Positions 1-64,000 of a stretch of 64,000 bases of DNA are shown one piece after another; the stretch's first letter is position 1; each line of letters opens with the position of its first letter. Below the pieces are notes generated by a model. It was not told where the DNA came from and did no database searches. It was given only the letters and a program-made list of their open reading frames with translations. Position numbers and translations under genes: made by a program. The stretch lies in contig CAVQSZ010000021.1 of the NCBI GenBank assembly GCA_963716115.1, positions 36,779 to 100,778 on the forward strand. Reading direction: 5' to 3'. The stretch comes from an uncultured Alphaproteobacteria bacterium. Lineage in GTDB: Bacteria; Pseudomonadota; Alphaproteobacteria; ATCC43930; CGMCC-115725.

Positions 1-2
1 AG

Positions 3-290
3 GTGGTGCCCGGGCCGGCGGTCGCGAGCGACGCCGAGCTGACCGAGGAGATCCGCGTGCGCGGCGTCTCCAATCTGCACCCGGTCGGCACCTGCCGGAT
101 GGGCCGCGAGATCGACGCGGTGGTCGACCCGCGGCTGCGGGTCCACGGCGTCGAGCGGCTGCGCGTCGCCGACGCCTCGATCATGCCGCAGGTGCCCGGC
201 GGCAACACCAACGCGCCCTCGATCATGATCGGCGAGAAATGCGCCGCCATGGTGCTGGAAGACGCCCGGGCGGCTGAGCGCAAATTTCGA
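3..290 (+). CDS. GMC-family (choline dehydrogenase-like) oxidoreductase, C-terminal fragment entering from the left edge
   Basis: Translation HPVGTCRMG...[39 protein letters not shown] matches the conserved GMC C-terminal region. No in-frame stop occurs before nudC, so the 3' end is approximate. Confidence 0.75.
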
Positions 291-313
291 TCAGCCAAGT
301 TCGCGGCTTTGAC

Positions 314-388
314 GAGATTGCTTCGCTTCGCTGGCAATGACGACAGCTATCTTCGTCATTGCGAGGAGCGCGGCGACGAAGCAATCTC
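314..388. repeat. REP-like imperfect palindrome (gagattgcttcg..gcaatgacga / tcgtcattgcgagg..cgaagcaatctc)
   Basis: The inverted arms are visible directly. A related copy lies at 57237-57366 (shared gtcattgcgaggagcgc..gcgacgaagcaatctcga). Confidence 0.7.
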
Positions 389-440
389 GATCCGTTTTGC
401 CGCGGTCGGCCGCGGCGGCAATCAAAGGCGGTGCTGCACC

Positions 441-1367
441 ATGGAAGAAATCTACTGCTTTGCCGGCAACCCGCTCGACCGCGTCAGCCAGCGCCGCCAG
501 GATTCGGGCTGGATCGCGTCCCTGCTCGACGACCCCGCGACCCGGCTCTTGCCGCTGCACGAGCTGAAGCCGCTGGTCCGCAACGGTTCGGAAACGGACA
601 TCGCCTGGCAGAGTGTCGCGCCGTGGCGGGCGCTGATCGAGGACGGCGCCACCTTGATCCTGCTCGGCCTGGCCGACGGCCGCGCCCATTTCGCGCTCGA
701 CGCCGGGGCCGCGGCGGCGCTCCCCGAGGGCGAGGCGGCGGCGGTCGACGTGCGCACCCTGGCGGCGTCGATCCCCGGCGGCGAGGCGGCGATCCTCGCC
801 GAGGCGCGCTCGCTGATCGACTGGCACGCCCGGCACGGGTTTTGCGCGCGCTGCGGGACGAAGAGCGTCGTCGCCTCGGGCGGATGGGTGCGCAAATGCC
901 CCGATTGCCGGGCGCAGCACTACCCGCGGGTCGACCCGGTGGTGATCATGCTCGCGACGAGGGGCGAGCGTTGCCTCTTGGGCCGCGGCCTGCGGCGCCC
1001 CGGCGCGAGGTTTTCCTGCCTCGCCGGCTTTATGGAGCCGGGCGAGACCCTGGAGGAGGCGGTCCGCCGCGAGGTCGCCGAGGAATCCGGGATTCGCGTC
1101 GGGAACGTGCGTTATCTCGGCTCGCAGCCCTGGCCCTTCCCGTCGACCCTGATGATCGGCTGCCTCGGCGAGGCGCTGAGCGAGGAGATCACGATCGACC
1201 CCGAGGAATTGGCCGAGGTCCGCTGGTTCGAGCGCGAGGAGGTCCGCGCGATGGTCGCGCGCTCGCGCTCCGACGAGCCGGCGCCGGGGCTCACCACCCT
1301 GCCGCCGCCGCTGGCGATCGGCCACCAGATCGCCCGGCGCTGGGCGATGGGCGTCGACAGCGTCTGA
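441..1367 (+). CDS. nudC: NAD(+) diphosphatase (NADH pyrophosphatase), Nudix hydrolase with zinc ribbon
   Basis: Zinc ribbon CARCG..x..CPDC followed by the Nudix box [26 protein letters not shown] at 441. Confidence 0.85.
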
Positions 1368-1445
1368 GCTTCGATCGAGAGGCGGCCCGCCGGCGGACCC
1401 GATGCTGTCATTTCCGGGGCGCGGGCATCGCCCGCGGGCCTCCAG

Positions 1446-1692
1446 CCCACGGACTTGATCCGTGAGCATCCACGCCTACCGGCGCCCGAAGCAAAGACGT
1501 GGATGCGCGGATCAAGTCCGCGCAAGACAATGTTAGATTGTCTACTGACGAAGAACAACATTCCTGGATTGAAGACACGATTTTCCCCGGACAGCCCTGC
1601 GCGCAAGCGGGAACCCCGGGATTTCAGTCGCTTGCCCCTGTTCAGGCCAGGGGCAGGCCCTGGACCCCCGCTTTCGCGGGGGCGACGAAACG
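1446..1692 (+). repeat. Composite dispersed intergenic repeat, copy 1 (hairpin cgtggatg..atcaag..caagac, block attttccccggacagccctgcgcg, block ccccgctttcgcggggg)
   Basis: The three conserved blocks recur in the same order but inverted at 16567-16748. The internal segment is variable. Confidence 0.7.
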
Positions 1693-1786
1693 AGTAGGCT
1701 GGCGGGGAGCTGCGTTGGGGGATGCCGCACCAGCAGCCTGTCGGATTCATCGTGATCAGGGACATCCCGGCGCCGACAGAGGGTCG

Positions 1787-1818
1787 TCTCCCTCGCCCCG
1801 CGTGCGGGGAGAGGGAGA
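1787..1818. repeat. GC-rich REP hairpin (tctccctcgccccgcgtgcggggagagggaga)
   Basis: Near-perfect palindrome. A second copy (ctccctcgccccgcttgcggggagaggg) lies at 62404-62431. Confidence 0.7.
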
Positions 1819-1873
1819 CAGCCGGTGTCGTTATCCCGTTTTCGCAACCCGATAGGAAATTGCTCCAGCCGGG

Positions 1874-2071
1874 TCAGCCGACCAGCAGCGACACCGGGAT
1901 CATCACCGCGGCGGCCTTGAGCGGCCAGGTCCAGCCGCCGACATAGACCAATCCCAGCAGCGCCAATGTGCAGGCGATCAGCACGGCGTGGCGGGGGGAG
2001 ACATCGATCCTTCGGCGCATGCCGCACCCTAGCACGACCGCGCCGACGAATAGCGCGGCAATCGCCCTCAC
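1874..2071 (-). CDS. Small hydrophobic membrane protein (65 aa), hypothetical
   Basis: GTG start 13 nt downstream of the creatininase-family gene stop. It has two to three hydrophobic segments (AIAALFVGAVVLG, AVLIACTLALLGLVYVGGW, AAAVMIPVSLLVG). No clear RBS. Confidence 0.35.
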   Translation of the reverse strand: MRAIAALFVGAVVLGCGMRRRIDVSPRHAVLIACTLALLGLVYVGGWTWPLKAAAVMIPVSLLVG

Positions 2072-2084
2072 AGGTTGTCGCAGC

Positions 2085-2828
2085 CTACCCGGCCATCCAG
2101 CCCGAATAATCCCTGGCGAGCGCGGCGACCGCGGCCTCGTAGAGCCGCCGGCCCGCCTCGGGGGTGGCCAGCGCCGGGTTCGAGCCGATGCGGCCGTCGG
2201 GGAATTTGCGGCGATAGTCGGCGGCGTCGGCGAAGTCGCCGCGCGGCGCCACCGGCGGGTCGAGCGCCGCCGATTTGATCGCGTCGGGGTAGGCGAACTG
2301 CGTCACCGACACCTCGCTCGGAGTGGCGTGGCTGCCCTCTGCGTCGCCGAACAGCTCCCTGGCCAATTGCGAAACCTCGCGGGGCTGCCACCAGCTGCGC
2401 AGCCGGCACCGGATCGCCGGCGGGTCGGCGCTCGAGAGGCTGCCGGCGGCGTAGATTTCCGAGAAGGCCGCGGTCACGGTGGCGATGTTGCCGCCATGCC
2501 CGTTGACAAAATAGAACCGCTCGAAGCCGTGCCGCGCCAGCGATTGGACGATATCGCGCAGCACCGCGATCAGGGTGCTCGGGCGCAAGGTGATCGAGCC
2601 CGAAAAGCCCATGTGGTGCTGCGCCATGCCGACCGCGATGGTCGGCGCGACCAGCGCGCCTGTGGCCTCGCCGACACCCTTCGCGATCGTCTCGGCGCAG
2701 ATCGAATCGGTGCCGATCAGCCCGGTCGGCCCGTGCTGCTCGGTCGAGCCGATCGGCAGGATGACGCCGCGGCTCCGGGTCAAATAGGCCTCGACCTCCT
2801 GCCAGGTCTGCAGCTGCAGCTGCATCAT
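2085..2828 (-). CDS. Creatininase-family metal-dependent amidohydrolase
   Basis: MMQLQLQTWQEVEAYL..VILPIGSTEQHGP..FVNGHGGN is the family signature. ATG at 2828 is preceded by ggaaaggagc. The longer track ORF to 2990 is a GC-rich extension. Confidence 0.8.
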   Translation of the reverse strand: MMQLQLQTWQEVEAYLTRSRGVILPIGSTEQHGPTGLIGTDSICAETIAKGVGEATGALVAPTIAVGMAQHHMGFSGSITLRPSTLIAVLRDIVQSLARHGFERFYFVNGHGGNIATVTAAFSEIYAAGSLSSADPPAIRCRLRSWWQPREVSQLARELFGDAEGSHATPSEVSVTQFAYPDAIKSAALDPPVAPRGDFADAADYRRKFPDGRIGSNPALATPEAGRRLYEAAVAALARDYSGWMAG

Positions 2829-2886
2829 GTGCTCCTTTCCTAACCCTGCCGCGTCGCCGTCGCCATCACCGCCGTCGCCGTCCGGC

Positions 2887-3873
2887 TCAGCGCTCGAGGC
2901 CGCCCACCGCTCCGGCGTGGAAGCGGGCGATGTCCTCGGGGCCGAGAAAGTTGATGTCGCCCGGGGTGGCGAGCCCGATCGCCGCGGCAAAGGCGCCGAG
3001 CCGGATCGCGAGGTCGAGATCGCCGTCCAGGAGGCCGTGGATCAGCCCGCCGACGAACGAGTCGCCGGCGCCGATGCGGTCGACGACCTCGACGGCATAG
3101 CGCGGCGCGTAGCGGACCCCGCCGTCGGCCAGCAGCAGGCTGCCGGGCTCGGCTTCGGGCGGGCGGGTCAGCGCGACCCGCGGCACGCGATAGCGGGCGG
3201 CGATCGCCGCGGCCAGCGCCTCGCCTTCCTCGGCAAACCCCAGCACGTTCCGGGCGTCGCGCTCGGCCAGCGCCAAAAGGTTCAGATGCGGCGCCACCGC
3301 GTCCAGGACGGCGCGGGCTTCCGCCGGCGCGGTCAGGGTCGAGCGGTAGTTCAAATCGTAGGACACGGGCTTCCCGGCGGCCGCCGCCAGCGCCGCCAGA
3401 TGCAGCACCAGCGCCCGGCAGCTCGGCCCCAGCGCCGGGGTGATGCCCGAGAGATGCACCCAGGCGCTGGCCTGCACCAGCATGTCCCACGGCGCGTCCT
3501 CGAAGCCGAGCTCCGAGGCGGCCGAATGCTTGCGGTCGTAGAGCACGCGGCTGGTGCGCGGCTCGGGCCCCGGCTCGTAGAACATCAGCCCGAGCCGCGC
3601 CTCGGGGATCCAGCGCACCCAGCTCGTATCGACGCCGTGGCGGCGCGCCTCGCCCTCGACCATGCGGCCGAGCGGCCCTTCCGGCAGCCGCGACACCCAG
3701 GCGACGCGCCGCCCGAGCCGCGCCAAGAGGCAGCCGACATTCAATTCGCTGCCGCCGATCCCGATCTCGAATTGCCGCGCCTGGTCGAGCCGCTGCGCGC
3801 CGGGCGGCGACAGCCGCATCAACGTCTCGCCGAGCGTCAGCAGGTCATAGCGCCGCTCGGCGGCGGCGTTCAT
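2887..3873 (-). CDS. PfkB-family carbohydrate kinase (2-dehydro-3-deoxygluconokinase-like)
   Basis: N-terminal LLTLGETLMRL..GGSELNV and C-terminal DRIGAGDSFVGGL motifs. Its ATG overlaps the upstream SDR stop (ATGA at 3870-3873). Confidence 0.8.
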   Translation of the reverse strand: MNAAAERRYDLLTLGETLMRLSPPGAQRLDQARQFEIGIGGSELNVGCLLARLGRRVAWVSRLPEGPLGRMVEGEARRHGVDTSWVRWIPEARLGLMFYEPGPEPRTSRVLYDRKHSAASELGFEDAPWDMLVQASAWVHLSGITPALGPSCRALVLHLAALAAAAGKPVSYDLNYRSTLTAPAEARAVLDAVAPHLNLLALAERDARNVLGFAEEGEALAAAIAARYRVPRVALTRPPEAEPGSLLLADGGVRYAPRYAVEVVDRIGAGDSFVGGLIHGLLDGDLDLAIRLGAFAAAIGLATPGDINFLGPEDIARFHAGAVGGLER

Positions 3874-4637
3874 CCGCGCGGGCCGCCGGCGACATAGATC
3901 ACCTGGCCCGAGACGAAGGAGGCGTCCTCGCTGGCGAGAAAGGCGATGACGTTGGCGACGTCGCGCGGCACCCCGACCCGGCCGACCGGGATCGCCTTGG
4001 CGCGATCGGCCTTGTACTGCTCGGGGTCCTGGCCGAGCCTGATCGCCACCGCGCGGGTCATGTCGCTGTCGATAAAGCCCGGCGCCACCGCGTTGACGGT
4101 GATCCCGAAGCGGCCGAGCTCGATCGCCAAGGTCCGCGCCATGCCCTGCAGGCCGGCTTTCGCCGTCGAGTAGTTGGTCTGCCCGCGGTTGCCCAGCGCC
4201 GAGGCCGAGGACAGGTTGACGATCCGGCCCCAATTGCGCTTGACCATCTCGCGCTGGGCGGCGCGCGAGCACAGAAAGGCGCCCTTCATGTGGACGAGGG
4301 CGACGGCGTCCCAATCCGCCTCGGTCATTTTGTGAATGAGGTTGTCGCGGGTGATGCCGGCGTTGTTGACGAGGATGTCGAGCGAGCCCAGCCGCCGGGC
4401 GATCTCGGCGACCAGCCCGTCGACCTCGGCGGCGACCCCGACATCGGCCTTCAGGCCGAGCGTCGCAACCCCGTGCCGGCTGGCGATCCGCGCCGCCTCG
4501 GCCTCGGCCCCGGCCCCATCGAGATCGCAGATCGCGATCGCGGCGCCATCCTCGGCGAGCCGGTCGGCGGTCGCCGCGCCGATGCCCTTGGCGCCTCCGG
4601 TGATCAGCGCCACCCGTCCGGCGGAGCGTTGCGTCAT
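3870..4637 (-). CDS. SDR-family oxidoreductase (FabG-like)
   Basis: TGGAKGIG Rossmann motif, NNAG, and YSTAK catalytic Tyr-x3-Lys. ATG at 4637 follows a ggagg RBS. Confidence 0.85.
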   Translation of the reverse strand: MTQRSAGRVALITGGAKGIGAATADRLAEDGAAIAICDLDGAGAEAEAARIASRHGVATLGLKADVGVAAEVDGLVAEIARRLGSLDILVNNAGITRDNLIHKMTEADWDAVALVHMKGAFLCSRAAQREMVKRNWGRIVNLSSASALGNRGQTNYSTAKAGLQGMARTLAIELGRFGITVNAVAPGFIDSDMTRAVAIRLGQDPEQYKADRAKAIPVGRVGVPRDVANVIAFLASEDASFVSGQVIYVAGGPRG

Positions 4638-4757
4638 GGCCTCGGCCTCCTGATGCTGCAGCGTCAGCCTGTCGCAGGAAGAGATGAGGCGCAACCTCGA
4701 TCTATCGCCGGCGCGCCGGGGGCTCGGCGGCGCCGATCGAGGCGCGCTGCGGCCGGG

Positions 4758-5213
4758 TCACAGCGGCGCCGCGAGCAAGGTCGGGACGGCGAAGGTGTCG
4801 AGCAGGACCAGCTTGTCGCGGATCTTCAGGCCCGCGCCGGTGGGCTCGAGCCGGTCGCGGTAGAGGCCGGTCGCGAACAGCCGCGTCTCGCCCTCCTGGT
4901 CGGTCTGGCAGACGGCGAACGGGGCCTCGACCGTCAGCCCGTCGAGGATGCGCGGCAGGCCGATCAGGTGACGGTCGGTGTGGATGTTGTATTTGTTGGC
5001 CTCGCGCAACGCCATGATGCGGTCTTCGAGCATCGCGCGGCTGTCGCAGAAAATCAGCGCCGCCGGCAGGCCGCGCTCCCAATTCTCCCGCGGCATGACT
5101 TGGTAGCGGCATTCGGCGGCGAAGAGGCCCAGCCACTCGTCGTATTTCGCCGCGTCGAGGAGCGCGCCGTATTCGGCGAGGAGGTCGTGGACGGCGAAGC
5201 GGTCCAGTGTCAC
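4758..5213 (-). CDS. Ring-hydroxylating oxygenase small (beta) subunit
   Basis: About 150 aa SnoaL-like beta-subunit pattern (LLDAAKYDEWLGLFAAECRYQV..NKYNIHTDRHL). The GTG start overlaps the alpha-subunit stop (GTGA at 5210-5213). Confidence 0.75.
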   Translation of the reverse strand: MTLDRFAVHDLLAEYGALLDAAKYDEWLGLFAAECRYQVMPRENWERGLPAALIFCDSRAMLEDRIMALREANKYNIHTDRHLIGLPRILDGLTVEAPFAVCQTDQEGETRLFATGLYRDRLEPTGAGLKIRDKLVLLDTFAVPTLLAAPL

Positions 5214-6463
5214 CGCACCGCACCCGCCGGCTCGATCCCCAAGAGCTCGGCCCAATACGACCAGAACCCGCGCAACGGCACGTCGGTGACGCGGTAATCG
5301 CGGTCGGAGATGACCCCGCCGCCGCCCAGCTCGATGACCGTCGCGCCGTCGGGGTCGGGCTTCGAGGCGCGGTGGGCGATCTCGATCGCCTCGCCGTCCT
5401 CCATCGAGACGAGGCCGGCCGGGCCGACGAGGTTGGCCTGACGCAGCCGGTGCAGGGTCATTTCCGGGGTGTCGTCGACGTAGCCGAGCATGGTCTGATG
5501 GATTTCGACCTCGTCGACGCCGCGCGGCCGGATCTGGCGCACCGCCAGGCTGTTCGAGATCTGCACGAAGACGGCCGAGGGAAAGACCGAGGTGATCGCG
5601 ATGTTGAGCCGGTCGCCGTGCTCGGGGTGGAAGGCGACCAGCGCCGGCTCCTTCAAGGTCAGGTAGTCGTTGCGCACCCCGGCGCCGGCATAGGCCTGAT
5701 GGGCGAAATCGTCGGTGTCGCTGCCGGCCTCGGCCCAGGTGATGTTGTGGCGGTGGCGGGCGTCCATCCGGACCCCGCCCTTCTGCGTCGAGCGGTCGAG
5801 CCCAAAGGTCACGAGAAACTCGTGCAGCAGGCTCGCATGGTAGTTGTCGCGGGTGTTCTCGGCGTAGAGCTTCCAGTTGCCGCGGATGCGCTGGCGGTTG
5901 TAGCCGAGCACCCGGACCGGCCGGTCGAGGAGGCGCCGCAGCTGCGCCAGCACCGGCGCGCCGAGATAATCCTCGAGCGGCTCGGCGTCCTCGGCCAAGG
6001 TGCCGAACAGCGCGCCGGCGACATTGCCGACGCGCAGCCGGCGCAGGCCGTGCGCGCCCATGTCGAAGCCCGGGTCGAGCCCGCCCTGGCCGCGGACGCC
6101 GCGGCGGAACGGGATCGCCTTCAGGCCGCCGTCGAGCCCATAGCACCATTGGTGGTAGATGCAGATGTGCTCGCTTGTGTTGCCGCTGAGCTCGCGCCGC
6201 ACCAGGGCGCCGCGATGGGCGCAGCGGTTGACGAAGGCCCTGACCGCGCCCGCCGCGTCGCGGTTGACGACGACCGGGGTCTCGCCGACCCAGGCGGCGC
6301 GAAAGTCGCCGGGATTCGGGATCTCGGCGTCGAGGCCGAGATAGCTCCACACCGGCCCGCCGAAGACCCGCTCCTGCTCCCGCCGATAAACCTCGGCGTC
6401 GTGATAAAGGCGGTAGGGCACTCGGCTGTAATCGAGCGCCGGCCAGATCGCGGCGGTCACCAT
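5210..6463 (-). CDS. Rieske [2Fe-2S] ring-hydroxylating oxygenase large (alpha) subunit
   Basis: Rieske motif CAHRG..x17..CIYHQW and mononuclear iron motif ENTRDNYHASLLH. ATG at 6463. Confidence 0.85.
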   Translation of the reverse strand: MVTAAIWPALDYSRVPYRLYHDAEVYRREQERVFGGPVWSYLGLDAEIPNPGDFRAAWVGETPVVVNRDAAGAVRAFVNRCAHRGALVRRELSGNTSEHICIYHQWCYGLDGGLKAIPFRRGVRGQGGLDPGFDMGAHGLRRLRVGNVAGALFGTLAEDAEPLEDYLGAPVLAQLRRLLDRPVRVLGYNRQRIRGNWKLYAENTRDNYHASLLHEFLVTFGLDRSTQKGGVRMDARHRHNITWAEAGSDTDDFAHQAYAGAGVRNDYLTLKEPALVAFHPEHGDRLNIAITSVFPSAVFVQISNSLAVRQIRPRGVDEVEIHQTMLGYVDDTPEMTLHRLRQANLVGPAGLVSMEDGEAIEIAHRASKPDPDGATVIELGGGGVISDRDYRVTDVPLRGFWSYWAELLGIEPAGAVR

Positions 6464-6557
6464 CCTCGGCCTCGTCCGGAAGACTGAAGGGTCGGCGGCG
6501 GCGATGCTAAGCCGGCAGCGGCCGCGCGACAACCTCGCCGCCCCGGCCGGAGGGCGC

Positions 6558-6632
6558 TGGTGCCGGGTGAGGGATTCGAACCCCCGACCTTCGGTTTACA
6601 AAACCGCTGCACTGCCACTGTGCTAACCCGGC
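6558..6632 (-). tRNA. tRNA-Thr (anticodon UGU)
   Basis: The reverse complement GCCGGGTTAGCACAGTGGCAGTGCAGCGGTTTTGTAAACCGAAGGTCGGGGGTTCGAATCCCTCACCCGGCACCA folds as a cloverleaf: 7-bp acceptor stem, GTTCGAATC T-loop, anticodon loop TTTGTAA, encoded CCA. Confidence 0.9.
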
Positions 6633-7024
6633 ATCTGCCGGCGGCGGCGGCCTCCGGCTCGACTTGCAGCATTCCCCGGCGTCGCGGCGAGCGTTCGACG
6701 CAGTCCTGAAACGTTTCGCAGCGGTTGATTTACCACATTTCCGATGCGCTTTAAAGAGATTGTTGGCCGGGAGGCGGATTCGGCCGCCGCAGGCGAAGAC
6801 ATCCCGACCCCCAAGGCCAACCGATGTTGGGGTCGATCCACGGTAATTCTACTTCAGGTAAAATCTTCTCCAAAATTGACGAGAATTTGACGACGTTATG
6901 TTTCATGCCCCGTTTTTGCCACAACCAACTTTCCGATTTATGACGGATTTGGGTCGAAAGTTGGACGGATTATGGTTAATTCTGAACCGCCAACGCCGGA
7001 ACGGTTTACGGAGGCGAGAGATTT

Positions 7025-7204
7025 GTGGTTTGGAAGCTAGAAACCCCGCGCGCGCGCCGGGCATGGCCGGACCCGCAGCCCGCCCGGGAAGCCGAATACC
7101 AGCTGCCCTCGGCGGCGGCGCTGGTCGCGATCGTGCTCTCGTCGGCGGCCCTTTGGACCGCCATCTGGTGGCTGGTCTCGTCCCTGGCCGGGGCCGTTGA
7201 CTAG
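7025..7204 (+). CDS. Possible 59-aa membrane peptide (below the ORF-track size cutoff)
   Basis: GTG is 10 nt after ggagg. The C-terminal half, LPSAAALVAIVLSSAALWTAIWWLVSSLAGAVD, is a clean TM helix. The overlapping listed ORF 6898-7200 is Arg/Gly-rich and looks non-coding. Confidence 0.3.
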   Translation: MVWKLETPRARRAWPDPQPAREAEYQLPSAAALVAIVLSSAALWTAIWWLVSSLAGAVD

Positions 7205-7474
7205 CCGGGCGAACAGCCGGGCCGGCTAGCGGGGCCGGCTGCGGGGCGCGGGCCCGGCCCGCTCTGCGGCGACCGGCTCGACGCCGCCGCTTCCGCACCG
7301 GCCGCGGCGGCGGTATCCTGCCGGCGGGGCCGCCCGGATCGCCCGGCCGCCCAAGGCGGGGGCCGACGATGAGCTGCTTTCCAGGGATGCGGCCGGGAAA
7401 CCGCGACGCCGCGCGCCAAGGCGGATCGCGCCGGCGCCGATGACGGCCCGCGGCGGGATATCCCGGGCAACGTA

Positions 7475-8299
7475 ATGGGGGCGCCGCCCGGCGAGCTTGC
7501 CTGGCTGGCGGTCGCGGTGATCGGCGCCGGGGTGGTGACCGGGCTCCTCGCCGGCCTCTTCGGGATCGGCGGCGGCGCGGTCATCGTCCCGGTGCTCTAC
7601 GAGGTGTTCCGCCTCCTCGGCGTCCCCGAGGCGGTGCGCATGCAGCTCTCGATCGGCACCTCGCTCGCCATCATCCTGCCGACCGCGCTGCGCTCCTACC
7701 GCGCGCACCGCGAGAAGGGGCTGGTGATCCCGGAGGCGCTGCGGGCCTGGGCGCTGCCCTCCGTCCTCGGCGTCGCCGCGGGCTCGGTCGCCGCGGCCTT
7801 CGCCCCCGCGGGCTTCTTCAAGGCGGCGTTTGTCGTGATCGCCGGGGTCATCGCCGCCAAGCTGCTGATCGGCTCCGACAGCTGGACATTGGGCCGCGAG
7901 CTGCCCGGCCGCCCGGCGATGGCCGGGATCGGCTTTGCGATCGGGCTCGGCTCGTCGCTGATGGGGATCAGCGGCGGCTCGCTCGCCACGATGGCGCTGA
8001 CCCTCTACGGCAAGCCGATCCACAACGCGGTGGCGACCTCGGCCGGGATCGGCGTGCCGATCACCATCGCCGGCGCGATCGGCTACCTCTTGGCCGGGCT
8101 GCCGCATCAGAGCCTGCTGCCGCCGCTGTCGCTGGGCTTCGTCTCGGTGATCGGCGTCGTCATGATCGCGCCGGTCTCGAGCTGGGTCGCGCCCTACGGC
8201 GCGCGCCTCGCCCACGCCCTGCCCAAGCGCCGGCTCGAGATCGGGTTCGGCCTCTTTCTGCTGATCGTCTCGCTGCGCTTTCTGGTCAGCCTCGCCTGA
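7475..8299 (+). CDS. TauE/SafE (TSUP, DUF81) family anion exporter
   Basis: Polytopic membrane protein with GLLAGLFGIGGGAVIVPVL repeated in the second half (GLGSSLMGISGGSL). Confidence 0.8.
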   Translation: MGAPPGELAWLAVAVIGAGVVTGLLAGLFGIGGGAVIVPVLYEVFRLLGVPEAVRMQLSIGTSLAIILPTALRSYRAHREKGLVIPEALRAWALPSVLGVAAGSVAAAFAPAGFFKAAFVVIAGVIAAKLLIGSDSWTLGRELPGRPAMAGIGFAIGLGSSLMGISGGSLATMALTLYGKPIHNAVATSAGIGVPITIAGAIGYLLAGLPHQSLLPPLSLGFVSVIGVVMIAPVSSWVAPYGARLAHALPKRRLEIGFGLFLLIVSLRFLVSLA

Positions 8300-8508
8300 A
8301 TTGCCGAGGTCTCCGTCAACGGGCTGTTCGTCGCCCCCGTCAAGGAGCGTGCGAATTTATCCCGCCGTCAGCTGCTTGGCCCGCTCCCCCGGCATCCCGG
8401 CTTTCGCCGGGACAGCGATGGAGGAAACCCGTCAGTTTCCATCTCGCCGTGTTCTTCTGATCTTGGATACGACTGTAGATCCTCCTGCCTGGCCCTGTAT
8501 CGCCGCCC

Positions 8509-9558
8509 TCAGTGGAATTTCGGCATGACCTCCCGACAGAGGAGGTTCATCGCGGTCATCACCTGCGCGTGCGGGATCAGGCCGCCGCAATTCAATTCGG
8601 CAAGGATGCCGTCGACGCCGAGCTCATGCTGCAGCGCGCGCAGCCGCTCGACCACCTGATCGGGGGTGCCGACCAGGACCTGGCCCTGCAACGCCTCGTC
8701 ATAGGTCAGGCTTTCGAGCCGCGCCAGCCGCTCCGAGCGGCCCTCGACCGCCCGCGTGCCGGCCCGCGACATCGAATCGCGCAGCCGCTCGGTCTGCTCG
8801 CGGTAGAAATGCATCAGGCTTTCCCGCGGCTCGGAGCGCGCCTGGTCGGCGGTTTCGGCGAGATAGGTCGGGACCCGCAGAAACACCTGCCCCGCGCCTG
8901 GATGCCCGGCCGCCGCGTAGGCCTCGCGGTAGGCGCGGACCGCCGGGGCGAACTCGGCGAAGTCGCCGTGGCGGGCGTTGATGAAGATCGGCAGGCCGCG
9001 CTCGCCGACCGCGGGGTAGGTGTCGGGGCTGGCGGCGGCGATGCGGATCGGCGGCGACGGCTGCTGATAGGGCTTCGGCGTCACCGCGATATTGTCGAAG
9101 CGGTAGTATTTGCCGTCGAACGAGACCGCCGGCCGCGACCACGCCTGCTCGACGATGTCGAGGACCTCAAGAAAGCGGTCGCGGCTTTCCGCGTAGGAGA
9201 CGCCGTAGTCTTCATAGGTGCGCGGCAGGCCGCTGCGGCCGACGCCGAAGATCAGGCGCCCGCGGCTGATCTGATCGACCGTCGCGGCCTCCTCGGCGAG
9301 CCGCAGCGGGTGGCACAGCGGCAACACCTGGACCGCGATCCCGATCTTGATGCGGCGGGTGCGGGCGGCGATCGCGCTGGCGATGCTGAGCGGCGCCGAC
9401 AAGACCGAGCGCTGCGGGTCGAAATGCAGCTCGGCCAGCCACATCACGTCGAGGCCCCATTCCTCGGCCGCGTCGATCTGGGCAAAGGCTTCGGCGAAGG
9501 CATCGGCGTCGCTGCGCCCCGGCAATGCCGGGAACTGGTGAAACATGCCGAATTCCAT
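8509..9558 (-). CDS. Luciferase-like (LLM class) flavin-dependent oxidoreductase
   Basis: MEFGMF..WGLDVMWLAELHF..RIKIGIAVQVLPLCHPLRLAEEAATVDQISRGRLIFGVG. ATG at 9558 follows aaggagacc. Confidence 0.8.
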   Translation of the reverse strand: MEFGMFHQFPALPGRSDADAFAEAFAQIDAAEEWGLDVMWLAELHFDPQRSVLSAPLSIASAIAARTRRIKIGIAVQVLPLCHPLRLAEEAATVDQISRGRLIFGVGRSGLPRTYEDYGVSYAESRDRFLEVLDIVEQAWSRPAVSFDGKYYRFDNIAVTPKPYQQPSPPIRIAAASPDTYPAVGERGLPIFINARHGDFAEFAPAVRAYREAYAAAGHPGAGQVFLRVPTYLAETADQARSEPRESLMHFYREQTERLRDSMSRAGTRAVEGRSERLARLESLTYDEALQGQVLVGTPDQVVERLRALQHELGVDGILAELNCGGLIPHAQVMTAMNLLCREVMPKFH

Positions 9559-9827
9559 GGCGGCGGTCTCCTTCTGGCCCTTCCTGGCATCGTGGACATC
9601 GCACAGCGCACGCGCAAGAGGCGAGAGCCGCAGCGCGGCCCGGCCAGAAGCCCAACCCCGCCGCGGCAATTAATTTCGGTCCGGTGTGAAACGCCTCACA
9701 CGCGCCGCGGCGCCGCCGGCGCAACATCGACCCAACCGGCCGGCGAAAGAGCGGGAGAGGAGCATATCAGATGCGCAACGCAGAAGGCGCTTCGGGCGCC
9801 GCGCCGATACAACCGAAGGAGAAGAAC

Positions 9828-10832
9828 ATGAAGCATCCGATCGCCGCCTTGGGACTGCTGACGCTGGCGAGCTTATCGACCGCCTGCACCCGCTATATTC
9901 ACGACACCTTCAATGTCGATGCCGGGAGCGGCGCGACGCTCGACGCACAGCAGCGGGTTATCCTGGTGACGAAGCAAGGCGGGCCCGAGCATAACCAATT
10001 CCTCGTCTGCGCCGAGCCGAGCCCGGACGCGATCTCGGCGATCGCCGGAGCCGTGGCGCTGCAAGGCGGCAACGCGGAGGTCCAGGGCGGGCTCAACGCG
10101 GCGATGAGCGAGGCCGCCGCCTCGATCGGCATCCGCACCCCGACAATCCAGCTGTTGCGGGACGGCCTCTACCGCGCCTGCGAAGGCTATCTGAACGGGA
10201 TCCTCGACCGCGAATCCTACCAGATCATCCTGCGCAACTATGACCGGGTGATGGTGGCGCTGCTGGCGCTCGACGCCGCAGCAGGCAGCCCGCGCGCGCA
10301 GAACATCTCGATCTCCGGCGGCGACGTGCAGGTGCAGGGCGGATCGGGAAAAGGCGCGTCCGCCGGCGCCGGCGACGGCGGATCGCCCGGCGGCGAAACG
10401 CCGGGATCGATCACGATCAAGGCGCAGGCGGGCGCGGCGCCGGCGAGCGCCCCGAGCCTCGTCGGCATCGAGCACGCCGACCAGGTCATGAAGACGGTGG
10501 CCGATTACATGCTCGACAACAACAAATGGTACGTCGCCAATTGCCTGACCATAGTCGAGCAGCGGCTCAAGCCACATCCGACTTATGGAGATACTGTGGT
10601 GGATCCCGCCAAGGAAGATCCGGCGAGGATACCGAACCGCACGAGACTCCCTGATCAGGGATTGCGAGAGCGTTCTTGCCGGCAGGTCCAGGCTCGACGG
10701 GCCGCGCCTATACGCCGGCGACATGCCATCGAAACCCTTGGGGCCGGCCGGCCGCGCGGCGAAGCCCGGGGCGCCGGCGCGCCCCGCGGCGGTGGCGGTG
10801 AGCAATCCGTAACGCAGGGGGGTCGCGCATGA
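9828..10832 (+). CDS. Hypothetical lipoprotein
   Basis: MKHPIAALGLLTLASLSTAC is a signal peptide plus lipobox, preceded by an aaggaga RBS. The last ~70 residues are Arg/Gly-rich and atypical, so the 3' end is uncertain. Confidence 0.55.
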   Translation: MKHPIAALGLLTLASLSTACTRYIHDTFNVDAGSGATLDAQQRVILVTKQGGPEHNQFLVCAEPSPDAISAIAGAVALQGGNAEVQGGLNAAMSEAAASIGIRTPTIQLLRDGLYRACEGYLNGILDRESYQIILRNYDRVMVALLALDAAAGSPRAQNISISGGDVQVQGGSGKGASAGAGDGGSPGGETPGSITIKAQAGAAPASAPSLVGIEHADQVMKTVADYMLDNNKWYVANCLTIVEQRLKPHPTYGDTVVDPAKEDPARIPNRTRLPDQGLRERSCRQVQARRAAPIRRRHAIETLGAGRPRGEARGAGAPRGGGGEQSVTQGGRA

Positions 10833-10939
10833 CGGCCGCCGGCCCCTTCGGCTTGCCTTGCTGCGGCGCGCTCTCTATCCTCGCGCGCCGGACGAGGCCC
10901 GGCCGGCCGATCCCGCCGGCCCATGCGAGGACAGTGTCG

Positions 10940-11115
10940 ATGGCGAAGATCAAGGTGGCGCAGCCGGTCGTCGAGCTCGACGGCGACGAGATGACCGGAT
11001 CATCTGGAGCTTGATCAAGACCAAGCAGATCCGGCCGTATCTCGACGTCGACCCGAAATATTACGACCTCGGTGTGAAGAGCCGCGACGCCCTCTCGTCA
11101 GTGCGACGTCAATAG
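10940..11115 (+). pseudogene. icd: 5' remnant of dimeric-type NADP-isocitrate dehydrogenase (about 50 codons, internally frameshifted)
   Basis: MAKIKVAQPVVELDGDEMT, then a 1-nt loss at 10994-10998, then RIIWSLIKTKQIRPYLDVDPKYYDLGVKSRDA. This matches the N-terminus of alphaproteobacterial Icd. Homology ends at about 11095 and a stop follows at 11113. Confidence 0.8.
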
Positions 11116-11135
11116 ATCAACTCAGCCGAACGTAA

Positions 11136-13379
<2,244 letters not shown>

Positions 13380-13415
13380 CGCGGCGTCAAGTGGAGCCGC
13401 CGCCCAGGGCAGCCC

Positions 13416-13590
13416 GCCGACGACAAGACCACCGACGACAAGATCACCGTCGACGCGGCCGATGCGATCAAGCAGGGACGACATGACGCGCGATCTGGCG
13501 ATCCTGGTTCGCGCTGATCATCCCTGGTTGACGACCAGTCAGTTCCTCGACAAGCTCGACGCAAATCTGCAAAAGGCCATGGCGCAGTAA
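13416..13590 (+). pseudogene. icd: 3' remnants of dimeric icd (residues ~53-69 joined to the last ~35 codons)
   Basis: TDDKITVDAADAIKQ (N-terminal region of Icd) is followed, out of frame, by MTRDLAILVRADHPWLTTSQFLDKLDANLQKAMAQ-stop, the canonical Icd C-terminus. Confidence 0.75.
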
Positions 13591-13612
13591 GGCATTGTGA
13601 AGGGAAGCTTTG

Positions 13613-14570
13613 ATGCAGCTCAGCATCCTCGATGATTATCAGGGCGTGGCGCTCGGCATGGCCGATTGGGCCCCGCTCAAAGCCCGCGGCGTGGAGATCG
13701 CGGTCGAGCGCCATGCCTTCGCCGACGCCGACGCGGTGGTGCGCGCGCTCGCAGATTCCGAGCTGGTCGCGGCGATGCGCGAGCGCACGCCGTTTCCGAA
13801 ATCGATTGTCGATCGCCTGCCCAAGCTGAAGCTGTTGATCACCACCGGCATGCGCAACGCCTCCTTCGACATGGCGGCGCTGAAGGAGCGCGGCGTCACC
13901 GTGTGCGGCACCGGCGGCCCCGGCGGCGGCAACGAGGATACCGCCGAGCTCGCCTGGGGGCTGATCCTTGGCGCTGCCCGGCGCATCGCCGAGGATCACC
14001 AGCTGATGCGGCAAGGCGGCTGGCAGACCCGGATCGGCCATCGCGTCGCCGGCAAGACGCTTGGGCCTCTTGGGCCTCGGGCGCCTCGGCGGCGCGGTCG
14101 CCAGGGTCGGCCTCGCCTTTGGCATGAAGGCGATCGCCTGGAGCCAGAACCTGACGGCCGAGAGGGCCAGCGAGCAAGGGGTCGAGCGGGTCGAGAAGGA
14201 CGAGCTGTTCCGCCGCGCCGACATTCTCTCGGTGCACCTGGTGCTGAGCCCGCGCAGCCGCGGCCTGGTCGGCGCGCGCGAGATCGGGCTGATGAAGCCC
14301 TCCGCGATCGTCGTCAACACCTCGCGCGGGCCGATCTGCGACACCGAAGCGATCGTCGCCGCGCTGAAGGAAGGGCGCCTCGCCTATGCCGGGTTCGACG
14401 TCTACGACAAGGAGCCGCTGCCGATCGACCACCCGCTGCGCACCGCGCCGAACGTGATCCTGACGCCGCATATCGGCTACGTCACGGACGAGAACTACCG
14501 CAGCTCCTACCCGCAGATCGTCGAGAACATCGCGGCCTATCTCGACGGCAAGCCGATCCGCGTGATCTGA
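13613..14570 (+). pseudogene. D-isomer-specific 2-hydroxyacid dehydrogenase, interrupted by a 1-nt insertion (may be assembly error)
   Basis: The N-terminal frame ends ..RIGHRVAGKTLG. The NAD motif LLGLGRLGGAV and the rest (..NTSRG..TPHIGY..) continue in the +1 frame from about 14067. The extra base lies in gggcc at 14063-14067. Confidence 0.8.
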
Positions 14571-14627
14571 CGCGAGCTTGATCCGCCCTGCGTTTTCGCG
14601 GAAATGACGCAGCCGGGTCTCTGAGGC

Positions 14628-15176
14628 ATGAGCGGCGGCGATTTTGCGATCCGGGCCTCGCAGGACGGCGATCTCGAGCGGATCGCGGCGATCTACCGTC
14701 ATCATGTCCTGCACGGGGTCGCCTCGTTCGAGGAAATCCCGCCCGGGCCCGACGAGCTCGGGCGGCGGCGCGCCGGGATCCTGGCGCGCGGCCTGCCTTA
14801 TCTGGTCGCCGAGCGGGCCGGACGGGTGCTCGGCTACTGCTACGCCGGGCCCTATCGGACGCGCTCGGCCTATCGCTTCACGCTCGAAGATTCGATCTAC
14901 ATCGACCCCGAGGAGGTCGGGCGCGGGATCGGCCGGGCGCTGCTGGCGCTGCTGATCGAGCGCTGCGCGGCGCTCGGCTATCGGCAGATGGTCGCGGTGA
15001 TCGGCGGCAGCGACCAGTGGCCGTCGATCCGCCTGCACGAGGCGCTGGGCTTCGCCCGGACCGGCCTGCTGCCCGCGGTCGGGCGCAAATTCGGCGGCTG
15101 GGTCGACGGCGTCCTGATGCAGCGCTCGCTCGGTCCGGGGGCCGCGACCGCGCCGGGGGACATCATCCGCGGCTGA
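14628..15176 (+). CDS. GNAT-family N-acetyltransferase (phosphinothricin acetyltransferase-like)
   Basis: IAAIYRHHVLHGVASFEE..YRFTLEDSIYIDPE..GRGIGRALL..HEALGF matches the PAT/GNAT pattern. Confidence 0.75.
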   Translation: MSGGDFAIRASQDGDLERIAAIYRHHVLHGVASFEEIPPGPDELGRRRAGILARGLPYLVAERAGRVLGYCYAGPYRTRSAYRFTLEDSIYIDPEEVGRGIGRALLALLIERCAALGYRQMVAVIGGSDQWPSIRLHEALGFARTGLLPAVGRKFGGWVDGVLMQRSLGPGAATAPGDIIRG

Positions 15177-15198
15177 AGGAGCCGAAGCCGGGCGCCGC

Positions 15199-16443
15199 TC
15201 AGAACAGGATGCCGGTCTCGACCAGCACGCGCGACTGGCTGGTGTTGGTCCCGTTCGCGCCGAAGCCGAGCCCGGAGGCGACGCCGTTGGCCTTGACCCA
15301 GGAGAACTCGGCGCGGGCGAAGAAATATTTGTATTGGTAGGCCGGCGTCAGGGTCAGCGAGAAGGCGCCGCTGCCGGGGCCGTAGAGCAGGTTGTTGTTG
15401 CCGGTGGTCCCGATGTATTCGACCCGCCCGCCGAGGTTGACGCCATTGCCGAAATTGTAGTTGGCCAGCACCGCGGCGCCGAAGGTCGAGGCGCTCGACC
15501 CGATCCCGATGCTGTTGTTGGTCGGCACGTGGGTTGCCTGGAAATAGGGCTGGATGATCCACGGATCGGAATTGTAGGTGTAGATCAAATTGTAGATTTG
15601 CGAGTTGTTCTGCAGCAGCGGGGTCCGCAGCGTGTTGACGCTGGTCTTGCCGAGATTGCCGCTGGCGACGAACCCGAAGGAGTTGGCGGTGTCGAGGGTG
15701 TAGGTGGCGGAGCCGGCGAGCCAGTTCCACACCCCCGAATCAAAGCCGTCGGTGAACGACAGCGACAGGGCGACCGGGCCGATCGTGTAGTTGGCCTGGG
15801 CCCCCTTGCTGATCGCCGGCTCCTGGTTCCACAACAGGCCGCGCTCGATATTGAGGTTCTGGAAGGAAAAGATGTATTCGGCGCCGATCAGGGTCGGCAA
15901 TTTGCCGCCTTGGATCGAGAAGTTGTCGGTCGGCGCGACTTTCAGGAAACCCATCGGGAACGGCCCCCACAGATTGCCGAACGGCGTGTTGGAGCCGAAG
16001 GTCGCCTGCGCCGCCGAGATGTAGGGCAGGCCCAGCGAGGAGATCGAATAGGCGCCGCCCTGCACATAGAACTGCAGCCATCCGTCGGTCTTTTGCAGGA
16101 ACAGCTGGCCGTTGCTCATGTCCGCCTGCGTCGCGCGGTTGCCCGGAATGACGTTGGGCACGACATTGTTCTGCCACTGGAAGAGGCCGCTGCCGACGCC
16201 GCCCAGATAGAAGTCGCCGAGCCCGGTCTCGAACTTGGTCGGCGGCTGCGCCATCGTCAGCGGGCCGAGGATCACGGGCGCGATCAGCGGCGAGGCGGGC
16301 GCCGCGGCCGCTTGCTCGGCTGCTTCGTGACCACCCCCGGGCGGCGGCGCGGTGGGCTCGTCGGCCCATGCCGCGGGCGCGCCGGCGAGCATTGCGCCGG
16401 CCAGCGCGGCGCCCGGGATCATGCTTTTCTTGATGCTCTTCAT
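15199..16443 (-). CDS. Outer-membrane porin / beta-barrel protein
   Basis: Signal peptide MKSIKKSMIPGAALAGAMLAGAPAAWA, alternating aromatic beta-strand pattern and a C-terminal ..VLVETGILF. The track ORF extends to 16800 only by reading through repeats. Confidence 0.75.
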   Translation of the reverse strand: MKSIKKSMIPGAALAGAMLAGAPAAWADEPTAPPPGGGHEAAEQAAAAPASPLIAPVILGPLTMAQPPTKFETGLGDFYLGGVGSGLFQWQNNVVPNVIPGNRATQADMSNGQLFLQKTDGWLQFYVQGGAYSISSLGLPYISAAQATFGSNTPFGNLWGPFPMGFLKVAPTDNFSIQGGKLPTLIGAEYIFSFQNLNIERGLLWNQEPAISKGAQANYTIGPVALSLSFTDGFDSGVWNWLAGSATYTLDTANSFGFVASGNLGKTSVNTLRTPLLQNNSQIYNLIYTYNSDPWIIQPYFQATHVPTNNSIGIGSSASTFGAAVLANYNFGNGVNLGGRVEYIGTTGNNNLLYGPGSGAFSLTLTPAYQYKYFFARAEFSWVKANGVASGLGFGANGTNTSQSRVLVETGILF

Positions 16444-16566
16444 CGGGGAAGGGGTCTTTCGCACGAAGGTTCCACGGAGCGGGCCTGCGCCGCTGCGGCC
16501 GTCGACGCAAAAGCCGTACCATCGGCCGGCAGGGCTGGAGCACGACCTCTTCCGGTGCGATCGCCC

Positions 16567-16892
16567 CGTCTCGTCACCCCCGCGAAAGCGGGGCTCCATG
16601 GGCAGTTGACGGAGCGTTGGCCCCTGCGTTCCTGCTTTCGCGCAGGGCTGTCCGGGGAAAATTCGGGTCGCAGTGTCGAGCGGGTGTTCTTGTCGATACG
16701 AAAGACAACCTAAGATCGTCTTGGCCGGGCTTGATCCGGCCATCCACGCCTTCGCTTTCCGGCGCTGAAGCCGTGGATGGCCGGGATCAAGCCCGGCCAA
16801 GACGATCTAGAACATGATCGCTAATGCAATCAGTTTCGCTTGCCGCATCAGAATTTTCCCCGGACAGCCCTGCGCTTTCGCGGGAATGACGG
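16567..16892. repeat. Composite dispersed repeat, copy 2 (inverted relative to 1446-1692), plus a 36-bp-arm palindrome and an extra partial unit
   Basis: The blocks ccccgcgaaagcgggg, cgcgcagggctgtccggggaaaat and the hairpin arms 16713-16748 / 16772-16808 (agatcgtcttggccgggcttgatccggccatccacg and its complement). An extra gaattttccccggacagccctgcgc unit lies at 16851-16892. Confidence 0.75.
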
Positions 16893-17006
16893 AAAGAACC
16901 AAGGCGCTCTGGACTTATTCGATCAAGCGCCGGGGGTCGGCGACGCGGGCGCCGTACGGCGCCTCGTGATTAATATTTGGGCAGGCTGGGCGGTTCTTGT
17001 GCGCCG

Positions 17007-17825
17007 CTACCCCTTCGGGCGCGGGTAGACCTCATCGATGACATCGTCGATCCAATGGGTCGCGAGACCGGGGATTTCGACGATTTCGGCCGACAGCTCC
17101 AGCCCGTCGAGCTCGTAGAGGACGGCGCCGAGCCGCTTCTCGCCCGGCATCGGCGGCTGGATCTCGGGGCCGACCAGAAAGCTCGACGCCGGCGCCCAGA
17201 GGTAGCGGGTCCCGTCGCGGCGGAAATCATGCGCCTTGTGCAGGTGGCCGCTGGCGACGAGGGCGACAGGCCGGCGGCGCATCAGCTCGAGGAGGCGGGC
17301 GCGCGGCGCGGGCTTGACCGACCAGTAGCCGGCATCGGCCTCGTCGGGGTGGTCGAGAAACAGCGGGCGGTGCAGAAACCAGGCGACCCGGCGGCCGTGC
17401 GCCCCGGCCATAGCGTCATCGAGCCAGCGATCCTGGTCCGCCTCGGCCGCTTCGCCGCTGCCGAGGAGCATCGCGTCGAGCCCGATCAGCCGCCAGCCGG
17501 CGACATCCTCGACCCACCGATCCGGCCCGAAATGGGCGCGCCAGCGGGCGAGCCGCCCGGCGTTGACCGGCTGGCGCGGATGGCGCGGGTCGCCGACATC
17601 GTGATTGCCCGGCACGGCCAGAAAACGCACGCCGAGGCCGCGCAGCAGCGCTGCGGCGTAGGCCATGTCCTCCTCGGCATCGGCGCCGTCGACGGTGACG
17701 TCGCCGGTGTGGATCACAAGGTCGGGAAGCTGCGCCCTGATCCAGTCGGCGAGCGGCGGCCAGTTGTCGGCGAAATGCGCCTTCTTCGGGCTCAGATGCG
17801 TGTCGGAAATCTGGATTACCCGCAT
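17007..17825 (-). CDS. Metallophosphoesterase (calcineurin-like)
   Basis: MRVIQISDTHL..HTGDV..VPGNHD..GHLH motifs. The ATG overlaps the end of the upstream HAD gene by 10 nt. Confidence 0.8.
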   Translation of the reverse strand: MRVIQISDTHLSPKKAHFADNWPPLADWIRAQLPDLVIHTGDVTVDGADAEEDMAYAAALLRGLGVRFLAVPGNHDVGDPRHPRQPVNAGRLARWRAHFGPDRWVEDVAGWRLIGLDAMLLGSGEAAEADQDRWLDDAMAGAHGRRVAWFLHRPLFLDHPDEADAGYWSVKPAPRARLLELMRRRPVALVASGHLHKAHDFRRDGTRYLWAPASSFLVGPEIQPPMPGEKRLGAVLYELDGLELSAEIVEIPGLATHWIDDVIDEVYPRPKG

Positions 17826-18485
17826 CGCTCCCCGCGCAGAAAGGCGGCGAGCTCGGCCATCTGCCCGAACACGGCCGAGCAGCCGGCGGCGAGCAGCCGG
17901 TCGGCGTGATCGCCGGGGCAATGGCTGCCGCCGCAGAAACCGACGACCGGCATCCGCGCGGCGAGCGCCGCCTCGACGCCGGCCGGGCTGTCCTCGACCA
18001 CAAGGCATTCCGACGGGGCCACGGCGAGCTCGCGCGCGGCATGGAGGAAGAGGTCGGGCGCGGGCTTGCCGGCGGCGACCTGCGTCGCGCTGAAGACGTG
18101 CGGGTCGAAGAGCGGCAAGAGCCCGGTCAGCGCCAGCCGCTCGCGCACCCGCGGCAAGTGACCGTTCGAGGCGACGCAGCGCGGCACCGGCAGCCCGGCG
18201 AGCAGCGCCTCGATGCCGGGCATCGGCTGCAACTCGCGCTGCAAGCGCAAGGGCTGCGCGCGCCGCGCATGGTCTCGAAGAACTCGTCCGTCGAGCGTGC
18301 GCCCGAAGCGGGCCTCGACCGCGGCGGTCAGGGTCGCGCGGTTGCGGCCGAAGCCCAGCGCCAGCGCCTCCTCGATCGTCGCCGGGAGAATCCGCCTCGA
18401 CGAGGCATTCGCCGAGCACGCGGGCGAAGATCAGCTCGCTGTCGATCAGCACGCCGTCGCAATCGAAAATGACGAGATCGGGCAT
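17816..18485 (-). pseudogene. HAD-superfamily hydrolase, frameshifted near codon 32 (may be assembly error)
   Basis: Motif I MPDLVIFDCDGVLIDSE is in one frame (ATG 18485). ILPATIEEALALGFGRN..CVASNG..GKPAPDLF..VVEDSPAGVEAA continues in another frame from about 18391. Confidence 0.75.
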
Positions 18486-18498
18486 CTCGCTGTTGCCG

Positions 18499-19257
18499 TC
18501 AGCCGCGGCCGATATAGGGCATCTTGGTCGCCATCACGGTCATGAACTGGACGTTGGCCTCGAGCGGCAGGGTGGCCATGTAGAGGACACCTCGGGCGAC
18601 GTGCTCGACATCGATGCGCGGCTCGGCCTCGACCCGGCCGGTGGCCTGCAGGCGGCCGCGGGCGGTGTCCTCGTTGCGGGTGGTGGCGGCATTGCCGATG
18701 TCGATCTGGCCGCAGGCGATGTCGTATGGCCGGCCGTCCAACGACAGCGAGCGGGTCAAGCCGGTCAGCGCGTGCTTGGTCGCGACATAGGGGGTCGAGC
18801 TGCGCCGCGGCACATGCGCCGAGACCGAGCCGTTGTTGATGATCCGCCCGCCCTGCGGCTCCTGCTCCTTCATCATGCGGAAGGCGTGCTGCGCGCACAG
18901 GAACGAGCCGGTCAAATTGACCGAGACGACGTTCGACCACTGCTCGAGGGTCAAATCCTCGAACGCCACGCCGCGGGTGCTGATGCCGGCATTGTTGAAC
19001 AACAGGTCGATGCGCCCGTAGGCCTCCCTGACCCGGTCGAACAGGGCGGCGATCTGCGCCGGGTCGGACACGTCGGTCGGCACGACCAGGGTGCGCGGCG
19101 GCGGCGCGTTGGCGAGGGCGGCGGTCTCCTCGAGCATCCCGCGGCGGCGGCCGGCGAGCACGACGGAAAACCCCGCCTCGACCAAGGCCAAGGCCGAGGC
19201 GCGGCCGATGCCGCTGCCGGCGCCGGTGACGACGGCGATCTTTGCTGGTGTTTGCAT
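18499..19257 (-). CDS. SDR-family oxidoreductase
   Basis: [13 protein letters not shown] and YVATK motifs. Full-length 252 aa. Confidence 0.85.
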
Positions 19258-19313
19258 GTTGATTTCTCCCGCTAGCGCTCAGGCGCATTCAGATGATGCA
19301 GTCTTGCCGCACT

Positions 19314-19383
19314 CGTCGTGCCCGGCCTTGTGCCGGGCATCCACGGAATCGTGGATGGCCGGGACCAGCCCACGACTGTCCGG
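19314..19383. repeat. REP hairpin pair (cgtcgtgcccggccttgtgccgggcatccacg / cgtggatggccgggaccagcccacgactgtccgg)
   Basis: Same family as 16713-16808 and 42341-42429. It sits immediately left of the IS remnant. Confidence 0.7.
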
Positions 19384-19484
19384 TTCCGCTTTGGAGGGGG
19401 CAAACACGATAGCGACGCATCATCAGTACAACCGAATGTCGTCATGGCCGGGCTTGTCCCACGGCTGTCCGGCATGGTTTTTGC

Positions 19485-19859
19485 TCAAAGGAGAGCGAGC
19501 TGATTGGGGTTGATCGGGACAGGCTGATCCGGCTCAAGCAGCGCACGCAGATCGCGTTTGTGCATCAAATTGGCGCGGATCAGGCGGGCAAAGGCAAGGG
19601 GGCTGGTCACGGCCGTTTGGCTCGCCTGGGCCAGGCGCAGCAACAGGAAGCTGATCAGAGCGACCGCCACTTGAATTCGAACCGCGTTCTCGGAGGCGCC
19701 GAGAAAGCGGGTGATCTTCAGCGTCTGCTTGATCCAGCGAAAGAACAGCTCGATCGCCCACCGTCGCTTATAAAGATCAGCGATCAGCTGCGCTGGCGCA
19801 GTCAGGTCATTGGTCACGATCCGCAGGATCTTGCCGCTGTCGATCCTCACCCGGGTCAA
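19485..19859 (-). pseudogene. IS4-family transposase, C-terminal fragment
   Basis: DLYKRRWAIELFFRWIKQTLKI carries the Y-x2-R-x3-E-x6-K signature of IS4-type DDE transposases. Confidence 0.75.
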
Positions 19860-19920
19860 GCCCGGGGCAGGTTTTGACGTTGGCCGCGCTGAACCCGGCA
19901 GACGGGTTGGTCGGCCGGAT

Positions 19921-20361
19921 CTAAACCACGTGCACCTTCCCCCCCGGCGAGGCCGCCCACCGCGCGCTGCGCCCGCTCAGCGCCAGCGAGGTCGCATCGA
20001 TCAGATAAGTCGTGCCCTCCAGCTTGCGGCGCAGCCCCCGATGCGCCCGCTTGACCACAACCGCGAGCAAATCGGCGAACAACGCGCTCGACCGATGGGC
20101 ATTGGCATCGGCGAGGCTCGACCGGCGAACCACGCCGATCCCCAAATGATAGAGCCGGGTTTGATGGCTGCTCAGCCCGATCGCGATCTCGCGCAGGCTG
20201 ACCGCGCCGGAAAGCTGGGCATAGATCATCGCCACCAGCTGTGTCTTGGCGGTGAACCCGCGCTGTCGCTGGTCGGCTCCGTGGACCTCGACCAGCCGCT
20301 CAAATTCGCCCCAAGGAAGATGCTTCAGCACAGTGTGAAACACGGTATTATGGTGTCGCAC
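19921..20361 (-). pseudogene. IS4-family transposase, N-terminal fragment (DUF4372-like plus first catalytic Asp region)
   Basis: (V)RHHNTVFHTVLKHLPWGEFERLVEVHGADQRQRGFTAKTQLVAMIYAQLSG..TYLIDATSLAL. The segment carrying the second Asp is missing between the two fragments. Confidence 0.7.
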
Positions 20362-20526
20362 GGCATTGTCCCCTTTCGTGTCCTGGAACGTCGCCAACGT
20401 CCAAACACGAATACATACAGTGCCGTGCCACCCGTAAAGCACAAAATGTGCCGGACAGCCGTGGCACAAGCCCGGCCATGACGTTGAGTGAATCTTATGT
20501 CTGCGTCTGAGCACTAGCTAGACCTC

Positions 20527-21264
20527 TCACCGGCCCTTGTATCGCGGCTTGCGGCGTTCCTTGAAGGCGCGCACGCCTTCGGCGGCGTCCTCGCTGTCGC
20601 GCACCGCCATAAGCTCGGCGCCGAAGCGGGCGGCGAGCTCGGAGGGCCCCCGCGGCAGGATGTGCCCGGTGACGAAGCGCTTCATCGCCGCCAGCGCCAG
20701 CGGCGCCAGGTCGATGATCCTGCGCGCCATCGCCAGCGCCTCGTCGAGCTCGGTCCCGTCGGGCACGACGCGGTTGGCGAGCCCGACCTCATAGGCGCGC
20801 CGCGCCCCGATCGGCTCGCCCAGCAGCATCAATTCCATCGCGATCTTGTGCGGGATGCGGGCGGCCAGCCCGGCGATCATGCCGCCGGTGATCCCGACCT
20901 TGCCCTCGGGATAGGAGAATTTGGCGCTCTCGGAGGCGACCAGCAGATCGCACATCATCGCCATCACCAGCCCGCCGCCGATGCACCAGCCCGCGACCGC
21001 CGCGATGACCGGCTTTTCGGTGGCGATGCCGACGGTCGGCACGCAGCGCCACAGCTCGGGCAGGTCGGTCACGTCGGCCCCGGCCGAAAACGCCCGGCCG
21101 CCCGCGCCGGTCAGGATGGCGACGCGCTGCGCCGAGCGGTCGAACGCGGCGAACGCCGATTGCAGGTCGAGCGCAACCTGCTTGTTGATGGCGTTGAGCT
21201 TTTCCGGCCGGTTGATCGCCACGATGGTGACCGGGCCGCGCTCCTCGACGATGACGACGCTCAT
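20527..21264 (-). CDS. Enoyl-CoA hydratase/isomerase (crotonase) family protein
   Basis: INRPEKLNAI..GAGGRAFSAGADV..GWCIGGGL is typical of the crotonase fold. Confidence 0.85.
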   Translation of the reverse strand: MSVVIVEERGPVTIVAINRPEKLNAINKQVALDLQSAFAAFDRSAQRVAILTGAGGRAFSAGADVTDLPELWRCVPTVGIATEKPVIAAVAGWCIGGGLVMAMMCDLLVASESAKFSYPEGKVGITGGMIAGLAARIPHKIAMELMLLGEPIGARRAYEVGLANRVVPDGTELDEALAMARRIIDLAPLALAAMKRFVTGHILPRGPSELAARFGAELMAVRDSEDAAEGVRAFKERRKPRYKGR

Positions 21265-21349
21265 CTAATCCCCCCTTCGGCCGCGCCCCGATTAAACCCG
21301 AGCCGCCTCGCCTTGACAAATCTCGGGCGCGGCCGCCATCCTCGACGGC

Positions 21350-21559
21350 ATGAAACGGCTCATGATCATCTTCACCGCCATCGGCGCGCTGAGCGCCGGC
21401 TGCGCCGGCCCCAACCCCAACCGGGCGGCGGGCGGATCGGGTCAGGATTGCGCATCCTGCCAGATCGAGAACCCGGGCGACGTCTCGGTGTGCGAGAGGA
21501 TCTGCCACGAGCACGAGAGCGATCAGATGGGCGGCTGGGCGGGCGCCGTGCTGCATTGA
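21350..21559 (+). CDS. Small Cys/His-rich lipoprotein (69 aa), hypothetical
   Basis: MKRLMIIFTAIGALSAGC lipobox. The mature part contains CASC..x11..C..x3..C and HEHESD. Confidence 0.5.
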   Translation: MKRLMIIFTAIGALSAGCAGPNPNRAAGGSGQDCASCQIENPGDVSVCERICHEHESDQMGGWAGAVLH

Positions 21560-21615
21560 GGCGAAGGCGGCGCGGGGCCCGGTCGGCGTCGGATGCAATT
21601 CGGGAGGGACGATCG

Positions 21616-23265
21616 ATGCAGGTGATGAACGTCATTGCCGAGATCCTCAAGCGCGAGGGTGTCTCGACGCTGTTCTGCTTTCCGACGACGCCGATCATCG
21701 AGGCCGCCGCCGCGGTCGGGATCAAGCCGGTGATCTGCCGCCAGGAGCGGGTCGGCGTGCATATGGCCGACGGCTTCGCCCGCGTCGCCAACGGGCATCC
21801 GCCCGGCGTCTTTGCGATGCAGTACGGGCCGGGGGCCGAGAACGCGTTCGCCGGGGTCGCCACCGCCTTTTCCGATTCCTCGCCGGTCGTGTTCCTGCCG
21901 CTCGGGCACCCGCGCGAGACCGCGCAATTGTTCCCGATGTTCAAGTCGAGCCGCGCCTACGCCTCGATCACCAAGTCGGTCGAGGAGGTGCAATTGCCGC
22001 ACGAGGTCGCCAACATCATGCGGCGCGCCTTTTCGCAGGTGAAGAACGGGCGGCCGGGGCCGGTCATGGTCGAGGTGCCGGCCGACGTCACCGGCATCGA
22101 GGTCGAAATCGACCCGGCGCAGTACCGGCCGGTTCGCGCCAGCCGCTCGCAGGGCGACCCGCGCGACATCGACGAGGCGGCAAAGATGCTGCTCGAGGCC
22201 GCCTGCCCGATGATCCTGGTAGGCCAAGGCGTCTTTTATGCCGAGGCGACCGAGGAGCTGCGGCGGTGCGCCGAGCTGCTGCAGGCCCCGGTGATGACGA
22301 CATTCGACGGCAAGAGCGCCTTTCCTGAGGATCACGCGCTGGCGCTCGGATCGGGCGGCGGCACCTTCACCGGGCACGGCCGGCATTTCCTGCACAAATC
22401 CGATCTGGTGCTGGGCGTCGGCTGCAGCTTTACCCGGCACGGCATCGCCACCCCGGGATTGCCGCCCGGCAAGAAGTACATCCACCTGACCAACGACCCG
22501 CGCGACCTGCACAAGGCCTTTGCCGCCGATCTCGGAATTCTCGGCGACGCCAGGCTGGCGCTCGGCCAATTGATCGAGGCGGTCAAGGACCGGCTGGGCG
22601 GCAAGGAGCGCGCGAGCGGCGTCGCGCGGGAGATCGCCGGGAAGCGCGAGGAATGGCTCGCGCGCTGGGCGCCCAAGCTGCATTCGAACGAGAATCCGAT
22701 GACTCCCTACCGGGTGATCTCCGAGTTCATGCGCGTCGTCGACCCGGCCGAGGCGATCGTCACCCACGATTCCGGCAGCCCGCGCGAGCAGCTCAACCCG
22801 TTCTACCGGGCGACCCGGCCGCGCTCCTATCTGGGCTGGGGCAAGTCGCACCAGCTCGGCACCGGGCTCGGCCTCGTCATCGGGGCCAAGGTCGCCGCCC
22901 CCGACAAGTTCTGCGTCAACTTCATGGGCGACGCCGCCTTCGGCATGACCGGGCTCGATTTCGAGACGGCCGCGCGCTGCGGCATCCCGATCACCACGAT
23001 CGTCTTAAACAATTCGACGATGGCGATCGAGACGCATGCGATGCAGTTGTCGCACGAGCGCTACCGGGCGCGCGACCTCGGCGGCAACTACGCCAACATC
23101 GCCCGCGACCTCGGCGGCTGGAGCGAGCGGGTCGAGGATCCCTCGCAGATCGGCGACGCGATCCTGCGCGCCCGCCGGCAGAACGACGAGGGCCGCGCCG
23201 CCCTCCTCGAATTCGTCACCAGCCAGGAGCAGGGCTTCTCGCACCGCCGCGGCGGCCCCGAATAG
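21616..23265 (+). CDS. Thiamine-diphosphate-dependent enzyme (acetolactate synthase large-subunit-like)
   Basis: ATG after gggaggga. N-terminal Pyr domain (GVSTLFCFPTTP..HMADGFAR) and C-terminal PP domain (GDAAFGMTGLDFETA..NNS). The upstream 318 codons of the track ORF are antisense shadow of the crotonase gene. Confidence 0.85.
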   Translation: MQVMNVIAEILKREGVSTLFCFPTTPIIEAAAAVGIKPVICRQERVGVHMADGFARVANGHPPGVFAMQYGPGAENAFAGVATAFSDSSPVVFLPLGHPRETAQLFPMFKSSRAYASITKSVEEVQLPHEVANIMRRAFSQVKNGRPGPVMVEVPADVTGIEVEIDPAQYRPVRASRSQGDPRDIDEAAKMLLEAACPMILVGQGVFYAEATEELRRCAELLQAPVMTTFDGKSAFPEDHALALGSGGGTFTGHGRHFLHKSDLVLGVGCSFTRHGIATPGLPPGKKYIHLTNDPRDLHKAFAADLGILGDARLALGQLIEAVKDRLGGKERASGVAREIAGKREEWLARWAPKLHSNENPMTPYRVISEFMRVVDPAEAIVTHDSGSPREQLNPFYRATRPRSYLGWGKSHQLGTGLGLVIGAKVAAPDKFCVNFMGDAAFGMTGLDFETAARCGIPITTIVLNNSTMAIETHAMQLSHERYRARDLGGNYANIARDLGGWSERVEDPSQIGDAILRARRQNDEGRAALLEFVTSQEQGFSHRRGGPE

Positions 23266-23492
23266 GGCGGAGGCATTCGCGCACGAGGCTTCCCGCCCTG
23301 CCTCCTGAAGCACGCTGGCGGCGAACGGCGCGCCGCGGAACCTCCTTCCGATCTGCGCCTGACGACGATCCACGGCGCCGCTGCGGGGAGCGGCGGCTGA
23401 GCCTCGGGCCGCCGATGTCGTTCTTGCCGCTTGTCGGATAATCTGCCGGGCTGTTGCATCGGCCGCGCGTTTTTGTTCGACGGAGGGGAACC

Positions 23493-24431
23493 ATGCCGCC
23501 GCGTATCGGATATCTGCTGCCGACCCGGGAGGCTGTCATGCGCGGCCGCCCGGAGACGGCGCCGTTGCTGGCGCTGGCGGAGCGGGCGGAAGCGCTGGGG
23601 CTCGCTTCGGTGTGGGTCGGCGATTCGCTGCTGTCGCGGCCCCGGCACGACCCGCTGACCCTGCTCGCCGCCGCGGCCGCGCGGACGCGCAGGGTGATGC
23701 TCGGCACCGCGGTCTTTCTGCCGGCGTTGCGCAACCCGGTGGTGCTGGCGCACCAGCTCGCCACCCTCGACCAGATCAGCGAGGGGCGGCTCGTGCTCGG
23801 GGCCGGGATCGCCAGCGACGCGCCGAGCATCCGCGCCGAGTTCGCCGCCGCCGGGGTGCCGTGGGAAGGCCGCGTCGGCACGATGATGGAGGGCCTGCGG
23901 CTCGCCCGCGCGCTGTGGGCCGGCGAGCCGGTCGACTGGGACGGCCGCTGGAAGGTCGCGGCCGGCGTCCTGGGGCCGACGCCGTATCGCGCCCACGGCC
24001 CGCCGATCTGGATGGCCGGCTCGGTGCGGCCGGCGCTCGAACGCGCGGGAAAATACTTCGACGGCTGGTTCGCCAACGAGGCCGACCTCGGGCGCTGGGC
24101 CGGGCAGCTGGCCGAGGTGCGCGAGATCGTCCACGCCGCCGGGCGCGACCCCGCCGACTTCACGGCCGCGGTCTACATGACCTTGGCGATCGACGAGGAT
24201 GCAGGCCGCGCCGACCGGGCGATCGACGCCTTCCTCGAAAGCTATTATTCGCGCCCGGCGGCGGAGCTGCGCCGACGGCAGGCCTGCTTCGGCGGCCCGA
24301 AGGCCGCGGCGGCGGATTATCTGCGGAGCTACGCCGACGCCGGCGCCGACCACCTGATCGTGCGCTTCACCGGCGAGCACGAGCGCAACCTCGACACCCT
24401 GACGGCGCTGCGCGCCGAGCTCGGGTGGTGA
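23493..24431 (+). CDS. Luciferase-like (LLM class, F420-type) oxidoreductase
   Basis: GLASVWVGDSLL..LGTAVFLPALRNPVVLAHQLATLDQISEGRLVLGAG. ATG follows ggagggg. Confidence 0.8.
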   Translation: MPPRIGYLLPTREAVMRGRPETAPLLALAERAEALGLASVWVGDSLLSRPRHDPLTLLAAAAARTRRVMLGTAVFLPALRNPVVLAHQLATLDQISEGRLVLGAGIASDAPSIRAEFAAAGVPWEGRVGTMMEGLRLARALWAGEPVDWDGRWKVAAGVLGPTPYRAHGPPIWMAGSVRPALERAGKYFDGWFANEADLGRWAGQLAEVREIVHAAGRDPADFTAAVYMTLAIDEDAGRADRAIDAFLESYYSRPAAELRRRQACFGGPKAAAADYLRSYADAGADHLIVRFTGEHERNLDTLTALRAELGW

Positions 24432-24434
24432 GCC

Positions 24435-24944
24435 GTGCGCCGTCTCGTCCTCCTCGCCATCGCCGCGCTGGCGCTCTGCCCGGCGGCGTCGGCGCAGCAG
24501 CCGAGCCAGGCCCAGGCGGACGCGATCCGCCAGGCCTGCCGCGGCGATTACCAGGCGCATTGCATGGGGGTGCCGACCGGCGGCTCGGCGGCGCTCGCCT
24601 GCCTGAAGAACGCGCAAGGCCTGTCGGCGCCCTGCCGGCAGGCGGTTGACGCGGCGGGCGGCGGCCCCTCCTCCACCCCGGCGGCCAGGGCCCCGGCGGC
24701 CCCGCCGCCTTCCGGCGCGGCGCCGCAATCGTCCCGCGCCGCAGCACCGCCGCCGGCGATGGCGCCGATGCCGTCGCGGCCGGAGGCGATGCCGGTGCGC
24801 GAGGCCTGCGCCGGCGACTACCGATATTTCTGCCGCGGCGTGCCGCCGGGCGGCGGCCGGGCGCTCGCCTGCCTGCGGGAAAACGCCGGCGGGCTGTCGC
24901 GGCAGTGCCGCCGGGCGCTGCTCGCCGCCCGCTACGGGCGTTAG
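24435..24944 (+). CDS. Secreted cysteine-rich repeat protein (two C-x3-Y/C..C..GG..AL.CL..N...LS..C modules)
   Basis: Signal peptide MRRLVLLAIAALALCPAASA. The two modules (ACRGDYQAHCMGVPTGGSAALACLKNAQGLSAPCRQA and ACAGDYRYFCRGVPPGGGRALACLRENAGGLSRQCRRA) are separated by a Pro/Ala linker. Confidence 0.65.
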   Translation: MRRLVLLAIAALALCPAASAQQPSQAQADAIRQACRGDYQAHCMGVPTGGSAALACLKNAQGLSAPCRQAVDAAGGGPSSTPAARAPAAPPPSGAAPQSSRAAAPPPAMAPMPSRPEAMPVREACAGDYRYFCRGVPPGGGRALACLRENAGGLSRQCRRALLAARYGR

Positions 24945-24952
24945 GCCCGCGC

Positions 24953-25309
24953 TCAGCCGCGCAGCATCAGCTGCAGGCGATGCCCGTCGGGGTCCTCGAA
25001 ATAGATGCAGCGATCCTGTCCCGGGCGGCCATGCACCGCCACGCCGTGTCGCTCCAGCTCGGCCTTCAGCGTCTCGTAGCTCCCGGATGCGACGTTGAGG
25101 GCGAGGTGGTTGAGGTCGTTCCCCTTGGTCAAGGGGCTGCCGTCGCGCTTTTTAAACAGGGCCACCCCTTGCCGGCCGGCATGCATGAAAACCTGGCCGT
25201 CATCCTCGCGGTAGACGGTCATGCCGAGAATGTCGGTGTAGAACGCCTTCGATCGCGGCACATCGTCGACGTGCAGCACGATGTGGTCGACCCCGCTGGT
25301 GTGGATCAT
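24953..25309 (-). CDS. VOC/glyoxalase-family protein
   Basis: VDHIVLHVDDVPRSKAFYTDILGM..NHLALNV..IYFEDPDGHRLQL. ATG follows gggaggag. Confidence 0.8.
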   Translation of the reverse strand: MIHTSGVDHIVLHVDDVPRSKAFYTDILGMTVYREDDGQVFMHAGRQGVALFKKRDGSPLTKGNDLNHLALNVASGSYETLKAELERHGVAVHGRPGQDRCIYFEDPDGHRLQLMLRG

Positions 25310-25590
25310 CGGCTCCTCCCTTGCGCTGTTGCGGCGCATGCCGCCAGCGCGCCCCGAGCATTCCCGGCGATCCCGCGCCTGTCAACCATGCGCCGCGCCG
25401 GCCAATTTTCGCGTTCATGCGCGGTCGCCATATCGCCGTAGGCAATTGCCTGCCTCGCGGATTCGCCGTAAGTTATTCTACCTGTCGCCGGTCGGTTCGG
25501 ATGTGACAACAGGGTGGCGGCGTCGCCCAGGCGCTGCGCGGCGCTCGGGTGTGGCATGGGACAACAACGTCGTATGGAGGGCAAATCGTC

Positions 25591-26133
25591 ATGAAGAGGA
25601 ACTCGTCGGTCATCAAAGGATCAATCGCGGCGGCCGCGATCCCGCTCGCCGCGCTGCTCTTGTCCGCCTGCGTCTCGCAAAGCCAATACGATGCGGTCGT
25701 GGCGGAGAACCAGCAGCTGAAGGCGCAGCTGTCGCAGTCGCAGGCGGAGCAGAAGTTTGTCGTCGCCGACGACGCGTTGTTCCCATCAGGCGGGTATCAG
25801 CTCACCGCCCAGGGCCAGCAGGCGCTCATGAGCCTGGTCCCGAAGCTGACGGGCCTGCAGAACGCCAAGATCGTGGTCTACGGCTACACCGACAACACGC
25901 CGATCGGGCCTGAGCTGCAGCGCATGGGCATCGCCAACAACCTCGACCTGTCGACCCGGCGCGCCGCCACGGTTGCGAGCTTCCTCGTCTCGCAAGGCGT
26001 CAACCCCAACATCACCTCGGCCAAAGGGTTCGGCGACACCCATCCGGTCGCCTCGAACGACACGCCGCAAGGCCGCGCGCAGAACCGCCGCATCGAAATC
26101 ACGATCCAAGGGCCCGGCGCGCCCGGCGCCTGA
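25591..26133 (+). CDS. OmpA-family peptidoglycan-associated lipoprotein
   Basis: Lipobox LLLSAC, a short coiled-coil, then the OmpA_C motif GYTDNTPIG..NLDLSTRRAATVASFL..NRRIEI. Confidence 0.8.
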   Translation: MKRNSSVIKGSIAAAAIPLAALLLSACVSQSQYDAVVAENQQLKAQLSQSQAEQKFVVADDALFPSGGYQLTAQGQQALMSLVPKLTGLQNAKIVVYGYTDNTPIGPELQRMGIANNLDLSTRRAATVASFLVSQGVNPNITSAKGFGDTHPVASNDTPQGRAQNRRIEITIQGPGAPGA

Positions 26134-26277
26134 CCGTCGCGCCATCGCCGCCGGCCATCTCGGACCGGCGGCGTTCGACGGCCGACACGTAAAAAAAGAG
26201 AGGCGCGGGCCATCGCCGCCAGGAGCCGGGATCGAGTATCCTGGCGGTGGAGCTGCCCATGTGAGCGTGAGCGCACG

Positions 26278-27945
26278 GTGAACATCGTCCGCCGCAATCG
26301 AGGCGCCAGGGCGGCGCCGGCCGTGCTTCGCCGCGCGCCCGAGCGACGCGCCCGGCGCTTTGCGGTTGTCGCGCTGCTGGCGCTGCCTTGCGCCGGTTGC
26401 CTTGTCGGCCCCGATTTCTCGTCGCCTTCGGCGCCGGTCGCCCTGAAGTACCTCGAGGCGAGCAACCCCGCGGTCAAGCCCGGCGACCCGCTCTACCGCG
26501 ACTGGTGGAAGGTGTTTCACGACCCGGTCCTCGATCGGCTGATCGAGACCGCCTATGCGCAGAACCTGACCCTGGTCAGCGCCGGCGCGCGGGTGCTGGC
26601 GGCGCGCGCGGAATTGGGGGTGGCGATCGGCGAGTTCTACCCGCAGCTGCAGACGGGGTCGGGCTCGCTGACCTACGACCGCACCAGCCATGCCGACCCG
26701 ACGGCGAGCCCGACCGCGCAGCTGTCGAATTTCTGGCGCGCCTCGCTCGGCGGCAACGTCAATTGGGAACTGGATTTCTGGGGCAAGTTTCGCCGCGGCA
26801 TCGAATCGGCCGACGCCGCCTACCTCGCCTCGATCGCCAGCTACGACGACGTGCTCGTGACGCTGCTGGGCGACGTCGCGACGACCTATATCGGCATCCG
26901 CACCCTGGAGCGGCAGATCGAGATCGCGCGCGACAACATCGTCAAGCAAAAGAAGGCGCTCGCCATCGCCGAGGCGCGCTACCGGGGCGGGGTCGCGACC
27001 AAGCTCGATGTCTATCAGGCGCAGAACGTCCTCGGCCAGACCGAGTCGACGATCCCGCAATTGACGATCCAATTGAAGCAGGGGCTGAACGCGTTGCGCG
27101 TGCTCTTGGGGATGGCCCCGCAGCCGCTCGACGATTTGCTGCGGGGGTCGAGCGGCATCCCGGTGCCGCCGAGCGGCGTGGCGGTCGGCATCCCGGCCGA
27201 TCTCGTCCGCCGCCGCCCCGACATCCGCGCCGCCGAGCTGGCGGCGGCGGCGCAAAGCGCGCAGATCGGCATCGCCCAGGCCGACCTCTATCCCGCCTTC
27301 AGCCTGCTCGGCACCTTCGGCAGCGTGTCGAGCAACATCAACGGCAACCGGCTGAAGGAGCTGTTCGAGGGCAAGGGCATCACCTTCGGCTTCGGCCCGT
27401 CCTTTCAGTGGAACATCCTCAATTACGGGCAGATCACCAACTCGGTCAGGGTCGAGGACGCCAAATTGCAGGGGCTGCTGGTCGACTATCAGAACGCCGT
27501 GCTGAAGGCGCAGCAGCAGGTCGAGAACGGGCTGGCGACCTTTGTCTACTCGCGCGAGCAGGTCGCCGATCTGCGGCGCAGCGTCGCCGCCGCCAACGCC
27601 GCGCTCGGCCTCGCCTTTCTGCAATACCAGCTGGGGACGCGGGACTTCACCACGGTGTTGACCGCCGAGCAAAACCTCTACACGGCGCAGAACAGCCTCG
27701 CCGAGGCTTCCGGCTCGGTATCGACCGGGCTGGCGTCGGTCTATCGGGCGTCTGGGGGGCGGATGGCAGATCCGAGACGGCAACGAATTCGTGCCCGCCG
27801 CGACCCGCGACGAGATGCGGGCGCGGACCAACTGGGGCGAGCTGCTGCCGCCGGCCGGCGAGCCGCAGCCCGAGGCGCCGGGGCTGCCCACCCCCGCCGA
27901 TGCGAGCTCGCGGGTCCGGGCGCCCCAATGGTGAGGCCGCGGTGA
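26278..27945 (+). CDS. RND efflux outer-membrane factor lipoprotein (NodT family); conserved C-terminus shifted to another frame
   Basis: Lipobox LALPCAGC and the NodT pattern. After ..YRASGG the family-typical end GWQIRDGNEFVPAATRDEM..RAPQW-stop (27934) is in the +1 frame, following a G6 run at 27754-27759. Confidence 0.8.
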   Translation: MNIVRRNRGARAAPAVLRRAPERRARRFAVVALLALPCAGCLVGPDFSSPSAPVALKYLEASNPAVKPGDPLYRDWWKVFHDPVLDRLIETAYAQNLTLVSAGARVLAARAELGVAIGEFYPQLQTGSGSLTYDRTSHADPTASPTAQLSNFWRASLGGNVNWELDFWGKFRRGIESADAAYLASIASYDDVLVTLLGDVATTYIGIRTLERQIEIARDNIVKQKKALAIAEARYRGGVATKLDVYQAQNVLGQTESTIPQLTIQLKQGLNALRVLLGMAPQPLDDLLRGSSGIPVPPSGVAVGIPADLVRRRPDIRAAELAAAAQSAQIGIAQADLYPAFSLLGTFGSVSSNINGNRLKELFEGKGITFGFGPSFQWNILNYGQITNSVRVEDAKLQGLLVDYQNAVLKAQQQVENGLATFVYSREQVADLRRSVAAANAALGLAFLQYQLGTRDFTTVLTAEQNLYTAQNSLAEASGSVSTGLASVYRASGGRMADPRRQRIRARRDPRRDAGADQLGRAAAAGRRAAARGAGAAHPRRCELAGPGAPMVRPR

Positions 27946-29180
27946 AGAACCCCCTCGCCCGGTGGCCGCTCGCCCTCGCCGGCTGCGCCGTGGCGCTGGC
28001 CGCTCTGGCCGGCTACGGCGCGGTCAAGACCTGGAGCGCAAAGCCGATCGAGGCCGCGGCGGCGGCGGTGCCCAAGCCGCCCTCGGCGCCGCCCGTCGCT
28101 TCGCCGGCGACGCCGGCGCAGGCTTCGCCCCAGCCCGCTCCGCCCGTCTCGGTCGTCCTGCCCAAGACCGAGAGCGTCACCAACTACGTCGAGGTCACCG
28201 GCAACGCCGCGGCGGTCAACGCGGTCAAGCTGGTGGCGCGGGTCGAGGGCTATCTCGACAAGCAGCATTACGAGGACGGGGCCAGGGTGCGAAAGGGCGA
28301 TCTCCTGTTCACGATCCAGCAGGACCAGTACAAGTATTCGCTGGAGCAGGCCCAGTCGCAGCTGCTGATCGCCCAGGCCTCGCTGATCTACGCCAAGACC
28401 GAGTTCGCCCGCTATACCGCGCTCGTCAAAAAGGACGCCGCGACCCAGACCGAGGTCGACCATTGGAATTTCGAGCGGGCGAGCGCCGAGGCGCAGATCC
28501 TCAATGCCCAGGCGCAGGTCGGGCTCGCCAAGCTCAACCTCTCCTATACCGAGGTCAGGGCGCCGTTCGACGGCATCGTCGGCAAGCACCTGATCGATCC
28601 CGGCAACCTCGTCGGCGGCGGCGGGCAGCAGAGCGCGCTCGCCGAGATCACCCAGCTCGACCCGATCTACGTGGTCGCCAATTTGAGCGAGCAGGACGTC
28701 CTGAAGATCCGGCAGAATCTGGGCCAGCATCGCCTGACCCTGGCCGATCTGCACAAGGTGCCGGTCGATGTCGGCCTGTCCGACGAAACCGGGTTCCCGC
28801 ACCGCGGCACGATCCAGTACGTGGCGCCCGCGCTCGACCCGGCGACCGGGACGCTGCTGGTGCGCGGCATCCTCGCCAACCCGGACCTGACCCTGGTGCC
28901 GGGGTTTTTCGTGCGGATGCGTCTGCCGATGGCCAAGGTCGACCGCAACGCTTTGCTGGTCCCGGACCGGGCCTTGCAGCAGGATCAGGGCGGCCGCTAT
29001 CTGCTGGTCCTCGACAAGGACAATGTGGTCACTCAGCGCTATGTCCAGCTCGGCGAGCTGCAAGGCGCGCTCCGGGTCGTCACCGGGGGGCTCAAGCCCG
29101 ACGACCGGGTTGTCGTCGGCGATTTGTGGCGCGCCACCCCCGGCACGAAGGTCACGCCGCGGCTGACCACGATCGACTGA
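27942..29180 (+). CDS. RND efflux periplasmic adaptor (membrane fusion protein)
   Basis: GTG start. Has the HlyD/MFP pattern (VTGNAAAVNAVKLVARVEGYL..GDLLFTI..YTEVRAPFDGIVG). Confidence 0.85.
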   Translation: MKNPLARWPLALAGCAVALAALAGYGAVKTWSAKPIEAAAAAVPKPPSAPPVASPATPAQASPQPAPPVSVVLPKTESVTNYVEVTGNAAAVNAVKLVARVEGYLDKQHYEDGARVRKGDLLFTIQQDQYKYSLEQAQSQLLIAQASLIYAKTEFARYTALVKKDAATQTEVDHWNFERASAEAQILNAQAQVGLAKLNLSYTEVRAPFDGIVGKHLIDPGNLVGGGGQQSALAEITQLDPIYVVANLSEQDVLKIRQNLGQHRLTLADLHKVPVDVGLSDETGFPHRGTIQYVAPALDPATGTLLVRGILANPDLTLVPGFFVRMRLPMAKVDRNALLVPDRALQQDQGGRYLLVLDKDNVVTQRYVQLGELQGALRVVTGGLKPDDRVVVGDLWRATPGTKVTPRLTTID

Positions 29181-29228
29181 CAAGGGCGCCCGCCGGCCCG
29201 GCGGGCGCGACCGCTGCGGGTCCGAGCC

Positions 29229-32200
29229 ATGATTTCCAAATACTTCATCGAGCACCCGGTCCTGGCGAATGTGCTGGCGATCGTGCTGGTGCTGATCGGC
29301 GCGATCTGCGTCTTTCGCCTGCCGGTCGCGCAATACCCCAACGTCGTGCCGCCGACGGTGCAGGTGACGACGCGCTACCCCGGCGCCAGCGCCCAGACCG
29401 TGGTCGACACCGTCGCCCTGCCGATCGAGCTGCAGGTGAACGGCGTCCAGGGCATGCTCTACATGCAGTCGACCAGCGCCTATGACGGCACCTATGTGCT
29501 GACCGTCACCTTCGACATCGGCACCGACCCGAACATGAACCAGGTCCTGGTGCAGAACCGGGTGCAGAACGCGATGGCGCAGCTGCCGCAGGCGGTGCAG
29601 GCGCAGGGGGTGGCGATCCGCGCCAAATCCTCGTCGATCCTGGAGTTCGTGACCCTGGATTCGCCGGACGGGTCGCACGACGCGATCTACATGTGGAACT
29701 ACGCGACGATCAATCTGGTCAACGATCTGGCGCGCCTGCCGGGGGTCGGCAACGTCACGGTGATGGGTGCGGGCGAATATTCGATGCGGATCTGGATGGA
29801 CCCGCAAAAGCTCTATTCGTTCGGCCTCGTCCCGGAGGACGTGATCAAGGTCGTCCGGCAGCAGAGCCAGGAGGTCGCCGCCGGCCAGGTCGGCATGCCG
29901 CCGGCCCCGGGCGACCAGCAGTTCCAGTACACGATCGATATCGTCTCGCGGCTGAGCGAGCCCGGCCAGTTCGCCGACATCGTCGTCAAGGACCAGACCG
30001 CGCAGGGCGGCCGCCTCGTCCGGCTCAAGGACGTGGCGCGGGTCGAGCTCGGGGCCCAGACCTATTCCCAGGACTTCAAGCTCGACGGCAAGCCCGCCGC
30101 CGGCATCGCCATCTACCAGACCCCCGACGCCAACTCGCTGAAGGTCGCGAGCCTGGTCGCGGCCAAGATGGAGGAGCTGTCGCGCCGCTTCCCGCCCGGC
30201 CTGCGCTACCAGATCCCGTACAACACGACGATCTTCATCAAGAACTCGATCAACGAGGTCTACAAGACCTTGTGGCAGGCCGGGGTCCTGGTGCTGATCG
30301 TGATCCTCGTCTTCCTGCAGAATTTCCGCGCGACCCTGGTGCCGGCGACGACGGTCCCGGTCACCATCATCGGCGCCTTCGCCGGGATGGCGGCGCTCGG
30401 CTACACGGTCAACCTGTCGACCCTGTTCGCGCTGATATTGGCGATCGGCATCGTCGTCGACGACGCGATCGTCATCGTCGAGGGCGTGTCGAAATACATC
30501 GAAGAGGGCATGTCCGGGCACGACGCCGCGATCAAGGCGATGGGGGAATTGTTCGGGCCGATCATCGGCATCACCCTGGTGCTGATGGCGGTGTTCCTGC
30601 CTTCGGCCTTCGTGCCGGGGCTGAGCGGGCAGATGTTCGCCCAGTTCGCGCTGGTGATCGCGGTGACGGCGCTGATCAGCGCGGTCAACGCCGCCACCCT
30701 GAAGCCGACGCAATGCGCGCTGTGGTTGCGCACGCCGGTCCCGGTCGAGCAGCGCAACTTTTTCTATCGCGGCTTCGACCGCGCCTACGCGGGCCTGGAG
30801 CGGGCCTATACCGGGCTGATCGGCCGGATGGTTCGGGTCAGCCGGCTGATGGTGCTGATCGGCGTCATTCTGGCGGCCGCCGGCATCTGGGGCATCGCCC
30901 GGCTGCCGACCGCCTTCATCCCGAACGAGGACCAGGGCTATCTGATGATCGCCGCGCAATTGCCCGACGGGGCGGCGCTCGGGCGCACCACCGCGGCGCT
31001 CGATCAGGCGGGCAAGATGGCGCTCGACACCCCGGGGGTCGACCGGGTCATCGCGATATCGGGCTTGTCGGTGCTCGACAATTTCGCCGACCTCGCCAAT
31101 GCCGGCGTCAGCTTCGTCGTGCTCAAGCCCTGGGACGAGCGCAGCAAGGCGAAGGGCACCGACATCCTGTCGATCGCCGAGCGGTTGCAGAAGGGGCTCA
31201 ACACCGCCCCCGACGGCCGGCTCTTCGTGCTGGCGCCGCCGCCGATCCAGGGGATCGGCAACGCCGGCGGCTTCCAGATGCAGATCCAGATGCTGGGCGG
31301 CAATTTCGACTACAAGCGGCTGAGCGACCTGACCCAGGAGATCGTCAAAGAGGCCAACGCCGACCCGCGCCTGGAGCACGTGCTCTCGACGTTCCGGCCC
31401 GGCGCGCCGCAGGTCGCGGTCACCGTCGACCGCGACCGGGCCGAAACCCTGCGGGTGTCGGTCGGCGACGTGTTCTCGGCGCTCTCCTCCTATCTGGGGT
31501 CGACCTATGTCAACCAGTTCAACAAGTTCGGACTGTCGCTGCAGGTCTATGTGCAGGCCGATTCGAAATTCCGGCTGCAGCCCGACGACCTCTTGAACCT
31601 CTATGTCCGCAGCGCGGACAACCAGATGGTCCCGATCGGCGCGGTGGCGCATCTGAGCTCGATTGTCGGCGCGCCGCTGATCACGCTCTATAACCTGTTC
31701 CCGTCAGCGGCGATCGTCGGCGCGCCGGCGCGCGGCTTCAGCTCGGGCCAGGCGCTCACCCTGATGGAAGGGATCGCCAACCGGGTGCTGCCGAAGGACG
31801 TGTCGCACGCCTGGACCGCGATGTCGTTTCAGGAAAAGCTGACCGGCAACCAGCTTTATTACCTCTTCGGCCTGTCGGTGCTGCTGGTCTATTTGTGCCT
31901 CGCCGGGCAATACGAAAGCTGGATTTTGCCGCTGGCGGTGTTGTCGGCGGTGCCGCTGGCGTTGCTCGGGCCGGTGATCGCGCTGACCAGCCTCGGGGTC
32001 GCCAACAACCTCTACACCCAGATCGGCCTGATCCTGATGATCGCGCTCTCGGCCAAGAACGGGATCCTGATCGTCGAGGTCGCGCGCGAGCGGCGCATGG
32101 TCGACGGCCGGCCGATCCTCGAAGCGGCGGTGGACGCCGCGCGCATGCGGTTCCGCCCGATCCTGATGACCTCGTTCGCGTTCGGGCTGGGGGTGCTGCC

Positions 32201-32390
32201 GCTGGTGCTGGCGACCGGCGCCGGGGCCAACGGGCGCATTTCATTGGGGCTCAGCGTGTTCAGCGGCATCATCGCCTCGACCTGCCTCGCCGTGCTGTTC
32301 GTGCCGTCGTTCTTTGCCGTGCTGCAGCGCCTCGACGAGCGCCGCAAGGCCGGCAAGGCCCCCGCCCCCGCTCCCAGCGCCGCAAAATGA
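29229..32390 (+). CDS. RND (HAE1, AcrB/MexB-like) inner-membrane efflux permease
   Basis: 1053 aa starting [24 protein letters not shown], with 12-TM architecture and two large periplasmic loops. Confidence 0.9.
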
Positions 32391-32402
32391 GCAGGGCGCC
32401 GA

Positions 32403-33077
32403 TTACTTCTTCGCGTCCGAGGCCTGCTCGATTTTCAGCCGGCAGGTGAAATAGCCGAGAACCCGCGCCTGCCGCTGCACCTCGGTCAGGGCGGAGCCGC
32501 CGATATTCTCGGCGAGCCGGCGCGCCTCGTCGAGCCGGTCCTTCAAATTCGCCACCGCGCGCGCCGTCGATCCGTCGAAGCCATCCTGGAGAAGCTTGTC
32601 GGGCGTGTACTGGACGCCGCCGATATGAAAGTCGGCCGGCTCGAACGGGCATGCGGCGAACCGGTCCGGCGGCGGCGCGGGCGGCGGGGTCGGCGCAAGG
32701 GCGGCGGCGGGCGGCGGCGCGGCGGCGGCGGGCGGCGGCTCGCTCTTCGGCTCGCTGCCGAGGATGACCCGCGACGCCTCGATCCGCAGCTGCGCCACGA
32801 GCTTGCCGGAAACCGTCTGGTCGACCACCAGATCGCCGACCGGCAGCCCGAGCTTCTGCTGGAATTTATGGACGGCGCTCGTGGTCTGGGGGCCGACGAC
32901 GCCGTCGATCGGCCCCGGCTCCATGCCGAGCCGGGTCAGCATGAACTGGACCTCGCGGATCAGCGCCGGGGTCGCCGCCACGGCGTCGGGCGGCGGCGTC
33001 GGAACCGCGGCGGCGGCGCCCGCGGCGCACGCGAGCATGGCCAGGAAAGCCGCGGCGAGGATGCCCCGCCACCTCAT
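32403..33077 (-). CDS. Secreted peptidoglycan-binding (PG_binding_1) domain protein
   Basis: Signal peptide, then IREVQFMLTRLGMEPGPIDGVVGPQTTSAVHKFQQKLGLPVGD. The ATG overlaps the kinase stop (ATGA at 33074-33077). Confidence 0.7.
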   Translation of the reverse strand: MRWRGILAAAFLAMLACAAGAAAAVPTPPPDAVAATPALIREVQFMLTRLGMEPGPIDGVVGPQTTSAVHKFQQKLGLPVGDLVVDQTVSGKLVAQLRIEASRVILGSEPKSEPPPAAAAPPPAAALAPTPPPAPPPDRFAACPFEPADFHIGGVQYTPDKLLQDGFDGSTARAVANLKDRLDEARRLAENIGGSALTEVQRQARVLGYFTCRLKIEQASDAKK

Positions 33078-34480
33078 CGCGGCGGCTCTCCGCCGCGCCG
33101 GACCAGGCCGTTCGTCCGCTGTCCGCTCAAGAACTGCTCGCGGTCGCGCTCGTCGGGGATGTGCGAGGCGAGAACGAGGCGGAGCTTTTCCAAGGTCTCG
33201 AACTTCTCCAGCTCGCGCCTGACCAGGATCTTCGCGATCGGACCGATATACCGGGTCAGGCCGGCTTCGATTTCGCCGATCACCGCAGGCCCCGGCGCCG
33301 CGGCGGCGGCAGGCCGCAGCGCGGCGCCTCGCGACCCCGTCGCCGAGGCCGGGCCGTCCGGCTCCGGCGCGGCGGCGACGCGCGGGCGGCCCTTGGCCAG
33401 GAATTGCGCCCGGTCGCGCGGGTCGTCGACATGCCGCGACAGCGCATCGTAGAGGCCGGTCACGTCGGTCGTCTCCCGCATCGCCCGCTTGACCGCGATC
33501 GACGCCATCGGGCCGACAAAGGTCGCCAAATCCTGCTCGATCTCGCGCACCAGCTCGGGCGGCAGGGTGAGCCCCGTCGGCGAGGTTCGCTCGGCCGCGG
33601 TGGGCGGCGCCTTGGCCTCCGGGACGAGCGGCGGCAGCGGCGGCGCTTCGCCCGGCAGCGTCGGAAAAGCCTCGGCGATCGCCCGCGACAGCTCGGCGGC
33701 GGTCGCGTAGCGCTGCGCCGGGTCAAAGGCCAGGGCCTTGGCGATGACCGCCTTCAGCGCTTCGGGGACGGCGGGGTTCAGCGCGCGGATATCCTCGGGC
33801 CCCCGTGTTTGCATGTTCGACATGATCTCGGTCAGGCTGGCCCCGCGGAACGGCTTCACGCCGCTCATCATCTCGAACAGGATCACCGCGGCGGCGAACA
33901 GGTCGGCGCGGGCGTCGACCGGCGTCCCGGACAGCTGCTCCGGGGCCATGTAGGCCGGCGTCCCCAGCACGTCGCCGACAATCGTGAACTCCGAATCGTC
34001 GATGCGGGCGATGCCGAAATCGGCGACTTTGATCGCGCCGTCCGCCAGGACGATGATATTGGACGGCTTCACGTCGCGGTGCACGATCCCGTTCTCATGG
34101 GCAAAGCCGAGCGCGCTCAGCACCTGTGCGATGATCGCGACGCTGCGGCCCGGGTCGAGCGGGCCCGAGGCCTTCAGGATGCCGTCGAGGCTGCGGCCGT
34201 CGACGTACTCCATGGCGAGGAACGGCGCGCCGGCGTCCTCCCCGACATCGAGGATGGCGACGATGTTGGGATGGAACCGCCGCCCGGCGGCCCTGGCCTC
34301 GCGCCGGAAGCGCTCGAGCCACTGCTCGGCGCCGCTGCCCGCCAACAGCTCGGGCCGCACCACCTTGATCGCCACCGGGCGGTCGATCACCGGGTCGTAG
34401 GCGCGAAACACCTCGCCCATCGCCCCGGTCCCGAGCCGCCCGTCGATGCGGTAGCGGCCGATTTTCTGGATGGTGTTCAT
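33074..34480 (-). CDS. Hanks-type serine/threonine protein kinase with a tandem C-terminal helical repeat
   Basis: GTGAMGEV..AIK, HRDVKPSN, DFGIAR and TPAYMAPE motifs. No TM segment. Two ~58-aa repeats lie at aa 306-363 and 398-453. Confidence 0.9.
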   Translation of the reverse strand: MNTIQKIGRYRIDGRLGTGAMGEVFRAYDPVIDRPVAIKVVRPELLAGSGAEQWLERFRREARAAGRRFHPNIVAILDVGEDAGAPFLAMEYVDGRSLDGILKASGPLDPGRSVAIIAQVLSALGFAHENGIVHRDVKPSNIIVLADGAIKVADFGIARIDDSEFTIVGDVLGTPAYMAPEQLSGTPVDARADLFAAAVILFEMMSGVKPFRGASLTEIMSNMQTRGPEDIRALNPAVPEALKAVIAKALAFDPAQRYATAAELSRAIAEAFPTLPGEAPPLPPLVPEAKAPPTAAERTSPTGLTLPPELVREIEQDLATFVGPMASIAVKRAMRETTDVTGLYDALSRHVDDPRDRAQFLAKGRPRVAAAPEPDGPASATGSRGAALRPAAAAAPGPAVIGEIEAGLTRYIGPIAKILVRRELEKFETLEKLRLVLASHIPDERDREQFLSGQRTNGLVRRGGEPPR

Positions 34481-34502
34481 GCCTTCGCCATCCGTTCGAG
34501 CC

Positions 34503-35381
34503 TCAGCCCTGGTCCTCCAGCATCTTCATCGCGTTCTGCAGGCTGCGCCGCATGCGGTTGAACGACATCGAGAGCGAGCCGATTTCGTCGTTGGTGTCGC
34601 GGACGTATTCGGGGGTGTCGAGCTTTCCCATGCTGACGCTGCTCGCCGTCTCCGAGATTTTCACGACCGGCTTGACGACCAGCGCGCGCAGCAGCTGGTC
34701 GACGATGACGATGATCACGACAAAGGTCCCCGCCAGCGCCGCCATGAACCACAAAAGCGCGTGGTAGGCCCGCCCCATCGGCACGCCCAAGGGTATCGAA
34801 ACCACCTGCGCGCCGACGATCTCGCCCAGCTTCCAGCCAAAACCGTTCTGCGATCCATAGAGCGCCACCATTGTCGCCGGAGCGTTCTCGGGCGTGCTGT
34901 GGCAGGTCAGGCAGGCGGCGCTGCCGATCTTGAGCGGTCGGGCGAGGGTCAGAAACCGGCCGCTCGGCGTGTCGCGGACCAGGACCGCTTCCTGCTTGCC
35001 GGGGTCGCTGCGAAAGTCGTTGATGATGTCGGCTTCCCAATCCGTCGCCCGGTCGTTGACGTTGGTTGGGTTGAGGGTCGGCTCCTTGTAGGAATATTCC
35101 GGCAGCTTGCGCTGGACGAGCTTGAAGTTGCTTTGGGCGGCGAACGAGGGGATCGAATACGGCAGAAACTGGACCTTCATTTGCTGGTCGAGCAGCGGCC
35201 TTATGCTCTCCGCCGTATACGAGCGGATCGCCGACGCCCCCTCGATCATGATCCGGGCATTCTGCAGGCTCTCCTCGATGGCGTTCCGGGTCAGGATCGA
35301 GTAGGCGCCAAAGCCGGCCAGCCCGAGCCCGACCACGAACGCGCCCGACATCGCCAGATTGATCTTCCACCTGATCTTCAT
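34503..35381 (-). CDS. Membrane sensor: periplasmic DUF3365 (c-type haem, CLTCH) domain plus HAMP domain, no output domain
   Basis: TM1 at aa 11-29, a periplasmic domain with CLTCH (34899-34913), TM2 at aa ~207-229, and HAMP (..VKPVVKISETASSVSMGKLD..NDEIGSLSMSFNRM). The protein ends 12 aa later. Confidence 0.75.
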   Translation of the reverse strand: MKIRWKINLAMSGAFVVGLGLAGFGAYSILTRNAIEESLQNARIMIEGASAIRSYTAESIRPLLDQQMKVQFLPYSIPSFAAQSNFKLVQRKLPEYSYKEPTLNPTNVNDRATDWEADIINDFRSDPGKQEAVLVRDTPSGRFLTLARPLKIGSAACLTCHSTPENAPATMVALYGSQNGFGWKLGEIVGAQVVSIPLGVPMGRAYHALLWFMAALAGTFVVIIVIVDQLLRALVVKPVVKISETASSVSMGKLDTPEYVRDTNDEIGSLSMSFNRMRRSLQNAMKMLEDQG

Positions 35382-35498
35382 GGTCCCTGAGCTTCTGCCG
35401 ATGCGCTATGCTTGAGGGGCGAGCCGCGATCCTACAGGCCCGGCGCTGGTTTTCAAGCGGCGCGCCGCGGCGGGCGTGACCGACCCGGAGAGAAGGCG

Positions 35499-36545
35499 AT
35501 GCAATCGGCGACCCCGGCCACCGCCGCCACCGGCCATCTGGCGGTTCGCCAGGACTGGCTCGACCGGCGGCGCGAGGAGATCATCGAGCCCCTTCTGCCG
35601 ATCGTCGATCCGCACCACCACCTGGTCGAGCGGCCCGAGACCGGGCGCTATCTGCTCGCCGACCTGCTCGCCGACCTCGGCAGCGGCCACAATGTGACCG
35701 CCACGGTCTATCTCGAATGGCTGTCGATGCACCGCGCCGAGGGTCCGGTCGAGCTGCGCCCGGTCGGCGAGGTCGAGTTCGCCGGCGGCGTGGCGGCGAT
35801 GAGCGCGTCGGGCAGATACGGGCCGGCGCGGGTCTGCGCCGGCATCGTGGGCTATGCCGACCTCGCGCTCGGCGCGGCGGTCGAGAAGGTGCTGGAGGCG
35901 CAGATCGCAGCCGGCGGCGGCCGGTTCCGCGGCATCCGCTACATCACGGCGACACATCCCGACCAAGGGGCGTGGGGCGCGACGGCGATCCGTCCCGAAG
36001 GGATGCTGGCCGACCGCCGGGTGCGCGAGGGCTTTGCCCGGCTGGCCCCGCTCGGCCTCGGCTTCGACGCCTGGGTGTACCATACCCAGCTCGGCGAGCT
36101 CGTCGATCTGGCGCGGGCCTTTCCCCAGACCCCGATCGTGCTCGACCATGTCGGCGGGGCCATCGGCCTCGGCCGCTACGCCGGCAGGCGTGACGAGGTC
36201 TTCGCCGAATGGAGCTCCGGCATCCGCGCGCTGGCGGCCTGCCCCAATGTCCACATCAAGCTCGGCGGGCTCGGCATGCGGATGTTCGGGTTCAGCGTCC
36301 ATGCCGGCGACATGCCCCCGAGCTCGGAGGCGCTCGCCGCCGCGTGGCGGCCCTATGTCGAGACCTGCATCGCCGCCTTCGGCCCGGACCGCGCGATGTT
36401 CGAGAGCAATTTTCCGGTCGACAAAGGAAGCTGCGGCTACGCCGTGCTGTGGAACGCCTTCAAGCGCATCGCCGCCGGCTGCTCGGCCGCCGAGAAGCAG
36501 GCGCTGTTCTCCGCCACCGCGGCAAAATTCTACCGCCTGGCCTAA
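35499..36545 (+). CDS. Amidohydrolase-2 (PF04909-type) family metal hydrolase
   Basis: IVDPHHHL..VLDHVGG..NFPVDK pattern. ATG follows ggagagaagg. Confidence 0.75.
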   Translation: MQSATPATAATGHLAVRQDWLDRRREEIIEPLLPIVDPHHHLVERPETGRYLLADLLADLGSGHNVTATVYLEWLSMHRAEGPVELRPVGEVEFAGGVAAMSASGRYGPARVCAGIVGYADLALGAAVEKVLEAQIAAGGGRFRGIRYITATHPDQGAWGATAIRPEGMLADRRVREGFARLAPLGLGFDAWVYHTQLGELVDLARAFPQTPIVLDHVGGAIGLGRYAGRRDEVFAEWSSGIRALAACPNVHIKLGGLGMRMFGFSVHAGDMPPSSEALAAAWRPYVETCIAAFGPDRAMFESNFPVDKGSCGYAVLWNAFKRIAAGCSAAEKQALFSATAAKFYRLA

Positions 36546-36575
36546 TCTGCGGGCGGGAAACGGCTGGGGATTGCC

Positions 36576-37685
36576 ATGAAGATCACCGATGTCGCCTTGA
36601 CCCTGTTCGCCTGGGAGAGCATCCCGCCGACGATCTACGGCCATCACACCGCGCGGCCGACCGGCCGCAGCGATCTTGGCCTCTTGGCGGTGACCACCGA
36701 CGAGGGCCTGACCGGCAACGCCTTTCTCGGCACCTCGTCGAACCCGGCGAGCCTCGACGGGCCGGGCCTGATCCGCTTTTTGAAGCCGATCCTGATGGGC
36801 CAGGACCCGCTCGACCGCGAGCGCCTGAACCGCCTCCTATGGGGGCGCGCCAGGGTCGCGACGGTGCGCGCGATCGGGGCCTGCGACGTGGCGCTGTGGG
36901 ATATCGCCGGCAAGGCGGCGGGAATGCCGATCCACCGCCTCCTCGGCACCTGCCGCGATCATATCCCGGCCTACGCCAGCTCCGAAATCCACGCGACGCC
37001 CGAGGCCTATGTCGAGCAGGCGCTGCACTACAAGCAGACCGGCTGGGCCGCCTACAAGATCCACCCGCCGCAGCGCTGGCGCGACGACATCAAGGTGTGC
37101 GAGGCGGTCAGGAAGGCGGTCGGCGACGATTACACGGTGATGCTCAATTCGACCTGGAGCTATCGCTACGAGGAGGCGTTGCGGGTCGGCCGGGCGATCG
37201 AGGAGATGGGGTTCTACTGGTACGAGGACCCGCTCCACGAGCAGGACATCTATAATTACGTCAAGTTGAAGCAGAAGCTCGACATCCCGATCCTCGCCAC
37301 CGAATACCCGATCGGCGGGCTCAATTCCTACATCCCGTGGATCACCGAGCGCGCCACCGACTTTCTGCGCGGCGATGTCGCGGTCAAGGGCGGGATCACG
37401 ACATTGGTCAAGACCGCGCATCTGGCCGAAGCCTTCCGGATGAATTTCGAGACCCACCACGGCGGCAATTCGTTGAACAATTTCGCCAACCTGCACGTGA
37501 TCATGGCGATCCGCAACACCGAATTCTTCGAGGTGCTGCTGCCCGACGCGATGCAGAAATACGGCCTCGCCGAAGACATCACCGTCGACCGCGACGGCCT
37601 CGTCCACGCCCCCACCGGGCCGGGCCTGGGGGCCAAGATCGATTTCGATCTGATCGAGCGGAAGAAGGTGGGGGTGCTGAGCTGA
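36576..37685 (+). CDS. Enolase-superfamily enzyme (mandelate racemase/muconate lactonizing enzyme family)
   Basis: N-terminal capping domain plus barrel motifs (AACDVALWDIAGK..KIHP..LEDP-like YEDPL..ATEYP). Confidence 0.8.
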   Translation: MKITDVALTLFAWESIPPTIYGHHTARPTGRSDLGLLAVTTDEGLTGNAFLGTSSNPASLDGPGLIRFLKPILMGQDPLDRERLNRLLWGRARVATVRAIGACDVALWDIAGKAAGMPIHRLLGTCRDHIPAYASSEIHATPEAYVEQALHYKQTGWAAYKIHPPQRWRDDIKVCEAVRKAVGDDYTVMLNSTWSYRYEEALRVGRAIEEMGFYWYEDPLHEQDIYNYVKLKQKLDIPILATEYPIGGLNSYIPWITERATDFLRGDVAVKGGITTLVKTAHLAEAFRMNFETHHGGNSLNNFANLHVIMAIRNTEFFEVLLPDAMQKYGLAEDITVDRDGLVHAPTGPGLGAKIDFDLIERKKVGVLS

Positions 37686-37733
37686 GGGATCCCTATATGT
37701 TGGGTAGCCTATGGTAACACCGAAGGACACCGG

Positions 37734-38018
37734 ATGCCGTCCGTAGCCACTACCAGCCTGAAGCTGGATGCCGAGATGAAGGCCCGCCTGCAACGGCTCG
37801 CTGAGGCGCGGCGACGTTCGCAGCATTGGCTGATGCGCGAGGCGATCGAGCAATATGTCGAGCGCGAGGAACGGCGCGAGCGGCTGCGGCAGGATGCGCT
37901 CGCTGCCTGGGCCGAATATCAGGCCTCGGGCCGGCACGTGACCGCCGCCGAGGCCGACGCGTGGCTGGCACGGCTGGAGGTGGGCGAGGATGCAGAGCCG
38001 CCGACGCCCCACGACTGA
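37734..38018 (+). CDS. Ribbon-helix-helix (CopG/ParD-like) antitoxin
   Basis: SLKLDAEMKARLQRLAEARRRSQHWLMREAIEQYVEREE is an RHH fold pattern. It is followed 3 nt later by a ParE/RelE-like start. Confidence 0.65.
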   Translation: MPSVATTSLKLDAEMKARLQRLAEARRRSQHWLMREAIEQYVEREERRERLRQDALAAWAEYQASGRHVTAAEADAWLARLEVGEDAEPPTPHD

Positions 38019-38353
38019 CCGGTGCCGCGACTGATCTGGACGCCTCCCGCGTTGCCTGCATGCATTTCTGGCGCCGAAGAACCGCAATGCAGCACGACGT
38101 GCGGTTCGAGCCATCCGACAGGGCGTCGCGGCGGGTTGTCGTTGCCGAGGCGGTCGAGGAGGGCGAGCGCGGCCGGCAGGTCGGCGCGCCGCGCGCGCTC
38201 ACGGAAGAAATCGGCGGTGCGCAGTGCTGCGATCTTCTCGGCGACCGCGACATTGATGAACTGGTTGAGGGTGGTGCCCTCGGCCTTGGCCAGCCGCTCG
38301 GCTTCGGCCTTCAGCGACGCCTGGAGCCTAAGGGCGTAATTGGCTTGCGTCAT
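37919..38353 (-). CDS. HicB/Arc-type RHH antitoxin-like protein with a read-through C-terminal tail
   Basis: MTQANYALRLQASLKAEAERLAKAEGTTLNQFINVAVAEKIAALRTADFFRERA.. matches this antitoxin family (usually ~85-95 aa). Here the ORF runs 144 aa into the parD/parE remnant. Confidence 0.55.
   Translation of the reverse strand: MTQANYALRLQASLKAEAERLAKAEGTTLNQFINVAVAEKIAALRTADFFRERARRADLPAALALLDRLGNDNPPRRPVGWLEPHVVLHCGSSAPEMHAGNAGGVQISRGTGQSWGVGGSASSPTSSRASHASASAAVTCRPEA
38022..38060 (+). pseudogene. ParE/RelE-type toxin stump (about the first 11 codons only)
   Basis: (V)PRLIWTPPAL resembles the conserved start of ParE-family toxins. Similarity ends at about 38055, and the rest of the listed ORF is antisense to the converging antitoxin gene. 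Confidence 0.4.
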
Positions 38354-38396
38354 CCTTGCCTCCATGACCGCCAGGCCGGGCCCGGGCGCTCGACCG

Positions 38397-38903
38397 TCAC
38401 GGCGGCGCCCCGCCTGAAGCTCCCGAGACTGGCTTTTTTCGCAGCAGGTATTTCTGCTCGCCCGACAGCACGAGCTCGGCCTTCTGGTTGTGGACCGTGA
38501 CCGCGACGGTGACGACGCCGGTGGTCCGCTGCGGGTAGAGCGCCGATATTTCCAGCATCGGGTAGAGCGTGTCGCCGGCGAAGACCGGCTTCAGGAACTT
38601 CGAGGACTGCTCGAGAAAGCCCAAGAGCGCGTCGCCGATGACATGGGCGAAAGCCCCGGCGCCGGCGGCGGTGAAGCACAGGATTTGAAAGCCGTGCGCG
38701 AGCGGCGCGGGGAGGCCGCGCTCGCGGCAATATTCGACATCGTAGTGGATCGGGTGGTTGTCGGCCGAGACCGTCTGGAACGCGGCGAAATGCGCCTCGG
38801 TCACGGTGCGGCCCGGGATCGCGAAGCGCTCGCCGAGGATCAGATCCTCAAACCAGCGGCCTTCGGCGACGCGGTGGCGGCGGCGGTCGAAACCCTGCGT
38901 CAT
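38397..38903 (-). CDS. MaoC-like (R)-specific enoyl-CoA hydratase / hotdog-fold dehydratase
   Basis: TVTEAHFAAFQTVSADNHPIHYD..A..PLAHG pattern. Confidence 0.8.
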   Translation of the reverse strand: MTQGFDRRRHRVAEGRWFEDLILGERFAIPGRTVTEAHFAAFQTVSADNHPIHYDVEYCRERGLPAPLAHGFQILCFTAAGAGAFAHVIGDALLGFLEQSSKFLKPVFAGDTLYPMLEISALYPQRTTGVVTVAVTVHNQKAELVLSGEQKYLLRKKPVSGASGGAPP

Positions 38904-40084
38904 GTCCCCTCCGGCAGGCCGAGGACGCCCTCGGCGGCGAGCCCGGCGATGGCGGCGCGGTCGAAGCCGAGCTCGGCGAGGATCGCCCGGCCATGCTCGC
39001 CGAGGCGCGGCGCGGGGCTGAGCGCGGCGTCGGCCGATGGCGGAACGCCGGGCGTGCGCGGGGTCGGGAAGCGGCCCATGCCGGGCTGGTCGACGGCGAC
39101 CGCGCCGCCGGTCGCGACGATGTGCGGATCGGCGAGCCAGTCGTCAAAGCCGTTGACCCGGTCGGCGAGGAGATCGGCGGCGCGCAACCGCACGAGCCAG
39201 GACTCGGTCGCGTCGGTCGGAAAGACCGCGGCGATCTCGGCGCACAAGGTCCCGGCGTGCGCCGCGCGCGCCGCGAAATCGGCAAAGCGCGGGTCCTGCG
39301 CGAGGTCGGGCCGGCCGAGCGCCGCGGCGAGCCGCGGGAAATCCGCCTCGCGGATCAGCGCCACGATGATCCAGCCGTCGCGGGTGCGGTAGGCCCCGGT
39401 CGGCGCGTTCAGCGGCCGCGGCGCGCCGTCTTCGAGGACGTGCTCGGCGAGCTTGTGGCCGAGCATCGCCGCGGCGCATTGCGCCAGCCCGACCTCGATC
39501 CGCCGGCCATGGCCGCGGCGCTCGCGCGCGTAGAGGGCGGCGCCCAGCGCCTGCGCCGCGTAAAGCCCGGTCATCGTGTCGACGATGATCGCGCCGACCC
39601 GGTGCGGCGCGCCGTCATTGCCGAGATTGACCGACATCATCCCGGAAAAGGCCTGCGCCACCGAATCGGTGCACGGGAAGGCGGCGTAAGGCCCCTCTTG
39701 GCCAAAGCCGCTGACCGAGACATAGAGAAGCCGCGGGTGGCGCGCGCTGAGCTCGGCCCAGCCGAGGCCGAGCCGGTCGGCCACACCGGGGCGGAAGCCC
39801 TCGACGACGACATCGGCGCGGGCCGCCAGCGCCATCGCGATGTCGCGCGCCGCCGGGGATTTGAGGTCGAGCGCCAGGCTCCGCTTGCCGCGGTTGTAGT
39901 GCGCCGACATCGCGGTGTGGTCGCCGTAGCGCGCGCCGAGCCCGCGCGACCAGTCGCCGGCGACCGGCTCGAGCTTGACGATTTCGGCGCCCTGCATCGC
40001 CAGCAGCATCGCGCAATAGGGGGCCGCCACCCCCTGCCCCAGATCGAGCACCCGCAGCCCGCTGTAAGCGCCCTCCAGGCTCAT
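38900..40084 (-). CDS. Family III CoA-transferase (CaiB/BaiF)
   Basis: GLRVLDLGQGVAAPYCAMLLAMQGAEIVKLEP..GDWSR pattern. Its stop overlaps the maoC-like start. Confidence 0.85.
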   Translation of the reverse strand: MSLEGAYSGLRVLDLGQGVAAPYCAMLLAMQGAEIVKLEPVAGDWSRGLGARYGDHTAMSAHYNRGKRSLALDLKSPAARDIAMALAARADVVVEGFRPGVADRLGLGWAELSARHPRLLYVSVSGFGQEGPYAAFPCTDSVAQAFSGMMSVNLGNDGAPHRVGAIIVDTMTGLYAAQALGAALYARERRGHGRRIEVGLAQCAAAMLGHKLAEHVLEDGAPRPLNAPTGAYRTRDGWIIVALIREADFPRLAAALGRPDLAQDPRFADFAARAAHAGTLCAEIAAVFPTDATESWLVRLRAADLLADRVNGFDDWLADPHIVATGGAVAVDQPGMGRFPTPRTPGVPPSADAALSPAPRLGEHGRAILAELGFDRAAIAGLAAEGVLGLPEGT

Positions 40085-40217
40085 GCGATCGCTCCCTTTG
40101 CCCGCCGCGCCCGATTGTAGCCGATCGCGCCGGGGAAACCCGATAGCGTCGCGAGCCCGCGAATAGGGTAGGCTCGGCCGGTTGAGGGGCGACCCGCCGA
40201 TCCTTCGGAGGTGACGA

Positions 40218-41363
40218 ATGAAGCAGGGATTCCGCGTCTACGACGTCGACACGCATATCGACCCCGGGGCCGATGTCCTGGAGAAATACGTCGATCCCGG
40301 CTTCCGCCCGCGGCTCGACGAGCTCGCCCCCTATCGCGTCGCGATCAAGTCGCGCAGCGCCGACGGCGGCCTGCGCCACACCTACCGCTTTGGCGGCAAG
40401 GCCTATGAGCGCACCCTGGGCGAGGCCGAGCCGCGGCCGGGCTCGGCCGATGGCCGGGCGTGGCGCGGCGAGCGGCGGCCGAGCCCCGGCGTCGTCGACG
40501 ACCGTTCCGACAACCGCGTCCTCGACATGGACGCGGAAGGCTCGGACGTGCATTTCCTGGTGCCGTCGGTCTGGACCAGCGTCGTCGGGCTGCCCGACAT
40601 CTCGCTCGAAACCGGGCTGATCCGCGCCTACCACCGCTACATGGCCGAGTTCTGCGGACCGTTCCCGGACCGGCTCAAGGGCCCGATCGTCGCCTCGACG
40701 CGCGATGTCGACGACGCGGTGCGCGAGATCCGCGCCTGGGGCAAGTCGAAATGGGCGGTGGCGGTGCAGCCGCTTCTGGCCAACGAGCGGCCGGTCGACC
40801 ACCCCGACCTCGAGCCGATCTGGCGCGCCGCCGAGGAGCACGATTTGGCGATCGCCCATCACAGCTTCACCTGGTCGCCGCCTTATTTCCCGGGCTCTGA
40901 CGACATGTGGGACAATGTCTATCTGGCGCGGCTGTGCTCGCATCCCTGGGGCGCGATGCGGTTCATGGCCGGCTTTCTGGCCGGCGGGGTTTTGGACCGC
41001 CATCCCGGCCTGCGGCTTTGCGTGCTCGAATGCGGCTTCGGCTGGCTGCCGTTCTGGGTGCGGCGCATGGACGAGCAGGTCAGCTATGTCGGCCGCACCG
41101 CCAGGCTGAAGCATCTGCCGAGCGAGCATTTCGCCGCCGGGCGGGTGTTCTGCAATATCGAGGCGCATGAGCGCGAGCCGATGTTCAACATGGTCGCGAC
41201 CGCGCTCGGCGACGGCGTCTTGATGTACGGCTCCGACTATCCGCACTACAAATCCTGGTTCCCGCACTCGATCGACAAGATCCTGGAATGGTCGAGCCTG
41301 GGACCGCAGATCCGCCAAAAGCTGTTCTGGGACAACGCCAACCGCTGCTTCAAGCAGACCTGA
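40218..41363 (+). CDS. Amidohydrolase-2 family protein
   Basis: VYDVDTHI..AIAHHS..GSDYPH pattern. 381 aa. Confidence 0.75.
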   Translation: MKQGFRVYDVDTHIDPGADVLEKYVDPGFRPRLDELAPYRVAIKSRSADGGLRHTYRFGGKAYERTLGEAEPRPGSADGRAWRGERRPSPGVVDDRSDNRVLDMDAEGSDVHFLVPSVWTSVVGLPDISLETGLIRAYHRYMAEFCGPFPDRLKGPIVASTRDVDDAVREIRAWGKSKWAVAVQPLLANERPVDHPDLEPIWRAAEEHDLAIAHHSFTWSPPYFPGSDDMWDNVYLARLCSHPWGAMRFMAGFLAGGVLDRHPGLRLCVLECGFGWLPFWVRRMDEQVSYVGRTARLKHLPSEHFAAGRVFCNIEAHEREPMFNMVATALGDGVLMYGSDYPHYKSWFPHSIDKILEWSSLGPQIRQKLFWDNANRCFKQT

Positions 41364-41375
41364 GCGGAGCGGGTG

Positions 41376-42128
41376 ATGAAATGCGCCGGCAAGGTTGCTC
41401 TGGTCACCGGGGCGCAGCAGGGGATCGGCCGGGCGATGGCGACGGAGCTCGCCGGCGAGGGCGCCGATGTCGCGGTCAACTGGCTCGACGACCATGACGC
41501 CGCGCAGCGCGTCGCCGGCGAGGTCGGCGCCCTGGGGCGGCGCGCCTTCCTGGTCCAGGCCGATCTGGGTCGGATCGGCGAGGTGCGGGCGATGGCGGCG
41601 GCGGTCGCGCGCGAATTGGGGCCGATCGACATCCTGGTCAACAATGCCGGCGTCTTTCCCCGCGTGGCGTTTCTCGACATGTCGGAGGCCGACTGGGACC
41701 ATGTCCTCGGGGTCAACCTCAAGGGCGCCTGCTTTTGCGCCCAGGCCGTGGCCAGGGCGATGGTCGCGGCCGGGCGGCCGGGGTCGATCATAAACCTGAC
41801 CTCGGGGGCGGCGTTCCGCAGCTCGCCGCGCGGCGCGCATTACGTCGCGAGCAAAGGCGGGCTGGTGTCGCTGACCCGGGCGATGGCGCTGGAATTGGCC
41901 CCCCACAAGATCCGGGTCAACGCGATCGCCCCCGGCCTGACCGACACCGCGCAGCCGCGCCATGGCGGCAGCGAGGAGGAGCTCGCCCTGAGCGCCCGCG
42001 CGATCCCGCTCGGGCGCATGGCGCAGCCGCGGGAAATCGCCCGCGCCGCGGTGTTTCTCGCCTCCGACGACGCAGGCTTCGTCACCGGCCAGACCCTCCA
42101 CGTCAACGGCGGCTCCTACCTCGCCTGA
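41376..42128 (+). CDS. SDR-family oxidoreductase
   Basis: VTGAQQGIG, NNAG and YVASK motifs. Confidence 0.85.
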   Translation: MKCAGKVALVTGAQQGIGRAMATELAGEGADVAVNWLDDHDAAQRVAGEVGALGRRAFLVQADLGRIGEVRAMAAAVARELGPIDILVNNAGVFPRVAFLDMSEADWDHVLGVNLKGACFCAQAVARAMVAAGRPGSIINLTSGAAFRSSPRGAHYVASKGGLVSLTRAMALELAPHKIRVNAIAPGLTDTAQPRHGGSEEELALSARAIPLGRMAQPREIARAAVFLASDDAGFVTGQTLHVNGGSYLA

Positions 42129-42256
42129 GCCGGCAGCGCCGGCTGTTCCCGCTGATATTTGCAGCGAATCTACAGCGAGCCGCGTTTCGCGCACCCGATC
42201 GCCTATCGACTCGCGACTCGCGACTGTCCAATGCGATTACGGCAATTTTACCGTCG

Positions 42257-42850
42257 CTATGCGGTCATCGCCGGGCTCGACCCATAGCTGTCCGGTTCGC
42301 AAAAAGCGGTTGCAGAGTTGGCGTCAGACCTCAACCAGTGCTCGTCATGCCCGTGCTTGTCACGGGTATCCACGTCTTCCGGCGCCGGGGCTGGGTCCGT
42401 GGATGGCCGGAACAAGTCCGGCCATGACGATCTTTGGTTGTGGCAGCGATGCGACCTGACCGCGATCCCTACCGCTTCGGCGGCGCGCGCCTCGCTTGCC
42501 CGGATCTCATGTTCCCAAAGGCGCATCACCCGCCATCCGGCGTCCGCGAGCCGGCGGTCGACGCTCGCGTCCCGTTCGATCGTTCGAGCGATCTTTCCGG
42601 CCCAAAAAAGAGCATTGTTCCTCGGCATTACGACGTGTTCGGGGCAACCGTGCCAAAAACATCCGTCGACGAAAACTGCCAGCCGGGCGCCGGGAAAGAC
42701 CAAATCCGGACGGCCGGGAAGCGATGATCCCAGGCGATACCGCATACCTCGCTTCCAAAGCTCTCTTCTGAGCTTGATTTCGGGCCCGGTGTCCCGGCCC
42801 CTGTTCCGCGACATGCAAAAGCTGCGCTGCTCCGGTGTCAGAACGTCCAT
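42257..42850 (-). CDS. vsr: Very-short-patch-repair endonuclease (Vsr) with a repeat-derived C-terminal extension
   Basis: LTPEQRSFCMSRNRGRDTGPE..PGRPDLVFPGARLAVFVDGCFWHGCP..NNALFWAGKI..WRVMRLWEHEI. The core ends near 42445, and the ORF then reads through REP hairpin 42341-42429. Confidence 0.85.
   Translation of the reverse strand: MDVLTPEQRSFCMSRNRGRDTGPEIKLRRELWKRGMRYRLGSSLPGRPDLVFPGARLAVFVDGCFWHGCPEHVVMPRNNALFWAGKIARTIERDASVDRRLADAGWRVMRLWEHEIRASEARAAEAVGIAVRSHRCHNQRSSWPDLFRPSTDPAPAPEDVDTRDKHGHDEHWLRSDANSATAFCEPDSYGSSPAMTA
42341..42429. repeat. REP hairpin (tcgtcatgcccgtgcttgtcacgggtatccacg ... cgtggatggccggaacaagtccggccatgacga)
   Basis: 33-nt imperfect inverted arms around a 23-nt loop. 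Same family as 16713-16808 and 19314-19383. Confidence 0.75.
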
Positions 42851-42864
42851 CGGGCGTCAGCCCC

Positions 42865-43986
42865 TCATTGGTCTTCGTCCTCGGCCGGCGATGCGAGGCC
42901 GATTTCACTTTCGAACTCGATCCCGCTCAGGTCCACAGAAAAGCTGTCCACGGTGACCCCGCTGGCGAGCCCCGCCGTTTGGGCAAGGATTCCCTGCGCA
43001 AAAGACTTCAGGTTCGTGGATATCCGGAGCTTCGCCCCCTGTTCGCCGGCTGCATAAACGCGATAGATCCGATAGGGACCATCGACTTCCGCGGCCATCT
43101 CCCTCAACTCGGACCAGGAGATGTGCACCGGCCTGTCAAACTGGCCTGCGGTGGTTTTGGCGTCGATCCGCTCTTCTGCGCCCTCCATCGGAGAGATGCG
43201 GAAATCCATTGGCGCTACGGCGTTGGCCTCGGACACCCACTCGTACGAGCGGATGAGACCAAGCCTCTTTTGGTGCTCCAGGTGAACCGAGATCAGCTCT
43301 TCGCCCAGGCGGCCTATTTCGTCTGCCTGCTGGCGCGCGCGCCTCAGGGCCTCGATGGAAAGATTGGGCGCCCGCGCACGGCGCAACAGCCGCTCAACAG
43401 CAGAGGGGTTCCCGAGCGCTGCTTCCTGCAGTTCATCGGAAAGCGCGAACCCTGCGAGAGGATGGTCCTCAGCCAGACCAGCGCTCGCCGCGATCTTTCC
43501 GATCAGTTCCTCATCCAAAATTCGCATGGTATCTCGTCCGGAGAAATCGAGTCTCTCAAGTACCGAATGTAGTTTAGAATCTTCGGGGAGCGACCGCGCG
43601 ACAAATAACGCAGTCGCCTTGGAAGGAACTATGGCACCTTCAAAAGACAATATAACGAAGTCATTCGGCAAAAGCGAATTAAATCGATTCGGGTCGCTCC
43701 TAGGATTTTTGACGAGTTCGCCACCTAACTCCCAGTTTCTAGATCGGGCACTTTTGTTAATTTTGCGTTGTAAATTAATCGCCGCCCGAGTGCCGGGGCC
43801 GAATATCCATAAATCCAGGGGTACCCATCTTGTTCCACTTGTCGCCTTTGTAATAGCAGGAAATAGCTTATCCACGAAGACATTTGCGTTCAAATCTATG
43901 GATATCTTACCCCCGTCACTGAGCTGCCAATGGAACAGAGTCAGGTCAGATCTGGTAATTTTCTTCAATGCGAGCTTCGAAATCAT
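42865..43986 (-). CDS. DUF3883-type (PD-(D/E)xK-like) nuclease with an uncharacterised AT-rich N-terminal domain
   Basis: The C-terminal IGRLGEELISVHLE..PMDFRI..ERIDAKTT..YRIYRVY fits the DUF3883 pattern. The N-terminal ~190 aa (MISKLALKKITRSDLTLFHW..) has no family I can name. The gene lies 14 nt upstream of vsr. Confidence 0.65.
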   Translation of the reverse strand: MISKLALKKITRSDLTLFHWQLSDGGKISIDLNANVFVDKLFPAITKATSGTRWVPLDLWIFGPGTRAAINLQRKINKSARSRNWELGGELVKNPRSDPNRFNSLLPNDFVILSFEGAIVPSKATALFVARSLPEDSKLHSVLERLDFSGRDTMRILDEELIGKIAASAGLAEDHPLAGFALSDELQEAALGNPSAVERLLRRARAPNLSIEALRRARQQADEIGRLGEELISVHLEHQKRLGLIRSYEWVSEANAVAPMDFRISPMEGAEERIDAKTTAGQFDRPVHISWSELREMAAEVDGPYRIYRVYAAGEQGAKLRISTNLKSFAQGILAQTAGLASGVTVDSFSVDLSGIEFESEIGLASPAEDEDQ

Positions 43987-44074
43987 CTTCTGTGTACCTC
44001 GGCTTTTCCAGGATTCAGAGGGCTAACCGTTAGGCTTCCGGCTGTAGGTCACTATTCCAGATAGCCTGTGCCGC

Positions 44075-44971
44075 CTATCCCTTGAAAACTGTCTCTCGAT
44101 GAAACTGAAGAAATTGTGGATGTGGCCGGAGTTCGAGCCGGGCCGGCAGCCTCAGCTTACCGCCTGGGTTCACGAGTTGGTGGACGGGTTCCGGAACGCG
44201 ATCCGGAGCCATGAGTATGGTGTAGTCATCATCAAGTGACAGGAGGCCGCGGTCGAACATCCAGTGGACTGTACCGCACAAGGCGAGGCCGTTTCGGACA
44301 GAATCCGGTCCCGAGGCGGATATCGGGCGAATATGTGCAGCCTGCACTTCCGATCGGCCCCCTCCGTTGAGAATCTTCAACCCGGTAACTGCGCAGGTGT
44401 TCGCATACGCGGACTTTACCGCGCCTGCAAAGGCGGCATCTCGGAAGGGCCGGGAGGCGACGCGCTCAACAATCGGGCGGTCAAACGTCGCCGGCTCGTC
44501 CGCGAAGCCCGGAAATTCTAGGGTAACAACAGGCGCAGGTGCTATAAGCGCCTCAAATCCGGCTCTCAATATCAAGTCAAATTCGGCATCCGTGATAACA
44601 CGCACCGCGCGACCGAACGCCCCTTTGCTGGTCCCGCCATCGGCACGCCGTAGGCCGGCCTCGTAGTAAAAGTCGTCATCCCTGAATGGCACCGGCCGGT
44701 CGAATTCCAAGAAGTCTGAGACGAGCGCATAGAAGTGATCTGGGTTCTCTGCATCGGGCCGAATTGACCCCACGCGCGCGGCAGCAAAGTAAGCTTGGCG
44801 ACCGCCGCGGCTGCTCGGGTTACGGCTCGGCCTCCGGGGTTCGTAATAGATGATCCAGTCCCCGACCGCTGCCTCGACCTGACGTAGGTACGTCCGGGGA
44901 AAGTGATAACGAAATTCCGGCAAATCGTCGTAGGTGGGTTCCGCTTTTGTGGTGAAGACGGCCTTGCTCAC
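44075..44971 (-). CDS. HNH_2-type endonuclease fused to a PUA/EVE-like N-terminal domain (candidate modification-dependent restriction enzyme)
   Basis: The C-terminal CAVTG..VQAAHIRP..RNGLALCGTVHWMFDRGLLSL is the HNH_2 motif. The N-terminal YHFPRTYL..GDWIIYYEPRR..GRQAYFAAARVGSIRPD is a beta-barrel reader-like pattern. Confidence 0.65.
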   Translation of the reverse strand: MSKAVFTTKAEPTYDDLPEFRYHFPRTYLRQVEAAVGDWIIYYEPRRPSRNPSSRGGRQAYFAAARVGSIRPDAENPDHFYALVSDFLEFDRPVPFRDDDFYYEAGLRRADGGTSKGAFGRAVRVITDAEFDLILRAGFEALIAPAPVVTLEFPGFADEPATFDRPIVERVASRPFRDAAFAGAVKSAYANTCAVTGLKILNGGGRSEVQAAHIRPISASGPDSVRNGLALCGTVHWMFDRGLLSLDDDYTILMAPDRVPEPVHQLVNPGGKLRLPARLELRPHPQFLQFHRETVFKG

Positions 44972-45046
44972 AGAACCGGTCGCTCCCTGGAGGAGATTGG
45001 GTTCTCGAAATTCCGGACGCAGGAGATCATAGACAAAGACGACATG

Positions 45047-45271
45047 TCAGCATTGATCTGAGGATACCAGTCCCTTATTGCGCTGGCTACGGTTGAGGTC
45101 GGCTTCGGTTTCCGCCTCGGACGGATGCGGCATTTCGGCTACGTCCGCCCAATGCCCCCGCACTGCCGCCGCGAAGGTTTGCACCTCGCCGGCGCCGAGG
45201 CCGCGGTATCGGGACATTTCCCGGATGCCGTCTTCGAGGAAATACCGGGTGAAGAGCCCGCCGCGCAGCAT
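45047..45271 (-). pseudogene. N-terminal stump (74 codons) of a large restriction-modification enzyme (HSDR_N / type IIG-like leader)
   Basis: GLFTRYFLEDGIRE..x..W..SEAETEADL resembles the leader plus (N/S)EAxTE nuclease-motif start of type I HsdR / type IIG enzymes. It is truncated immediately afterwards. Confidence 0.4.
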
Positions 45272-45428
45272 CGGTTGTTGCCCCCGTCAGCCGCCCGACG
45301 GCCCGCGGTCGCGGCGTGGGCGCAAAATCCTTGCGGAATGGAGGATAGCCGAAACGGCTCAATATTTCGTCAACCGGCCGAGGCCGGTGGCCGGCCCCGG
45401 CGGGGCCGCGGAGCAGTTCGGGCGAGGG

Positions 45429-45459
45429 GTCGCGGGCGGACGCAGGCGAGGCCCGCGAC
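45429..45459 (-). terminator. Possible stem-loop downstream of bfr
   Basis: gtcgcgggc / gcccgcgac 9-bp inverted repeat located 7 nt after the bfr stop. No U-tract. Confidence 0.2.
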
Positions 45460-45465
45460 GGTCGC

Positions 45466-45942
45466 CTATTCGGCGTGGCCGGATTGGAGCTGGATGTAGT
45501 TCTCGACGCCGATCTTTTGCATCAGGTCGAGCTGGGTCTCGATGAAGTCGACGTGCTCTTCCTCGGCTTCGAGGATGTCGCTGAACAGATCGCGGGTGAC
45601 GAAGTCGCGCACGCTCTCGGCGTGGGCGATCCCTTCGCGCAGCGCCGGCAGCGCGTTCTGCTCGAGCGACAGGTCGCATTCGAGCGCCTCGCGCACATTT
45701 TCGCCGATCAGCAGCTTGTCGAGCTCCTGCAGATTGGGCAGGCCGTCGAGAAACAGGATGCGCTCGATCAGCTTGTCGGCGTGCTTCATCTCGTCGACGG
45801 ATTCGGAATATTCATAAGCGCCGAGCTTGGTCACGCCCCAATGACGCAACATGCGGGCATGCAGGAAATACTGGTTGATTGCGGTCAGCTCGTTCTTCAG
45901 GACCGCGTTCAGATGCTGCAAGACAGTCGCGTCGCCGCGCAT
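45466..45942 (-). CDS. bfr: Bacterioferritin
   Basis: MRGDATVLQHLNAVLKNELTAINQYFLHARM..EMKHADKLIERILFLDGLPN..EEEHVDFIETQL. 158 aa. Confidence 0.95.
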   Translation of the reverse strand: MRGDATVLQHLNAVLKNELTAINQYFLHARMLRHWGVTKLGAYEYSESVDEMKHADKLIERILFLDGLPNLQELDKLLIGENVREALECDLSLEQNALPALREGIAHAESVRDFVTRDLFSDILEAEEEHVDFIETQLDLMQKIGVENYIQLQSGHAE

Positions 45943-46013
45943 GGTCGCCTCCCGCGGAATTCACCGGGGATATATTGATCGCGGCAAGCCCCCCGGCAAG
46001 ACCCCTGGGGCCG

Positions 46014-46199
46014 TCAGTCCGCCTCGGACCGCCCGAGCTCGATCGTCTCGCGCAGCAATCGGCACATCAGCGGCGCGCATTTCCCGCAGCTCGGCTTCTT
46101 GCCGAGCCCGTGGTAGATCGCCGCGACCGTGCACCCGTCGCGCTCGACCTGGGCGCGGACGTCGCGGTCGGTGATCGCATTGCAGACGCAGACGTACAT
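46014..46199 (-). CDS. bfd: Bacterioferritin-associated ferredoxin
   Basis: MYVCVCNAITDRDV..GKKPSCGKCAPL is the 2Fe-2S BFD pattern. ATG at 46199. Confidence 0.85.
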   Translation of the reverse strand: MYVCVCNAITDRDVRAQVERDGCTVAAIYHGLGKKPSCGKCAPLMCRLLRETIELGRSEAD

Positions 46200-46222
46200 G
46201 CGCGCCTCATCCCGAGCTGGTC

Positions 46223-46256
46223 TCGCTTTTATAAGCGATTTGCGACCAATTCGCAA
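46223..46256 (-). promoter_or_regulatory. Two adjacent palindromes upstream of bfd (candidate iron-responsive operator / promoter)
   Basis: TCGCTT-TTAT-AAGCGA (46223-46238) and TTGCGA-CCAAT-TCGCAA (46240-46256) lie 24-57 nt upstream of the bfd ATG. The TTATAA core could serve as a -10 element. Confidence 0.35.
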
Positions 46257-46302
46257 TATCACTCGCGCATGGCTGACCCGCGCGGCCCGCGCCGGCCCGG
46301 GG

Positions 46303-46336
46303 TCAGCGCACCTGCCGCATCAGCGCACCTGCCGCA
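46303..46336. repeat. Perfect 2 x 17-bp tandem duplication (tcagcgcacctgccgca) spanning the stop codon of the LLM gene
   Basis: Read directly at 46303-46319 and 46320-46336. It duplicates the ..MRQVR-stop coding end. Confidence 0.9.
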
Positions 46337-47162
46337 TCAGCTTGGCCCAGCGGTCGAGCACCGGCAGGATCTGGTCGGCGCCTTCGGCCGGCAGGCTGAC
46401 ATTGACCCGCACCGCGCCGAGCTCGGCAAAGCGCTTGATCCGGTCCGCGTCCTCGGGAGCGCCGCCGATCGTCACCGGCAGGGATGACGGGTCGCGCCCG
46501 GCGTCGCTCGCCATCTGGCGAAAACGCGGCATGTACTCCTCGGGGTCGCCGCTGCTGGCGTTCGGGTACCAGCCGTCGCCGTAGCGGATCGCGCGCCGCG
46601 CCGCCCACGGGAAAGCGCCGCCGACCAGGATCGGCGGATGGGGCTTCTGCACCGGCTTGGGCCAGGTCATCATCGGCGCGAAATCGACGGTCTCGCCGTG
46701 GTACTCCGCCTTCGATTTGGTCCAGATCTCCTTCATCGCCTCCATCTGCTCGCGCATCTTCAGCATCCGGGTGGCGAACGCCGTGCCGTGGTTCTCGATC
46801 TCCTCGGCGTTCCAGCCGCCGCCGATGCCGAACAGAAACCGCCCGCCCGAGACCTGGTCGATCGAGGCGACGAGCTTCGCCGTCTGGATCGTGTCGCGCT
46901 GGATGACGAGGCAGATGCCGGTGGCGAGCTTGAGCCGGGTGCTGGCCGCCGCCGCCGCGGTCAGGGTGACGAACGGGTCCATCACGTCGTAATACCGCTT
47001 GGCGAGCTCGCCGCCGCCGGGCGCGGGGGTGCGCCGCGGCACCGGGATGTGCGAATGCTCGGCCGCCCACAGCGAGTCGAACCCGCGCTCCTCCATCGCC
47101 ACGGCCAGCGCCGCCGGCGAGATCGAGTAGTCGGTAAAGAAGATCGATGCGCCAAATTCCAT
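46320..47162 (-). CDS. Luciferase-like (LLM class, F420-type) oxidoreductase
   Basis: MEFGASIFFTDYSI..GFDSLWAAEHSHIP..KLATGICLVIQRDTIQTAKLVASIDQVSGGRFLFGIG. Confidence 0.85.
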   Translation of the reverse strand: MEFGASIFFTDYSISPAALAVAMEERGFDSLWAAEHSHIPVPRRTPAPGGGELAKRYYDVMDPFVTLTAAAAASTRLKLATGICLVIQRDTIQTAKLVASIDQVSGGRFLFGIGGGWNAEEIENHGTAFATRMLKMREQMEAMKEIWTKSKAEYHGETVDFAPMMTWPKPVQKPHPPILVGGAFPWAARRAIRYGDGWYPNASSGDPEEYMPRFRQMASDAGRDPSSLPVTIGGAPEDADRIKRFAELGAVRVNVSLPAEGADQILPVLDRWAKLMRQVR

Positions 47163-47311
47163 CGCCGCGTCCCTCAGCTGTCGATGCCGCCGGCGGCGAT
47201 CCTAGATTGCGGCCGGCGCCGCGGCAATCCCGACCGGTCCGCGGCGGGGCCCGACCCGTCCGCGGCGGGGATTGCAACCGGCGACGGCTCGGCTAGCATG
47301 CGCGCGATTTT

Positions 47312-48697
47312 TTGCGGAGATCGCGGCGGATGCCCGGATTGATGACGGCAGGGGTCTTGGCGGCGGGGATCGTGGCGGCGCTGCTGCTGCCCGGCGCGGC
47401 CCTGGCGCAGGCGAAAGGCGCCAAGACCGGCGGCTGGGACCAGCTCAACCTGTTCGGCGAGGCGTTCGGGCGCATCCGCCAGGACGCGGTCGAGCCGGTC
47501 GGCGAGGGCAAGCTGGTCGGCGCGGCGATCGGCGGGATGCTGTCCGGCCTCGACCCGCATTCGGCCTATCTCGACCCTGCCGCCTACAAGGCGCTGTCGG
47601 CGCCGGCCAACGACAACCAGGCCGGTATCGGCCTCGCGGTGACGATCGACAACGGCCGGCTCAAGGTGATCTCGCCGCGCGACGGCTCGCCGGCGGCCAA
47701 GGCCGGGGTCGAGCCCGGCGACCTGATCTATGTCATCGACAAGGAGCCGACCTACGAGATGAAGCTCGACGAGGTCGAGCGGAAGCTGCGCGGTCCCGCG
47801 GGCAGCATGGTCAAGCTGACCCTGCGGCGCGGCGATGGCGGCCCGCTCAAGCTCGAGATCGCGCGCGAGGCGGGTAAGCCGCAGACCGTGACCGGGCGGG
47901 TCGAGCTCGACACGATCGGCTATCTGCGGGTCGCCGGCTTCGACGGCGCGACCGAGGACGCGCTGGCGGCGGCGGTGATGGAGCTGCGGGAGAAGCTCGG
48001 CGGCCGGCTGACCGGCCTCATTCTCGATCTGCGCAACAACCCGGGCGGCGATTTCGACGCCGCCGTCCACGTCGCCGACGCCTTTATCGACAAGGGCGAC
48101 ATCGCCGTCGTCAAGGGCCGCAAGCCCGACAGCGTCCGGCGCATCGCCGCCACCCCGGGCGACCTCGCCAAGGGGCTGCCGATCGTGGCCTTGGTCAACG
48201 GCGGCACCGCCGGCGAGGCCGAGCTCGTCGCCGGCGCCTTGCAGGACAACCGCCGCGCCGTGCTGCTCGGGACCAAAACCTTCGGCGAAAGCGCCATCGA
48301 AAGCGTGATCCCGCTGCCGGGGAACGGCGCGATCCGGCTGACCACCGCGCGCTTCGTGACGCCGACCGGGCGGCCGATCCAGGGCAAGGGCCTGGAACCC
48401 GATTTGACCGTCCGGCCGGTCAAGATCGAAAAGCTCGCCCAGACCGACCGGCTGCATGAGGCCGACCTGCCGGGGGCGCTGAAGAACACCGATCCGGCGG
48501 GCTCGGCGGGGGGCAAGCCGCCGGCCGCCGAGACCGCGAGCGAGGCCGGCCAGATCGTAAGCAACCCCGCCGCCGGCAACCCCGCCGCCGGCAACCCCGT
48601 CGCGGCCCCCCCTGGCGCGGCCGACGACGAGCAGCTGAGCGCCGCCCGCGACGTGCTGCGCGGCCTGGCGCTGGTCAGCGGCCGAGCCGCGCAGTGA
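47312..48697 (+). CDS. S41 (CtpA/Prc-like) C-terminal-processing peptidase homologue with both catalytic residues substituted
   Basis: Signal peptide, PDZ domain (GIGLAV..VISPRDGSPAAKAGVEPGD) and LDLRNNPGG. However, GGSASASE is GGTAGEAE (Ser->Gly, codon 48212-48214) and FGKG is FGES (Lys->Glu, codon 48287-48289). Confidence 0.8.
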   Translation: MRRSRRMPGLMTAGVLAAGIVAALLLPGAALAQAKGAKTGGWDQLNLFGEAFGRIRQDAVEPVGEGKLVGAAIGGMLSGLDPHSAYLDPAAYKALSAPANDNQAGIGLAVTIDNGRLKVISPRDGSPAAKAGVEPGDLIYVIDKEPTYEMKLDEVERKLRGPAGSMVKLTLRRGDGGPLKLEIAREAGKPQTVTGRVELDTIGYLRVAGFDGATEDALAAAVMELREKLGGRLTGLILDLRNNPGGDFDAAVHVADAFIDKGDIAVVKGRKPDSVRRIAATPGDLAKGLPIVALVNGGTAGEAELVAGALQDNRRAVLLGTKTFGESAIESVIPLPGNGAIRLTTARFVTPTGRPIQGKGLEPDLTVRPVKIEKLAQTDRLHEADLPGALKNTDPAGSAGGKPPAAETASEAGQIVSNPAAGNPAAGNPVAAPPGAADDEQLSAARDVLRGLALVSGRAAQ

Positions 48698-48722
48698 GCC
48701 GCGCGCGCAAGGCGAAGGGCGG

Positions 48723-49598
48723 TTGATGCCCGATGACCTCGTCGCCGCCCGCGCGCCGCTCGCGGCCGCCGTCGCGGCCCCCTTTTTCACGGTCGCGACC
48801 TACAATATCCATGCCTGCGTCGGCGTCGACCGGCGCTACGACCCGGCCCGGATCGCCGCGGTGCTGCGCGAGATCGACGCCGACATCGCCTGCCTGCAAG
48901 AGGTCGATGCCCGCCGCGGCGTCGCGCCCTATGCCACCCAGTGGGCCTATCTCGGCGAGGCCACCGGCCGCAAGGTCGTCCTCGGGGCCGGCGGCCACGA
49001 CCGGCCGAGACGGCTTTGCAACGCGATCCTGACCCGGTTTCCGGTGCTGGCCGCGCGCGCGGTCGACCTCACGGTGTTCGGGCACTGGCCGCGCGGCGCG
49101 GTCGACGCCGACCTGATGGTCGGCGATCGCGTGCTGCGGGTCGTGGCCGCCCATTTCGGGCTGCATGCGGGCGAGCGGGTGCTGCAGGCGAACCGGCTGA
49201 TGGCGGCGCTCGGCGAGCCCGCCGGCGGCGGCCTCGGGCCGCCGCATGCGGTGCTGCTGATGGGCGATTTGAACGAGTGGCGCGGGCGCAGCGGGGCGAT
49301 CCGGACGCTCGACCGACGGCTCGGGCCGAGCGCGGCGCCGCGCACCTTCCCGTCCTGGATGCCGATGCTGCCGCTCGATCGCATCTACGCCGCCGGCGGG
49401 GCGGCGCTGCGCGAGGTGACGGTGCATCGTTCGCCGCTCGCCCGTCTGGCCTCGGACCATCTGCCGCTGGTCGCCGTCTGCTCATGGGGGCCGCCGCCAC
49501 AGCCGCGCCTTCGCGAACGGCCGCGGCCGCCGCGCCGTCGCGCAAAACCCCGGCGATGGGCCCGCGACCACATTGCGCCGGCGGCCCCGCGAGGCTAA
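48723..49598 (+). CDS. Endonuclease/exonuclease/phosphatase (EEP) family protein
   Basis: TYNIHA..IACLQEV..MGDLNE..SDHLPLV motifs. The Arg-rich last ~35 aa may be read-through. Confidence 0.75.
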   Translation: MMPDDLVAARAPLAAAVAAPFFTVATYNIHACVGVDRRYDPARIAAVLREIDADIACLQEVDARRGVAPYATQWAYLGEATGRKVVLGAGGHDRPRRLCNAILTRFPVLAARAVDLTVFGHWPRGAVDADLMVGDRVLRVVAAHFGLHAGERVLQANRLMAALGEPAGGGLGPPHAVLLMGDLNEWRGRSGAIRTLDRRLGPSAAPRTFPSWMPMLPLDRIYAAGGAALREVTVHRSPLARLASDHLPLVAVCSWGPPPQPRLRERPRPPRRRAKPRRWARDHIAPAAPRG

Positions 49599-49607
49599 TC
49601 AGGCGCG

Positions 49608-49952
49608 ATGGCAAACAAGCAAAACCCGCTCGGCCTCAACCCGCTGCAGCTGAAGACCCTGACCCTGCTGCAGGAGCTGGCGCGGCTCGCCGATTATTCA
49701 CGGCCCGGCGAGGCCCCCGGCAGCGTCGTCGTCACCGGCCTGCCCTATCCGCACGGCGACCACTTCCATGTCGGCGAAGCGGTGGTCGCCTCGCGCGACG
49801 CGACCGGGCTGCGCAACCCCGGCGTCTGGGCGGCGCTCGAACGCAAGGGTCTGGTCGGCTCGGGGCCGGCGGGCGGCGCCCTGGTGACCGCGCTCGGGCT
49901 CGAGTACGAGACCGGGCTGCGCGACCGCATCCTCTACCGCGGCGGCCACTGA
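49608..49952 (+). CDS. Hypothetical protein (114 aa)
   Basis: ATG is 10 nt after the EEP stop. The composition is non-shadow-like (LQLKTLTLLQELARLADY..). No family recognised. Confidence 0.45.
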   Translation: MANKQNPLGLNPLQLKTLTLLQELARLADYSRPGEAPGSVVVTGLPYPHGDHFHVGEAVVASRDATGLRNPGVWAALERKGLVGSGPAGGALVTALGLEYETGLRDRILYRGGH

Positions 49953-49955
49953 GCC

Positions 49956-50829
49956 TCACCAGGAAAAGCCGCGGCCGACCGCGACCGGGCGGTGGCGGCC
50001 GGCCTCCAGCGCCGCCGCGATGCGCGTCATGTCGAGCTCCCGGCCTTGTGCCGCGCCGAGCTCTTCGGCATGGATGCCGCCGAGGATGAAGAGGCTGTCG
50101 ATCCCGGCCCCCGCGGCCCCGGCGATGTCGGTGCGCAGGCTGTCGCCGACCGCAAGAATGCGCCCGCGCCCGGCGATCCCGAGCAGGCCGAGGCAGAGGT
50201 CGTAGACCGGGCGAAACGGCTTGCCGTGCCAGCGCACGCGGCCGCCGGCCGCTTCGTACCATTGCGCCAGCGCGCCGGCGCACAGCGCCGGATCGCCGCC
50301 ATGCATGACGACGAGGTCGGGGTTGGCGCAGACCATCGGCAGGCCGCGCGCCAAGGCGGGGTCGAGCAGCGCCCGATAGTCCTCGATCGTGTCGCGCCAG
50401 CCGGCGGGCCCGGTGTTGAGGATAAAGTCCGCGTCCTCGGCGGCGTCGACGAAATCGAGGCCGAGCCCGTCGCGGATCTCGAGGTCGCGTTCCGAGCCGA
50501 TGTGCAGGCAAGTCCGGCCGAGCGCCGCGTAGAACGGGTCGTCGCGCCGATGCAGGGATCGCCAGGCGTCCTCGCCCGATGACATCACCGCGTGATAGAG
50601 GTCCGCGGGCACGCCGATTCGCGCGATCCGCCGCGCCACATCGTCGGCCCGCCGCGGCGCGTTCGACAACAGGACCACGCGTTTTCCGGAATCGATCAGC
50701 TTTCGAAGGCATTCGAGCGCCCCCGGCAACGGGGCCTGCGCCGTCGTGGATCACGCCCCACAGATCGAGGATAAAGCCGTCATAGGCCGGCGCGAGCGCG
50801 CCCAGGCCGTCGATGAGCCGAACCGCCAT
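49956..50829 (-). pseudogene. HAD-superfamily subfamily IIA hydrolase (TIGR01459-like), frameshifted near codon 33 (may be assembly error)
   Basis: MAVRLIDGLGALAPAYDGFILDLWGVIHDGA is in one frame. APLPGALECLRKLIDSGKRVVLLSNAPRR..GKP..VGDSLRTDI continues in another. The extra base lies in ggggcc at 50731-50736. Confidence 0.75.
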
Positions 50830-51012
50830 GATGATCCACATTTCCGGTGACGATCGGGCGATGATGCGGCGCAGGCGGCCTCGCCGGCAACAGGGGCCGC
50901 GCGGCGCGCCGGCCGCGAGAGGGCGCCGCGCGTCGTTTACCGGTTGCTTGCGTCTTGAGCGGAACATTTCCTGACCCGACCTGTTTTCAGGAGGGTCGGA
51001 CAAGGAGCCGCA

Positions 51013-51282
51013 ATGACGATCGACCTCTTGATCGGTCCGTTGATCGAGCGCGACGGAAAATTCGCGTACGACACCTTCACGCTCGCCGAGGGGATCAGGA
51101 GCTCGTTCCGCTATGGCCGGATCGACGCCGCCCGATACGATCGGCGGGCACTGATCGCCGAGGCGCTGTCCAGCCCGGCGCGGCTCGTGCAGGTGTGCGA
51201 GACCGTGGCGCAATTCGACGAGCTCGCCGCTGCGGCCCGCGCCGCGCAGGCGGATCCCGGCGGCGGGCCGGGCGACCCGTAG
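51013..51282 (+). CDS. Hypothetical protein (89 aa)
   Basis: ATG follows an aaggag RBS. Composition is balanced. No family recognised. Confidence 0.45.
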   Translation: MTIDLLIGPLIERDGKFAYDTFTLAEGIRSSFRYGRIDAARYDRRALIAEALSSPARLVQVCETVAQFDELAAAARAAQADPGGGPGDP

Positions 51283-51315
51283 CCGGGCCGGCGGCGCAGC
51301 GCGGCGAGAACCGCG

Positions 51316-52380
51316 CTAAACCCGAACCGCGGCCCCGACAGCCTGGGCGACCGAGGCGAAGCCGTCTTGTCGCAGCAGCCCGGCCAGACCCCGCCTGATG
51401 CGGCCGACGAGGCCCGGTCCGGCGAAAACCAGCGCGGTATAGAGCTGCACCAGGCTGGCCCCGGCGCGAATCTTTTCGTACGCGTCGGCGGCGGAGCCGA
51501 CGCCGCCGACGCCGATCAGCGGCAGCCGCCCCTGGGTCAGCCGGCGCATCTCGGCGAGCAGCGCGGTCGACGGCGCGAGCAAAGGCCGTCCGCTGAGCCC
51601 GCCCGCTTCAGCGGCGCGCCGGCTTTTGAGCCCGGCCGGGCGATCGAGCGTGGTGTTCGCGACGATCAGCCCGTCGATCCCCGCGGCCAGCGCGACCTCG
51701 GCGATGTCGCCGCGTTCCGCCGCCGTCAGGTCGGGGGCGATCTTGAGCAGCAGCGGCGCGCGGCCGCCGACTTCGGCGCGGGCCTGCGTCAGCCGGCGCA
51801 GCAGCGATTCGAGCGCCGCGCGCGCCTGGAGGTCGCGCAGCCCCGGCGTGTTCGGCGAGGAGACGTTGACCACCAGATAATCGGCGAGCCCGGCCCCGCG
51901 GCGAATCCCGTCGGCGTAATCGGCGCCGGCGTCGGCGCTGCCGCGGTTGGCGCCGAGATTGAGGCCGACGATCCCGCTGCGGGCGCGCCGCGACAGCCGC
52001 GCGGCGACCGCGTCGAGCCCGGCGCTGTTGAAGCCCATGCGATTGATCACGGCCTCGTCCTCTTCGAGCCGGAACACCCGCGGCTTCGGGTTGCCGGGCT
52101 GCGGCCGGGGCGTGACCGTGCCGATCTCGACAAAGCCGAAGCCGAGCCGCAGCAAGGCGTCCGGCGCGTGGCCGTCCTTGTCGTAGCCGGCCGCGAGCCC
52201 GACCGGGTTCGGGAAGTCGAGGCCCCACAGGCGCTGCGCCAGGATCGGCGGGTCGGGCTCGGGCCGACCCGCGCCAAGCCGGCCGAGCCCGGCCTCGAGC
52301 GCGCGCATCGTCAGGTCGCGCGCCGTCTCGGCCGGCAACCGGCGCAGGACGGGTCGGATCAGCGCAAACAGGTCGGGCAT
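51316..52380 (-). CDS. pyrD: Dihydroorotate dehydrogenase (quinone), class 2
   Basis: [59 protein letters not shown]. Confidence 0.9.
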
Positions 52381-52439
52381 CGGCGGGCGCAGATTACCGG
52401 CGCGATGGCCGCGGCGCACCTGTGGTAGATGATCGGGTC

Positions 52440-55203
52440 ATGTCGGCAGAGGGTCGCGTCGTGGTCACCGGGGGGCGGCGGGTGCTGGCGCCGCGCGCCC
52501 CGGTCCTGGTCGCCGGCTTCCGCGAGGTCATGTGGCTTGGCCCGGAGGGCGAGATCGAGGCGCTGTCGCCGGCCGAGGCGCGCGCCCGGGTCGAGCGCGA
52601 GACGCCGATGCTGTGCCATCTGGGCGCCACCGCCCGCCGGCTCGACACGCCCTTCTTTCCGGCGCTCGATCTGCTCGAGCTCTACGCCTTCGCCCATCCG
52701 GCGCGGTTTTGCGTGCCGACGCCGCGCGGCCTCGCCGAGGCGCTCGGGCTGGCCCCGCCGCGCCGCCCGGCCGACGCCTGCGTGACGCTCGCCACCGCGG
52801 CGCGGGCCTTGCTCGAGGGGCTGATGGCGCAGACCGACCCCGAGCCGCGCGCCGTGGCCGAGGCGATGGACCGCGCCGGCTGGCTGTGGGGGCCGGCCGT
52901 GCTCGCCGCCCTGCCTGCGGCCGAGCCGGGCGCGCAGCGCCGGGCGGCCGGGCTTCGCGCGTGGCTCGGCCTCGGCGGAATGGGCCGAGGCGGCGGCGCC
53001 CCCGGCGCCGGGGAACGAGGCGGTGGCGCCCGAGGAGGCGCGCTCCCGGCTGGCGGCCCTCCTCGGCGAGGGGGCCGAGCCGCGGCCGCAGCAGGCCGAC
53101 TACGCCGCCGCGGTGTCCGCCGCTTTCGCCCCGCGCGATCTGCCCGACCGGCCTCTGGCGGTCCTCGCCGAGGCCGGGACCGGCGTCGGCAAGACCCTGG
53201 GGTACATCGCGCCGGCGAGCCTGTGGGCGGAAAAAAACCGCGGCCCGGTGTGGATCTCGACCTTCACCCGCAATCTGCAAACCCAGATTTCGGGCGAGCT
53301 CGACCGGCTCTATCCCGACCCCGAGGTCAAGCGCCGCCGCGTCGTCGTGCGCAAGGGGCGGGAGAATTTCCTGTGCCTGCTCAATTACGAGGAGGCCGCC
53401 GCCGCGGCGACGATGCGGCCGGGCCGGGCCGCCGGGCAGCTCGGGCTGGTCGCCCGCTGGATCGCCGCCAGCGAGGCCGGCGACCTGATGGCGGGGGATT
53501 TTCCCGGCTGGCTCGCCGAGCTGATCGGCCGCGGCCGGATCAACGCGCTGGCCGACCGCCGCGGCGAATGCGTGCATTCGGCCTGCCCGCATTTTCGCCG
53601 CTGCTTTATCGAGAAGAACATCCGCAAGGCGCGGCGGGCGCGCATCGTCGTCGCCAACCACGCGTTGGTCATGACCCAGGCGGCGCTCGGCGGGCTCGAC
53701 GACGCGACGGCGCCGACGCGCTATGTCTTCGACGAGGGCCACCACCTGCTCGAAGCCGCCGACAGCGCCTTTTCGGTGCGCCTGTCGGGCCAGGAGGGGC
53801 GCGAGTTGCGGCGCTGGATCGCCGGCGCCGAGGCGGCCGGCCGCTCGCGCGCCCGCGGGCTGCGGCGCCGGATCGGCGACCTTGTCGAGGGCGACGAGGA
53901 CGGCGTGAAGGCGCTGATCGAGGTTCTCGCCGCCGCCCGCATCCTGCCGGGCGACGGCTGGGCGCAGCGCGTCGCCGAGGGCCGCGGGCATCAGGCCTTC
54001 GAAGGCTTTCTCGCGCTGGCGCGGCAGCAGGTGCTGGCGCGCGCCACGCTCGCCGACGCCGGCTACGGCCTGCAGGCCGAAGCGCGGCCGCCGGTCCCCG
54101 GGCTGGTCGAGGCGGCCGCGCCGCTGGCCGGCGGGCTCGACCGCCTGGCCGCGGCGCTGCGGCGGCTGTCCGACCGGCTGCGCCGGCGGCTGGAGGATGC
54201 CGACAACCCACCCGACCCCGGCCTGCGGCAGCGCCTCGACGCCACGGTGCGCGGCCTCGACCGGCGCGCCGGCCTTCAGCTCGCCGCCTGGGCCGGGCTG
54301 CTGCGCGACCTCGCCCTGCCGCCGCGCGCCGAGACCGTCGAGTGGCTGGCGCTCGACCGCAACGACGGGCTCGAAACCGATGTCGCGGTCAACCGCAATT
54401 GGATCGACCCGGGGATCCCGTTCGCCGAGCTGGTGGCGCGGCCGGCGCATGGCCTGGTGGTCACCTCGGCGACCCTGACCGACGGCGATGCCGATGCGGC
54501 GCTCGCCTGGCGCGGCGCCGAGGCCGGCACCGGGCTGCGCCATCTGCGGCGCAGCCCGGCCGCGGTGCGCGTCGCCTCGCCCTTCGACTATCCGGCGCAG
54601 ACGCGGGTCTTTATCGTCACCGACATCCCGCGCGACGATATCGGGCAGGTCGCGGCCGCTTATGCCGCGCTGTTTGTCGCGGCGCGCGGCGGCGGGCTCG
54701 GGCTCTTCACCGCGATCGCGAGGCTCAAGGCGGTGCATCGCCGCATCGCCCCGGCGCTCGAAGCGCGCGGCATGCTGCTGCTGGCCCAGCATGTCGACGC
54801 GATGTCGACGGCGACCTTGCTCGACATTTTTCGCGCCGAGGAAGATTCCTGCCTGCTCGGCGCCGACGCCGTGCGCGACGGCGTCGACATCCCGGGCCGC
54901 TCGCTGCGGCTCCTGGTCTTCGACCGGGTGCCGTGGCCGCGCCCCGACATCCTGCATCGCGCCCGACGCGAGGCGTTCGGCGGCGCGCAATACGCCGACC
55001 GGATCGCCCGGCTGCGGCTGCGGCAGGCCTTTGGCCGGCTGGTCCGCCGCGCCGACGACCGCGGGGTGTTCGTCATCCTCGACCGCGCGCTGCCCTCGCG
55101 GCTGCTCGCGGCCTTTCCCGAGGGCGTCGCCATCGCGCGCGCGCCCCTGGCCGAGGCCGCCGCGGCGACCGCGGGGTTTCTCGGCCCGATCGATGCGGCT
55201 TGA
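52440..55203 (+). pseudogene. DinG/XPD-like ATP-dependent DNA helicase with Fe-S cluster motif, interrupted by a frameshift near 52974 (may be assembly error)
   Basis: The N-terminal domain (..FPALDLLELYAFAHPARFCVPTPRGLAEALGL..) ends ..AWLGL in frame 0. AEWAEAAAPP..PRPQQADYA..AEAGTGVGKTLGY..C..CPHFRRC..VANHAL..DEGHH.. continues in frame +1 to 55203. Confidence 0.8.
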
Positions 55204-55257
55204 CAGGCGCGCGCCGGTCTTGATCTTTCCTCCCGCCGGTCTTGGAGAGGACGCCCC

Positions 55258-55662
55258 ATGCTCGACCACCATCGCGCGCTGATCTACACGATGGTCATCG
55301 TGTCGGCGGCCGACAGCGACATGGCCGACGCCGAGCTGCGCGCGATCGGCGACATGGTCGGCCATCTGCCGGTGTTCCGCGATTTCGACCGCCGCGCCCT
55401 ATCCGGCATTCTCAACGACTGCACCGAATTGATCGGCCGCGAGAACGGGCTCGAGGAGACCTTGAAGGCGATCAAGGACGCGCTGCCGGCGAAGCTGCGC
55501 GAGACCGCCTATGCGATCGCCTGCGATCTGGTCGCGATCGACGGCGAAGCGCAGCAGGAGGAGCTGCGCATCCTCGAATTGCTGCGCCATCGCCTCAACA
55601 TCGAGCGCCTGACCGCCGCGGCCGTCGAACGCGGGGCCAGGGCGCGGTTTCAGACGCTCTGA
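55258..55662 (+). CDS. TerB-like (tellurite-resistance TerB family) domain protein
   Basis: MVIVSAADSDMADAELRAIGDMV..AYAIACDLVAIDGEAQQEELRILELL matches the TerB fold pattern. Confidence 0.65.
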   Translation: MLDHHRALIYTMVIVSAADSDMADAELRAIGDMVGHLPVFRDFDRRALSGILNDCTELIGRENGLEETLKAIKDALPAKLRETAYAIACDLVAIDGEAQQEELRILELLRHRLNIERLTAAAVERGARARFQTL

Positions 55663-55686
55663 GCCGCGGCGGCGGGCGGAGCCGTC

Positions 55687-56151
55687 TTGACCCGACGCCT
55701 GCCGGCGCTCGCATGCCTGCTGGCGCTCGCCGCCCAGGCGCGAGCGCAGGCGCCGCCCCCCGGCGACGCCGAATCGGGACGGGTGTTCTGCGAGCAGAGC
55801 GTCAGCTACCGGGTCGTCGACCCGGCGACGGTCCCGGAGCCCTACCGGCGCTTTCTCGGCGTCTGGAGCGACGCGGCCTGGGACCCCAACACCTGCGCCG
55901 CGCTGATCGTCGAGGACGTCCAGCCCGACGGCGCGGCCAGGATCATCTACGTCTATGGGCCGCAGGGGTCGGGGGCCGGGGGGCCGGGCGGGGTGCTGAA
56001 CGGCGCCGGCGTCATCCGCGACGACGAGCTGCGGTTCGAGAACGCCGACCGGACGCAGTTTTCGTTCAAGCCGTCGATCGTCGACCTGATCGGCCGGATG
56101 ACCACGCCAACCGGCGCCACCTACCAGTCGCCGTTCAAGAAAACCCCGTAG
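55687..56151 (+). CDS. Secreted hypothetical protein (154 aa)
   Basis: TTG start and signal peptide MTRRLPALACLLALAAQARAQA. No family recognised. Confidence 0.5.
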   Translation: MTRRLPALACLLALAAQARAQAPPPGDAESGRVFCEQSVSYRVVDPATVPEPYRRFLGVWSDAAWDPNTCAALIVEDVQPDGAARIIYVYGPQGSGAGGPGGVLNGAGVIRDDELRFENADRTQFSFKPSIVDLIGRMTTPTGATYQSPFKKTP

Positions 56152-56235
56152 CGCCGGCCGGGAAATTTTCCCTGGACCGCGTTCCGCGGCCGCGGCCCGG
56201 GGCGATCGGGTCCGGCCCCTGATGGAGAGCGCAGG

Positions 56236-57210
56236 ATGAAGGCAGTGGTGTGCGAGGCGTTCGGCGGTCCCGAGGTGCTGGCGGTGCGCGAGCAGCCCGC
56301 CCCGCCGCCGCCTTGCGCCGGCGAGCTGCAGGTGCGGATCAGGGCGCGCGGCGTCCAGTATGTCGACGTGCTGATGTTGGCCGGGAAGTACCAGTTCCGC
56401 CCGGAGCCGCCGTTTGTCCCCGGCAGCGAGGGCGCGGGCGAGGTCGTTGCGGTCGGCCCCGACGTCGGCGGGTTCAAGATCGGCGACCGGGTGATGAGCC
56501 GGCATCGGCTCGGCGCCTTTGCCGAAACCGGCAATGCAAAGGCCGCGGACTGCGATCTCGCGCCGGCGGCGATGAGCCTCGAGGAGGCGGCGGTGTTCCG
56601 CAACGTCTACCACACCGCCTACCACGCGCTGTTGCAGCGCGGCCGCCTGAAGGCCGGCGAGCGGGTGCTGATCCACGGCGCCGCCGGCGGCATCGGCATC
56701 CCGGCGATCCAGATCGCCAGGCTTCACGGCGCCGAAATCATCGCTGCGGCCAGCACCGAGGAGAAGCGCGCCGCCTGCCTCGAGGAGGGCGCCGACCATG
56801 CGATCGGCTACGAGGGCGGCTTTCGCGACCGGGTCATGGAGCTGACCGGAGGCCGCGGCGTCGACATCGTCTACGATCCCGTGAACGGCCCGACCTTCGA
56901 AGAATCGCTGCGCTGCCTCGCCTGGGGCGGGCGCATCCTGATCCTCGGGTTTCTCGGCGGCGCGCCGGCCGCCGCCCGCTCGAACTACCTCCTTATCAAG
57001 GGGATCGAGGCGATCGGCGTGCGCATCGGCGGGCTCGCCGAAGCCCATCCCGAGATCGCCGCCGCCAATGTCAGGACGCTCGTCGACCTCGCCGGGCAAG
57101 GCAAGCTCAAGCCCCGCATCTGGCGCTCGTTCCCGCTCGACCGCGCCGCCGACGCAGTCCAGGCCCTGATCGACCGCGCCGTCATCGGCAAGGCGGTGCT
57201 GGTCGGATGA
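56236..57210 (+). CDS. NADPH:quinone oxidoreductase / zeta-crystallin-like medium-chain dehydrogenase
   Basis: GVQYVDVLMLAGKYQ..PFVPGSEGAGEV..VLIHGAAGGIG. Confidence 0.85.
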   Translation: MKAVVCEAFGGPEVLAVREQPAPPPPCAGELQVRIRARGVQYVDVLMLAGKYQFRPEPPFVPGSEGAGEVVAVGPDVGGFKIGDRVMSRHRLGAFAETGNAKAADCDLAPAAMSLEEAAVFRNVYHTAYHALLQRGRLKAGERVLIHGAAGGIGIPAIQIARLHGAEIIAAASTEEKRAACLEEGADHAIGYEGGFRDRVMELTGGRGVDIVYDPVNGPTFEESLRCLAWGGRILILGFLGGAPAAARSNYLLIKGIEAIGVRIGGLAEAHPEIAAANVRTLVDLAGQGKLKPRIWRSFPLDRAADAVQALIDRAVIGKAVLVG

Positions 57211-57236
57211 GCGGTGCGCGCCTTCTTTAAGAGATT

Positions 57237-57366
57237 GTCATTGCGAGGAGCGCATCGCGCGACGAAGCAATCTCGACCGGACGAGCGATGTCGGCCCGAG
57301 ATTGCTTCGCGGAGCCTGTCCTCGGGCGGCGCAGCGCGCCGACCCGTGGGCTCGCAATGACAATCG
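57237..57366. repeat. REP-like element, second copy of the 314-388 family
   Basis: gtcattgcgaggagcgc..gcgacgaagcaatctcga, then inverted cgagattgcttcgc and ctcgcaatgac. Confidence 0.7.
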
Positions 57367-57478
57367 CGCCGAGTTCTGGTCGGCGAAGCCGTGGGTCCCG
57401 GCTTTCGCCGGGACAGCGGGTTCCCGCTCGTCTTCCCCGGCGAAAAGTCGTTTGGGGGAGTGGCGCGGCGGCGCGCGG

Positions 57479-59626
57479 TCAATCGGCGAGCGGGTCGGGG
57501 CGGAACTGGAAATGGAAGGCGATCGGGACCGCGCCCTTGCCGCCTTCCTTGAGCCACGGCGCCCGGTCGCCGCTCGTCGTCCATACCCCGCGCCCTTTCC
57601 ATCCCGCCTTGGGGTCGTCGATGCGGCCGTCGAGGCCCTTGGCGTAGAAGCTCAGCGGATAGGGGACGCGCAGCACCACCCATTTGCCGTCGACCAGCGC
57701 CAACAGCGCGTCGTTTTCGTTGCCGGTCGAGATCGGCACGTCGTTCCCGAGCCCCAAGGTATTGTGCTGATCGACCCAGGTGTAATAGCTCGCCTCGGCG
57801 CTGTTGTCGCCGATGCCGGCAAAGCCCGGCCCGGGATACTGGTAGAAGGTCCAGCCCTCCGGGCATTGGTCGCCGACAGCCTTGGGCCCGTTCGCCGGCC
57901 CCCTGCACTTCTTCCGGTCGAAGCTGCCGAGGTGGCCGCTCCCCAATGACACCCACACCACACCCTTCGAATCGATGTCGGCGCCGCGCGGCCCAAAGCC
58001 GGGCAGGGGCACGTTGTAGATTTCGGCGAGCGCCGTCGCCGGCGGGTTGGCCCCCGGATCGAGCCGCACGATCGCCCCCTTGCCGCCGAAGACGCCGACC
58101 GTGCCCCAGACCGAGCCGTCGACCGGGCTCGGCATGATCGCGTAGAAGCCGCCGGCGATGCGCTTGTCCTGTTGCGGATCGACCGGCTGGTCCGGCTCGA
58201 CATAGGCGTCGCGCCTGCCGTTGCCGTCGGTGTCGAGCACCAGCGCCGTCCAGCCCTGCGCCTTGGCCGCGTCCCCGGTCTCGTCGAAGACCTTGGTGTC
58301 GAGCCAGCCGACGACCGGGCCGCCGCCCGATGTCCACAAGGTGTCGTCCTTGTCGAAGCCGAACTGCAGGTGGTGGGTGTCGAAGCAGGTGTCGATGAAG
58401 GTGTACTTCATCGTCTTCGGGTCGAGCATCGCCAGCTGCCGGCGGCTCTGCTTCAGCGGAAAAAGCTTGGCCGAGGGATGGTCGGAGCCCGCCTTGCAGA
58501 AAGCCGGATTGTCGAGGCCGCGCACCGAGGCGCTGAGCCACACCCGGCCTTTCCGGTCGATCATCATGTTGTGGTTGTTGACGCGGGTGTCCCAGATCTG
58601 CCGGTCGCCCCAATAGGCCGACGGCATCACCGGCTCCAGGGTCGCGGCGTGCCCGTCGCCGAGCGACAGCGGCATTTGGGGGTCGCGCACCGGCGCTTTG
58701 AAGCTGGTGACCGTGCTGGTCGCCGGGTCGAGGATCGGCAGCTCGTCGGTCGAATATTCCGGCGAGCCGTAGAGCCTGCCATGGGCGTTGACGGTCGGCT
58801 CGCGCTTGTCGCTCGAGATCAGATCGTGCAGGTACTTGTCCGGCAGGCCCCAATCCCACTCGGTGACGACGAGGTTGCGCTCCACCCCCTGCGGCCGCGG
58901 CGGCGTCGCCTGCGGCAGCTCGCCCTGGGCGATGCGGTCGGTCCACTCGGCGAAGTACTTGAACGGCGCGCCGCCCAGCTGCCCGGCGAGCGGGTTGACC
59001 ATAAAGGGCGCCGACTGGCCCGACTGGACCCGCCGCATCCAGGCGTCGACGCTGGTCTTCTCGTCCGCGAACGCGGCCGGGATCGTGCGCGTCGATTCCT
59101 GGCCGAGCTGGTGACAGCCGACGCAGGCCCGGTTCTTGACGATCGTCAGCCAGTCCTGCTGCGTGACATGCGCCGGGATGCCGTTCTCGCCGCCGAACTC
59201 CTTCTGGTCCGGGATCGCCAGCAGCGAATACCAGTAGATCGCCGGGTAGTAATGCGCCGCATCGGCCGCGCTGGGCGCGGGTGCGGCGGCGAGATCGAGC
59301 CGCTGGCCGGGCCTGGCGCGCATCTTCGGCGAGTCGATCAGGCCGTAGCCGCGCGCCCACACGCGGTAGTCGGCCTGCGGCAGATCCGGCAGCAGCCAGC
59401 GGCCCTGGTCGTCGGTCACGACGATGCGCCGGAACCGCGTCGGCAATTCGGTCGTCTCGGCGATGACCCAGACCCCGGCCTCGGGACCCTGCGGGCTGGA
59501 GACGACGCCGCCGATGTCCTTGTCGCCGATCGCGATCGCGGCGCTCTGCGGCTGCGCCCGCGCCGGCCCCCCGGCCAGAAGCATCACGGCGGCGGCGAGC
59601 AACGGCAGCCTCTTGCCGATCTTCAT
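57479..59626 (-). CDS. Secreted 715-aa protein: carboxypeptidase-regulatory-like N-domain, single c-type haem motif, large beta-rich C-terminal region
   Basis: Signal peptide, then GVVSSPQGPEAGVWVIAET..VTDDQGRWLLPDLPQADYRVWARGYG and CVGCH (59111-59125). A long Gly/Trp/Asp-rich region follows. Confidence 0.7.
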   Translation of the reverse strand: MKIGKRLPLLAAAVMLLAGGPARAQPQSAAIAIGDKDIGGVVSSPQGPEAGVWVIAETTELPTRFRRIVVTDDQGRWLLPDLPQADYRVWARGYGLIDSPKMRARPGQRLDLAAAPAPSAADAAHYYPAIYWYSLLAIPDQKEFGGENGIPAHVTQQDWLTIVKNRACVGCHQLGQESTRTIPAAFADEKTSVDAWMRRVQSGQSAPFMVNPLAGQLGGAPFKYFAEWTDRIAQGELPQATPPRPQGVERNLVVTEWDWGLPDKYLHDLISSDKREPTVNAHGRLYGSPEYSTDELPILDPATSTVTSFKAPVRDPQMPLSLGDGHAATLEPVMPSAYWGDRQIWDTRVNNHNMMIDRKGRVWLSASVRGLDNPAFCKAGSDHPSAKLFPLKQSRRQLAMLDPKTMKYTFIDTCFDTHHLQFGFDKDDTLWTSGGGPVVGWLDTKVFDETGDAAKAQGWTALVLDTDGNGRRDAYVEPDQPVDPQQDKRIAGGFYAIMPSPVDGSVWGTVGVFGGKGAIVRLDPGANPPATALAEIYNVPLPGFGPRGADIDSKGVVWVSLGSGHLGSFDRKKCRGPANGPKAVGDQCPEGWTFYQYPGPGFAGIGDNSAEASYYTWVDQHNTLGLGNDVPISTGNENDALLALVDGKWVVLRVPYPLSFYAKGLDGRIDDPKAGWKGRGVWTTSGDRAPWLKEGGKGAVPIAFHFQFRPDPLAD

Positions 59627-59931
59627 GCGCCCCTCCCTCTGAGCGCCCGCCCTCTACCGGCGGGCTTGCTCGATCCGACTGCGCCAATTCTACCAAAGCC
59701 GCGCACGGAGTCCACCAAAGCGCGCCCGGCCGCGATCGGCCTCGCACCATCGCGCCGGAGAACTTCGCCGCTGCACCGCGCGCCGGAGGTGGCGTTCGAT
59801 GAAGAGGCGCCGTAAAGACGGCAGGTTCAATCCGCTGCATCCCTCCGGCGAGGACGGCCAGGCTTATGAGCTCCGGCAAAAATGGCGCCATCCCCGGGCG
59901 CGGCGGGCCTTGCCGTTTCGCGATCGATTGC

Positions 59932-60870
59932 ATGATCGCCCTCGGCGCTCGCGCCTTTTTGCTTCTCGTTGCTCTCGCCGCCGCGCCGGGCCCGGCTGCG
60001 GCCGGTGGAGAATTCGCCGGGCTCATCGACATCGGCGGCGGCCGCAGGATGTATCTGGAGTGTCGCGGCGTGGGCGCCCCGACCGTCGTGCTGGTCGGCG
60101 GCCTCAGGGCTTCGGCCGAGGATTGGAGCATTGCCGACAACACCGCCTCGGCGGTGTTTCCCGAAATCGCCAAATTCACCCGGGTGTGCGCCTATGACCG
60201 CCCCGGAACGCCGGTCGGCGAGACGCCGAGCCGCAGCGACCCGGCGGCGCAGCCGACCACGGCGGCCGATGCGGTCGCCGACCTGCATGCGTTGCTGCGC
60301 GCCGCCGACGAGACCGGACCCTATGTGCTCGTCGGGCATTCCTACGGCGGTCTGGTCGTCCGCCTTTATGCGATGACCTATCCCGAGGAGGTATCCGGCC
60401 TCGTCCTCGTCGACGCTCTTGCCGAAGGGCTGCGGGATGCGGAGACGCCCGAGCAGTGGGCGGTGCAGCGAAAGCTGATCGACGGCGACGTGCGGGAAAG
60501 CCTGGTCCTGTACCCGGCCCTTGAACGGATCGACGTGGACCGCAGCTTCGACCAAATCCGCGCGGCGCCGCCGCTGCGTCCGCTGCCGCTCTTTGTATTG
60601 TCCGCGGACCGGCCTTGGGGCCCTCAAGTTCCGGCCATGATCGCGGCCGGCAAGCTGCCGGCCGACATTCCGCCCGACTTCGGCTACGTTACCGACGCCG
60701 CGCAGAAGGTCGCCCAGGAGCGGCTCGCCCGGCTCGCGCCGAACGCCAGGCACATCACCAATACCAACAGCGGCCACGAAATCCACAAGGAGCAGCCGCA
60801 GCTCGTGGTCGACGCTATCCGCGAGGTCGTCGAGGCGGTCCGTCGCGGCAGCCGCGATATGGCGCGCTGA
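59932..60870 (+). CDS. Secreted alpha/beta-hydrolase
   Basis: Signal peptide MIALGARAFLLLVALAAAPGPAAA, nucleophile elbow GHSYGG, and C-terminal NSGHEIH. Confidence 0.8.
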   Translation: MIALGARAFLLLVALAAAPGPAAAGGEFAGLIDIGGGRRMYLECRGVGAPTVVLVGGLRASAEDWSIADNTASAVFPEIAKFTRVCAYDRPGTPVGETPSRSDPAAQPTTAADAVADLHALLRAADETGPYVLVGHSYGGLVVRLYAMTYPEEVSGLVLVDALAEGLRDAETPEQWAVQRKLIDGDVRESLVLYPALERIDVDRSFDQIRAAPPLRPLPLFVLSADRPWGPQVPAMIAAGKLPADIPPDFGYVTDAAQKVAQERLARLAPNARHITNTNSGHEIHKEQPQLVVDAIREVVEAVRRGSRDMAR

Positions 60871-60891
60871 GCGGCGCCGCCGGCGCGGGGG

Positions 60892-61650
60892 CTACACCCG
60901 CCCGATCAGCCGGCGGGCGCGCTCGAGGTCGGCCGGGGTGTCGACCTGGACGCCGAGGCGGCCCGCTTCGATCAGGCTGACCGAGATCCGCATGCCGGCT
61001 TCGAGGGCGCGCAATTGCTCGAGGCGCTCGCGGATTTCGAGGACGCCGCGCGGCAACGCGACGAACCGCTCCAGCGCTTCGCGGCGGTAGGCGTAGAGCC
61101 CGATATGCTCGTAATAGGGCCCCGCCCCCCAAGGGACGACGGCCTTGCTGAAATAGAGCGCCCAGGCCGGGCGGGCCGGGTCGGCAAAGCCGGCGACGAC
61201 CTTGTTGACGCTGTCGTCGGCGAGCGCCGCCGGGTCCTCGATCGGGGCCGCGAGGGTCGCGATGTCGGCATCGGGGTCGGCGAGGCCGGCGAGCGCGACT
61301 GCGATCGCCGCCGGGTCGAGGAGCGGCAGGTCGCCCTGGACGTTAACGACCGCGTCATGGGCGCGGCCGGGGTCGATCAGCCCGATCGCCTCGCAGATGC
61401 GGTCGGAGCCGGTCGGGCAGCCGGGATCGGTCATGACGGCGCGGCCGCCCGCGGCCTCGACCGCGTCGGCGATGGCGCGGTCGCCGCAGGCCACCGCCAC
61501 CGGCCCGACCCCGGCGGCGACGGCGCGGCGCCAGACATGGACGATCATCGGCGCGCCGCCGATATCGGCGAGCGGCTTTCCCGGCAGGCGGGTCGCGGCC
61601 AGCCGGGCCGGGATCAGGATGATCGGGCTCAGGGGGGCGGTTCTCGTCAC
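60892..61650 (-). CDS. kdsB: 3-deoxy-manno-octulosonate cytidylyltransferase
   Basis: ILIPARLAATRLPGKPLADIGGAPMIVHV..VNVQGDLP..YEHIGLYAYR. Confidence 0.9.
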   Translation of the reverse strand: MTRTAPLSPIILIPARLAATRLPGKPLADIGGAPMIVHVWRRAVAAGVGPVAVACGDRAIADAVEAAGGRAVMTDPGCPTGSDRICEAIGLIDPGRAHDAVVNVQGDLPLLDPAAIAVALAGLADPDADIATLAAPIEDPAALADDSVNKVVAGFADPARPAWALYFSKAVVPWGAGPYYEHIGLYAYRREALERFVALPRGVLEIRERLEQLRALEAGMRISVSLIEAGRLGVQVDTPADLERARRLIGRV

Positions 61651-61788
61651 CGGCGGGCTTTTCAGCGGGTTGCGGCGGGCAGCGACAACATGCCCGGTTC
61701 GTGCCCGCGCCGAAAGCGTGATAATTCAGTTGAGTTGTCGGGGGGAATTGGATTTTCTCCCGACCCGTCAGGGTCGGAAGGGTCGCCG

Positions 61789-62310
61789 ATGTCGTCTTTC
61801 GAGTGGAACAAGATCATTGCCTCGGTGCTGACCGCGATGATCGTCGCGATGGTCGCGGGGATCCTCGCCGGCAAGCTGGTCAGCCCGGAGAAGCTCGAAA
61901 AGCCGGTCTTTGTCGTCGCCGGCGGCGAAGCGACGGCAGCCGCCGCCCCGGCCGGCCAGGCGGCGGCCGCGCCGGAGCCGATCGGCCCGTTCCTGGCCAA
62001 GGCCGATCCCGCCAAGGGCGAGCAGATCGCCAAGGTCTGCGCCGTCTGCCACACCTTCACCAAGGGCGGCCCCAACAAGATCGGCCCCAATCTGTGGGAC
62101 ATCACCCAGGAGGCGATGGCCGGCATCCCGAACTACCAGTTCTCCGCGGCGATGGAGCTGCACAAGGGCGAGAAATGGGATGTCGACAAGCTCAATCAGT
62201 GGCTGTGGAAGCCGCAATCCTTGGTCAAGGGCACCAAGATGACCTTTGTCGGGATCCCGGACGCGCAAAAGCGCGCCGATGTGATCGCCTATCTGCTGAC
62301 GTTGAAATAG
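61789..62310 (+). CDS. cycM: Membrane-anchored class I cytochrome c
   Basis: N-terminal anchor IIASVLTAMIVAMVAGILAG, an Ala/Pro linker, then CAVCHTF..GPNLWD..KMTFVG..YL. Confidence 0.75.
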   Translation: MSSFEWNKIIASVLTAMIVAMVAGILAGKLVSPEKLEKPVFVVAGGEATAAAAPAGQAAAAPEPIGPFLAKADPAKGEQIAKVCAVCHTFTKGGPNKIGPNLWDITQEAMAGIPNYQFSAAMELHKGEKWDVDKLNQWLWKPQSLVKGTKMTFVGIPDAQKRADVIAYLLTLK

Positions 62311-62355
62311 CCCTCAACCGACGCCGGGTTTGCCGATGACCGGCCCCCACCCTGC

Positions 62356-62377
62356 CCTCCCCCGCACGCGGGGGAGG
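62356..62377 (+). terminator. GC-rich stem-loop 45 nt downstream of cycM (terminator or REP)
   Basis: cctcccccg-cacg-cgggggagg is a perfect 9-bp stem, followed by atcaagctttg (weak T tract). Confidence 0.3.
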
Positions 62378-62403
62378 ATCAAGCTTTGCCTCCCGCACCG
62401 ATG

Positions 62404-62431
62404 CTCCCTCGCCCCGCTTGCGGGGAGAGGG
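62404..62431. repeat. GC-rich REP hairpin, second copy of the 1787-1818 family
   Basis: ctccctcgccccgcttgcggggagaggg. Confidence 0.7.
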
Positions 62432-63224
62432 CCGGGGTGAGGGGCCAGCCTTGGCCGGGCTCGACGATTTTCTGACCCTGGCGGCGGCGCTGGCCGATGC
62501 GGCCGGGGCGGCGATCCGGCCGTATTTCCGCTGCCCGATCGATATCGAGGACAAGCCCGACCTGACCCCGGTCACCGTCGCCGACCGCGCCGCCGAGGCG
62601 GCGATGCGGGCGCTGATCGAGGTGCGGTTTCCGGATCACGGCATCCTCGGCGAGGAATTGGGCCGGGTCCGCGAGGGCGCCGAACATGTCTGGGTGCTCG
62701 ATCCGATCGACGGCACCAAATCCTTCATCAGCGGGGTTCCGCTGTTCGGCACCTTGATCGCGCTGACAAGGCGGGGGCGGCCGATCCTCGGCGTCATCGA
62801 CCAGCCGATCTCGCGCGAGCGCTGGGTGGGCGCCGAGGGCCGGCCGACCACGCTCGACGGCGCCCCGATCCGCTGCCGCCCCTGCGCCGGCCTCGCCGCC
62901 GCCACCCTCTTCGCGACCACGCCCGAGATGTTCAAGGGGCCGGATGCGGCCGCCTTCGCGCGGGTCTCGGCCGCGGCCAAGCTGACCCGTTTCGGCGCCG
63001 ATTGCTACGCCTCGGGCCTGCTCGCCGCCGGATTTGTCGATCTCGTCCTTGAAGCCAGCCTCCAGCCCTACGATTTCTGCGCGATAATCCCGATCGTCGA
63101 AGGGGCGGGGGGCGTGGCCACGGACTGGCGAGGAGCGGCTCTCGACCTCTTCTCCGACGGCCGCGTCCTGTTTGCCGGCGACCGCCGCGCCCATCGCGCG
63201 GCGCTGGCGCTCCTCGACGGTTGA
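62418..63224 (+). CDS. hisN: Inositol-monophosphatase-family histidinol-phosphatase (HisN-like); start uncertain
   Basis: VTVADRAAEAAMRALI..FPDHGILGEE..WVLDPIDGTKSF..GADCYA..LVLEASLQPYDF..PIVEGAGG. The first ~10 codons overlap a REP hairpin, so the true start is probably the TTG near 62450. Confidence 0.75.
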   Translation: MRGEGRGEGPALAGLDDFLTLAAALADAAGAAIRPYFRCPIDIEDKPDLTPVTVADRAAEAAMRALIEVRFPDHGILGEELGRVREGAEHVWVLDPIDGTKSFISGVPLFGTLIALTRRGRPILGVIDQPISRERWVGAEGRPTTLDGAPIRCRPCAGLAAATLFATTPEMFKGPDAAAFARVSAAAKLTRFGADCYASGLLAAGFVDLVLEASLQPYDFCAIIPIVEGAGGVATDWRGAALDLFSDGRVLFAGDRRAHRAALALLDG

Positions 63225-63246
63225 GGCCACCTTCGAGGAGAAGGCG

Positions 63247-64000
63247 ATGCGCAGAGCCATCGCGACCGCCGCCGGGCTGCTGCTGGCGTTCGCCGCCGCC
63301 GCGTCGGCGGCCCCCCGGCACGGGCTGTCGCTGTTCGGCGACTTGAAGTACGGCCCGGATTTTCGGCATTTCGACTACGCCGACCCGGCCGCCCCCAAGG
63401 GCGGCGCGATGCGCTACTCGGCGATCGGCACCTTCGACACGCTCAACCCCTACGTGATCAAGGGCGTGCCGGCGGCCGGGGTCGGCCGGATCTTCGACAC
63501 CCTGCTGGCGCGGTCGGAGGATGAGCCGGCCAGCGAATACGGGCTGGTCGCCGAAACCGTCGACGTCGCCGCCGACAGGCTCTCGGTGCTGTACACCTTG
63601 CGCAAGGAGGCGCGCTTTCACGACGGCGCGCCGATGACCCCGGACGATGTGGTGTGGACCTTCGAGACGTTGCGGCAAAAGGGGCAGCCCTTGTACCGCT
63701 CCTATTACGGCGACGTGACCAAGGTCGAAAAGGAGGGCGAGCGCGGCGTCCGGTTTTATTTCAAATCGGCCGAGAACCGCGAATTGCCGCAAATCCTCGG
63801 GCAGATGCCGGTGCTCTCGAAGGCCTATTGGTCGGGGCGCGACTTCGAGAAGACGACATTGGACCCGCCGCTCGGCAGCGGCCCCTACAAGATCGAGGCG
63901 ATCGACCCCGGCCGCTCCATCACCTATCGCCGGGTTCCCGACTACTGGGCCGCCGACCTGCCGGTCGAGAAGGGGCGCAACAATATCGACACGATCCGCT
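63247..64000 (+). CDS. ABC-transporter periplasmic solute-binding protein, family 5 (YejA/oligopeptide-like), 5' part running off the right edge
   Basis: Not in the ORF track; translated by hand. [94 protein letters not shown].. Confidence 0.8.
   Translation, partial: MRRAIATAAGLLLAFAAAASAAPRHGLSLFGDLKYGPDFRHFDYADPAAPKGGAMRYSAIGTFDTLNPYVIKGVPAAGVGRIFDTLLARSEDEPASEYGLVAETVDVAADRLSVLYTLRKEARFHDGAPMTPDDVVWTFETLRQKGQPLYRSYYGDVTKVEKEGERGVRFYFKSAENRELPQILGQMPVLSKAYWSGRDFEKTTLDPPLGSGPYKIEAIDPGRSITYRRVPDYWAADLPVEKGRNNIDTIR

Follow-up and report, generated by a model that had tools for sequence, protein, structure and literature searches.

Three co-directional minus-strand open reading frames (ORFs), separated by gaps of 88 and 14 nt, form a compact islet (Table 1) in the window, i.e. 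the whole 64,000-nucleotide stretch of DNA that was analysed. These ORFs, and all of the peptide motifs quoted for them in a preliminary description of the locus, are present as given there, and the strong depression of G+C content that it noted is borne out by 1-kb bins: GC is 0.542 at 43001-44000 and 0.594 at 44001-45000, against 0.61-0.77 in the remainder (next lowest 0.614), and nowhere else in the window does GC fall as low. Whilst the islet was originally drawn from 42257 to 45271, homology to related cassettes in blastn searches spans only about 2.6 kb, from 42459/42498 to 45058/45061; the latter, left-hand limit is the end of the match to two related loci, L004 and L108. Between this limit and gene 1 lies a conserved leader, in which a sigma-70 consensus was looked for and not found, and at the opposite edge the vsr ORF runs on into a REP-like palindromic element. 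The flanking genes are ordinary, as had been proposed, and comprise an SDR gene (PF13561/PF00106), bacterioferritin (PF00210) and, additionally, Bfd (PF04324). The islet is a horizontally acquired, foreign cassette.

Beyond the leader, the cassette has cut off a further gene, leaving a 74-codon N-terminal stump whose last four codons and stop fall inside the cassette. This ORF has no match in Pfam, NCBIfam, PADLOC or PHROG, and none to plasmids; its only homologues are six in number, all of them short fragments that share the motif SEAETEAEFIFPVLGLLGW, and it contains a PD-(D/E)xK-like SEAETE motif. It had been read as the methylase-like stump of a restriction-modification (R-M) enzyme: an R-M origin is plausible but unproven, whereas its identification as a C5-methylase fragment is rejected, since the ORF is not methylase-like.

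Table 1. Features of the islet and its edges (positions in the window).
Feature	Position	Strand	Basis
Conserved ~90-nt leader upstream of gene 1, left edge of imported cassette	44972..45061	-	blastn homology end; leader common to relatives by eye
74-codon N-terminal stump of gene cut off by the cassette	45047..45271	-	ORF; stop inside cassette leader
Gene 1 (G1), 298 aa, GTG start; N-terminal ~145 aa PUA/EVE-like predicted fold, C-terminal HNH_2 nuclease	44075..44971	-	Pfam, PDB sequence matches, AF2/Foldseek
G1-G2 spacer; window copy degenerate beyond recognition	43987..44074	-	Alignment, permutation test
Gene 2 (G2), 373 aa, whole ORF	42865..43986	-	ORF
G2 aa 1-150, B3-like DNA-binding pseudobarrel (predicted reader), 'H-type' allele	43537..43986	-	AF2/Foldseek, column comparison, alignment
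G2 aa 205-373, PD-(D/E)xK nuclease, NOV_C/DUF3883 type	42865..43374	-	Pfam, PADLOC, Foldseek, invariant residues
Gene 3 (vsr), T:G mismatch endonuclease; segment with homology to other Vsr proteins (aa 1 to ~131)	42459..42850	-	TIGR00632, Pfam Vsr, homology limit
vsr ORF read-through tail into REP-like palindromic element, right edge of islet	42257..42458	-	Sequence; homology stop at 42459-42498

The C-terminal domain of G1 matches HNH_2 (PF13391) with 46.9 bits over aa 193-247 (cut-off 21 bits) and carries the HNH residues C193, H213, N227, H236 and D240; none of the catalytic residues, H213, N227 and H236 among them, varies across 45 homologues. Sequence matches in the PDB, of which TagI (6ghs, 1.8e-6) and VcaM4I (6yex) are the best, lie in the HNH domain, and a PT-DNA_restrict model matches only the C-terminal part of the protein. 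For the N-terminal domain, the PUA/EVE-like pattern proposed in the preliminary description holds in the predicted fold and not in sequence profiles: sequence and profile searches (Pfam, PDB; EVE, SRA and YTH profiles) returned no match, whilst Foldseek searches with the AF2 model of G1 returned VcaM4I (5.9e-5, the best PDB fold match), SmaMcrB-N (prob 1.0), and Mmi1 YTH and PH1033 (prob 0.96-0.98). This model has a mean pLDDT of 62, rising to some 80-90 for most of aa 1-100. The predicted fold of the N-terminal domain is PUA/EVE-like, and the HNH and fold matches together support the earlier assignment of G1 to the predicted architecture of a type IV modification-dependent restriction endonuclease, as in VcaM4I. 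Like the EVE-HNH enzymes of the VcaM4I/TspA15I type and the SRA-HNH enzymes of the TagI/ScoA3IV type (PMC7897488, PMC6765204), G1 combines a predicted PUA-superfamily-like N-terminal sensor with a C-terminal HNH_2-type nuclease in ~300 aa and is encoded without a cognate methylase; the difference is that no similarity to the EVE, SRA or YTH profiles is detectable in the sequence of its N-domain. PUA-HNH enzymes are modification-dependent (PMC6765204, PMC7897488), and one of them, ScoA3V, is 6mA-stimulated.

The G1 family numbers more than 7,200 homologues, mostly solitary and mostly located elsewhere (ICEs, toxin-antitoxin islands). Close relatives of G1 are often found beside or inside C5-methylase and vsr loci, compared with a reported <6% for PUA-HNH genes in general. 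In L104/105 and L109 they truncate an unrelated C5-methylase gene, and in L106 and L119 they coexist with apparently intact C5-methylases, which argues against a context-free 5mC-dependent activity of G1. G1-like genes adjoin vsr in four independent arrangements, namely L106, L109, L119 and the G1-G2-vsr arrangement of the islet (hereafter H-R-V; loci and proteins are termed H-linked where methylase-less and M-linked where methylase-linked).

The DUF3883/PD-(D/E)xK-like core ascribed to G2 is confirmed, with a NOV_C/DUF3883 (PF13020) match over aa 241-317 that, at 22.6 bits, is barely above the cut-off of 22.1. The same domain matches the C-terminus of PADLOC TmtA and PDC-S36, and in Foldseek the Hjc resolvase 2wcw (prob 0.99); its putative catalytic residues are E229, D261, D275 and K277, of which D261, D/E275 and K277 are invariant among homologues. 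Public annotation of G2 covers 220 aa only, and members of its family carry no annotation other than 'DUF3883 domain-containing' or hypothetical. The N-terminal domain, previously left unassigned, has no Pfam match at E<=0.1, and its B3-like assignment is by fold only: an AF2 model (pLDDT 86) matches the BfiI C-terminal domain (2c1l and 3zi5, E 2.8e-5 and 6.5e-5; target TM 0.54 for 3zi5) and the VAL1 B3 domain (6j9a, prob 0.96). These matches support a nucleic-acid reader with a predicted B3-like pseudobarrel, i.e. the fold of BfiI-C and EcoRII-N, joined to a separate cleavage domain as in the B3-reader enzymes EcoRII, BfiI, UbaLAI and NgoAVII (PMC3973309, PMC2770665, PMC5766183, PMC4267654). 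The cleavage domain is, however, of the DUF3883/NOV_C type and not EcoRII-C, PLD or MvaI-like.

Gene 3 (ORF 42257-42850, 197 aa) was called a canonical Vsr, which is accurate for the part that matches TIGR00632 (128.7 bits over aa 1-115, 119-position profile, cut-off 97.85) and Pfam Vsr (PF03852, 2.7e-28), but not for the last ~65 codons of the ORF, where the native stop has been lost, the C-terminus altered and translation would read through into the REP-like element. As stated earlier, no named defence system is matched: in PADLOC-DB v2 no named anti-phage system has all of its components matched by the islet, and single-gene matches only were obtained (generic HNH/REase_II models, TmtA C-terminus, PDC-S36 and Vsr). 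A strongly avoided palindrome marking a tolerated target site was not found, a point against the account favoured below.

The islet is not, on the other hand, the unrelated new module that the preliminary description envisaged. A ~500-aa PF00145 C5-methyltransferase adjoins the G2 homologue in 75 of 80 genome loci from many phyla, as does vsr in 62 of the 80, the dominant order being M>R>V; G2 is the R, and gene 3 the Vsr, of a type II M-R-Vsr operon. In the subclade that includes the window G1 holds the methylase slot, and in relatives (L108, L005, L004, L097) methylase stumps remain on both sides of it. L108 retains a 191-aa 5' methylase fragment with motifs I-VI, 70% identical to the methylase of L107, and L005 a motif-I remnant; in alignments, the G1-G2 spacer of L004, L108 and L097 corresponds to the 3' terminus of the missing methylase, with motif X (GNAVPPLMAKA). 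Permutation tests against methylase 3' ends gave p<0.001 for the L004 spacer and p 0-0.04 for that of L097, and detected no remnant in the window spacer (p>0.05). The window carries no methylase remnant, and its history is accordingly inferred from these relatives. At one and the same chromosomal site, with 86% identity in the aldehyde dehydrogenase beside it, L099 has M-R-V and L101/L103 have H-R-V. The islet thus descends from a type II 5-methylcytosine M-R-V operon in which the methylase gene was replaced by G1.

The methylase-less three-gene arrangement occurs in at least seven distinct sequences (the window, L004, L005, L097/98, L101/102, L103 and L108) and at least three chromosomal contexts, so that the linkage of the two nucleases and vsr put forward earlier does recur across genomes, although G1 and G2 are not generally linked. 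The reported lack of a methyltransferase likewise extends to the full 64 kb, in which tblastn with three queries (the methylases of L107 and L099, and the methylase fragment from L108) detected no C5-methyltransferase (best E 0.45). The window thus resembles type II m5C R-M operons with linked Vsr in its G2 family, but lacks the methylase that defines them and has divergent reader arms (see below); with no cognate methylase in the locus, the islet in its present form does not constitute an R-M system.

Purifying selection acts on all three genes. dN/dS values for G1, G2 and vsr are 0.10, 0.13 and 0.14 between L101 and L103, and 0.10, 0.20 and 0.12 between L004 and L108; those of G2 (0.13-0.20) apply to both of its domains, and those of vsr in methylase-less pairs range from 0.09 to 0.14, at dS of 0.45-1.8. 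Decayed examples also exist, i.e. L094 with premature stops and L038 with a frameshifted G2. Amongst 80 M-linked G2 proteins 53 alignment columns are at least 90% conserved, and ten of the 53 are relaxed in H-linked proteins; all ten fall at aa 10-31 and 78-89, and the change is seen in methylase-less loci only. The window protein has the substitutions Q27K, K28I, N31D, K83R and R86E at positions of at least 90% conservation. In B3-like domains the N-arm and C-arm are the reading arms (PMC3973309), and aa 10-31 and 78-89 of G2 correspond to these arms, which are predicted to read bases.

The divergence of the G2 N-domain relative to that of the C-domain is 0.72 in M-linked pairs versus 1.22 in H-linked pairs. 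The N-domain tree unites the H-linked proteins in a single clade (bootstrap 70), for which support is moderate overall (57-70%); in the C-domain tree the window groups with M-linked L107, the closest relative of its nuclease domain, at 100% bootstrap, and H-linked P0128 groups with M-linked L099 at 99% support. G1 and the 5' reader half of G2 are co-inherited, and recombine into M-R-V loci with a breakpoint inside G2.

We propose that G1 would cut incoming DNA carrying a modified base, most likely a modified cytosine, a target that would rule out coexistence with the methylase that it displaced. G2 could have survived the loss of the methylase by re-targeting of its reader, such that the host's unmethylated ancestral sites would be spared and some other target would still be attacked by an active nuclease. 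Vsr may be kept to repair T:G mismatches wherever unlinked enzymes methylate the DNA, or simply as part of the inherited R-V unit, and the whole cassette would then constitute a methylase-free, two-nuclease barrier. Taken together, M-R-V descent, replacement of the methylase by G1, a re-targeted G2 reader and a two-nuclease barrier make up an account to which we give somewhat better than an even chance. More tentatively, as a possibility that we would not call probable, G1-family genes may be 'methylase-displacing' elements that spread by homologous replacement of C5-methyltransferase genes, here taking along the reader half, now re-targeted, of the cognate restriction enzyme.

The intactness of R and V, and the purifying selection upon them, are also what a working R-M system would display, and G2 and Vsr could be an ordinary type II R-V pair whose cognate C5-methylase is encoded elsewhere in the genome, with G1 an unrelated solitary type IV enzyme (directed at e.g. 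5hmC or 6mA) that landed in a redundant methylase gene. Vsr can serve in repair only where 5mC occurs in the genome; Alphaproteobacteria include pairs of Vsr and C5-methylase that are unlinked, and Vsr is harmful when the methylation is missing (PMC12907096); the C5-methylases beside G1 relatives in L106 and L119 are apparently intact; and ScoA3V provides a precedent for a 6mA-directed PUA-HNH enzyme. An unchanged specificity predicts, however, that the reading arms should be conserved as in the 80 M-linked relatives, whereas they have changed, and only where the methylase is missing. The co-inheritance of G1 with the H-type reader half across recombination events, the repeated truncation of C5-methylase genes of two unrelated families by G1 relatives, which would be rare by chance insertion, and the lack of a C5-methylase in the 64-kb window further count against a methylase acting in trans, which we consider unlikely.

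The conserved gene order and tight spacing, the movement of the unit to at least three genomic contexts, the selection on all three genes, the co-inheritance of G1 with the G2 reader half and the four independent arrangements in which G1-like genes stand beside vsr might alternatively indicate a dedicated three-component defence system, whose three proteins would work together on a single substrate, in physical association or one after another (e.g. G1 senses a modified base and nicks, and G2 and/or Vsr finish the break). Most G1 homologues are nevertheless solitary and most G2 homologues are paired with a methylase in the absence of G1, descent from M-R-V fully accounts for the R-V linkage, and the free exchange of the G2 C-domain and Vsr with M-linked loci speaks against tight co-adaptation with G1, leaving such a system distinctly improbable. 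Least probable of all is that G2 and vsr are inactive relics of the methylase's destruction, decaying beside a G1 that alone is functional: full-length ORFs persist in at least seven diverged cassettes with all catalytic residues kept, and the low dN/dS of G2 and vsr has been maintained at the dS given above, even though the window vsr lacks a native stop and runs into the REP element, G2 is annotated at 220 aa only, and L094 and L038 are damaged.

Competition for one genome between a methylase and a nuclease with the architecture of modification-dependent enzymes has parallels in McrBC versus R-M systems (PMC2993543) and in PcaRCI versus PcaRCII (PMC8989522), and the insertion of type IV genes into R-M gene complexes has been noted previously. 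In contrast to those conflicts, the one considered here, if any, was settled by physical replacement of the methylase and not by cell death or promoter silencing, and the orphaned restriction gene was kept and remodelled instead of lost. If G1-family genes, with their modification-dependent nuclease, are indeed 'methylase-displacing' elements, a single step would have turned a methylating R-M locus into a two-nuclease locus intolerant of methylation. One defence system would thereby overwrite another by a route not described before, and G2 would exemplify in nature how a restriction enzyme deprived of its methylase shifts or gives up its methylation-sensitive target. The retention of Vsr is not accounted for by a methylation-free host. 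Caulobacter VsrA/ScmA (PMC12907096) likewise presents a Vsr without an adjacent C5-methylase in a genome of alphaproteobacterial type; there the partner methylase is known and lies elsewhere in the genome, whereas in the window none is visible in 64 kb and vsr was inherited within the R-V unit.

The three minus-strand open reading frames of the islet, here called G1, G2 and V, lie exactly at the coordinates of the preliminary description (see the table), separated by 88 and 14 nt. No stretch of the window is poorer in GC than the one they occupy, at 0.54 for 43-44 kb and 0.59 for 44-45 kb as against 0.61-0.77 elsewhere. Likewise borne out were the assignment of V as Vsr, through a full match in a family scan, the identity of the flanking genes (an SDR gene and bfr, the latter paired with bfd), and the absence of a C5-methyltransferase, none being detectable across the 64 kb. 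The islet had been proposed to match no named defence system, and a PADLOC check indeed returned single-gene matches only; its components are of kinds already known, G1 being a type IV PUA-HNH-like nuclease, G2 a type II B3-reader restriction enzyme and V a Vsr endonuclease.

Features of the islet and its borders (positions in the window)
Feature	Position	Strand	Length	Remark
G1	44075-44971	minus	298 aa	HNH nuclease
G2	42865-43986	minus	373 aa	reader + nuclease
V	42257-42850	minus	197 aa	vsr
REP-like read-through	42257-42458			last ~65 codons of the vsr ORF
Imported DNA	~42459-45061			limits set by homology to related cassettes
Leader	44972-45061		~90 nt	5' of G1
Truncated ORF	45047-45271		74 codons	N-terminal stump
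bfr + Bfd-like [2Fe-2S] ferredoxin gene	45466-46262			ordinary gene pair directly past the islet

The vsr ORF ends in read-through into a REP-like palindrome containing two hairpins (catggccggacttgttccggccatcc and acccgtgacaagcacgggca), and because this element coincides exactly with the end of homology to related cassettes it may be a recombination or insertion site. Upstream of the islet, the 74-codon ORF is the N-terminal stump of a gene without family match, cut by the cassette; searches with it gave no plasmid match and only six short homologues, no full-length relative being recovered. Its relatives (P0202-P0206) are seen only as fragments of 74-106 aa, and the motifs MLRGGLFTRYF and PHPSEAETEAEFIFPVLGLLGW are common to this family. 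The leader 5' of G1 is conserved upstream of G1 at two related loci (L004 and L108), as is its in-frame translation YDLL-R/H-P/Q-EFREPNLL, which lacks a start codon in the window; the leader could serve in regulation or could encode an alternative N-terminus, for which the 325-aa proteins P0002 and P0007 may be compared. Scanning the islet for promoters and terminators yielded nothing informative.

G2 matched NOV_C/DUF3883 at borderline significance in the family scan, and its fold was modelled with high confidence (pLDDT 86). Over the first ~130-150 residues the model matches the B3-like DNA-binding pseudobarrels of BfiI (2c1l/3zi5, E about 3e-5) and of plant VAL1, and the C-terminal part matches Hjc-type PD-(D/E)xK nucleases, with E229, D261, D/E275 and K277 invariant. 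The public annotation (P0131) comprises 220 aa from Met154 and so leaves out the whole B3-like reader domain; the full ORF is open and is conserved in homologues. The family is small, with 125 confirmed loci in a scan of ~186,000 species-representative genomes (one genome per species), and spans Proteobacteria, Chloroflexota, Acidobacteriota, Planctomycetota, Cyanobacteria, Bacteroidota and Bacillota; a metagenome scan gave nothing with a single G2 protein as query and 13 loci with an alignment. ORF clustering of the best 80 of the 125 loci placed a ~500-aa C5-methyltransferase (PF00145, motifs GGPPCQAF and ENV) directly beside G2 in 75 and vsr directly beside it in 62, the commonest order among these 80 being methylase, restriction gene, vsr (M-R-V), and an annotated Azospirillum plasmid carries the same methylase-DUF3883 pair. 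Accordingly, G2 belongs as restriction gene to a type II m5C R-M-Vsr operon that has gone unannotated, and these loci identify a widespread unannotated family of restriction enzymes in which a B3-like reader is joined to a DUF3883 nuclease, together with its partner methylase and Vsr. No informative strongly avoided palindrome marked the G2 target, only CTAG and a mild depletion of ACCGGT (5 observed, 17.7 expected) being seen. One M-R-V locus (L038 10001-11129) is a decayed version in which G2 is frameshifted near aa 138.

The methylase-less order, with G1 in the methylase slot (H-R-V), occurs in the window, in two Stellaceae MAGs (L004 and L005) and at L097/098, L101/102, L103 and L108, and among the closest G2 relatives are ordinary M-R-V loci (L107 at 69% identity, L084, L099/100 and L086). 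At L108 the first 191 methylase codons (motifs I-VI, 70% identical to the L107 methylase) remain directly upstream of G1, a motif-I remnant is kept in L005, and the methylase 3' end, motif X, aligns with the G1-G2 spacers of L004, L108 and L097 (permutation test, p<0.001 for L004 and 0-0.04 for L097). No methylase remnant was found in the window itself, where the G1-G2 spacer is no longer recognisable (p>0.05 by permutation). One chromosomal site is occupied by M-R-V in L099 and by H-R-V in L101/L103, the flanking aldehyde dehydrogenase being 86% identical. The cassette thus descends from M-R-V, and its methylase was replaced by G1. Decay was also seen at L094 99-2329, where a G1-like HNH gene with 45% identity to G1 stands in a trio with a G2 homologue and vsr, both nuclease genes carrying premature stops.

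All three genes are under purifying selection. In pairs of which both members lack the methylase, dN/dS was 0.10, 0.13 and 0.14 for G1, G2 and V, respectively, in L101-L103, and 0.10, 0.20 and 0.12 in L004-L108; on these values we rejected the reading of the cassette as a decaying remnant. Constraint on the reader domain of G2 is altered. Of the alignment columns, 53 reach at least 90% conservation in 80 G2 proteins from methylase-bearing loci (M-linked). Ten of these (L10, T16, Q27, K28, N31, K78, K83, N84, R86 and G89) are relaxed in proteins from H-R-V loci (H-linked), none of which has lysine at position 83, whereas every one of the 53 that falls in the nuclease domain stays conserved. The residues at the ten positions are retained in M-linked members of the same close clade. 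By fold position the ten lie in helix-loop-strand and strand-loop-strand elements, which in BfiI-C and EcoRII-N form the base-reading N-arm and C-arm (PMC3973309), and they would accordingly map to the base-reading arms of G2. The ratio of N-domain to C-domain divergence was 0.72 for M-linked pairs of comparable distance and 1.22 for H-linked pairs, the N-domain being the more diverged in 9% and 86% of pairs, respectively, with any p-value nominal since the pairs are non-independent.

The two domains of G2 also give conflicting trees. The tree of aa 1-130 unites all H-linked proteins in a single clade (bootstrap 70%, alternative groupings 0%), whereas for aa 205-373 the window groups with M-linked L107 (100%) and the H-linked protein P0128 with M-linked L099 (99%), the H-linked clade receiving 0%; recombination has therefore occurred inside G2. 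Since the G1 tree (neighbour-joining, no bootstrap) is broadly congruent with the N-domain tree, the mobile unit is G1 plus the reader half of G2, replacing the methylase plus the ancestral reader half.

The type IV architecture previously ascribed to G1 held for its HNH domain, which matches HNH_2 in the family scan and is nearest to the type IV enzymes TagI and VcaM4I, with catalytic residues conserved. The model of its N-domain, less certain than that of G2 (mean pLDDT 62 across the full-length protein and about 80-90 for most of aa 1-100), matches VcaM4I, McrB N-domains, YTH and PH1033, suggesting a PUA/EVE domain. Sequence profiles against PDB and Pfam gave nothing but spurious beta-propeller matches, so the PUA/EVE assignment is a fold-level one. 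With the N-domain as query, HMMER found 917 matches among 1.84 billion representatives, nearly all ~300-aa HNH fusions or fragments, and no alternative architecture was found among them, as the few longer proteins gave weak HTH matches only. The G1 family is large (>7,200 homologues of ~298 aa), its usual setting being solitary, within ICEs or toxin-antitoxin islands.

R-M systems are thought to be addictive, such that methylase loss should kill the cell via the orphaned restriction enzyme. In this lineage a nuclease of opposite logic overwrote the methylase, and the restriction gene was then retained long, with changes confined to its DNA-reading arms. G1 would restrict DNA bearing a modified base, probably modified cytosine, an activity that would explain its displacement of C5-methylases, and re-targeting of the reader could account for the tolerance of G2 without a methylase. 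The main rival explanation is that a cognate methylase may be encoded elsewhere in the genome, beyond the 64-kb window, an arrangement for which the unlinked Vsr and methylase pairs documented in Caulobacter (PMC12907096) provide precedent; yet the reader-arm changes of G2 do not follow from it.

Conflicts between methylases and methyl-dependent nucleases (PMC2993543, PMC8989522) and insertion of type IV genes into R-M complexes (PMC2993543) are established. The literature searched yielded no case in which a type IV-type gene had physically taken the place of a type II methylase gene, none in which an orphaned restriction gene was retained and remodelled over the long term, and none in which a nuclease gene was transferred together with a new reader half. 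If confirmed, the present case would show concretely, and in a form open to testing, how type IV and type II systems can replace each other at one locus; it would also be a natural experiment on how a B3-type restriction enzyme is re-targeted, and a reason for defence-island annotation to look for methylase stumps beside solitary type IV genes.

G1 relatives also adjoin other methylases. At L104/105 one (81% identical) has taken the place of the start and motif I of an unrelated C5-methylase that adjoins a Z1-DUF4420-AIPR cluster. The cluster (L104/L105 1-6833) appears intact despite the damage to its neighbour, which makes this a second instance in which restriction-like genes have outlived their methylase. 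At L109 another (64% identical) has a truncated vsr on one side and, on the other, a methylase of the L104/105 type that is frameshifted and without motifs I-III. G1-like genes adjoin vsr at L106 and on a Roseomonas plasmid (L119), with an intact C5-methylase nearby; the L106 methylase frame is open over 417 codons, and this locus was counted as G1 beside an intact methylase. DNA methylase ORFs lie within 3 kb of <6% of PUA-nuclease genes (Lutz et al.), and the association looks higher in the small sample here. On the Roseomonas sp. OT10 plasmid pOT10-1 (L119 3378-5912) the order is vsr, a gene for a 340-aa protein that carries a PD...ExK-like motif (without Pfam match and unlike G2) and the G1-like HNH gene (42% identical), the C5-methylase lying 4 kb off beyond an IS5. 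The locus may represent an analogous trio without a methylase, assembled around a different restriction enzyme.
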